Counted from the first letter of the whole stretch, positions 1 to 63,649 are shown. The stretch: 63,649 bases of DNA, filler included, from Octopus bimaculoides (GCF_001194135.2; 6 parts of 6 records of this genome joined end to end with filler, not necessarily neighbours in it), one strand, 5' to 3'. Notes: generated from the sequence alone by a model not told the origin. Numbers and translations are program-made.

Positions 1-13569: not shown

Positions 13570-14480
13570 GTATCTATCTACCTATCTATCTATGTGTATC
13601 TACTTGTACACACCAGCATCTATCTATATGTTTGTCTCTCTTTCTGCCTATCTGTCTCCCTCTCTCCATATATATATTCTTTCCTTGTAAAATTGGGCGG
13701 ACTAGAACTGTGTGAAGTTTAAAGGGACGTATTGTTCCTGTAATTGAAATAAACAGGCTTTTGACATTGCTTCACGTTGAATTGGACTGGGAATTGCATT
13801 AGAGTTACATGTACTCCCGGAATTCCCAAATTCATTGACCTTGGAAGTTTAGTTGATGGAGCAACTGAAACCTCATCGTTGGCCATTCTGACAGGGATCG
13901 ATTTATTATCTATTTTCATGCATAAACTACAGATACCTGAATATGAATTTGAGTATAGTTTTATATAAGACAAGAATAGGAGTCCATACAATAAAGACAT
14001 ATAAGCTAACGATATGAAGGTACAAATTGAACGTCTCTTATCGATATTTATTTCGAACTTATTTTTGATCCGTAAAAAAAAAAACTCGTTGCTGAAGCAA
14101 TAAATTTATTCTCTCTTGATTTATTATTTCATTAAAGAGCTTTCCTAGAAGAAATGATATAAGAAATGGCAAAAATAAATAAATCATGAAATCTTGAACT
14201 AATAATGAATGCGGTATGTGTTTTGTTCTCTCTCTAACTCTCTCTCTCTAACTCTCTCTCTCTCCCTCTTCCTCTCTCTCTCTCTCTCTCCCTCTCTCTC
14301 TCCCTCTCTCTCCCTCTCTCCCCCTATTTCTCTCTCTCTATATATATGTATATATATATATGTATATATATATATGTATATATATATATGTATATATATA
14401 TATATACATATGTATAATTTTCACATACAAATATGTGTATGTGCATACACACGCACACACACCTAAACTCTCACACACAA

Positions 14481-14512
<32 letters not shown>

Positions 14513-14564
14513 ATGCGTGTGTAAGCAATCACACGCAAATATATATGTATATACGTATGTATTC

Positions 14565-14825
14565 ATAGAGTTTTCGACCCGCGATTGTGAGTTTTGAGTT
14601 GGACACCTGGTGGCGTGTTGTTTCCTTAATCAAGACACTTTATTACCCGTAGCTCCAGGAAAATCATTTACATGGCAAAAAAAATGAGTTGTACCTGCAT
14701 TTTAAAAGATCAGCCTTGTCATATTCTTTGTCACGCTCAATCACCCTGTGAATATTGGTACGTGTGTCTGTGAAGTACTCAGCCACTTCTGCGCTAATTG
14801 CACGAGCAGGCTGTTTCGACGATCG
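14565..14825 (+). mobile_element. SINE family C, degenerate
   Basis: Shares cagccttgtca..ctcagccactt..cacgagcaggctgtt with the reverse complement of 41710-42070, and aaaaatgagt with 57727-57965. Confidence 0.7.
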
Positions 14826-16789
14826 TTATCTATATGGTATGTTTAGCGTATGTATTTCGTGGAAATGCTAGAAGCTACAGTGCTCATCCAATGGAAATTC
14901 CCTTATCACTTTTCCTTATCTTGAGGTGTTCAACATTCACCTTTCAAGGCCCTCACTCGATGCATTAAATGAGATAAATGATATGTAAGCCACACTAGAT
15001 GGATACAAGCAGGATTGCTTTCCTGAACATCTTGAGCCATAAGAATGAACGAAAGCCAGTCTCCAGTCGTTCGCAATTTCAGTTCAGCCGAACCTACCTC
15101 TTTCTTCCTCTCCACTTTCGGCATTGCTTTACGTTATCTTTGGCTTGATGCAAAAAAAAAAATCAGATAATCTTCCATCTCAAAGCAACACGACTCTGAA
15201 TTTAATCACGAAATCGAGTTATCGTAGCTACCTCCATGTACAGAAGCACACACAGACACACAAGAAAATTCATTTTGCTCATACACATACGATATTCTAC
15301 AATGAGCATACACAGCCTTATTCATTTTATATACACACATCTTACTACAATGTCCATAGACACAATACTTCCAGACACACAGACCTTTCTTTAAAAAGAA
15401 ATCAACTATATTGATATATCCACTTATACAACTTCCTATCATTGAGTGCTTAAGTGTTTATAAAATTCTATATTGTTAAAGAGTTAATCAAATCTATACA
15501 TTTTATGAATACACACTCATATATGTAGGTATACACAAACATATTGACATATGTTCATACATACATCCGAACATGAATACAGATATAAATGGGTGGGCGT
15601 GTCGAAAATTCTATATAAATACATCTATGCACACATCTTCATATTATTACAAGTGGGTAAGTATATGTAAAAGTCTATATTGTTAAAAACTTAATTGCAT
15701 CAATATATTTTATGAATAATTACACATATATACGTGTATGTATGTATGTATATTCGTATTATGAGTATATATATGTGTGTATATATATATATATATATNN
15801 NNNNNNNNNNNNNNNNNNNNNNNNNNNNNNNNNNNNNNNNNNNNNNNNNNNNNNNNNNNNNNNNNNNNNNNNNNNNNNNNNNNNNNNNNNNNNNNNNNNN
15901 NNNNNNNNNNNNNNNNNNNNNNNNNNNNNNNNNNNNNNNNNNNNNNNNNNNNNNNNNNNNNNNNNNNNNNNNNNNNNNNNNNNNNNNNNNNNNNNNNNNN
16001 NNNNNNNNNNNNNNNNNNNNNNNNNNNNNNNNNNNNNNNNNNNNNNNNNNNNNNNNNNNNNNNNNNNNNNNNNNNNNNNNNNNNNNNNNNNNNNNNNNNN
16101 NNNNNNNNNNNNNNNNNNNNNNNNNNNNNNNNNNNNNNNNNNNNNNNNNNNNNNNNNNNNNNNNNNNNNNNNNNNNNNNNNNNNNNNNNNNNNNNNNNNN
16201 NNNNNNNNNNNNNNNNNNNNNNNNNNNNNNNNNNNNNNNNNNNNNNNNNNNNNNNNNNNTATATATATATATATATATATATATTTATCTATTTCTAAAA
16301 TATATATCTATGTCTATATATGTATGTATGTGTATAAATATATCTACATATCTGTAGAACTATATCTATATGTACACCGGACACACACACACACTACACA
16401 CACACACACATACACAAACACACAAACACACACACACACGCACACACACATATGTAGATTTAAGCGGTGAATTAGAATTAGAGCGTTGAGTATTTTTAAT
16501 TTGAAAAAGGCCGTTTCCATCTCTACACAATATATACCTTTCATGACAGAGGGGAAAGAGAGCGAGAGAGAGAGAGAGAGAGACCGAGGGAGAGAGGATT
16601 TATGTTTAAGTAAGCGAGAGAAGTGGAATCGCCTCATATCTAAATCGCATTTTGTTTATCAAACCCGAACGAGAAATTTGAGTCCATCGCTATGAGTAAT
16701 TAGAGAGTAAATATCGCAAATCATTTTAGCTGATTCTAACTCTGTGAATCGACAGAGTCTAACACACACGTAAACATCTATGTATGTGC

Positions 16790-17014
16790 ATATATATGGG
16801 AGAATTTACGAAAAAAACAACAACAGACGAAGACAGGTGGTGTAAACAACAAAAGGATGTATTAGTTTGACGCTCGGGAATACAGAAAGTCTTTAACGTT
16901 TCGAGCTACGCTCTTCAACAGAAAGAATACGGAGAAAACAAGGAGAAAAACATGGAGAAAAAAAATTGAATGGTTTGGTCAGCAATCTATCATGGCGTCT
17001 GCGGACAGAAAGTC
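16790..17014 (-). mobile_element. Penelope-like (PLE-associated) short repeat, copy 1
   Basis: Aligns by eye to 58620-58840. Carries a hammerhead-like motif with the gaaacgt signature typical of PLE terminal repeats. Truncated by an N-gap. Confidence 0.6.
16890..16926 (-). ncRNA. Minimal type-I hammerhead-ribozyme-like motif, non-canonical core (CUGUUGA)
   Basis: Minus strand reads tcttt-CTGTTGA-A-GAGC-gta-GCTC-GAAAC-GTT-aaaga: 5-bp stem I (tcttt/aaaga), 4-bp stem II, palindromic ACGT stem III. Position 6 is U instead of A. Confidence 0.5.
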
Positions 17015-17098
17015 NNNNNNNNNNNNNNNNNNNNNNNNNNNNNNNNNNNNNNNNNNNNNNNNNNNNNNNNNNNNNNNNNNNNNNNNNNNNNNNNNNNN

Positions 17099-17146
<48 letters not shown>

Positions 17147-17982
17147 GCATACATACATATATATATGCGCATACATGTGTTTGTGTGTGTGTGTGTGTAT
17201 GTGTGTGCAGTTATATATGTATAGTCGCTTGGCTTAATAGATAGGGTGTTACACTCATGGTCGTTAGATGGTGGTCTCGATTACTGGACAGGGCGATATG
17301 ATGTGTTCTTTAGCAAAACACTTTATTTTACGTTACACCAGTCTAAAAATTGAGTGTACGTGTGTATGTGTGTGGGTGCGTGCGAGCGTGAGTGCGAGCG
17401 TGCGTGGTTGTGTGTGTGTGTGTGTGTATGTGTTCTATTCTGCTTTCAATTATTTGATTTTTTTCCTCTGAGGAAGGACCTGGCTACTTACAAAGATACA
17501 TAGTTCCATCGTTGGAATGTATATAGCAAAAACAATGTCACATTTTAAATTTGAAAAATGTTCTGCATATTTTTATTGTACCACTTGAAGAAATCTTGCT
17601 TTAGATGTAGAGTTCAAATAAAATGAGAAACGTACTTACGTCTTCTTGAATAGCTTACTGATGATATCGTGCTGCTTTTGTCGGTGCTGTTGCTATTAAT
17701 TGCAGCCATGATAACGTCAGCGAAATTCCACGTGGTATAAGGTATACGTTTTAAAAATCCGGTCAGAATAACGGTACGTTCATATGAAAATGGCGTTTCC
17801 CTTATTCATCAATGGAGATTATAATCCAGTAACTGATTTGATGCTTGGTGAGTTGGCATAAATGTAAAAGAAAACGTTCAGAACGAAATTTTGCACCTAC
17901 CTGCACGTCCGACGTTGACCGCACCATTATCTAGGTGTTCTTTCTTTGATTTTTATGTAAGTTATTTTTATGAGAGTCAAAA

Positions 17983-18700
17983 TGACAAGACGACTTAGTG
18001 AAAGAGAGTTCTCGGTGTTTCTAAATATGTGGTTGAGTTGGTGTGTTGATTGAACTGTCGATACACACATCGAAACGCGTGCATCTATTCACCAAAAGAA
18101 TATCAGATGGAGAATCTTTACTCTTTTTACTCTTTTACTTGTTTCAGTCATTTTACTGCAGCCATGCTGGAGCACCGCCTTTAGTCGAGCAAATCGACCT
18201 CAGGACTTATTCTTTGGAAGCCTAGTACTTATTCTATCGGTCTCTTTTGCCGAACCGATAAGCTACGGGGACGTAAACACACCAGCATCGGTTGTCAAGC
18301 GATGTTGGGGGGACAAACACAGACACACAAACATATACACACACATACATATATATATACATATATACGACGGGCTTTCAGTTTCCGTCTACCAAATCTA
18401 CTCACAAGGCTTAGGTCAGGCCGCGGCTATAGTAGAAGACACTTGCCCAAGGTGCCACGCAGTTGGACTGAACCCAGAACAATGTGGTTGGTAAGCAAGC
18501 TGCTTACCACACAGCCACAATTCTTATCTTCACTGTATCACTAATAGATTGGATTTAGAGAATACGTGTCAGTTTCTTTTGTTTTTTCTTCAAAAAAGCC
18601 TAGTATGTCTAGGTTTTTAAGCAAATTTGTTGGTACATAACTCACTGCACATATACTGATAGGTCCTACTGAGAATTTATAGTCAGCGCATTAGAGTTGC
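17983..18700 (+). repeat. Unnamed ~330-bp dispersed repeat (family E), split by a SINE B insertion
   Basis: 17983-18120 plus 18520-18700 match the reverse complement of 42600-42930 (e.g. aaatatgtggttgagttggtgtgttg, cagatggagaatcttt, cactaatagattggattt). Confidence 0.75.
18121..18517 (-). mobile_element. SINE family B, near full length, with internal (TA/TG) microsatellite
   Basis: Reverse complement: tggctgtgtggtaagc (A box), gggttcagtcc (B box), caccttgggcaagtgtcttctactatagc core, microsatellite, then 3' module and (gtaaaaga)n tail. Confidence 0.93.
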
Positions 18701-19619
18701 AATGTTTGTATGATGTATATAAGCATGTATGTATGTATGTATGTATGTATGATGTCATTATTCAGTTTTATTTCAAGATTTCCTGCCAATAGGGAAAGAG
18801 CCGGTTTCTAACCTAGATTCAAGGCTTCTTCATTAGAGTCTCAAAACATTAACAAATTATTTTTGCATGTATGTATGTATATGTGCAGATTTTGTTTTGT
18901 TTTTGTAAGTATGTTCATGCACATAGTTGCATATCTAGACATGCTCATACATACGTAAATTAAAAAAACTTCTGGAAAGTTTTTACATGTATGTATCTAT
19001 GTCTCCATTTGCGAGTGTGTGCGTGCAAATGCGTGTGTGTACGTAAAGAGAAAGATATTTGCACTTGTTAAAATATAAATTGGTGCCCAGATATATACTA
19101 ATGGTGCGTTAACTGTTTTCTTTTTGTTTCACTGTTACATAATACTTGAGAAAATATCTAGAGATTCTTGCCAAAAATTTTCAGATATATTCTGTAGTAC
19201 ATATCGTATAGTATGTACAGTTATGCATATTCAGTAATGTGTGCATGTAGCTAAGCACACACACACACGCGCGCACGTGCGCACATATATTTTAAGTGTA
19301 TCTCTATAAATTGTTTTATAGAATTCAGAACCAGTACTGAAGCCTACCACGTTTCGCGATCGAAGATAGAAAAATAGGTAATGGGTGTATATACATATTC
19401 CAGAAGTTGTTGCTTCTGCAGCACCATATTCAACAGATTAAATATCCACAAAGACACTGCTTACGTAACCGTAGCGGTGTAACAATATCACATTCACCAA
19501 TTTACACATTAAACAGATTCCTGGCAACTGGCACGTATATATTAAATCCTTGTAAGGACGCTACATTTAGTTTTGTAACCATAATGTACCACGAAGTATA
19601 TATAGGTGTATGTATATAC

Positions 19620-19661
<42 letters not shown>

Positions 19662-19896
19662 NNNNNNNNNNNNNNNNNNNNNNNNNNNNNNNNNNNNNNN
19701 NNNNNNNNNNNNNNNNNNNNNNNNNNNNNNNNNNNNNNNNNNNNNNNNNNNNNNNNNNNNNNNNNNNNNNNNNNNNNNNNNNNNNNNNNNNNNNNNNNNN
19801 NNNNNNNNNNNNNNNNNNNNNNNNNNNNNNNNNNNNNNNNNNNNNNNNNNNNNNNNNNNNNNNNNNNNNNNNNNNNTATATATATATATATATATA

Positions 19897-19933
<37 letters not shown>

Positions 19934-20882
19934 ATGAATAATAATAGTTGAGTGTACAGATACAGATCACTTACGGCCGTTTCTACCATGAGGCCTCATA
20001 ATCTCCCAAGGCAACTTCATCACGCCAGGGATATACAGGATCTTCAGAGAATACAAATGTTAAGAAACTAACATGTAGAAATTCAGTTAGAATAATAGAA
20101 TAGGGTGAATAATATAAGTTAGAGTTAAATTGGTAAAAATAAAAAAATAATAATGTAATGTAATAGATATGGTAAAGAAAAGTAAGAACTTTATTTTAAG
20201 GTGTTACTATAATCCATGGTATTCCATCCTGTGGTAAGTAAGTAAAGTCACTCTCAGGAGATATAACGGTAGGCTGCGATTTACATCGTGGTTCCATTAT
20301 AATGGTGTTTCCTCTGCTAGCTTTTGTTTCCTGGACATAACCACGGGGAAGGAAGACAGTGGTTAAGATCAGGAAGGCAAATCTACACAGATTAAATTCT
20401 CCATAATTAACCTCTGAAGGTCTACGACTGTTCGGAACTTTACTGGTGAATAGGTCAAGAACGGCAATGTATACAATTCTCCTCTGTGACATTGAGGAAA
20501 CATATACCAATCTTTGTGAAACTGAGTCTGCACTGTAAGGAAAGATTCACACCTCATGCTGTTATTTGCTTTCCCAGTGGCAGTAATGTACAAGCATGAA
20601 TATTGCCTAAATTACTATGTTAGATTAGTTCTACACAAACACGCGCGCTCGCACCCGCATATATACACGCACATAAATACGCACATGCCTACACATGGAT
20701 ACAGAGACACACATCGATACGCATATATATATAGGTGCACTTTTATGAATATGTATTGACAAATTCATATGCATACAAAGATGGAGACATACTACATATT
20801 CATACAAACATGGAGACATACTACATATATATAAATATTATATATGTGTGTGTGTGTGTGTGTATGTATGTGTGTATATATT

Positions 20883-20913
<31 letters not shown>

Positions 20914-21037
20914 GCATAGATTTATGTATTTATATATGCACTCTTTTACTCTTTTATTCTTTTGTATATATGTATATACATATGTAATGTATGTATGTAT
21001 GTATGTATGTATGTATGTATGTATGTATGTATGTATG

Positions 21038-21076
<39 letters not shown>

Positions 21077-21744
21077 TTCTACTTCAAACTAGAAAGAACA
21101 AAACGCACGCCACGTTCAATAATATTAGTTCAAGATTTATTTTCCCGTTTCTTATATCATTTCTTTGCGAATGCCTCTTTGATGAAAAAATAGATAAAGG
21201 CAGAATGAATTTATTGCCTTCAAGAAAGAAATTTTTATATAAAAAAATACGGTAAAATTCTATAAGCCAAGTCATATTTGCATCTCCACAGTTGTAGTTC
21301 TTCCATGTATTTTTATAGAGGTCTATTTACGAATTATACTACATATACAGTACAACGATATAATCACATATACATACGGACATAAATATATATACGGATA
21401 TATATATANNNNNNNNNNNNNNNNNNNNNNNNNNNNNNNNNNNNNNNNNNNNNNNNNNNNNNNNNNNNNNNNNNNNNNNNNNNNNNNNNNNNNNNNNNNN
21501 NNNNNNNNNNNNNNNNNNNNNNNNNNNNNNNNNNNNNNNNNNNNNNNNNNNNNNNNNNNNNNNNNNNNNNNNNNNNNNNNNNNNNNNNNNNNNNNNNNNN
21601 NNNNNNNNNNNNNNNNNNNNNNNNNNNNNNNNNNNNNNNNNNNNNNNNNNNNNNNNNNNNNNNNNNNNNNNNNNNNNNNNNNNNNNNNNNNNNNNNNNNN
21701 NNNNNNNNNNNNNNNNNNNNNNNNNNNNNNNNNNNNNNNNNNNN

Positions 21745-21800
<56 letters not shown>

Positions 21801-22419
21801 ATGTATGTATGTATGTATATGTGAGTGTGTGATAGACACGTTTAGTGAAGAAGCGAAAGAAAGAAACATTCACCATATTTAATAGGAGTTATATATATAT
21901 ATCATTATTTAACATACTTTGATTCGGCCCATAAAACTTAAATTTTCGTAGGCATTTTATAGAAAGGTAGCTCGTCGGTTTTAGAATCTTACGAAACTCA
22001 AGTTGCATGTGGCCAATTCAAACTGCTTGAAATACTACAACTACTACTACTACTACAACAAATATTTATAGTAATATATTAGAACCCATACAATTTCAGC
22101 CGACGAAAACCTCTCCCCAAGAATTAGTTGGCACAGGACTGAACCCTAAACCAAGACGTTGCAAAGCGAATTGCTTAAGCACATAGCCATCCCGTCATTT
22201 TTTAAATATTTATATTTATGCATTTAAGTATTCATTATTTCTGTATTCCATCTAAATGCTTAATGTCAATATTTTATAAAGCATTTCTTCCACCCACACA
22301 TCGCATTTGTGTAACAATGTATGTTCTTCCTCAATGATCTTACAACCCATTGTTGTATGAATGCATAGGCCTTTGTGGCAAATAATGAAAAGATTATTAT
22401 TATTACCATTGTTGTGGCA

Positions 22420-22495
<76 letters not shown>

Positions 22496-22795
22496 GCATT
22501 TCGTTATTTTTTATACTCTTTTCTCTATATTTATAAGAATAATCATGGAATATTTTAGAATACTGTCTGGATACGGCTTAATTGGTTTCTTCATAAATTG
22601 AGACAAAAACTGCAGAGCGTAAATTGATTTAATGTGATTATATGTCAGAGGTTATAACAGGTTTTTTTTTTATATTACTTTCTCCAGTTGAGCGTGGATT
22701 TGGTTTAAAAGATTCATACAAACACGCATACGCATATACATGTACCAGACACAGGCTCACACATACACACATATGCACGCACACATATATATGTA

Positions 22796-22838
<43 letters not shown>

Positions 22839-22866
22839 TTCTGTATATATGTGTGTGAGTGAATAT

Positions 22867-22898
<32 letters not shown>

Positions 22899-23533
22899 GC
22901 GTATATATTAATGTATTTATACATACGTATATATATGTATATACATGCATAAACATATATGTATTTACGTACCTATGTGTGTGTATACGTGCATGTATAT
23001 ATTATATATATATATACATATATATATATACATATATATATACATATATATATATGTATATATGCAAACCTATATATATATATGTACATATATATATACA
23101 TATATATACATATATATGTATATATTCAAACCTATATATATATATACATGTATATATATATATATACACATGCATTTATTTACGTACATACATGCATGCA
23201 CACATACTCATATATATATGTGTGAGTGTGTGTGTATTTGTGTGTGTGTTTGTGTCTATTTATGTGTGTACGTGTGTATGCATTTATACGTGTGCGTGTG
23301 TGTGAAGGCAATTCACTAAATAAAATTATACTAAGTAATTACGTTGTAAATTAGTGCATTCATGGCGTGGAAATCATGACAGATCTATTTTCATTGAAAT
23401 TTATCTTCCTATTGGGTTATCTATTGTATAATTTCAACTTTGTCTCGTTTCTATCCAGCATTGATTGACACATGCATACGAGGATGCATAATGTCCTATG
23501 CACTCTTTCGCACATATTGACTGGCACACGCTA

Positions 23534-23579
<46 letters not shown>

Positions 23580-23601
23580 TCACACACATGCATATATATA
23601 T

Positions 23602-23701
23602 NNNNNNNNNNNNNNNNNNNNNNNNNNNNNNNNNNNNNNNNNNNNTTAATTAATTAANNNNNNNNNNNNNNNNNNNNNNNNNNNNNNNNNNNNNNNNNNN
23701 N
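23602..23701. other. 100-bp assembly spacer N44-TTAATTAATTAA-N44 (also 50100-50199, 52427-52526, 59450-59549, 61410-61509)
   Basis: Identical 12-mer centred in exactly 44+44 Ns at five places; it encodes a stop in all six frames. Confidence 0.95.
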
Positions 23702-24102
23702 TATATATATATATATATATATACATACGTATGTATGTATGTATGCATGCATCTCTATGTGTGTGGTGTGTATGTCTGTCATGCGTATATGTATGCATGT
23801 GTGTATATGTGTGTGAGTGTATAGGTATATGATTGCGGTTGTGTGCATGATTGACCAAATTAACTGTCCCTAGATGCTTATCTTTGATGTCGTTTATCTC
23901 TTTTGAGCAGGTCAACAGCTTGTTATCTCCGTTTCTAGGTAACAGTATATTTGTTCGCCTTCCTTAAGAAACAAATCACATGACATTAGATAAAGGAATA
24001 ATGACATTTAAGGCCTCGGTTTTATTAGTGTACCGCCTGATGTAGCTAGATGTGTCGCTGAAATAAAATCATGTTTTTAAAACTCTGAAATTGTAAACGC
24101 AA

Positions 24103-24250
24103 GCGTGGCTATGTGATAAGAAGCTTGCTTTCAAACCACATGGTTTACGGTTCCAGGTTCAGTCCCACTGCGTGACACCTTAGGCCAACCAAAGATCGTG
24201 AGTGAATTTGGTTGCTGGAAACTGAAAGAAGCCTATCGCACATACACACA

Positions 24251-24316
<66 letters not shown>

Positions 24317-24410
24317 CAACACTTGATAACTAGTGCTAGCTTTGCTTACGTCCTCAGTAACTTAGCGACAGAATAAGTACTAGGCTCAAAGAAATAAGTA
24401 CAAGCGGTTG
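24103..24410 (+). mobile_element. SINE family B with internal (TG)n
   Basis: gcgtggctatgtgataagaagc..ggttcagtcccactgcgtg..(tg)n..aataagtactaggc. Confidence 0.85.
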
Positions 24411-24462
24411 TTTTGTAAAAGATAAAGATATCGACTGAAATTGTGCCCTTCATTTATTGACT

Positions 24463-24846
24463 AGGCGTAGGAGTGGCTGTGTGGTAAGTAGCTTGCTTAC
24501 GAACCACATGGTTTCGGGTTCAGCCACACTGCGTGGCACTTTGAGCAAGTGTCTTCTACTATAGCCTCGGGCCGACCAAAGCCTTGTGAGTGGATTTGGT
24601 AGACGGAAACTGAAAGAAGCCCGTCATATATANNNNNNNNNNNNNNNNNNNNNNNNNNNNNNNNNNNNNNNNNNNNNNNNNNNNNNNNNNNNNNNNNNNN
24701 NNNNNNNNNNNNNNNNNNNNNNNNNNNNNNNNNNNNNNNNNNNNNNNNNNNNNNNNNNNNNNNNNNNNNNNNNNNNNNNNNNNNNNNNNNNNNNNNNNNN
24801 NNNNNNNNNNNNNNNNNNNNNNNNNNNNNNTAAAAGAGTAAAAGAG
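24463..24846 (+). mobile_element. SINE family B, gap over internal microsatellite
   Basis: ggcgtaggagtggctgtgtggtaagtagc head through aaagaagcccgtc, then the N-gap, then the taaaagagtaaaaga tail. Confidence 0.88.
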
Positions 24847-24938
24847 AATTATTTTTGTGAGCTGGCTGTTCCTTAATCGGATCGACTGGAACACGTCGTC
24901 GTCACTGATGGAGTACCATTGATTATAATATAAAATTA

Positions 24939-25137
24939 CCGTATTTGATGGTATATAAGGTATACTTGGGGGGGGGGGGGTCTAAAAAAAATTGTTTAAT
25001 TACCTCGGGTCCTATATACAAAGTTTGACGTATAGTACAATCTTTAATTTACTAAACACTTTTTTCTCCTGAACTTACGCTGCTGAAATTAAGATGCATC
25101 TAATATGCTGGTGCATCTTTCATGCTGTCAAATGCGG
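24939..25137. mobile_element. Tc2/pogo-type MITE
   Basis: TA-CCGTATTTGATGG...CTGTCAAATGCGG-TA imperfect TIRs with the subterminal gcatctaatatgctggtgcatct motif, as recalled for Tc2-type (MER104/Kanga-like) MITEs. Confidence 0.6.
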
Positions 25138-25734
25138 TAATTATAATTTTTGTATAACATATTTTACTATAATCACTATATAATTACTACATAACACAAA
25201 TTTTAATTTTTTTTATTTATCTAATTAGAGAATTAAAGATTCATTTTAATAATTGGGGGATCTTTGTGGTTGTCGTCACTGTCTACAATTTTGTTCCAAT
25301 TGTCTTCAAATTTGGTATATGGATTAAGTTTTGTATACTAATTATGAAAATGAAATTCATTTTCCCTATAATTTCATAATTAAAAAGTTATTAGCCTTGG
25401 GAATCCAACCCGTTCTTAATCCTGATCATGCCCCTGAAGTTTTGAAAAACTTTTTGAATAATGTGCACCAAAATGTTTTATATGAAAAAAGACAAATACG
25501 ATAATCATAAACACACACTGTCTGAGAAAAGGACGAAATAGTCACGGCTAGAACGTCTTTCGTTATAGATCATTGCTTATACTGTAGTTCTTTGTAAAGA
25601 AAAGTTCCACCGAGTAATGCTTATTTACAAGTTGTCTCTTCAATAGTACCATACTCACCAAACAATCCGCAGCCTCAAAGATCATAGATCTTTTGTAGGA
25701 AATGTTATTAAAAAAAAAAAAAACTCCTTATATT

Positions 25735-25992
25735 TCCAGTGGCTCTTTATATTCCGAGTTCAAATCCTGCTGAGATCAGCTTTATCTTTCATCTCTTTGG
25801 GTTTGATAGAACAAAGTGTCAAAGTGTCAACTAAGTACTAATCCTCAAAACTACTACTGGCCTTGTATTTCGTCCGTCTTTACGTTCAGAATTCAAATTC
25901 CACCGAGGTCGACTTTGCCTTTAATCCTTTCGGGGTCGATATAAACGACTAGTCGTTTCCCCTCTATATTTCTGGCCTTGTGCCTATAGTAG
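25735..25992 (+). mobile_element. Two adjacent degenerate SINE family A fragments
   Basis: gagttcaaatcctgctgagatcagc.. and gaattcaaattccaccgaggtcgactttgcc..ggccttgtgcctatagtagaaagg. Confidence 0.8.
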
Positions 25993-26007
25993 AAAGGAAT
26001 ATAAAAA

Positions 26008-26235
26008 AGGCAGCGAGGTGGCAGAATTGTTAGCACGCTGGACGAAATGCTTAGCGGTATTTCGTCCATCTTTATGTTCCGAGTTCAAATTCCGCCAAGG
26101 TCGACTTTACCTTTCATCCTTTCGGGGTCGATAAATTAAGTACCAGTTGCGTATTAGGGTCGATCTAATTGACTGGCCTCTCCCCGCAAATTTCAGGCCT
26201 TGTGCCTATAGTTGAAAGGATTATTATTATTATCA
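26008..26235 (+). mobile_element. SINE family A, full length, (ATT)n tail
   Basis: ggcagcgaggtggcagaattgttagc..tttcaggccttgtgcctatagttgaaaggattattattat. Confidence 0.92.
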
Positions 26236-26781
26236 TAATTCATAAACAGAAAAGAAAAGAATCCTAACATCGGGCTACAACAAGTAGCCTTAGATGCCAA
26301 GGACCTTCCTATTGGGTTACAGCAAGTAACCTTAGATGTCAAGAACCCTCCTAAGTATCCTAGCTGTTTTCTGCAGCTGTACTAACCTGGGTTTTATGCC
26401 TATTTCCTCTATCCATCTGTTCAGATTTTTAGGGATAGATCGCAATGTACCTATAACTACTGGGATACAGTTTACCCGTACTTTCCATAATCACTGTAAT
26501 TCAATAGCGCAGTCCTGGTACTTTGCTATTTTTTTTATATACTTCTCATATTAATTTTTTCCTCATTTGGGACTGTAAAGTCAATTATCTGGCACTTTCT
26601 AGTCTCTTTATCTACTACTACTTAATCAGGCCTTCTAGCTTCTATTACCCTGTCAGTCTGAATGTTAAAGTCCCACAACATCTTATATTTCTTACTTTCT
26701 AGTACTTTATTAGGTTCATGTTCATACAATTTATCAGTATGTTCAAATCCTAGCTTTCTACAAAGTTCCCAATGGATTGCT
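26236..26781 (-). mobile_element. R4/Dong-like non-LTR retrotransposon, 5'-truncated copy 1 (RLE domain plus 3' UTR)
   Basis: AIHWELCRKLGFEHTDKLYEHEPNKVLESKKYKMLWDFNIQTDRVIEARRPD*VVVDKETRKCQIIDFTVP..KYQDCAIELQ*LWKVRVNCIPVVIG..KTARILRRVLDI*: PD-(D/E)xK restriction-like endonuclease C-terminus. The 3' end joins (AAT)n. Confidence 0.88.
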
Positions 26782-26939
26782 CTCCCTTCGCCCGTCGCTA
26801 CGTTCTGAGTTCCAGTTCCGCCAAGGTTGACTTTGCTTTCATCCTCTCGGGCTTGGATTGACATAATCGACAAGTCCCCTCCCCACAAATTTCAGGCCTT
26901 GTGTCTATAGTAGAAAGAATTATTATTATTATTATTATT
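26782..26939 (+). mobile_element. 5'-truncated SINE family A with (ATT)n tail
   Basis: ttcgcccgtcgctacgttctgagttcc..ggccttgtgtctatagtagaaagaattattatt. Confidence 0.88.
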
Positions 26940-27932
26940 TTATGTTTGACTTTTGTTTTGCATTTGTACAAGTTGGATCCAAGTCTCACCCAGAGACCTC
27001 AAGAGACAACAAGTTAGAAGTTCATGTAGGTGTTATGCCTAGGGTACCATATATTTGGATTTGTACAGTTTTGTTCAAGTGAATGTTTAAGAAACCATAA
27101 GAAAATTATGTGTTTGCTTTAAAANNNNNNNNNNNNNNNNNNNNNNNNNNNNNNNNNNNNNNNNNNNNNNNNNNNNNNNNNNNNNNNNNNNNNNNNNNNN
27201 NNNNNNNNNNNNNNNNNNNNNNNNNNNNNNNNNNNNNNNNNNNNNNNNNNNNNNNNNNNNNNNNNNNNNNNNNNNNNNNNNNNNNNNNNNNNNNNNNNNN
27301 NNNNNNNNNNNNNNNNNNNNNNNNNNNNNNNNNNNNNNNNNNNNNNNNNNNNNNNNNNNNNNNNNNNNNNNNNNNNNNNNNNNNNNNNNNNNNNNNNNNN
27401 NNNNNNNNNNNNNNNNNNNNNNNNNNNNNNNNNNNNNNNNNNNNNNNNNNNNNNNNNNNNNNNNNNNNNNNNNNNNNNNNNNNNNNNNNNNNNNNNNNNN
27501 NNNNNNNNNNNNNNNNNNNNNNNNNNNNNNNNNNNNNNNNNNNNNNNNNNNNNNNNNNNNNNNNNNNNNNNNNNNNNNNNNNNNNNNNNNNNNNNNNNNN
27601 NNNNNNNNNNNNNNNNNNNNNNNNNNNNNNNNNNNNNNNNNNNNNNNNNNNNNNNNNNNNNNNNNNNNNNNNNNNNNNNNNNNNNNNNNNNNNNNNNNNN
27701 NNNNNNNNNNNNNNNNNNNNNNNNNNNNTCCTTCATGATCTTTGACAACTATATCTGGTCTATTTGCCTTAATTTCTCTATCTGTGTGTATTGGCATATC
27801 CCAGAGTATGGTTGCTTTCTCGTTTTCTGTGACCTTTTCTGGCGTGTGTTTATACCATCTTTTTTCTGTTGCTATTCCATAATGTTGGCATAGCTTCCAG
27901 TGTATATAGGTCCCAGCTCTGTCGTGTCTGTG
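26940..27932 (-). mobile_element. R4/Dong-like copy 2 (gap in middle), flanked on both sides by (AAT)n
   Basis: HRHDRAGTYIHWKLCQHYGIATEKRWYKHTPEKVTENEKATILWDMPIHTDREIKANRPDIVVKDHE at 27729-27932; putative 3' UTR at 26940-27124. Continuity across the gap is assumed. Confidence 0.82.
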
Positions 27933-27933
27933 A

Positions 27934-28007
<74 letters not shown>

Positions 28008-28008
<1 letters not shown>

Positions 28009-28168
28009 TCGCTTGTCACGTTCTGAGTTCAAATTCCGCCGAGGTCGAATTTACTTTTCATCTTTTCGGGGTTGGTAAAATAAATACATCGGGGTCGATG
28101 TAATTGACTAGTGCTCTCCCTCAGGATTTCAGGACTTGTGCCTTCAGTAGAAAGGATTATTATTATTA
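28008..28168 (+). mobile_element. 5'-truncated SINE family A with (ATT)n tail
   Basis: ttcgcttgtcacgttctgagttcaaattccgccgaggtcga..cttgtgccttcagtagaaaggattattattatt. Confidence 0.88.
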
Positions 28169-29140
28169 CTGTTATTTACTTTTAATCTCAATGTTTGTAA
28201 CAATCACTCGCCGAGACACACCCAGCGTCCTAGGGCAAGTAAAGGATAAGAAATGTTACAGTATGGCTGAAAGTTTAGGGGAGGGGAAATGGTAGGGTCA
28301 GTAGCGAAATATCTCCATGTAATAGGACACACATTTAAACTGATAGGGTTTTTCTAAGGATGTGAGCAGTACTTGTTAGAACAATCTTTTGGATTTCTCT
28401 GAGACATGGTTCTCCTGGGATCTTATCTAGATGTTTCTTATTTCTTTATTGCCCGCAAGGGTCTACACACAGAGGGGACAAACAAGGACAGACAAAAGGA
28501 TTAAGTCGATTACATCGACCCCAGTGCGTAACTGGTACTTAATTCATCGACCCTGAAAGGATGAAAGGCAAAGTGTACCTCGGCGGAATTTGAACTCAGG
28601 ACGTAAAGACAGACGAAATACCGCTAAGCATTTCGTCCGGTGTGCTAACGTTTCTGCCAGCTAGCCGTCTTATCTAGATGTTTCTGACATCCCTTTTTAT
28701 TATACCTAGGGCACCTATAATAACAAGAACAGTTCTTGCTTTAAAATTACACATCTTTTGTATTTCAATTTCCAGGTCTTTATATTTATTTAATTTGTCA
28801 AATTCCTTTGCAGATATATTTTCATCAGTGGGACCACTTACATCTATTAATTTACAAGTATTCTCTTCCCTGTCTTTAATAATTATGTCTGGTCGATTAG
28901 CCTGGATCGTTCTGTCGGTGTTGACTGTAAAATCCCAGAGGATAGTGACATTTTTACTTTCAGTAAACAGGAGTACCGATTTTATAGTGATTACATGTTT
29001 TCCAATGTAAATACTGTCCTACCCTATCGTGGCGATTTTTGTATTCGTTTGGTGTCGGCACAGGACATCCCAAAAAGATGTGGTCTATTGTTTCGTCAAA
29101 TGTGTCGCAGAATCTGCATTTAGGGTCAGGCAAATTTCCA
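28169..29140 (-). mobile_element. R4/Dong-like copy 3 (CCHC knuckle, RLE, 3' UTR), interrupted by a SINE
   Basis: PDPKCRFCDTFDETIDHIFLGC..EYKNRHDRVGQYLHWKTC (CCHC) then TILWDFTVNTDRTIQANRPDIIIKD..KYKDLEIEI..IIGALG. After excising the SINE: GCQKHLDKIPGEPCLREIQKIVLTSTAHILRKTLSV*. Confidence 0.9.
28439..28667 (-). mobile_element. SINE family A with perfect 18-bp target-site duplication
   Basis: TCTTATCTAGATGTTTCT at 28421-28438 and 28668-28685. Confidence 0.95.
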
Positions 29141-29144
29141 CTGC

Positions 29145-29720
29145 ATCACCTGTTACTGTTACCTGTTATCGTGTTACTGGGGTACGTGCAGCATTGTGCG
29201 TTCTTTTTTGCTGTTGGGAGTATGCAAACTCTTCCTGGTATTGTATTGCATCAGTTTTTTTTTTATGGAGTGTGAGTCAGTTGCGTGTGTAATGCGTTGG
29301 GTATGCGGCCTGCTGATAATAGTTTATTTTATTGGATATTTGCTATATAGAGTGTGTCTTGTTTTTGTGGATTGTTTCGTTTGAATTGTAGTGTCTTGTG
29401 TAGGATGTGGGCTGTTCCTAGCAGGGCTATTATTTGGATAGTGTGTAGTGTTGAGGATCCAGCTACAGCTTCTACGTTTTTGTTCATATGTTTTTTATCA
29501 TGCCCAGTGCTCTAGTATTGTTTTCGCCTTCATGCCCCATATCTTGAATATTTCAATTTCGAGGTCTTTGTACTTTGACAATTTCCCCACTTCTTTTTGG
29601 ACAATATTTTCATCAGAAGGTTTCTCTAGTATTTTTAGTGAAAATTTTAAAATCATCCATGTACAGAATATGGTTTACTGTTTGTCCATAGCATCTATAA
29701 CTCATGATGGTTTCATTTAA
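29145..29720 (-). mobile_element. R4/Dong-like copy 4, internally deleted (RT YMDD motif fused to RLE C-terminus)
   Basis: YGQTVNHILYMDDFKIFTKN joined to PSDENIVQKEVGKLSKYKDLEIEIFKIWGMKAKTI..ALGMIK..IQIIALLGTAHILHKTL, then a 3' UTR running into copy 3. Confidence 0.82.
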
Positions 29721-29789
29721 CTAGTTTTTTAACGAGGTCAGAGAAAGATAGAAAAGCAAGGGTGACAGAAAAATCACCCTGGAAAATCA

Positions 29790-29837
29790 ACTAGTCCCTC
29801 CTCCACAATTTCAGGCCTTGTGCTTATAGCAGAAAGG

Positions 29838-29888
<51 letters not shown>

Positions 29889-29889
29889 G
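29790..29889 (+). mobile_element. SINE family A 3' end with long (ATT)n tail
   Basis: caatttcaggccttgtgcttatagcagaaagg(att)n. Confidence 0.85.
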
Positions 29890-30874
29890 AAGAAAGTCTT
29901 TGAAACTTTTGAAATGTGAATGCTAAACTATTCTAGCAATAACTGGAACCATATCACGGTTTTGGCCAGTTGCTAACAGCTTTACTACTCGATACTCTAC
30001 GTAAATCTATCATACCATAGGATTATCATAAAGCTATGATAATTTTTTGTGTCTTATGTTTTGTCTTTGTTTCATTTTTTCCTTCCATTTATATATACTG
30101 ACTTCGAAGGAAGAGTAAACTGGGGATGCAGAATCAGCAACTCGGTTTTACTCCCCGGTTGAACGCTCGGTGGAGTGTTTTAATTCACATTTTAATGGGA
30201 AAGGAACTGACACATAATGCTCGATCTGCTAAAATATACATGTCTGGTAATTAATGACCTAAAAAAAAATTATACTCATTTTAGAACAGGGTTTCATATT
30301 GGAACAGATAGACCTTCTCTAGACGAATAGTCCTATGAAAACTAAAAAGCAGCATACAAATTGTAAAGTTTAATAAAATTAAATGGTTTTAAACTTTTTA
30401 ATTTGTTCAACATTATGGCGAAGAAAGTAAAAAATAATGGTTGTAAATTATCTTTTGTCATTTCCGTCATAAAGAGGCAGGATTAAACATTTTTCTCTAA
30501 TATTTGGGAAAAGTGAACTAGCATCAACTGAAGCGTGCAAGGGAGATAAATACAAATATATATTTCTCGATTACTTCCCTTACATTATTCAGGCTTCCAA
30601 TTTTGTTTTTAATTTTCATATTTTCAACTACAATTTTTTAATGCTAACATTCGTAGAGATATTTTCACTATACTCATTGCTATTGGAGTAAATTTCGATA
30701 TTTATGAATGAAACTAAAATTATATCACTGCTAATTTTACAACTCTCAAACATTTGAGAACATTATTTCATTAGCCTGTGAAAACTATCATCATTGCTAA
30801 ATCTAAACAAATACAAAGAGTATACATGTTTTTGTTTTGCAAGTTTCTTGATGTGAAAACATGTGTTGAAACAG

Positions 30875-31155
30875 ATATTGTTATACTTGGGGATGGTCTA
30901 TCTTTTTTTTTTTTTTGCCAATTAAACACATGCCCTATTTATTTGATCTTCACTTTAGTTTTTATTCGTATTATTTTTAGTTTATACATTTTTTGAAAAT
31001 GGAATAAGCAGAACAAGACGAGACACATAGGGCAGAGAGTCACTGATGAGGTTACAGAATATGTGACGAAAGAACTTTGACAAACGTATAGTAAAAAAAT
31101 AATGCGAATAAAACCTAAAGTAAAGATCAAATAAATAGAGCGTGTGATTAATTGG
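30875..31155 (+). mobile_element. PLE-like hammerhead-bearing repeat (family H), copy 1, with inverted partial duplication of its 3' part
   Basis: 30995-31155 matches the reverse complement of 46160-46345. About 68 bp at 30920-30987 is an inverted copy of 31086-31152. Confidence 0.75.
31039..31081 (+). ncRNA. Minimal type-I hammerhead ribozyme motif, intact core
   Basis: gtca-CTGATGA-G-GTTAC-agaatat-GTGAC-GAAA-GAAC-TT-tgac: stem I gtca/tgac, stem II GTTAC/GTGAC, 2-bp stem III (AG/CT), NUH = CUU, predicted cut after 31077. Confidence 0.65.
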
Positions 31156-31305
31156 CAGGTAAGAAGCTTCCTTCCCAACCACATGGTTCCGGGTTCAGTC
31201 CCACTGCGTGGCACCTTGGTTATAGTCTTCTACTATAACCACGGACCGACCAAAACCTTGTGAGTGGATTTGGTCGACGAAAACTGAAAAAATCCCGTCG
31301 CATAT
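31156..31305 (+). mobile_element. SINE family B, 5' half
   Basis: ggtaagaagcttccttcccaaccacatggttccgggttcagtcccactgcgtggcaccttgg..aaaaatcccgtcg. Confidence 0.88.
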
Positions 31306-31327
31306 ATATATATATATATATATGTGA

Positions 31328-31622
31328 TTTACTCGTTTTACAAATCAATTTTCTCCATTGAAATTAACTAAAATATAATTAATCCGTTCCAGCCTCCCCA
31401 AAACCACTCAAAAATAATTTTTAATCGGTTTTAAAACAGTAAAGGTGTAGTTACAAGTAAAATGATAATTATAAAAAAGAGAATGCACAAGGAATATGTA
31501 AACTGGTTTTATTAACTGAATTACCTTAAAGATGGACGATTTGTGTGCTGGTACTGCGGATTTCCGCACGTACTTCAAGCCAAAAATTCGCACGAGCCTC
31601 GGCTCGTACAAAAAATTACTCG
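31328..31622 (+). mobile_element. Possible non-autonomous Helitron-like element (3' hairpin)
   Basis: Perfect hairpin acgagcc-tc-ggctcgt (31592-31607) lies 11 nt upstream of CTCG|T, one mismatch from the Helitron CTRR end. The 5' boundary is uncertain. Confidence 0.45.
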
Positions 31623-31639
31623 TACTGTGAGATTCTACT

Positions 31640-31922
31640 GTACTAGGCTTACAAAGAATAAGCCCTGGGGTCGATTTGTTCGACTAACACACTTTAGAGC
31701 GGTGGACCAGCATAGCTGCAGTCAAATGACTGAAACAAGTAAAAGGAGAAAAGTGTGGTAATTAGCTTGCATACCAACCACATGGTTTCGGGTTCAGTCC
31801 CACTGCGTGGCACCTTGGGCAAGTGTCTTCTACTATAGCCTCGGGCCGACCAAAGCCTTCTGAGTGGATTTGGTAGACGGAAACTGAAAGAAACCCGTGG
31901 TATATATATGTATATATATATA

Positions 31923-31966
<44 letters not shown>

Positions 31967-32170
31967 NNNNNNNNNNCCCCCCCCCAATATCGCTTGACAA
32001 CCGATGCTGGTGTGTTTACGTCCCTGTAACTTAGCGGTTCAGCAAAAGAGACCGATAGAATAAGTACTAGGCTTACAAAGAATAAGTCCTGGGGTCGATT
32101 TGCTCGACTAAAGGCGGTGCTCCAGCATGGCCACAGTCAAATGACTGAAACAAGTAAAAGAGTAAAAGAG
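31640..32170 (+). mobile_element. SINE family B 3' fragment followed by a near full-length SINE family B
   Basis: 3' module at 31640-31745; head gtgtggtaattagcttgc at ~31753 through internal (TG)n and the tail gtaaaagagtaaaagag at 32155-32170. Confidence 0.92.
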
Positions 32171-32559
32171 TATCCCAGAATATTGATTATAAATTCAAAC
32201 TTGGTGGAAACTATCAAGTCGAGTACACAATACCTGCGTATCTGGTGGAGTGAAAAGCGATATTTATAGCTCAAGTGTCAGAAATGCCTTGTAATCATGG
32301 GGCTTGTAAGAATGACGTAACAAATTTTATTTACCAAGTTATATATTCTCGTAATCACTTTGTTATCGGCATATGTGCATTAATTCTCTCAAATAATCAA
32401 ACGATTATCCCCTCTAGGTGAGACTGTCAACCTCATTCTTCGGTACATAGACAACAAAAAGAAATCATAAAACTTGATCGTGAAGCATTAACATGTTTCC
32501 TCAAAATCCATTTAGCAGCAGCATCAGCAACTACAGCAGCAGCAGTAGAGGCAGCAATA

Positions 32560-32738
32560 ATGATTTTCTGACTTTGAACGGAAAAGGCGAGATCCTTGTT
32601 CTAGTATTTTGTTTTATTGATCTCCCAGGCGGAAAATGAAAGATATAGTTTGCCTCAGCGACATTAGGACACAGGATATAAAGTGCTGGAAGAAAAACTG
32701 CAAGAATTTTGCCCAGCACGCTAACCATTTTGCCATTA

Positions 32739-32813
<75 letters not shown>

Positions 32814-32816
32814 TGA
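32560..32816 (-). mobile_element. Degenerate SINE family A adjoining a (TAC)n tract
   Basis: ttttgcccagcacgctaaccattttgcca is the reverse complement of the head; (TAC)n at ~32737-32814. Confidence 0.65.
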
Positions 32817-32817
32817 T

Positions 32818-33320
32818 TGAGTGAGAGAACAGTGCATGCCATCACAGTGACACTGGGATAAAACATACGAAGCCCAGTATACCCATCATGACTACCCGTT
32901 TGATGAGGATACACCAGTCACATGCATCACAACCATATGTGCGCGACATGGTGATTTTATATCAAGACAAACAGCGCATGATCTTGCAGGTGGGGCCCAG
33001 TTAAAATTTTCTTCGGGTCGAGTAGCCCATCCCGTTCAAAAGGTCCCTGAATAAGGGTTGTTTAAAGATGTTGAACGAAACACCCATGTTTCCAAAGGTG
33101 AATTATCCAAACCCCAAAGAATTCCTCTCAACACACGACTATAAATGCTCTCCCGCTATTTCTGCTCGTGATCAGAGATACACATATCGTCACACACCAA
33201 GCGACATGCTCAACTGGTTAAGCTCAAACAACTGACAAGCAAATCTATTGGAATCTATTGGAATTGAGCACAATATTTACTGTAGCCCATCATTTACACC
33301 AAGACAAAACAATGTGCATG
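32818..33320. repeat. Probable interspersed repeat of unknown class
   Basis: GC-richer, non-coding 500-bp block bounded by microsatellites. I recall it as an abundant octopus repeat, but there is no second copy in this window. Confidence 0.35.
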
Positions 33321-33343
33321 ATATTATTATTATTATTATTATT

Positions 33344-33718
33344 CAGTAGTTTTATTTTTATAACGTGCTTTCACTTCACTACCGAGCGCAGCTCTGTGCG
33401 CCTTGGGTATGTGCTGTGGTTTGCTGTGGTGCTCTTATGTTTACTGTATTGAAAGTGTTTTTCGTAGAATGTGTGCAGTACCCAGTAGTGCAATTTTCTG
33501 TATGTTATATATATTTGTAAGTCCTGGTGTTTTTGTTATGTATTTGTCTGAATATTTTTTTATTATACCTAAGGCACCTACTATGATAGGAATTGTTTCT
33601 GTTTTTAGATTCCACATTCGAGTTATCTCTATTTCCAGGTCTTTGTATTTTGAAAGTTTTTCCATTTCTTTTAGAGAAACGTTGTCATCTGCTGGTATTG
33701 AAACATCAATTAGAAGGC
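33344..33718 (-). mobile_element. R4/Dong-like copy 5, cleanly embedded in (AAT)n
   Basis: (AAT)n-SLLIDVSIPADDNVSLKEMEKLSKYKDLEIEITRMWNLKTETIPIIVGALGIIKKYSDKYITKTPGLTNIYNIQKIALLGTAHILRKTLSIQ*-3' UTR-(AAT)n; frame uninterrupted. Confidence 0.92.
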
Positions 33719-33758
<40 letters not shown>

Positions 33759-33759
<1 letters not shown>

Positions 33760-34617
33760 GGCGAGCTGACAGAATCGTTAGCACGCCAGGCGAAATGCTT
33801 AGCGGTATTTCGTCTGCTCCTACATTCTGAGTTCAGGGTCGATTAAATCAGTACCAGTTACGCACTGGGTCGATGTAATCGATTTAATCCCCTCCCTCAT
33901 GCTACCCTTGTGGCAAAATTTGAAATCATTATCATTATCATTATTATTATTCGGTGAATTGGCAGAATCGTTAGCACGCCAGGTGAAATGCTTAGAGATA
34001 TTTCGTTTGCCACTACGTTCTGAGTTCAAATTCCACAAAGGCGACTTTACCTTTCATCCTTTCGGGTTCGATAAATTAAGTACCAGTTGAGTACTGGAGT
34101 CGATGTTATCGACTATTCCCCTTCCCCAAATTTCAGGCCTTGTGCCTATAGTAGAAAGGATTATCGTCATTATTATTATTCGGCGAGCTGGCAGAATCGT
34201 TAGCACGTCGGGTGAAATGCATAGCTGTATTTCGTTTGTCTTCACGTTCTGAGTTCAAATGCTGTCGGGGTCGACTTCGCCTTTCATATCTTCCGGGTCG
34301 ATAAAATAAATACAAGGAGCGCACTGGGGTGGATGTAATCAACTATCCTCCTCCCCCAAATTTCAGGCCTTGTGCCTATAGTAGAAAGGATTATCATCAT
34401 CATCAGTATTATTATTCAGCAGAATCGTTAGCACGCTGGGCGAAAAGCTTAGCGGTATTTCGTCCGCCGCTACGTTCTGAGTTCAAATTCCGCCAAGGTC
34501 GACTTTACCTTTCATCCATTCGGGGTCGATAAACTAAGTACCAGTTGAACACAGGTGTCGATGTAATCGACATATCCCATCCGCCAAAATGGTTGCCGTT
34601 GTGGCAAAATTTGAAAC

Positions 34618-34681
<64 letters not shown>

Positions 34682-34760
34682 GCTGTTGCTGTTGTTGTTG
34701 TTGTTGTTGTTCTTGTTCTTGTTATTGTTATTGTTATTGTTATTATTATTATTATTGTTA

Positions 34761-34798
<38 letters not shown>

Positions 34799-35632
34799 GT
34801 TATTGTTATTNNNNNNNNNNNNNNNNNNNNNNNNNNNNNNNNNNNNNNNNNNNNNNNNNNNNNNNNNNNNNNNNNNNNNNNNNNNNNNNNNNNNNNNNNN
34901 NNNNNNNNNNNNNNNNNNNNNNNNNNNNNNNNNNNNNNNNNNNNNNNNNNNNNNNNNNNNNNNNNNNNNNNNNNNNNNNNNNNNNNNNNNNNNNNNNNNN
35001 NNNNNNNNNNNNNNNNNNNNNNNNNNNNNNNNNNNNNNNNNNNNNNNNNNNNNNNNNNNNNNNNNNNNNNNNNNNNNNNNNNNNNNNNNNNNNNNNNNNN
35101 NNNNNNNNNNNNNNNNNNNNNNNNNNNNNNNNNNNNNNNNNNNNNNNNNNNNNNNNNNNNNNNNNNNNNNNNNNNNNNNNNNNNNNNNNNNNNNNNNNNN
35201 NNNNNNNNNNNNNNNNNNNNNNNNNNNNNNNNNNNNNNNNNNNNNNNNNNNNNNNNNNNNNNNNNNNNNNNNNNNNNNNNNNNNNNNNNNNNNNNNNNNN
35301 NNNNNNNNNNNNNNNNNNNNNNNNNNNNNNNNNNNNNNNNNNNNNNNNNNNNNNNNNNNNNNNNNNNNNNNNNNNNNNNNNNNNNNNNNNNNNNNNNNNN
35401 NNNNNNNNNNNNNNNNNNNNNNNNNNNNNNNNNNNNNNNNNNNAATCGTTAGCAGGGTGGGAAAAATGCTTAGCGGCATTTCGTCCGTCTTGGCGTTCTG
35501 AGTTCAAATTCGGCCGAGGTTGACTTCACCTTTCTTCTCGAAGTCGCTAAAATAAGTTGACTACTGGGGCCAATGTAATCGACCTTTCTCCTCCCCCGAA
35601 ATTGGTGGCCTTGTGCCAAAATTTGAAACCAC

Positions 35633-35687
<55 letters not shown>

Positions 35688-36160
35688 GTTGTTGTTGTTG
35701 TTGTTGTTGCTGCTTTTGTTGTTGCTGTTGTTGTTATTGTTGTTGTTATTAGCTGGTGGGATCCTTAACCTGTCGGACAAAATGCTTTACTACGTTCTGA
35801 TTTCAATTTACTGCAGAGGTCGGCCTGGCATTTCATCCTTCCGCGGTCGATGAAATAAGTACCAGTTGAGCACTGGGAGTTGATATAATCGACTAACCCC
35901 ACCTCCTCACAAATTTAGTAGAAAGATTATTATTATTAGGCAGCGAGCCGGCAGATTCTTTATCGCGCCGGGGAAAATGCTTAGTGGCATTTCGCTCGTC
36001 TTTGCGTTCTGACTTCAAATTCCGCCAAGGTGGACTTTGCCTGTCATCTTTTCGGGGTCGATGGAATAAGCACCAGTTGCGCACTGGGGTCGATGTAATT
36101 GACTAGCACCCTCCCTGAAAGTTTCAGACCTTGTGCCTATAGCAGAAAGGATTATTATTA
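33759..36160 (+). mobile_element. Head-to-tail array of about 7 SINE family A copies separated by (ATT)n/(GTT)n
   Basis: Heads at about 33759, 33951, 34181, 34418, 35444, 35750 and 35938. Each copy ends in ..gtagaaagg(att)n or ..aaaatttgaaa..(att)n. Confidence 0.92.
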
Positions 36161-37779
36161 TAGGAGGAATAATAAAAAAAATGTTTCTGCAATATATTCC
36201 CAGAAAACTATCAGCCACAATTATTAATAATATAAACAATTTAATTAGTAAAATTATGAACGTAATCACAAAACAAACAGTAATCTTTTGTTAACTTTAT
36301 GATTCCAAACGAACCAGAAAGGGCGTTGTGTTCTTCAGTTAATTATCAGTTGATCTTATCTAGGAACCGTCTTTGCATCTTTGTTTTTTTTCATTTCCGA
36401 TTATGATTTCTTGTTTTAAAAAACAAAATACATAAATAAATGAAGTTTTTGTTATTTTGGAATCGGATGGAAACCATCATCACCTCTTAGAAAATCCTGA
36501 ATAACATCGTGAAAAAAATTAGTTATCATTGTTTAATTATTTTGCTAAATTGGTGTTATTGTTGTTACAGGGGTGGTCTGGCATTGGCGCAGAGCCACAT
36601 ATTTTGCAAGGAAGAACCAAGACGGATTAAATTGCTTTCTATCTTATCAGTCCCCAGAAGGGTAAATAAAATATGTTGATGAGATTAGAGTAATTTCTCC
36701 GATGCCCCTACCGATTCTGGCACCTACCTATGTTTGTGCTAGTTATTAATTAAAAAGCTCTGTGAGAAAAGAATCGTTATAACACTGCCTCATTAGCAAT
36801 CACTGAAATGTGTAGCGAACAACCTACAGCAGTAGAAGTCAATTACGGGATTAATAGAAAGAAAAAAGCAGCCTTGTTCTCTCCCAATAGACAAAACTCT
36901 TTCATCACCGGAGATCTGGGAGTTAGAGTTAAAACAACAAGAAGAAAGAGTAAAACAACAAAAAGAAAGAAAAATCTTAGAAAATTTACTTAAACAAAAG
37001 AATACCATCACTGCTAAAACATTCGTTTCTGAAAATATTTCAGATAAAAAGTAAAGTTAGTGAGTGACCCTCAAATATTTTGGCCCTGTCTGAAGTTATT
37101 TGGTATAATGCTGATCTTTATGGTCGTCCTGTTTCGATAGAAATGTAAGAAAACATTTAAACCTTGAAAAGGTAGTTTAGATTAAAGGAAAATTAATTCA
37201 CTACTGAAGTGATTCAGGAAGGCTACAGTCTTGGGCTAGAACACAAAAGAATAAAGGAATACTGTACTTTTAAACCTCACAAGTACTCAAACTTTGTTTA
37301 CCCTGGACTTCCACAAGGGTTAGAGAAAATCAGTTAAAAACGAGATTAATTGAAAAGTTCTTTATACGAGATAGTGATATGAAACTGAAGCAATTTATAT
37401 TCATAATGCAAATTATATATAGTAAAAAAATTACTCGGGGTAGAAAAATTTTGATGAGAAATTACCAAAACACTGACAACGAAAAAAAAAATCCAACTAA
37501 AAAACGAAAACAACAACAAACAAGACTCCCTTAAAAGCTGGTGATAAAATAAAATACTCATCTGCAAATTAATGAGCAGAAAGAAAAACTAGAGCTGTAG
37601 AAAACAAAAAACGAAACCTAAAGTTTTCTGCATCAGTATCATCAAACGAGCCATTGTAAATATATCTCAAAACACATCGTCAAACAAGGTCACTTTTCCA
37701 AGGAAAAAAATCCCCAGTTACTTCTTTAGGACGCATACAATTTAATTATAAAATAATGCAGATTTCTTCGACACTACAA

Positions 37780-38895
37780 CTACCCATAGAAAAGCAGCAA
37801 CCATCGATTACACAAACGTGGCATCAATCATAGATAAAATGAACCTAAACAGGTACGGGTGGATTCCTTGCAATTCTCTCGAAAACATGCAAAGTAACTC
37901 TAGAAAACTCCAGTTATTATTCGAAAGCTTCTTTGCAAGTAGTAAGCTCTTCAAAAAGCTGAAGGGTGTCTTTGTATACCCCATTCATTAGGGAGGATCT
38001 AGATCAGAAACCTAAATTCCTGCCTTGCACTAGAAAAGTCATGAAATGAATTATAAAGGAACAATTGATTGAGTTCTTAAGGGAAAATTACTCGTTAAAT
38101 GACATTCAGTTTCTGGCCACGTTGAATTTGCTTCACTCAGCCTCTGCAGTAATACGATTAGAACCTTGGGCAGATTCTCAACAATCCAAATGTAGATGTG
38201 GATATCTCGACTTTGCGAAGGACTTTGTTGATCATGGAAACAATCACCGCCTACAAAGGAAAAGAAAGGCCCCAATGATATCAAAGACATGCAGGAAGAC
38301 AGCAATTAAATATACAAATGGCAGACGAAAACAATGCTGGACTGTTTCATTCCTTTGGCTGTCATCACTCAAATATATTCTTTTCTACTTTAGGCACAAG
38401 GCCCAAAATTTGTGGGGAGGGGACCAGTCGATTAGATAGACCCCAGTACGCAACTGGTATTTAATTTATCGACCCCGAAAGGATGAAAGGCAAAGTCGAT
38501 CTCGGCGGAATTTGAACTCAAAACGTAAGGGCAGACGAAATACCGCTAAGCATTTCGCCCGGCGTGCAAACGTTTCTGCCAGCTCGCCGCCTTCATCACT
38601 CAAATATATTGCAACCATGATACACGGGGAGGCTAGAAGGATTTCAGAGTTACGATCAGTGCGTGACAAGAGCATCAAACTGAGTAATGATACGCATATT
38701 GTTAATATGGCAAAAAGGTGCAGGCAACTGACTGACTGGATTTGGAAGACGCTTAAAATAAGAGAACAAGAAACCATGTTGGTTCTACGAAAGGCATTAG
38801 TTCTCAGTTGCTCGGATTATTTCTCTCAACTATGGCTTTCACATAATATCACAGTTACTGTAGAACTTTAAGTAATCCAACGCAGATTGTCAGTA
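37780..38895 (+). pseudogene. CR1-clade LINE reverse transcriptase relic, interrupted by a SINE
   Basis: LQLLFESFFAS; KGVFVYPIH*GGSR; KVMK*IIKEQLIEFLRENYSLNDIQF; YLDFAKDFVDH; then HIVNMAKRCRQLTDWIWKTLKIREQETMLVLRKALV..DYFSQLW..IQRR, matching CR1-type ORF2 motifs. Confidence 0.8.
38380..38592 (-). mobile_element. SINE family A with perfect 18-bp target-site duplication
   Basis: TCATCACTCAAATATATT at 38362-38379 and 38593-38610. Confidence 0.95.
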
Positions 38896-39038
38896 GATTA
38901 GCTACTGAAGAAGTTTGAAAGCGTTAAGACTCAAGTTCCTGAATTGAATAAAGGAAAGAGGGGCAGTAATACATACATGCATACATAGATATATAGAAGT
39001 GTGTGTATGTACGTCTTCTTCCTTCTTCTCTCTCTCGC

Positions 39039-39088
<50 letters not shown>

Positions 39089-39149
39089 CTCTCTCTATAG
39101 CGTTTCCAGCTCCTCCTCAACTTCTTTCAATAGTTCACTTCCCTGTTAC

Positions 39150-39508
39150 CGTTTCCCATTGCAGCCATTTCTAGAATGTACCCATTAACGTACAATATCT
39201 CCATTCAGCCACACGATGGGTCGTGTTAGACGCAGCGCTGACCGCCTCAAAGGCGAGTATATCCACTTACAGCTTTTCGGCGGGTTAAAAAATTACATAC
39301 ACCCAAGCCCCAATTTTCTTTGATAGATTAGGGCATGGGATCCTCCAAACTGACGTATTACATGTCGATTAGTCGAATTGGACCATCATTTAACTCCACA
39401 AATGTTTTGTCGTCAATGCTGCACTTTCCCGTATCACCTGTTTCAACACATTTATAAACAAATTATACCATTTTAATCCCGAGCAACGCCAGGTATTTCT
39501 GGTAGTAT
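39150..39508 (-). mobile_element. Possible Helitron/Helentron-like non-autonomous element, 5' part
   Basis: Minus strand begins tactaccagaaatacctggcgttgctcggg, resembling recalled DINE/HINE-type 5' ends (tactagc..cccggcgttgcccggg). Extent uncertain. Confidence 0.45.
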
Positions 39509-39580
39509 TGTATAAATACTATACAAACACTATTAGATTGTATACGAGCGCCTACTGATTTTTCTGACTTGTGAAAAACT

Positions 39581-39614
<34 letters not shown>

Positions 39615-39682
39615 CTCTCTTCATATATGTGTATGTGTGTATGTATATATACCTATAAGTACATCCACCTTCACACACACCA

Positions 39683-39814
<132 letters not shown>

Positions 39815-40434
39815 ACACTCCTATGACTTATCATCTATTTCTGACAAGTAAGTCAACCGAATCGTCGAAAAGAAAAGGAAATGATCGTATCTATTTGTAA
39901 TCACGTCAATCTCACAAAGGCTGTCAAATATGTCAAACATTTCCGTTAATTTTTAGCCAGTGAAACTGTTATGTGTACATTATGTAAGCTCTAGATGTTC
40001 AAACTCGGTCAGTCACTGAATTTATTGATTCTTTGGTCTGTAACTAAAACCAGTTTCCCCGTTCATATAAATGGCAACATCAGAACTGTGTGAAGGTGCG
40101 GCGGATTTCAGTTTAGGTAGACGTTTCTGAGTTTAGTGTAGTATGAAAGTAAGGTATTTTGGTCGTATATTGAATGTAATTACTCTTGCGGATACTCATC
40201 CTGTTAAAGATTACTAATTCAATGAAGACGAAAAGCTAAAATATGAAGTAGCTTAATGATCAAGCTACTTCTTTAACCAGATCCAGATTATCCTTTATGC
40301 CAAATCCTCTGAATCTGAAAGGAGTCTTGCCAGATCAAATATCATTGCTATATCTACCAGCAATTACATAATACCTTTGTTACATGTAAGGGAGAAAATG
40401 GCACCCATACTGCCTGCACTAGCCTATAACTATT

Positions 40435-40632
40435 TTTCATTTAGGCACGAGGCCAATAGTTTTGAGGAGAGGTGTCTAATGGATATCATGATATCATCAA
40501 CCACGGTACTTCATTTTATCGACCCTAAAAGGAAGAAAAGCAAGCTGACCTCGGTGTAATTTGAACCCAGTACGTTTGAGACAGAAGAAATATCGCAACG
40601 TATTTTGTTCGATGTTCTAACAATTCAGTTAG
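40435..40632 (-). mobile_element. Degenerate SINE family A
   Basis: ttaggcacgaggcc..gtacttcattttatcgaccc..gacctcggtgtaatttgaaccc..gttagctcgttacct. Confidence 0.75.
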
Positions 40633-40680
40633 CTCGTTACCTCCGCACACGCTAACATATAACTGAAATAAAGAGGAATC

Positions 40681-40735
<55 letters not shown>

Positions 40736-41709
40736 CAGACAGACAGAGAGAGACAGAGAGAGAGAGAATGGCGAGCATTATATATCGTTCCGAAAATTTT
40801 TTGGGTTCATAAGACTAACCCGGCCGTAGCCGGCCGAGCGTACCCATTGTTATTTAAATGTATATTTGAACCCAAATCTTGTTAGTACATTCGTTCAAAC
40901 ACCTGATTTCACTTTGCAAACAGTTGAGTTATTGTCTCTGACATTATTTGGCCTGATATTTGAACTCAGTGAATTTTGGAAGATTTTTTTTCCACATTTT
41001 TTGNNNNNNNNNNNNNNNNNNNNNNNNNNNNNNNNNNNNNNNNNNNNNNNNNNNNNNNNNNNNNNNNNNNNNNNNNNNNNNNNNNNNNNNNNNNNNNNNN
41101 NNNNNNNNNNNNNNNNNNNNNNNNNNNNNNNNNNNNNNNNNNNNNNNNNNNNNNNNNNNNNNNNNNNNNNNNNNNNNNNNNNNNNNNNNNNNNNNNNNNN
41201 NNNNNNNNNNNNNNNNNNNNNNNNNNNNNNNNNNNNNNNNNNNNNNNNNNNNNNNNNNNNNNNNNNNNNNNNNNNNNNNNNNNNNNNNNNNNNNNNNNNN
41301 NNNNNNNNNNNNNNNNNNNNNNNNNNNNNNNNNNNNNNNNNNNNNNNNNNNNNNNNNNNNNNNNNNNNNNNNNNNNNNNNNNNNNNNNNNNNNNNNNNNN
41401 NNNNNNNNNNNNNNNNNNNNNNNNNNNNNNNNNNNNNNNNNNNNNNNNNNNNNNNNNNNNNNNNNNNNNNNNNNNNNNNNNNNNNNNNNNNNNNNNNNNN
41501 NNNNNNNNNNNNNNNNNNNNNNNNNNNNNNNNNNNNNNNNNNNNNNNNNNNNNNNNNNNNNNNNNNNNNNNNNNNNNNNNNNNNNNNNNNNNNNNNNNNN
41601 NNNNNNNNNNNNNNNNNNNNNNNNNNNNNNNNNNNNNNNNNNNNNNNNNNNNNNNNNNNNNNNNNNNNNNNNNNNNNNNNNNNNNNNNNNNNNNNNNNNN
41701 NNNNNNNNN

Positions 41710-42070
41710 CGTCGCTTACGACGTCGAGGGTTCCAGTTGATCCGATCAACGGAACAGCCTGCTCGTGAAATTAACGTGCAAGTGGCTGAGCACTCTACAG
41801 ACACGTGTACCCTTAACGTAGTTCTCGGGGATATTCAGCATGACACGGTGTGACAAGGCTGGCCCTTTGAATTACAGGTACAACAGAAACAGGAAGTAAG
41901 AGTGAGAGAAAGTTGTGGTGAAAGAGTACAGCAGGGTTCGCCACCATCCCCTGCTGGAGCCTCGTGGAGCTTTAGGTGTTTTCGCTCAATAAACACTCAC
42001 TCACAACGCCCGGTCTGGGAATCGAAACCGCGAGTCCGCTGCCCTAACCACTAGGCCATTGCGCCTCCAC
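41710..42070 (-). mobile_element. SINE family C (tRNA-derived head)
   Basis: Reverse complement gtggaggcgcaatggcctagtggttagggc (A box)..ggtttcgattccc (B box); the head matches 57727 and the 3' part matches 14700-14825. Confidence 0.85.
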
Positions 42071-42084
42071 ACACGTATTATATA

Positions 42085-42329
42085 TGTAATATATCTGTAT
42101 TGTATATGTGATAATTATACTCGTGATCCTCCTGTCCGTGAATAAAGACTCTCTTGCGTCGAACCGGTTCGTAGTGCAAGGGTTGTGGACTGCCGCCGTA
42201 TATGATTGCACTATATTTACAGTGATTCATATAAGAAGATAGAGGAATAAATTATATTCAAATCCATTGAACTGAGGGGATTTGTGAGATTGACGATAGA
42301 TGCATGACCGATCTATAGACCAAGCTACA
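42085..42329. mobile_element. Possible solo LTR
   Basis: TG..CA ends (tgtaat..gctaca), internal aataaa, 245 bp. No clean TSD and no partner LTR. Confidence 0.3.
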
Positions 42330-42599
42330 TATTTATTCGTCTTATAAAATGGACAAAAGCTATTGAAATGGTTTGAAGAGTTGCAATGATAGAATAGAGA
42401 AAGCATGTCTTTTCACAGTATATTTTCTTTTACAGTGATTTCGTATCTTGTCACAAACATTGGGTTGTACCTACATTCCAATGATGGTGTTTCCTATATT
42501 TGTTAGCAACCAGCTCTTCCACTTACAGGAAGACTTTAAATAATTAAAAGTAGAAGCGAACGAGCATACATGCATGCATACATACATACATACATACAT

Positions 42600-42930
42600 T
42601 TATGGTAAATTAATGCGGAACTTACAGTTCTTATACCTTATCTATCATCATAGGTTCATTAGGCTATGTACCTACAGATTTACACAAAAACCAAGAAATA
42701 CTAAGTTTTTCGAAGAAAGAGCAAAAAAAAAAAAAGAAAAAAAAAAAGGAAAACTGACGCGCATTCTCCAAATCCAATCTATTAGTGGCACAGTGAAAAT
42801 TTGTAAGACGTTTCAAAGATTCTCCATCTGAGATTCTTTAGACTTAAGTGTGCGCACCGACAGCTGAACCAACACACCAACTCAACCACATATTTACAAG
42901 CACTGGGAATTCTCTCAAACAGTCTTGTCG
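42600..42930 (-). repeat. Dispersed repeat family E, uninterrupted copy
   Basis: Reverse complement aligns to 17983-18120 plus 18520-18700. Confidence 0.75.
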
Positions 42931-43722
42931 CTTTGTTAGCTACGGCTTCGTCTCTCTTAAGTAGAACTTAAATAAAACTCAAAGAAAAACATTATATCCA
43001 TCCATCCATCCATCCATCCATCCATCCATCCATCCATACATACATACATACATACGTACGTACGTACATACATATGCTACAGATAATCGCGTTATCGAGG
43101 ACTATAAAACTGCAAGACCTCTGCAAGATTTAAAGGATGATGAACAAAACAAGATGCCTTCCATCACAATCTTGCTCCCGGGGTCAAAATTTACTCTAAA
43201 TTAAAGAGTAAGAGGACGGGCATACATACATACATATATACATACATACATACATACATACATACATACATACATACGTACATACATACGTACATACATA
43301 CATACATACATAATTCATATTGTTCTTTGGGAACAAAACATTTAACATACAGCCAAAAAAGAAGACAGCTGCTCAGTTTAACGTCAAGATGATTAAAACA
43401 AGAGAAAGAAGACATTCTTGAACTATTGGCGACGAATTCACAAACTAATCACACAGACTACACTTTTAGCATTATACTCGTTATTGTACACCAAACAACC
43501 GATGTTAAAGTATAACTGAAGTTGGATTGTTAAAGAAATGCTATAGCTTCATAATCTACACTCAACAGATGATCGCAGATAGCTTGAGTAATATAAATCT
43601 ACGTTGAACCTTTGATCTCAAGTCTTCTCAGTCAGGGCTGACCCGGGATTAAATGACAACCACCACCACCAGCAGCAATAGCAACGCCACCACCGCCTCC
43701 ACCGCAGCTGCTGCTACTGCTT

Positions 43723-43768
<46 letters not shown>

Positions 43769-44047
43769 GGTAACAACATTTGTAGTAAATCATTAATGCG
43801 AGCATTGGTTATGTGAAACTCAGTGGATCCGTTCAACAGGTTTTGTTGTCGTTTAAAAAGATAACTGATGACGTTTAAGACCAGGCTGTGATGATATACG
43901 GACATTAAATGAAGAATTAAAATAAGGGAAGAGATTTATATTATATACTTGTTATCGGTAGCATTGGTTTGTGATAAACAGATGCTGAAGTAATTTTCAC
44001 CACGGTGATCTGGCAGACACATATATAAGTGACAAAGAAAAATAATA

Positions 44048-44107
<60 letters not shown>

Positions 44108-44109
44108 GA

Positions 44110-44340
44110 CGGCGATCTGGCAGAAACGTTAGCACGCCGAGCGAAATACTTAGCGGTATTTCGTCTGCCGTTACGTTCTGAGTTAAAATTCCGCCGAGGT
44201 TGACTTTGCCTTTCATCCTTTCGGGGTCGATTAATTAAGTACCAGTTACACACTGGGGTCGATGTAATCGACTTAATCCCTTTGTCTGTCCTTGTTTGTC
44301 CCCTCTATGTTTAGCCCCTTGTGGGCAGTAAAGAAATAAG
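44110..44340 (+). mobile_element. SINE family A, full length (long-tail subtype)
   Basis: Nearly identical to 4229-4462. Confidence 0.94.
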
Positions 44341-44411
44341 ACACGTATGTATACGATGGCTCGACTGCATACGTCTAAGCACGCTTGCACAAACATACAC
44401 CTGGAATCGCA

Positions 44412-44603
44412 TGTATGATGGTGGTGATAGTGGTGGTAGCAGCAGCGGCGGTGGTGACGATGGTGTTGATGATGATGACGACGACCACGACCACGAAGAC
44501 AACGATGATGATGATGACACCGCCGATGACCATCATCACCACTATGATAACAATGATGGTGGTAGTGGTGGTGGTGATAATGGCGATGACGATTATGATG
44601 GAA
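44412..44603. repeat. Cryptic (GAT/GGT/GAC/CAT)n trinucleotide tract (a similar one at ~54070-54250)
   Basis: Directly visible; it produces the poly-D/G/H ORF 44321-44608. Confidence 0.9.
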
Positions 44604-44789
44604 TTTAAGAGATTTTATGCTTTAACAGAACTAAAGTGTTTGTGTTGGTCCTTTTCCAGTGGATGATAAAACAACGCCTAATCTGTATAGCGATGTCCCT
44701 AAGTCTCGCAATCAACTCTGATTGAACAGATCTATGATCAAAGACCTTCCAGCCATGACAAAGCCGTCATATTTTTCAAACTATTTTCA

Positions 44790-45262
44790 TCTTTTATCTT
44801 AATCCCTTACTTGCTTCAGTCATTGAACAGCGGCCATGTTGGTGCACCGCCTTCAAGGAATTTAGCGAACAAATCAACCCCAACATTTACTTTTTAACTC
44901 AGGTATTTATTTTGTCAGTCTCTTTTGCTGAACCGCTGTGTTATGTGGATGTAGACAAGACAACACAGGATGTCAAGCGCAGGTGGGGGACACAAACACA
45001 ACACAACACAACACAACATAAACACAACACACACGCACGCACACGCATACACACACACACGCACGCACGCACGCACACACACATACACACAAACACACAC
45101 ACACACACACACTGTAAATACACAAACGGTGAGTTTCTTTCAGTTTCCGCCTACCAAATCTACTTTGTTCGGCCCGGGGTTGTAGATGACTTTTGCGCAA
45201 GGTCACTGAATCCAAGATCACATAGTCTTGGAAGCATGTTTCTTACCGACAAAGCCACGCCC
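44790..45262 (-). mobile_element. SINE family B, degenerate, internal (CA)n
   Basis: cttgcttcagtcattgaacagcggccatg..gtttctttcagtttccgcctaccaaatc..cttaccgacaaagccacgcc. Confidence 0.85.
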
Positions 45263-45539
45263 ATTTTCTTATGTCCTTGAAACAATGTAATTTGAAATAA
45301 ATTTGGCTGCCGTCATTTAGCAGGACGTGCGACCACAAGAGGCTTCACTTCCTGCTGACTTCTAAATAGATAGATTGTCGCCAGTGCAAATTTCCTGTTA
45401 TTCAAAAGTACGACCTACTTTCGATTCCATGTTGCATGGATTTCATGTTATATGTTTCACATATATTTTCATGGTTATTATTGGAAGGGTGTAGATGTCA
45501 TATCTTCTATTTCTCGAATTCTAGAACCAATATCTTTAA

Positions 45540-46110
45540 TCGTCTGCTGACAGATAATACTGATTTGGAGCAATATTGAAGCAGAAAATACAGGCATCTG
45601 ATATATGATTATATTTCCTTTAATGTGAAGAGAGTAGCAGCTGGCCAAGTTATATAAGACGATGAAAAGTCGACAGTTCATACCTACCCACAGCATTGTG
45701 ACTTTGTTATGGAAATTTACTTCTCAAAAGTTTAAGACACCTGGTTATAATCAGGTATCACATAGAGTAGCAGTCGCCCAGTTGTCGTCAATGGGAGCAT
45801 TTCATAACTGAGTTTTTCGTTAGATCGTAATGCTGAACGAAAATTCTCACATGAACAAGGACTGATGCGCGCAGTCCCTCTGAAGAGATTACAATATGTT
45901 CTGCATTACAGAAGCTAGTAGGCAGAACACCATTAAATTGACTGTAGAAGTAGCAGAGATTACCTCAAAGTGGATGTGGTTTACGAAGTGCGAGCCCAGG
46001 AAGGAATTTTTTCAACTGAACAAAAGCTAGGATTTGAGATCAGCCCTGGATAAGAGTGTCTGATGTTCAAAAACTCGGAACACCTAATGACCCTAGGAAG
46101 CATCACTAAC
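45540..46110 (+). pseudogene. Possible RTE-clade LINE relic
   Basis: RLPQSGCGLRS (~45958-45990; cf. LPESQCGFR) and KNSEHLMTLGS (~46070; cf. V..F.YLGS). Otherwise heavily decayed. Confidence 0.45.
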
Positions 46111-46122
46111 GATGTGCGAAAA

Positions 46123-46159
<37 letters not shown>

Positions 46160-46164
<5 letters not shown>

Positions 46165-46350
46165 ATACTTGTGGATGGTTATATTTTGCCAGTTAAACAC
46201 AAGCACTATATATCTGGTCATCACTTCAGCCTTATTGTTATTTTAGTTTCTTTGTCGAAGTTCTTTCGTCAGACTTCCTGTGACCTCTTCAACGGCTCTC
46301 TGTCTCACGTGTCTCCTATTGTTCTGCTTATTCCATTTTGTCTTTCTGTG
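46160..46350 (-). mobile_element. PLE-like hammerhead-bearing repeat (family H), copy 2
   Basis: Minus strand aaaatggaataagcagaacaa..gagagccg-TTGAAGA-G-GTCA..TGAC-GAAA-GAAC-TT-cgac, collinear with 30995-31155. Confidence 0.75.
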
Positions 46351-46599
46351 GTATATATACCTATCTGTGCATGCGTTTGCGTGGTAAGTACATGCACGCC
46401 CGCACGCGCGCACACACATTCCGTGAAGGTAAGACCAACAAAAAATGCACTCCGTTTGGTGAGATAAATATTATTTAATAAACACAATATATATTTCTAT
46501 GAGCTACTAATAGTTTCATGCGATGAAAACAACTCAGACAGCATTTCATAACCCATCTGGTGGCTTCATGCAATCCTCAGGCTCTACCAACATGACATA

Positions 46600-48795
46600 A
46601 CTAGCTAAAACAGGACGATAGAATAAGAGAAAATACGAGAAAAGGCGAGAAGAAAGTAGATGTGGAAGGTAGAAAGTTGAAAACACCAGAAAACGACGCT
46701 GAAGAACAGGGTGAGCTGCTACCAGCATACCCTGAAAGACACGTCAGGAGCGAGTTTGAAGAAGAGGTAGAGAAGTGGATTAAGGAAGGAGGAGGTGGTG
46801 AGTGGAGTGCTACCTCTAATGGCAGTGGTGCAACCAACAAAGGGCAAAGTTAGACCGGTACTAGACTTTCGGGAGATGAACGGCCATGTATCGTGCCACA
46901 CAGGTGGCGAGGTGACCGACGTCTGCGATGAGACGCTGCGCGTATGGAGGCAGTCTACTTAGGCAGCGACGGTTGTTGACTTGAAGTCGGCATATTTGCA
47001 GCTCCATGTGAGCAGCAAACTGTGGCAGTACCAACTGGTGCGATACAAGGGCCGGACATATTGTCTGACAAGGTTGGGTCTGGGGTTGAATTCTGCGCCG
47101 AAGATCATGGCGACAGTGCTCAAATATATCCTAGGAAAGGTGGATAGGATAAGAAGGGCCAACAATTCCTACATAGATCACATCCTAGTGCCTGCCACAG
47201 AGATTGTGAGACATCTGAAAAAATTCGAGCTGATTGCGAAGCCACCGGAGTGGCTGGAGGAGCGGCACTGAGGCTTAAGCTTCAGAGAGATAGAACAAGC
47301 GAGTTGGTGTTTCGTAGGGGGAACAAGATCCTGGAGCAGGGTAGCAACGTCAGCCGGAGGAAACTGTTCTTGATGTGCGGGAAATTAGTAGGTCACTACC
47401 CGATTGCGGGGTGGATGCATACGGCATGCAGTTACACCAAGAGACGAGCAGAAGGGGAGAACTGGAGTGACAAGGTGACGATGATGTGGGAAATCCTGGA
47501 GAGGACGAGAGCGGAAGACCCAGTCAGAGGGAACTGGCATGTGCCCAAATCGGATAACGGGACCGTATAGTATGATGCTAGCAGCATCACACTATACGGA
47601 AGTACCGAATTGGAGGATACCGCCTGGCTTCGAAAAGCAGACGACTACAACCACATCAATGTCGCTGAGTCGGACGCAGTGCTGAAGGGGGTGAATTTGG
47701 CCTTGAAATGGAGGCTGCGCTCCATCGAAATCTGGATGGATTCGGCTACCGTGCTTGGCCGGGTAGGATCGGTGATCACCGACGAAAAGAGGGTGCGAAC
47801 CTAAGGGGTTGCGGATATGATAGTGAAGCGCCGCCTAGGGATTCTAGGGGAGCTGATTGGCGAACTCAGCCTGAAGCTGAATGTGGTCTTTATGCCTTGA
47901 AAGAGAAACAAGGCAGACGCTCTAACAAAGGTAAAAAAAAGGCCTGGTTAGGGGAGCCGAAAGAATCGAAGCAAGAGGTAGTCTCGGTGTGTCAGTTAAA
48001 TGACTCCGAGCTAAGGAGACTGCATGCCATGCATCATATGGGCGTAGATAAGACCTCGTATCTCGCCAGGAGGATTGACGCCGACGTTACCAGATGAAGC
48101 ATCCAGAAGGTGGTCGGGAACAGCGACAGGTGTCAATCTATCAACCATGCTCCAGGTGTGCACGAGCAGGGAAACATTTTGGTAGAGCACAACTGGAGAC
48201 GACTAGCAGTGGATGTAACACACTACCGGCAGGGGACGTATCTCTCGGTGGTCGACTGTTGGCCGGGCTGGATGGCAATTTGGAGGNNNNNNNNNNNNNA
48301 TTCTGTACGAGGTATTCTTAGAGCGAGGCCCTGTGGACGAATTGCTGATGGACAACAGCACAGCATTTTGTTCGGAGGCGCAGAAGGAGATGCTTGATCG
48401 GTAGAAAGTGCACCGCTTTTTCAGAGTGACATACAGGCTCATATGTGGAGAGACATCATCGAACGATCAAGTCCATGGCGGAGAGGGGACATGTTTCGCC
48501 GCTGGAAGCGGTGTTCTGGTACAACATGTCACGCCGATCAGGACAGGCTGAAGAGTCCGTGCCACATAGAGCGATATTCAAATATGAATGGCGGCATCCG
48601 AGTAAACCATCGAGATGCCCTGTAGAAGAGAGAAGGCCCGACTTTGTCGAGATGGGATATGAAATCTGGGTCAAGTCACCAAAGGCGTGCTGTACAACTC
48701 AGTGGAACAGAGGAATAGTGACGGCTGTCAATTCCCAAAACAACATTTCTGTGGATGGAATGCCGCGTCATGTCTTGGATGTTCGTAGGATTAAG
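46600..48795 (+). mobile_element. pol: LTR-retrotransposon pol (RT-RNase H-integrase order), disrupted, no LTRs seen
   Basis: GVLPLMAVVQPTKGKVRPVLDFREMNG..VVDLKSAYLQ..YCLTRLGLGLNSAPKIM..SYIDH (RT, YxDD mutated); GKLVGHYPIAGW; DASS..HINVAESDAVLKGVNLAL..WMDS (RNase H); LHAMHHMGV..CQS (HHCC); RLAVDVTHY..SVVDC..LLMDN..ERHHRTIK (DDE integrase). Several stops and frameshifts. Confidence 0.92.
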
Positions 48796-50017
48796 GCGGA
48801 AACTAGGTTCTTCAACAGTTTACCTCGTGTTTACGGCGCTCACCACTCTCTTTAATATACATCTAGACATAAAACCGACAGATTTAGGCGGTAAAGATTC
48901 ATGATCTTTTTTTTTATATATAATTTTGTCTTTCACTCAGATGCACTATATACTACCTGTTGTACTAATTTACAGATTCAGTCAACTAAACATCGCACTT
49001 TCAACTTTGAAGCTTAGTGGTACTGAAAGAAATCATTTCTCATTGCAAGAGCATACATAATAAAGGTAAGAACCCGTTGATCCAAATTCTTGTTGTGTTT
49101 TCGGCTCCTCAATAGTCTCTTGCGACCCCTTATTTTCATTGTGCGCTTACAGTGCATCTGAGTGAAAGACAAAATTTGCAGCGGAAGGATGTGAACTCTG
49201 ACCGTAAAAAAATGAAATTAAAATCATTGTTGCGTATTCAACCTAGCACTTTACTACTTTTGCCACTTTATTACTCTTATTCCCGTAAGAAATAATATTG
49301 TGATTTTCGTATGCAGAATGCCGACTGAGGCACTTACCCTCGAGCCTGTTGTTAACACCATGATATAACCCAGTTACTTGTCAGTGGACTAATGTTTCAG
49401 CTCCTATATACTGTACCGTCAGAACAACAGAGTTTATCGTAAGCAATCTGCATCTTATGATGCACGTAGGCGTTGTATGTTGTACAGGCGTTGTATGCTG
49501 TAAATACTACCAGTCTCCTGAGTATTTACTTGCCATACTTCAAGATGACAATGTGTGATAATGTCATTATGGAAACGTGACTGGTTTTAACCCTTGTTAA
49601 AAGGGTTTAAATCTTTTTTTTTAAAGAGAAATTTGTGATGTTCATGGCATTTTATCCAGGATATTGATAACGTAAGTAAAGTGTGAAGTAGTTGCAGCCC
49701 AAATTGAAATCGTGTTGAAGGACCCTATCAGCTTTGAAGGTTATTACCCCTTATTCTACGGCGCCCACTAGTAAATAATTAACTCAAATCAACCTCCTTT
49801 ATATTTCCTGACATTTGTATGCCTCACCGAATTTTAAACTACTTGGGAGGTGGGTAGAATACCCTTTAAATACTAAGCGGGTGCACCTGGTAAACTAGAT
49901 ACCAATTTAGGTATATGCTTGAAAGAAAATAAATTCAGTCACTCATATATATACAATAGAATTATACATGTTGATAACAAAAAAAAGATAAATAAATCAA
50001 TGAATGAGGGGACATAA

Positions 50018-50099
<82 letters not shown>

Positions 50100-50199
50100 N
50101 NNNNNNNNNNNNNNNNNNNNNNNNNNNNNNNNNNNNNNNNNNNTTAATTAATTAANNNNNNNNNNNNNNNNNNNNNNNNNNNNNNNNNNNNNNNNNNNN

Positions 50200-50545
50200 A
50201 TTTACAACATTATCATACATTTACAGCATTATCATATATTTACAACATTATCATACATTTACAGCATTATCATACATTTAGAACATTATTATACATGTAC
50301 TGCATTATTTTACATTTACATTATTATACATTTGCAACATTATTATACATTTACAACATTATTATACATTTACAACATTATCATACATTTGCAACATTAT
50401 TATACATTTACAACATTATTATACATTTACAACATTATCATACATTTACAACATTATTATACATTTACAACATTATCATACATTTACAACATTATTATAC
50501 ATTTACAACATTATTATACATTTACAACATTATTATGCATTTTGT
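50200..50545. repeat. 19-bp minisatellite (atttacaacattat[t/c]atac)n
   Basis: About 18 tandem units directly visible; the left end is hidden by a gap. Confidence 0.95.
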
Positions 50546-50689
50546 ACATTTCACAGAAGATTAATCACAGAACTAACTATACATAATGAATTTTGAAAAA
50601 AAATGTTATATTTCATCATTCAATGGTATTTCATGGATAGAAAAATAACTTCCACAATCAAGTGATTTCTACAATCGTTGCACTCTTGT

Positions 50690-50950
50690 GAGGATCCGTG
50701 AAGACAACGGATATTGACCTTTCTTACAGACGCAGTGAGCTGAAGAAAAAACTTTGAAAGCTATTGATCTTGAAACATCAGACAAAAATATTGAATAGGT
50801 ACACATAGTTTACCTCTTCATGCCTTAATTAGTCTCAGACGAAGGGCATGGACCCAAAACGTTATATAATATTTCACTCCTAACAACCTAAGTAAAATAC
50901 TGAATGAACAACGCTTTTTAATTGTGTTTTCACTCGTCTGTTGGTACGTC
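50690..50950 (+). mobile_element. Possible PLE terminal-repeat fragment with decayed hammerhead-like motif
   Basis: CAGACGA-A-GGG-catgga-CCC-AAAAC-GTT at 50836-50863, two core substitutions from CTGANGA..GAAACGT; stem I not recoverable. Confidence 0.35.
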
Positions 50951-51199
50951 TGCACGTAGAGGAGTCAACAGCGCAGCGTGCTGTTCACCAACTGCAGTTT
51001 TATGTGAGCGGGGATAAGAGCTGGGAATTATGATGGTTGAAAGCCGACACAGCTGGCCAAACCATTAAATGTTTAGATGGGATATGAATAGACTTGGTAA
51101 GGGTTTCCGACAAACAATGATGATGAGGCCATTGTGTAATATGCAACAGCTTAAGCGCTACAACACTCATGTGTACATATGTGTGTATATGCAGATGTA

Positions 51200-51260
<61 letters not shown>

Positions 51261-51543
51261 GAATACATATATGTATTTATGCGGATATGAATACATATAC
51301 ACATACTTACACACACAGACACAGACACACATACACACACACAGACACACACACACATACACACACACATACACACACACATGCACATATATTTCTACAC
51401 GCATACATACATGAATATGTATGCGTACACATATAGGTATTTGGGCATGTGTATACACATATTCATATATGCATATTTAGACATACACACACATGTATAG
51501 ATATATGCTTTCATATACGCATACACATGTACCTACCTGTATG

Positions 51544-51600
<57 letters not shown>

Positions 51601-51751
51601 ACATACACACACGCACATTTTTGTTAATATATATATATATATATTCATACATGTATGTGAGTGTGTTTGTGTGTGTTGTTTGTGTGCGTGAGTGTGTGTG
51701 TAAATGTGTGTATGTATGTGTGTGTGTGTGTACATATGGACACCAGTGTAG

Positions 51752-52020
51752 CTGGGTGGTTGGTTAAGAAGTTACCTTCGTAATCATGGGTTCTCGGGTT
51801 CGATCCGACTGCGTTGTGAGTTGGATGTCATTACCAAGAACTCGGGTCCAGCCATACGGAAACTGGACGGAATCCCTTCATATGCATTGTCACAGTTAAT
51901 ATAAATGACCAGCCTTGTCACATACTGCGTCAAGCTGACTCTCTTTAAGAATTACACTAAGTACACTTTTCTCTGCGGAATACTCGGCCAGTTCCCACGT
52001 TTATTCTATGAATTGGTGGT
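51752..52020 (+). mobile_element. Degenerate SINE (family B-like head, family C-like tail)
   Basis: ggtggttggttaagaag..gggttcgatccgactgcg, then cagccttgtcacatactgcgtca..tactcggccagttcccacgtt. Confidence 0.55.
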
Positions 52021-52526
52021 TCGGTCTGATCATATAATTCGATGTTTTTTCGTCGAAAGTAGGGGGAGAATCCATAATCTTCTTTTGAATCTATCTTCTC
52101 ATTTTTTCTCGTGATTTCTCTCGTTCCAACGCCCTGATGTGTAAAGTGAATAGACCATGTGCTCAGAGCACCGGGATTGCTAGGAGACACAAGGCGTGTT
52201 ATAAAAACTTGCCTAGACACGTGTTTCCACCGCAAGAAACTATAAGCAGCTCACATTTTTATACTGTGTACATTAGATGATATTTATCTCTCGCTCGATG
52301 GAGGTTTTTTTTTTTGTTGATCTAACCTAAACGGAACAGTAAACTATATATATACATATCTATGGCGAATTATTTCTATCTCGGCTTAAATATGTTGCGA
52401 CTTGTGGTGGTGGTGGTGGTGGTGGTNNNNNNNNNNNNNNNNNNNNNNNNNNNNNNNNNNNNNNNNNNNNTTAATTAATTAANNNNNNNNNNNNNNNNNN
52501 NNNNNNNNNNNNNNNNNNNNNNNNNN

Positions 52527-52822
52527 CCTAGTACTTAGTACTTATTCCATCGGTCTCTTTTGCCGAAACGCTAAGTTATCGGTTGTCAAGCGAAGTTGGG
52601 GGGGGGGACAAATACAGACACACAAACATATACTCATACATACATATATATATATATACGACGGGCTTCTTTCAGTTTCCGTCTATCAAATCCACTCACA
52701 ATGCTTTGGTCAGCCCGAGGCTATAGTAGAAGACACTTGCCCAAGGTGCCACGCAGTGGGAATGAACCCGAAACCATGTGGTTGGTAAGCAAGCTACTTA
52801 CCACACAGCCACTCCTGCGCCT
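52527..52822 (-). mobile_element. SINE family B
   Basis: ccacacagccactcctgcgcc is the reverse complement of the head; the core and microsatellite are present. Confidence 0.92.
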
Positions 52823-53055
52823 ATGGTGACATTAATAATGATGATTTTTCAGAGTTGGGAAAAATATCAGGGTATGAATTGTACAAGAGGTGAATGAATT
52901 CAATCAGTTAAAAACCCTTTCACTATAAATGAAACAAAGGGCTGCTGATGTCAATGTTGCAGTCAGCCAATGTTGTTGGCCGATCAAACCAGCAATAAAG
53001 ATGACAGGTGATTAACTTCCCGAAGCTACCACTGTCACCATTTGCAAAGGTTCTC

Positions 53056-53285
53056 TGACCGTTTTAACATTCAGATTATTCAATCTACTGTAATGCTTAT
53101 TTATCCACAATGTTTTGAATTTAATCATGGATTATCTCATAGCTTTGAGATTCCTATCGTGTTATTGTCTATTTTTAGCATGGCATTGTAGAGTATGTAT
53201 GAGAGGCCAGACCTGGCCAGTTTGAACAGAAAATAAATAAAATACTTGGGTCTGATATTTCCAGTAGGAACACCCAAAGGGTTAA
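53056..53285. mobile_element. piggyBac-like MITE
   Basis: Right end aaaggg-TTAA; left end decayed (ctgaccgttttaac). The interior resembles an abundant octopus MITE I recall. Confidence 0.5.
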
Positions 53286-53387
53286 GGTAATAAGAGGACC
53301 AAATTTAGCAATAAAGGAGCCTCAACGTGGTCTATCAGCATTTTGAAAATAGCACCTAAATCTCCCTCAAATCACATCGCACTATTT

Positions 53388-53570
53388 GGCCCGTAAAAAG
53401 CACCCACTACACTCTCGGAGCGGTTGGTGTTAGGAAGGGCATCCAGCTGTAGAAACACTGCCAGATCAGATTGGAGCCTGGTGCAGCCTCCTGGCTTCCC
53501 AGACCCCAGTTGAACCGTCCAACCCATGCCAGCACGGAAAACGGACGTTAAACAATGATGATGATGATGA
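53388..53570 (+). mobile_element. 3' portion of another retroposon (family D) with (GAT)n tail
   Basis: ..ttaggaagggcatccagctgtagaaac..ccatgccagcacggaaaacggacgttaaac(aatgat)(gat)n; single copy in the window. Confidence 0.6.
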
Positions 53571-54656
53571 CACAAACACACATCGGATAATTCATTATAG
53601 TTGCACTATGTTTTAGAGAGAGAGAGAGAGAGAAAACGAACAGGATGGTCATCTCCGACATGCCTTGCACCTAAGGTCCGTTTCAGATCAGGACTAATCT
53701 TAGGTTTAAACAGCAAAATATAAACAAGCAAACAAACCGTATTATCCCTCGACAGACAGGATATATTCCGGTACATGTGATACGACAAAAAGCGTGTACG
53801 CACAAATGTGTGTGTGTGTGTGTGTGTGATTGCGTGTGTTTGTTCGAGACACGTCTTGAGAGTCAGTTGATATGCATCACTACATTCCCCTTTCAATGCA
53901 CATGCACAAACAAGCAATATACTGCAACTGTTAATTCTAAGGGAAAAAAAAAAAAAAACAAGAAAAAAGTTCTGAAAAAAAGGGGGTGGGGGAGAAAGCC
54001 CAGGAATTAGCAAGCAGGTGGTGGCAACTGTTTGTGTTACTGTTGTGGTTGCTGGTACTTCTGTCAGAACATGTGATGGTGGTAAATATAGATGAATATA
54101 ATGGCGATAATGGTGATGATGATGATGATGGCGATGATGGATGGAGATGATGATGGTGGTGGTGGTGGTGAAGATGAGGTCGATGACGAAGACGATGGTG
54201 GTAATAGGTAGTGATGATGATGATGATGATTATGATGACTACGACGTTGTTGTTACAAGAAGTCTGTGCTGCAAGCTATTCACATCTGACAAGGAAGTTA
54301 ACAACAAACAAGAACAGGGAAAACACAGGCCAAAAGCAGGGAAGAGGGAAGAGGTGCCTGGTGGGGGTAGGTGGGAGCGGAGGAGGAGGAGTAAAAGACA
54401 GGGATACGAGAGAGAAAGAAAGGAAGAAAAAAAAAGAAGGGAGGAAAGAAAGAAGGAAGGATGGGAGGAAAGAAAGAATATGAACAAATACAAAATATAA
54501 ACATGAATAGANNNNNNNNNNNNNNNNNNNNNNNNNNNNNNNNNNNNNNNNNNNNNNNNNNNNNNNNNNNNNNNNNNNNNNNNNNNNNNNNNNNNNNNNN
54601 NNNNNNNNNNNNNNNNNNNNNNNNNNNNNNNNNNNNNNNNNNNNNNNNNNNNNNNN

Positions 54657-54688
<32 letters not shown>

Positions 54689-55039
54689 CACAAACTAATA
54701 TAGACACCTGTCAGTCTGTCAATAACAGAATGAATTCAGGAGATGGGGGGGGGGAGACAGAGGGGAAGGTAAAGAGAAGAAGTGAGAAAACACACACACA
54801 CACACATGTATGCATACTCATACATGTATAGAGAAATTGGTGTGTGATCTTCCCTCAGTCTGGAGTCAATCAATCATTGAATGATACAAAAAGTTACCAG
54901 AATCTAGGCAGACCTCCCCCCATGTCAATTACTGTTAGGTACAAAGACTTGTTTCACTCACTAAATGACCCCCCCCTCCCCGCGGGTCTACAGAACAGAG
55001 GGAAGAAACTCACTTCAATCCAAGCCGTACAGAGAGAAC

Positions 55040-55822
55040 TGCCTCGAAAATTGTAGTAATTGCTTCTCAACCACATGGTTCTGGTTTCAGACCCACTGCG
55101 TGGCACCTTGGGCAAGTGTCTTCTACAATAGCTTCAAGCCAAATAACGCCTTGTGAGTGGATTTGGTAAATGGAAACTGAAAGAAGCTTATCATATGTGT
55201 GTGTGTGTGTGTGTGTTTCCCTGTAACATAGGCAGTTTGGCATGAGAGACAAATACAATAAGCACCAGGTCTAAAGGGAAAAAAACACCTACTAGAGTTG
55301 ATTCGTTTGACAAAAAACAAAAAACAGGTCAAAGTGGGGCTCCAGCATGATCGTAGTTCAATGACTAAGACAAGTAAAAGATAAGGGGAAATTGTTTTGT
55401 GAATGGTAAACCTCATCATTATTCACAGGCATGATGGTGTGGTTAAGAAGCTACTTTGTAACTGCATGGTTTCAGGTTCAAGCCCACTGCACAACACATG
55501 GGTAAGAGTCTTCTACTGAAGCATCAGGCTAACCAATACCTCGTGAGTGAATCTGGTAGAAGGAAACTGTGAAGAAGCTAAGCATAAATATATGCATATG
55601 CATCTATACATCTGTTTGTTGCCAACCACTGATCAATGACTGGTGTCAGTTTGTTTACATCCCTGTAACTTAGTAGTTTCAACAAAAGAGACAAACAGAA
55701 TAATTACCAGACTTAAAAAATATATATATGCACTGGGGTCGATTTGTTCAACTAAAACTCTTCAACAAATTGCCCCAGCATGGCCACAGTCCTATGGCCG
55801 AAACAAGTAAAAGATAAAAAGG
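55040..55822 (+). mobile_element. Two tandem degenerate SINE family B copies
   Basis: 55040-55385 and 55427-55822, each with the head, core (ttgggcaagtgtcttctac / ggtaagagtcttctac) and the 3' aaacaagtaaaaga. Confidence 0.85.
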
Positions 55823-55849
55823 ATATTTTAGATTTTATTTTAGATAATG

Positions 55850-56382
55850 CTAACATTGGTTTTAAATTTTGGCAGAAGGCCAGTAATTTCAGAGAAGCGG
55901 GTAAGTTGAATAGATCGACCCCCAGTAATCAACTGGTACTTATTTTATCAACCCTGAAAGGATGAAAGGCAATCTGAACACAGAACATAATGATGGACAG
56001 AATTTGAACATGGAATGTAAAGATGGGTGAAATGTTGCTGAGCACTTTGCCCAGCATGTTAACAATTCTGCCAGCTCCTCGCCTTAGTAGTAGTAGTAGC
56101 AGCAGCAGCAACGTTAATAATGTTGATGGTGATAATAAAAACAAGAATATTCATGATAATAATGGTTCTTAATTTTTGCACACAAAGACAGCAATTTCGA
56201 GGGATGGATAAAGTTGATTACATTTGACCCCAGTGATCAACTGGTAATTATTTTATCAATCCCAAAAGGATGAAAGGCAAAGCTGATCTCAGTAGAAATT
56301 GAACTCAATACACGAAGACAGATGAAATGCCACCAAGCATTTTGCCCAGCGTGCTAATGATTCAGCCAGCTCACTGCCTTCA
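55850..56382 (-). mobile_element. Two tandem SINE family A copies
   Basis: 55850-56085 and 56165-56382, separated by a (TAG/AAT)-rich spacer. Confidence 0.85.
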
Positions 56383-56879
56383 TAAAATGTTGACATTAAA
56401 AGATTATTAATTAATGCTAATTTAATCCAAAACTCGTGATGTTATGCAATTCAACAGTATACACAGCAGTTATTTATTTACATGTGTAAGTGGGAGGGGG
56501 GTAGGGATCAAACCGAAGAAGGAAATTTCAGAAGATACAAAAAAAAAACAAACAAGAAAGCTAGGCTCAAACTAGTACTTAAAACACATAGAGCCAAGTT
56601 TTAAAGTTTATTGAAGACTTTACCTGTTATATGAGGGCATGCTGACTGCCAAATAAGGAATTTCCCAGGTGTTGAAGAGTTATCTTCACAGCTACAATTC
56701 TGTTTAGCTTTTTTTTTTTTTTTTTTTTTTTTTTGTTATTGTTACTCTTCACCCTGAGATTAGGTGGTTGAACTCAGAAAATGTTACTTAGTTTTGTTTG
56801 AAATAAAGAACTTGATTAGTTTAATAAACCTAACTTAATTCCAGGCAAAGCAAAGTTATACTGCTAGTTAAATATAGGA

Positions 56880-57082
56880 TGACAAGCTAGCAGAATTGTT
56901 AGCCTGCTGGACAAACTGCTTAGTGGTATGTTACACATCACTAAGTTCTGAGTTTAAATTCTGCCAAAGTCAACTTTGCCTTTCATCCTTTTGGGGCTGA
57001 TAAATTAAGTACCTTTGCCCCAAATTTCAGAATTTGTGTCTATAGTAGGAAAGATTATTATCATTATTATTATCATTATTAA
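56880..57082 (+). mobile_element. SINE family A with (ATT)n tail
   Basis: gacaagctagcagaattgttagc..gtgtctatagtaggaaagattattatcatt. Confidence 0.85.
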
Positions 57083-57726
57083 ATATTATTATTTACAAGT
57101 AAAAAATCTAGGAGAGACAAAAATACAACAGGCTCACCCATAAGGATCCAAACCAGATATCCGTTGCATCTTAGGTGACTGTGCTCTATCCTTTGTACTG
57201 ACACCCACAAACATCTCATAATTCATATTCAAAATTTTAACCATTGTGTGTAACATTCAGAGTCAATATGCTTGAATATTGTTCTGATTAGAAACTGTAA
57301 TATTTGAATGTGTGTTAGTAGCGGAATAAGTTAATCTACTGGTGACTAAGCAGCTGCAAAATTATCTATTAGCCTCATGTGGCAGGAGATGAGGTCAGAT
57401 TGCAGTCATCAACAGCAAACAGTTTACATAGTGATAATCTGGCTTTGAAGAAGGGGTGGGGGTCATAGAATGTTTTTGGCTTAATGGGTAAGGTGAGCAC
57501 TTTCAGAGTCATCAAACTATGGCTATGTTGGAGAACCACACGGAAGAGTTTTAATTAAACAAATCAGTCCCAGGGCATTGAAAAAAAAGCCCTCTGGCAC
57601 TTACCCTATCTGTTTCTTTTGCCAAAACGCTAAGTTACAAGGATGTAAACAAACCAACAGTGATTGTCAAGCCAGGGAGGTGGGGTGGGTGATGGACTAA
57701 ATACATATACACATACAAATATATAT

Positions 57727-57965
57727 GTGGAGGCGTGTGGCTTAGTGGTTAGGGTGTCAGCATCATGATCGTAAGATTGTGGTTTCGATTCCTGGACCGG
57801 GCAACGCATTCTGTTCTTGAGCAAAACACTTCATTTCACGTTGCTTCAGTCCACTCAGCTGGCAAAAATGAGTAACGCTGTGATGGACTGGTGTCCTGTC
57901 CAGCTGGGGAACATATATGCCATTGAAACCTGGAAACCGGGCCCATAAACCTCGCTAGGCTTTAA
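57727..57965 (+). mobile_element. SINE family C (tRNA-like head)
   Basis: gtggaggcgtgtggcttagtggttagggtg (A box)..ggtttcgattcc (B box)..cagtccactcagctggcaaaaatgagt..gatggactggtgtcctgtccag. Confidence 0.85.
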
Positions 57966-58619
57966 AAGGACGTATTTATTTTTATTTTATACAAATATAT
58001 GGCACGTAAATAGCACCATTTGAGCATGNNNNNNNNNNNNNNNNNNNNNNNNNNNNNNNNNNNNNNNNNNNNNNNNNNNNNNNNNNNNNNNNNNNNNNNN
58101 NNNNNNNNNNNNNNNNNNNNNNNNNNNNNNNNNNNNNNNNNNNNNNNNNNNNNNNNNNNNNNNNNNNNNNNNNNNNNNNNNNNNNNNNNNNNNNNNNNNN
58201 NNNNNNNNNNNNNNNNNNNNNNNNNNNNNNNNNNNNNNNNNNNNNNNNNNNNNNNNNNNNNNNNNNNNNNNNNNNNNNNNNNNNNNNNNNNNNNNNNNNN
58301 NNNNNNNNNNNNNNNNNNNNNNNNNNNNNNNNNNNNNNNNNNNNNNNNNNNNNNNNNNNNNNNNNNNNNNNNNNNNNNNNNNNNNNNNNNNNNNNNNNNN
58401 NNNNNNNNNNNNNNNNNNNNNNNNNNNNNNNNNNNNNNNNNNNNNNNNNNNNNNNNNNNNNNNNNNNNNNNNNNNNNNNNNNNNNNNNNNNNNNNNNNNN
58501 NNNNNNNNNNNNNNNNNNNNNNNNNNNNNNNNNNNNNNNNNNNNNNNNNNNNNNNNNNNNNNNNNNNNNNNNNNNNNNNNNNNNNNNNNNNNNNNNNNNN
58601 NNNNNNNNNNNNNNNNNNA

Positions 58620-58840
58620 TATATATATACAGTTCAAATTTACAGAAAACAAAAGACAAAGACAAGTGAGGGAACAACATGTAGGTGAATTAGTTTGAAG
58701 CTCAGGAAGAATGAAGAAGTTTTTGACATTTCAAGCCTAGACTCTGACAGAAAGGATTGAGAGGTAAAAAAATGGAGAAAGAATGAAAAAAAAAAAAAGA
58801 GAGCAAAAATGTGTGGAGATTAATGGTTCAATATGATGAA
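58620..58840 (-). mobile_element. Penelope-like short repeat, copy 2 of the 16790-17014 family
   Basis: Collinear with copy 1; the minus strand reads cttt-CTGTC(--)AGAG-tctagg-CTT-GAAAT-GTC-aaaaac. Confidence 0.6.
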
Positions 58841-58849
58841 ATATACACA

Positions 58850-59040
58850 CACACACACACACACACACAATGGGCTTCCAAAGAGTTTCCATTTCCATCA
58901 ACTTATTTCACTCAGAAGGCATTGATCAGTCAGGAGCTATAGTTGAAGGCATTTGCTCTGAAGGTGCTGGCACAGTGGGGGACTGAACAAGGAACCACAT
59001 GGCTGCAAAGCGATCTTATTAACCACACAGCCACACATGC
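58850..59040 (-). mobile_element. SINE family B, 5' half, degenerate
   Basis: gggcttccaaagagtttcc..ggagctatagttgaaggcatttgc..aaccacacagccacacatgc. Confidence 0.75.
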
Positions 59041-59412
59041 ATCACAGTATATGAGCGATACCCAGTTTCAAATCCTGTGGAATATTCTGTTATCTTTTAT
59101 ATGTCCTAAACAAGCAAACAACCGAAACAACAACTGTTGCAAGCATTTCAAGGTTATTTTCTTTACCAAAAACAAAAAAAAGTGGGGTGGGGGGTAGTCA
59201 TGCAGGACCCAATGACAGCCCTCTCCATTTTAGCCCTATTCTCCACATGTTTGTTCAGCAACGCCCTTGCCCTTTTTCTCAATTTCTACTGCCTGTTGTT
59301 CGTAAATGTCTTGTATAATTTATATTTCAAATGATAACGATTGATGTATAGCTTGTTACTCTTTCTCTCTCTCTTCACATACAGACACCCTTACACACAC
59401 AGAGTTATACAA

Positions 59413-59449
<37 letters not shown>

Positions 59450-59685
59450 NNNNNNNNNNNNNNNNNNNNNNNNNNNNNNNNNNNNNNNNNNNNTTAATTA
59501 ATTAANNNNNNNNNNNNNNNNNNNNNNNNNNNNNNNNNNNNNNNNNNNNGTGGTTGGTAAGCAAGCTACTTACCACACAGCCACTCCTGCGCCTTGTATG
59601 TATATATATGAATCATTAAATATATATATTTATACATATAATCATATATATACACACATATACAGATAAATCTATATACATATAT

Positions 59686-59737
<52 letters not shown>

Positions 59738-60039
59738 GCGTGACAACAGAAAAAGAGGTTTGTATGACAAGGAGCGTGATATACGATATATTAACGTTTA
59801 AATCAATTCTGTTGCTTTTATACTGTTAAAATGTAAAAACTTCAATTGAAACGTACGTGACTTCGTCGACCGGTGTCAGATCAATCGTGCTAACGTTAAA
59901 ATACTCATCCTGAATCCTCAATTGTCCTTGTACAGCGAAATTATTCAAACGCATTTGAAGTCAAAATTGTCGATAACTGCCGAAGATCTTTTGTTGGCCA
60001 AAATTAGCTGTGTCACTAAATTTTAATTTTTATCTCGAA

Positions 60040-60399
60040 TCTTTTTTAAAACGGGGGCCACATTTTTCATTAATGTTTTACGTAGTGTTTTTGGTAACGA
60101 AAGACTTTCAAACTTCGTATACTTATCTATTTTGTGTTATAGAACAGAAAAATATTTTTGTATTCGAATTTATTTCATGTAAAAAATTGTCTTATTTCGA
60201 TAATTTCAACCAATCACTGACAAGTATTCAGTTGTTTATATTTACTCCTTTGGCTGATTAAGCCATAGCTTCGTTTTATTTGCTTTTTTCTTTTTAAATT
60301 TGCGGATCTTTTTTAAAACGGGGGTCACATTTTTCATTAATGTTTTGCGTAGTGTTTTTGGTACCGAAAGACTTTCAAACTTCGTATACTTATCTATTT
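60040..60399. repeat. Direct repeat of ~95 bp with ~267-bp period, running into a gap
   Basis: ttttaaaacggggg(c/t)cacatttttcattaatgtttt..cttcgtatacttatctattt at ~60043-60132 and ~60310-60399. Confidence 0.85.
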
Positions 60400-61049
60400 N
60401 NNNNNNNNNNNNNNNNNNNNNNNNNNNNNNNNNNNNNNNNNNNNNNNNNNNNNNNNNNNNNNNNNNNNNNNNNNNNNNNNNNNNNNNNNNNNNNNNNNNN
60501 NNNNNNNNNNNNNNNNNNNNNNNNNNNNNNNNNNNNNNNNNNNNNNNNNNNNNNNNNNNNNNNNNNNNNNNNNNNNNNNNNNNNNNNNNNNNNNNNNNNN
60601 NNNNNNNNNNNNNNNNNNNNNNNNNNNNNNNNNNNNNNNNNNNNNNNNNNNNNNNNNNNNNNNNNNNNNNNNNNNNNNNNNNNNNNNNNNNNNNNNNNNN
60701 NNNNNNNNNNNNNNNNNNNNNNNNNNNNNNNNNNNNNNNNNNNNNNNNNNNNNNNNNNNNNNNNNNNNNNNNNNNNNNNNNNNNNNNNNNNNNNNNNNNN
60801 NNNNNNNNNNNNNNNNNNNNNNNNNNNNNNNNNNNNNNNNNNNNNNNNNNNNNNNNNNNNNNNNNNNNNNNNNNNNNNNNNNNNNNNNNNNNNNNNNNNN
60901 NNNNNNNNNNNNNNNNNNNNNNNNNTTAAAAAAAGATCCTTTATCTCCTTTGATTTCAGTGTTTCTATCTGGGTTTTGCTTTTTTTTATAAATCGTTTTT
61001 AACGGTGTAAGAGAATGAGCACATAAAGGCTATAAATAATAATTTCAAA

Positions 61050-61288
61050 TTTTGGCACAAGGCCAGCGATTTCGGGGGAGGGGAAAAGTCGGTTACATCG
61101 ACCCCAATGTTCAACTGGTACTTATTTTATCGACCCCAGTGTTCAACTGGTACTTATCTTATCGACCCTGAAAGGGATGAAAGGTAAAGTGGACCTCGGC
61201 AGAATTTGAACTCAGAACGTAAAGACGGACGAAATGCCGCTAAGTATTTTGCCCGGCGTGCTAACGATTCTGCCAGCTCGCCGCCTTA
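61050..61288 (-). mobile_element. SINE family A with internal 32-bp tandem duplication
   Basis: atcgaccccaatgttcaactggtacttatttt / atcgaccccagtgttcaactggtacttatctt / atcgaccc at ~61097-61168. Confidence 0.92.
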
Positions 61289-61345
61289 CATAGATCCATA
61301 AATAATAGCGCGTAGAATTTTGGGTTAAAAAAATTAGATGACAAG

Positions 61346-61409
61346 GCGCAGGAGTGGCCGTGTGGTAAGAAACTTGCTTCCCAACCACATGGTTCCGGGT
61401 TCAGTCCCA
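61346..61409 (+). mobile_element. SINE family B head (a reverse-strand head also at 59550-59593)
   Basis: ggcgcaggagtggccgtgtggtaagaaacttgcttcccaaccacatggttccgggttcagtccca. Confidence 0.88.
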
Positions 61410-61918
61410 NNNNNNNNNNNNNNNNNNNNNNNNNNNNNNNNNNNNNNNNNNNNTTAATTAATTAANNNNNNNNNNNNNNNNNNNNNNNNNNNNNNNNNNN
61501 NNNNNNNNNTGTATGTATGTATGTATGTAGGCAGTTCAAGGAAATCATAGTTTTTTTCTTTTGTAAAAATTTTATGATCACAAGTTTCCAATAAAATGTC
61601 TGGTGAAGGCCACTTAAAAAATAAAACTGAAATTTAATATTTCCACTTTAAACCCTAATTCTAGAAGTTTGTATTATTAACCGAGTGTCACATGTTTCCT
61701 AATTGCATATGTCAACATCGCTGTACTCCTAATGCAGCATTACTTCTGATAAAGGCGTGTGTGGTGTACATGCGGTTTACACGTTAATGACAACCATACT
61801 TGGATGCATGGGAGTCTGAGTGAGTGTTGTGTGGAACTTCTCCTCACACGTGTTCATATGAATGAATGAATCAATCAATCAATGAATCAATCAATCTATC
61901 AAGCAATCTATCTATCTA

Positions 61919-62009
<91 letters not shown>

Positions 62010-63267
62010 GTCTGTCTGTCTGTCTATCTGTCTGTCTGTCAATAGCATCTTTATACATGCACATGTGTTCGACGAGTGTTTAAATTTGTGAACGTGCCGT
62101 ATAGATTCTTCCTGTGTTCATAATATTTATATATATGCATATGTACACATACATACATACATACATACATACAAACATAATATATACATACATACATACA
62201 TACACACACTCATACACACACATATTCCTATATATATATATATATATATATNNNNNNNNNNNNNNNNNNNNNNNNNNNNNNNNNNNNNNNNNNNNNNNNN
62301 NNNNNNNNNNNNNNNNNNNNNNNNNNNNNNNNNNNNNNNNNNNNNNNNNNNNNNNNNNNNNNNNNNNNNNNNNNNNNNNNNNNNNNNNNNNNNNNNNNNN
62401 NNNNNNNNNNNNNNNNNNNNNNNNNNNNNNNNNNNNNNNNNNNNNNNNNNNNNNNNNNNNNNNNNNNNNNNNNNNNNNNNNNNNNNNNNNNNNNNNNNNN
62501 NNNNNNNNNNNNNNNNNNNNNNNNNNNNNNNNNNNNNNNNNNNNNNNNNNNNNNNNNNNNNNNNNNNNNNNNNNNNNNNNNNNNNNNNNNNNNNNNNNNN
62601 NNNNNNNNNNNNNNNNNNNNNNNNNNNNNNNNNNNNNNNNNNNNNNNNNNNNNNNNNNNNNNNNNNNNNNNNNNNNNNNNNNNNNNNNNNNNNNNNNNNN
62701 NNNNNNNNNNNNNNNNNNNNNNNNNNNNNNNNNNNNNNNNNNNNNNNNNNNNNNNNNNNNNNNNNNNNNNNNNNNNNNNNNNNNNNNNNNNNNNNNNNNN
62801 NNNNNNNNNNNNNNNNNNNNNNNNNNNNNNNNNNNNNNNNNNNNNNNNNNNNNNNNNNNNNNNNNNNNNNNNNNNNNNNNNNNNNNNNNNNNNNNNNNNN
62901 NNNNNNNNNNNNNNNNNNNNNNNNNNNNNNNNNNNNNNNNNNNNNNNNNNNNNNNNNNNNNNNNNNNNNNNNNNNNNNNNNNNNNNNNNNNNNNNNNNNN
63001 NNNNNNNNNNNNNNNNNNNNNNNNNNNNNNNNNNNNNNNNNNNNNNNNNNNNNNNNNNNNNNNNNNNNNNNNNNNNNNNNNNNNNNNNNNNNNNNNNNNN
63101 NNNNNNNNNNNNNNNNNNNNNNNNNNNATATAATATATGTATATAGGTGTGTTGATGCAAAAATAGAACTCTAACCATATATACATCTCTGTCTCTCTAT
63201 CTATCTATCATCTATCTATATGAATGTATAGATATATATATACGTGCATATATATATATATGTATGC

Positions 63268-63298
<31 letters not shown>

Positions 63299-63430
63299 TA
63301 CATATATATACATATATATATATATGTATGTATATATATATGCATATATATACATATACATATATATGTATGTATGTATATATTTATATATATAAACACA
63401 TACATGCATACATACATACATACGCACGCA

Positions 63431-63484
<54 letters not shown>

Positions 63485-63649
63485 CACATATATGTTCATA
63501 ATTAGCAGAAGCAACTGAATGACTCGAAGGTGGAAATCTTCGTGCTGTAGCTCTTATATGTATATTTCTTTGTGTGTGTATGTGTGTGTGCATACACAGT
63601 ACACACTGACATACGCATGTCCATGCATGTATAGATAATTGTATATATA

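What the first reader, a model, noticed from the sequence alone, without database searches (positions are those of the whole stretch)
26008..33760. Five divergent R4/Dong-like elements stacked in SINE (ATT)n tails: a SINE may manufacture target sites for a microsatellite-specific retrotransposon
Seen: five minus-strand RLE-type fragments (26236-26781, 26940-27932, 28169-29140, 29145-29720, 33344-33718) within 7.5 kb and none elsewhere in the window. Copies 1-3 end exactly in the (ATT)n tail of a plus-strand family A SINE. Copies 2 and 5 have (AAT)n on both sides. Copy 4 ends at the 5' end of copy 3. All share one polarity relative to the microsatellite. Proteins and 3' UTRs differ strongly, so these are several subfamilies, not duplications. 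Established: Dong-group R4-clade elements target (TAA)n. Inference: SINE A seeds (ATT)n, Dong-like elements home into it, and SINEs insert back into Dong (28439), producing a self-reinforcing repeat hotspot.
Basis: partly seen in the sequence, partly recalled or inferred. Interest (0 to 1): 0.72.

Follow-up and report, generated by a model that had tools for sequence, protein, structure and literature searches.

The report
Dong-type LINE fragments in octopus SINE tails
Five dead, independently inserted copies of a known (TAA)n-seeking jumping gene (Dong/R4-type LINE) sit, all in one orientation, in the ATT-repeat tracts that follow copies of an octopus SINE; this is real and tidy, but it is what two already known behaviours predict.

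Summary
Five minus-strand, 5'-truncated, decayed fragments of an RLE-type LINE lie at 26.2-29.8 kb and 33.3-33.7 kb, and there are none elsewhere in the piece. They share only 30-65% amino-acid identity and have unrelated 3' UTRs, so they are separate insertions. Four of the five 3' ends join an (ATT)n tract directly. Three of those tracts are tails of plus-strand SINE copies. Copies 2 and 5 have the repeat on both sides.

Relatives in a sea anemone, a tunicate, a sea cucumber, a shrimp and an unnamed assembly all end in sense-strand (TAA)n. 5'-truncated relatives carry it on both sides. This is the published behaviour of Dong, and Dong-R4 LINEs are already catalogued in octopus.

Corrections:
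- Copy 4 runs to about 29790, keeps a reverse-transcriptase piece and has an internal deletion.
- Copy 2 cannot be proved continuous across the gap.
- Copy 5 is not in a SINE tail.
- The SINE inside copy 3 is a different subfamily, with an A-rich end and a 17-bp target duplication. It adds no (ATT)n.

In this piece 10 of 13 (ATT)n tracts follow a SINE 3' end, so "SINE tails supply targets" is supported locally. However, the SINE also lands in such tracts, and one solitary copy has no tail, so the direction of cause is open. A genome-wide test was not possible.

The parts
26009..26219 (+). SINE-A copy S1, full length (head with box-B-like GAGTTCAAATTCCGCC; 3' module ...CCTATAGTTGAAAGG)
   Evidence: blastn and MAFFT of SINE copies
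26220..26240 (.). (ATT)4 plus degenerate units, lying between the S1 3' end and the D1 3' end
26241..26789 (-). D1: Dong-like fragment, RLE aa 66-220 plus about 95-nt 3' UTR (42-bp tandem duplication at 26272-26353); several stops. Its 5' end meets the 5'-truncated S2 with at most 3 nt of overlap.
26787..26918 (+). SINE-A copy S2, 5'-truncated with an internal deletion
26919..26943 (.). (ATT)n tail of S2, which is also the 3' junction of D2
26944..27124 (-). Presumed 3' UTR of D2. Assigned by position only, with no detectable similarity to anything.
   Evidence: inference
27125..27728 (.). Assembly gap inside D2. About 280-300 nt of RLE coding sequence are expected to be missing.
27729..27932 (-). 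D2: RLE aa 60-127, 68 codons open
27934..28008 (.). (ATT)25 between the D2 5' end and the 5'-truncated S3
28009..28155 (+). SINE-A copy S3, 5'-truncated
28156..28168 (.). (ATT)4 tail of S3, which is also the 3' junction of D3
28169..29145 (-). D3: RLE aa 24-220 (CCHC knuckle, RHD, PD..D..K) plus about 160-nt UTR; one frameshift; interrupted by a SINE-B copy
28439..28668 (-). SINE subfamily B inserted in D3: A-rich 3' end, with a 17-bp target-site duplication CTTATCTAGATGTTTCT at 28422-28438 and 28669-28685
29146..29790 (-). D4: RT fragment (QGD...LYMDD) joined by an internal deletion at about 29620 to RLE aa 138-end, plus UTR ending in TAACAG-like units. Its 3' end abuts the D3 5' end. Its 5' end overlaps S4 in AATCAA.
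29785..29837 (+). SINE-A copy S4, last 50 nt or so only
29838..29888 (.). (ATT)17 tail of S4, followed by unique DNA
33322..33343 (.). (ATT)7 at the D5 3' end, preceded by unique DNA (no SINE)
33344..33718 (-). D5: RLE aa 130-220, open to the stop, plus about 100-nt UTR; 91% identical to a UniRef Octopus bimaculoides protein
33719..33758 (.). (ATT)13 between the D5 5' end and the full 5' end of SINE S5
33759..36150 (+). Head-to-tail stack of SINE-A/A2 copies (S5-S11), each followed by (ATT)n or (ATT)n(GTT)n. It contains a gap at 34811-35443.

Best explanation
This is a retroposon nest in an octopus genome, built on one polarised microsatellite, (ATT)n on the plus strand and (AAT)n on the minus strand.

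Plus-strand copies of a roughly 210-bp SINE (3' module ...CCTATAGTAGAAAGG) are each followed by (ATT)n and are stacked head to tail. Into the inter-SINE tracts, five different Dong-type (R4-clade-like) LINEs with a C-terminal restriction-like endonuclease (RLE) inserted independently.

Inferred mechanism, by analogy with R2:
1. The element's protein nicks the (TTA)n strand.
2. The (UAA)n end of its RNA pairs with that strand.
3. Reverse transcription starts there and usually aborts, leaving 5'-truncated copies.

The element's sense strand must therefore be the (TAA)n strand. Every copy is thus antiparallel to the SINE whose tail it uses, which explains the uniform polarity.

- Where some of the tract survived on the 5' side we see repeats on both sides (D2, D5).
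- Where the 5' joining deleted the rest of the tract and part of the next SINE we see direct 5'-to-5' Dong|SINE junctions with 3-6 nt of microhomology (D1|S2, D4|S4).
- D4 entered at, or was copied onto, the 5' end of D3.
- A SINE of another subfamily later hit D3 at random.

Shown: the identity, independence, truncation, junctions and polarity of the fragments, and the (TAA)n flanks of relatives. Inferred: the order of events, the strand that is nicked, and that SINE tails are the main source of targets.
For: - Five minus-strand RLE fragments and no others.
- R2 proteins are the only solved-structure matches, both for the RLE profile (E 2e-4, CCHC and PD..D..K regions aligned) and for a relative's RT (E 1e-26).
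- The fragments are mutually divergent, with unrelated UTRs.
- All 13 (ATT)n tracts of 4 or more units are ATT on the plus strand. 10 follow a SINE 3' end. 4 are followed by a Dong 3' end.
- Relatives in Exaiptasia, Styela, Holothuria, Penaeus and assembly ERZ25066843 all have sense (TAA)n 90-150 nt after the stop. The 5'-truncated copies L001, L002 and L013 have it at both junctions.
- Literature: Dong targets (TAA)n in insects, molluscs and cnidarians (PMC7998251, PMC3812793). Dong-R4 families are catalogued in O. vulgaris and O. bimaculoides (PMC13282606, PMC9115989).
- D5 is 91% identical to an O. bimaculoides UniRef protein.
- SINE-A copies in the nest are all plus strand and differ by about 20-25%, so they too are separate insertions.
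Against: - D4 has no clean (TAA)n at its 3' end.
- D1, D3 and D4 have no repeat at their 5' ends.
- D2's two halves are separated by an unread gap.
- No RT phylogeny with reference Dong, R4, HERO or NeSL sequences could be made, so clade placement rests on target, domain type and literature.
- The window alone cannot show whether the SINE makes the tract or lands in it. One solitary SINE-A has no tail at all.
- The sample is five insertions in one locus of a gapped short-read-style assembly.
Confidence: 0.8

Rival explanations
1. Cause runs the other way, or both ways. Dong brings or extends the (TAA)n as its own tail. SINE-A, whose RNA or partner LINE prefers (ATT)n, then homes into tracts that Dong made. 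Under this view the SINE is the guest, not the maker of targets.
For: - The long tracts lie at Dong 5' ends (75 and 40 bp) and are followed by SINE 5' ends.
- Relatives carry very long (TAA)n after their 3' ends, 245 bp in L001.
- A solitary SINE-A with an 18-bp target duplication has no ATT tail.
- S11 is flanked by about 12 bp of ATT on each side, like a target duplication of S10's tail.
- All SINE-A copies in the nest share one orientation.
Against: - SINE copies with long (ATT)n or (ATT)n(GTT)n tails and no Dong nearby exist: S4 with 51 bp followed by unique DNA, plus S8 and S9.
- The tracts between a SINE end and a Dong 3' end are the shortest, which would not be expected if Dong tails made them.
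Confidence: 0.3
2. The (AAT)n is only the LINE's own 3' tail, as in I elements, which end in TAA repeats. There is then no target specificity, and the nearness to SINE ends is coincidence or a general liking for AT-rich DNA.
For: LINEs that end in TAA repeats without targeting them are known (I element; PMC3747384). D1, D3 and D4 show the repeat on one side at most.
Against: - D2 and D5 here, and relatives L001, L002 and L013, have the repeat at the 5' junction as well.
- Three 3' ends coincide to the base with SINE tails that exist without Dong elsewhere.
- Published work assigns (TAA)n targeting to Dong (PMC7998251, PMC3812793).
Confidence: 0.07
3. One-event origin of the 5'-to-5' junctions. 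The RLE makes a double-strand break in (ATT)n. The ATT-strand end primes a Dong RNA and the AAT-strand end primes a SINE RNA with an (AUU)n tail. The two aborted cDNAs are then joined by microhomology. This would be twin priming with two different templates.
For: - There are two direct Dong 5'|SINE 5' junctions with 3-6 nt of overlap (26787-26789 and 29785-29790).
- All four Dong 5' ends not facing another Dong are followed by a SINE-A 5' end.
- The polarity of both elements is exactly what priming from the two ends would give.
Against: - Insertion of Dong into a pre-existing SINE-(ATT)n-SINE array, with a target deletion at the 5' junction, gives the same picture.
- D2 and D5 keep 75 and 40 bp of repeat between Dong and SINE.
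- S3 is 5'-truncated without touching a Dong.
- SINE-A moves on its own with 18-bp target duplications.
- There are only two cases.
Confidence: 0.07
4. Part of the arrangement is an assembly artefact. Reads were misjoined through (ATT)n tracts in a gapped scaffold, which would stack unrelated SINE-tail/Dong junctions.
For: - There are gaps at 27125-27728 and 34811-35443.
- Nearly every junction runs through low-complexity sequence.
- The long tracts (75, 51 and 40 bp) could hide misjoins.
Against: - The informative junctions (SINE end, 13-22 bp of ATT, Dong UTR) are short enough to be spanned by single reads.
- The direct junctions D1|S2, D3|D4 and D4|S4 contain no repeat.
- Each junction on its own shows the same rule, whatever the order of blocks.
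Confidence: 0.08
5. Segmental or tandem duplication of one SINE-(ATT)n-Dong unit.
For: There is a repeating block pattern, SINE-tail-Dong, three times in 3.7 kb.
Against: The Dong fragments share no UTR similarity and only 30-65% protein identity. They cover different parts of the ORF. The SINE copies are truncated at different points.
Confidence: 0.01

Closest known systems
Dong (Bombyx mori), DongAg and DongBg (Biomphalaria glabrata); R4 clade; catalogued as 'Dong-R4' LINEs in Octopus vulgaris and O. bimaculoides
   Same: - Single-ORF LINE with an R2-like RT and a C-terminal CCHC + PD..D..K endonuclease.
- The 3' UTR is followed by sense-strand (TAA)n.
- The repeat is present at both junctions of some copies.
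- 5' truncation is common.
- Such elements are present in molluscs and already listed for octopus (PMC7998251, PMC3812793, PMC13282606, PMC9115989).
   Different: - Only dead 3' fragments are present here.
- At least five mutually divergent lineages lie side by side.
- One copy (D4) lacks a clean (TAA)n at its 3' end.
- The RT tree and the N-terminal Myb-like region could not be examined.
R2 (Bombyx R2Bm, zebra finch R2Tg): target-primed reverse transcription by an RLE LINE
   Same: R2 is the only solved-structure relative of both the RT and the RLE regions. The same order of CCHC, RH and PD..D..K motifs is seen. R2's known variable 5' junctions and end-to-end template jumps would explain D1|S2, D4|S4 and D4-D3.
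   Different: R2 targets one site in 28S rDNA. Similarity to the window's RLE is weak (E 0.19 for a single sequence, 2e-4 for the profile). R2 has N-terminal zinc-finger/Myb domains that cannot be checked here.
Alu/L1: SINE tails as birthplaces of microsatellites and as preferred landing sites for further L1/Alu insertions
   Same: A SINE's 3' tail becomes a simple repeat that attracts further retroposition, giving clusters (reviewed in PMC3812793).
   Different: In Alu/L1 the tail is poly(A), the newcomer uses an APE endonuclease with loose TTTT/AA preference, and insertions are mostly in the same tail polarity. Here the newcomer is a microsatellite-specific RLE element and is strictly antiparallel to the SINE.
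RTE-derived microsatellite families (Lepidoptera), and the octopus RTE-2_OV with a microsatellite 3' UTR
   Same: The 3' ends of LINEs and SINEs generate families of microsatellites with shared flanks (PMC2887409). An octopus RTE has a microsatellite making up most of its 3' UTR (PMC9115989). This makes it a plausible partner for SINE-A, which makes 17-18-bp target duplications.
   Different: No RTE copy with the SINE-A 3' module was found or searched for here. The partner of SINE-A is unknown.
Twin priming of L1 (inversion/5'-truncation junctions)
   Same: Two cDNAs are primed from the two ends of one break and joined by microhomology. That geometry matches the 5'-to-5' Dong|SINE junctions.
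   Different: Twin priming uses one RNA. Here two unrelated RNAs would be needed, and the evidence is two junctions that a simple deletion also explains.

Membership tests
R4/Dong clade of RLE non-LTR retrotransposons | C-terminal CCHC knuckle followed by a PD-(D/E)XK restriction-like endonuclease | tested here: met
   D3 carries CxxC...HxxxxC, RHD, RPDI..D..K(Y)K. A profile of 28 homologues hits only the R2 C-terminal RLE in the PDB (E 2e-4). The single sequence gives E 0.19 with motifs aligned. Pfam has only a sub-threshold zf-RVT match.
R4/Dong clade of RLE non-LTR retrotransposons | Reverse transcriptase of the R2 group upstream of the RLE in one ORF | tested here: met
   In the window only D4 keeps an RT piece (QGD...LSPLLF...LYMDD). 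Relatives L001, L014 and L016 have RT and RLE in series. The relative's RT hits only R2 proteins in the PDB (E 1e-26) and Pfam RVT_1.
R4/Dong clade of RLE non-LTR retrotransposons | Dong subgroup: insertion into (TAA)n, sense strand = TAA strand, repeat at both junctions | tested here: met
   The 3' junction lies in (AAT)n for D1, D2, D3 and D5. Both junctions do so for D2 and D5. D4 is the exception. Relatives in 5 taxa show 3' (TAA)n in 6 of 6 loci, and both sides in L001, L002 and L013. One related lineage ends in (TAC)n instead.
R4/Dong clade of RLE non-LTR retrotransposons | RT phylogeny groups with Dong, R4 and Rex6 and not with R2, NeSL, CRE or HERO | not testable with these tools
   No reference sequences of the named clades could be fetched. 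The paper supplements looked at hold none, and Xiong & Eickbush 1993 is not held. HERO also has some microsatellite-specific families (PMC4640811), so this remains open.
R4/Dong clade of RLE non-LTR retrotransposons | N-terminus with a divergent Myb/SANT-like region and no zinc fingers | not testable with these tools
   All five window copies are 5'-truncated within or after the RT.
tRNA-derived SINE | Internal pol III promoter (A and B boxes) in a tRNA-like head | tested here: inconclusive
   A box-B-like GAGTTCAAATTCC and a box-A-like TTAGCACGC are conserved among copies. ARAGORN finds no tRNA, and Rfam gives no tRNA or SINE match.
tRNA-derived SINE | Short non-coding retroposon flanked by target-site duplications | tested here: met
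   There is an 18-bp duplication around 38380-38592 and a 17-bp duplication around 28439-28668. About 16 copies of roughly 210 bp occur in 26 kb.
tRNA-derived SINE | 3' module shared with a partner LINE | not tested
   Three alternative 3' modules were seen (A, A2, B), but no LINE with the same end was searched for.

The most novel reading that the evidence does not exclude
The direct 5'-to-5' Dong|SINE junctions (26787-26789 and 29785-29790) were each made in one event. The Dong endonuclease breaks both strands of (ATT)n. One end primes Dong RNA, and the other end primes a SINE RNA ending in (AUU)n. On this reading the SINE would parasitise the second-strand break of a microsatellite-specific RLE element, and the two elements would co-insert as antiparallel pairs.
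Probability: 0.06. Interest if true: 0.7.

Novelty: new member of a known kind. Interest (0 to 1): 0.3.

Why it matters
If it holds genome-wide, an abundant SINE would set the number and polarity of landing sites for a target-specific LINE. SINEs make up about 12% of the O. vulgaris genome according to PMC13282606. The result would be growing repeat nests kept away from genes. That is a neat case of one mobile element shaping the niche of another, and it would help explain how several Dong-R4 lineages persist side by side in octopus. It adds no new mechanism. Both halves are known: SINE tails become microsatellites, and Dong seeks (TAA)n. The practical value is for repeat annotation, because antiparallel SINE/Dong pairs and 5'-to-5' junctions should not be read as new composite elements.

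Tried and rejected
- Pfam names no RLE domain in the fragments. It gives only sub-threshold zf-RVT and chance hits.
- ARAGORN and Rfam do not recognise the SINE head. The Rfam hits in the piece are microsatellite noise.
- Exact look-up of the window's own 74-aa ORF found no contig. The closest octopus protein (P0123) has no contig on record, and P0121 sits on a 743-bp contig with no flank.
- Reference Dong/R4 sequences were not obtainable, so no phylogeny was built.
- Segmental duplication is rejected.
- SINE-A being mobilised by Dong through a shared tail is rejected. Its tail is (ATT)n in its own sense, the complement of Dong's (TAA)n, and solitary copies make 17-18-bp target duplications at non-repeat sites.
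- A C-terminal coding remnant at the gap edge of D2 was looked for. Only a doubtful 'KHII..S*' resemblance turned up.

Full report
**What the piece is.** The 26.4-kb piece (23702-50099) is repeat-rich animal DNA. One LINE fragment (D5) is 91% identical to a UniRef protein of Octopus bimaculoides. The source is therefore that octopus or a close relative.

**The SINE.**
- The dominant repeat is a SINE of about 210 bp, with roughly 16 copies.
- The copies share a head and body. A box-B-like GAGTTCAAATTCC is conserved, but ARAGORN and Rfam do not call a tRNA.
- There are three alternative 3' modules:
  - A ends ...CCTATAGTAGAAAGG followed by (ATT)n.
  - A2 ends ...CTTGTGGCAAAATTTGAAA followed by (ATT)n, often continuing as (GTT)n.
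  - B has an A-rich end.
- A solitary A copy (38380-38592, minus strand) is flanked by an 18-bp target duplication and has no ATT tail.
- A B copy (28439-28668) has a 17-bp duplication.
- The SINE therefore moves with a LINE that makes long staggered cuts, not with Dong.

**The observation.** tblastn with the fragments' own translations, and with an RT+RLE reference taken from a relative, finds five minus-strand matches and nothing else in the piece.

| Copy | Window position | Part of the reference covered | State |
|---|---|---|---|
| D1 | about 26241-26789 | RLE aa 66-220 + 3' UTR | several stops |
| D2 | 27729-27932 (plus 26944-27124, presumed UTR) | RLE aa 60-127, then the gap | open frame |
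| D3 | 28169-29145 | RLE aa 24-220 + UTR | one frameshift, split by a SINE-B |
| D4 | 29146 to about 29790 | RT aa about 150-202, then RLE aa 138-end + UTR | internal deletion at about 29620 |
| D5 | 33344-33718 | RLE aa 130-220 + UTR | open to the stop |

- Protein identity among the copies is 30-65%. DNA similarity is limited to short coding stretches at 71-82%. The 3' UTRs match nothing else.

**The gaps.**
- Gap 27125-27728 lies inside D2.
- The right flank is an open RLE frame.
- The 185-nt left flank has no recognisable coding or DNA similarity. It is assigned to D2 only because it lies between the gap and the (ATT)n, and because its length is close to the UTRs of the other copies and of relatives (about 90-245 nt).
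- If the two flanks are continuous, about 280-300 nt are missing, against 604 N written. Neither continuity nor frame can be tested.
- The 10-N gap at 31967-31976 is in an unrelated repeat.

**What the fragments are.**
- D3 shows CxxC...HxxxxC, RHD, RPDI...D...K(Y)K.
- A profile of 28 homologues matches only the C-terminal endonuclease region of R2 proteins among all solved structures (E 2e-4). The single sequence gives E 0.19 with the same motifs aligned.
- A relative's RT matches only R2 proteins (E 1e-26) and Pfam RVT_1.
- The C-terminal domain has hundreds of homologues across cnidarians, echinoderms, tunicates, crustaceans and insects.

**Flanks of relatives.**
- I fetched genomic loci for relatives from Exaiptasia, Styela, Holothuria, Penaeus and an unnamed ENA assembly.
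- In all six loci the stop codon is followed by a 90-150-nt UTR and then sense-strand (TAA)n.
- The 5'-truncated copies L001, L002 and L013 have (TAA)n at the 5' junction too.
- This is the published behaviour of Dong. Papers report (TAA)n as the target in insects, molluscs and cnidarians (PMC7998251) and list Dong, DongAg and the snail element DongBg (PMC3812793).
- Dong-R4 LINEs are already catalogued in octopus: five recently active families in O. vulgaris (PMC13282606) and a full-length Dong consensus in O. bimaculoides (PMC9115989).
- I could not build an RT tree against named reference elements. Placement in the R4 clade, rather than for example HERO (which also has some microsatellite-specific families, PMC4640811), rests on target, domain type and the literature.

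**Junctions and polarity.**
- All 13 tracts of (ATT) with 4 or more units in the piece are ATT on the plus strand.
- What precedes the tracts: 10 directly follow a SINE 3' end, two follow a Dong 5' end, and one follows unique DNA.
- What follows the tracts: four are followed by a Dong 3' end (D1, D2, D3, D5), five by a SINE 5' end, three by (GTT)n or a gap, and one by unique DNA.
- D1-D3 use SINE tails. D5 uses a tract with no SINE upstream.
- D2 and D5 keep 75 and 40 bp of the repeat at their 5' ends.
- The uniform minus orientation of the LINEs is the direct consequence of two things. The element's sense strand must be the (TAA)n strand, and all 12 SINE-A copies between 25.7 and 36.2 kb are plus-strand.

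**Three junctions that lack the repeat.**
- D1's 5' end meets the 5'-truncated S2 with at most 3 nt of overlap.
- D4's 5' end meets the last 50 nt or so of S4, overlapping in AATCAA.
- D4's 3' end, a degenerate TAACAG-like stretch, meets D3's 5' end.
- The simplest reading is that the Dongs entered the inter-SINE tracts of an existing SINE array. At D1 and D4 the 5' joining then removed the rest of the tract and part of the next SINE. Variable 5' junctions and end-to-end template jumps are established for R2 from my own knowledge, and they would cover D4-D3.
- A more exotic reading gives the same geometry: both ends of one endonuclease-made break prime a Dong RNA and a SINE RNA. It rests on two junctions, and I rate it at about 6%.

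- 'SINE A seeds (ATT)n and Dong homes into it' is supported locally, since 10 of 13 tracts follow SINE ends.
- Causality is not settled, for four reasons:
  - SINE-A 5' ends repeatedly abut (ATT)n.
  - S11 is flanked by about 12 bp of ATT on each side, like a target duplication of S10's tail.
  - The solitary copy has no tail.
  - Dong relatives carry very long (TAA)n of their own.
- So the SINE also lands in such tracts, and Dong may extend them.
- The specific evidence offered for self-reinforcement, the SINE at 28439, does not count. It is subfamily B, has an A-rich end and an ordinary 17-bp duplication, and brings no (ATT)n.
- Better evidence for growth of the nest is the head-to-tail stacking of diverged SINE-A/A2 copies (about 75-77% alike).

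**Verdict.**
- The elements and their target rule are known, including in this genus.
- The SINE-tail link is a sensible corollary that I did not find stated in the papers searched. It could not be tested genome-wide, because no further octopus loci could be retrieved.

Noticed in passing
L004-L012 (TARA metagenome scaffolds, protein P0159): A related RLE lineage has its 3' UTR followed by (TAC)n instead of (TAA)n. This may be a switch of microsatellite target within the group. Only the 3' side is visible, because the contigs end in the repeat.
   Followed up: partly
window 28439-28668 (-), 44112-44335 (+), 33900-33925, 34590-34617, 35610-35630: The SINE has one head and body but three alternative 3' modules: A and A2 with (ATT)n, and B with an A-rich end. 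This suggests module swapping between different LINE partners.
   Followed up: partly
window 38362-38610: A solitary minus-strand SINE-A copy has an 18-bp target-site duplication AATATATTTGAGTGATGA and no ATT tail at all.
   Followed up: yes
window 34618-34810 and 35634-35751: Compound (ATT)n(GTT)n microsatellites follow SINE-A2 copies. The first runs into the gap at 34811-35443.
   Followed up: no
window 31158-31325 / 31757-31925 and 31640-31756 / 32064-32171: A second, unrelated SINE-like family (GGTTCCGGGTTCAGTCCCACTGCGTGGCACC head) occurs in two copies with (AT)n/(TG)n stretches. The 10-N gap at 31967-31976 lies in one of them.
   Followed up: partly
window 30916-30991 and 31082-31157: An inverted repeat has 76-nt arms that are 86% complementary and 90 nt apart. 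It may be a MITE-like element.
   Followed up: no
window 26272-26353: There is a 42-bp tandem duplication (2 copies, 85% matching) inside the 3' UTR of D1.
   Followed up: no
window 26786, 27932, 33718, about 29620: The truncation points pair up: D2 at RLE aa 60 and D1 at aa 66; D5 at aa 130 and the D4 internal deletion rejoining at aa 138. These may be pause or break points of the template, but the numbers are too small to judge.
   Followed up: no
window 26220-26233, 26919-26939, 28156-28168, 33322-33343 versus 27934-28008, 33719-33758: The repeat left on the 3' side of each Dong is short (13-22 bp). The repeat on the 5' side, when present, is long (40 and 75 bp). This may say where in a tract the first nick falls.
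   Followed up: no
L001 5075-5531: In the unnamed ENA assembly, the (TAA)25 upstream of a Dong-like copy interrupts the C-terminal ORF of a different, APE-type LINE lying in the same orientation.
   Followed up: no
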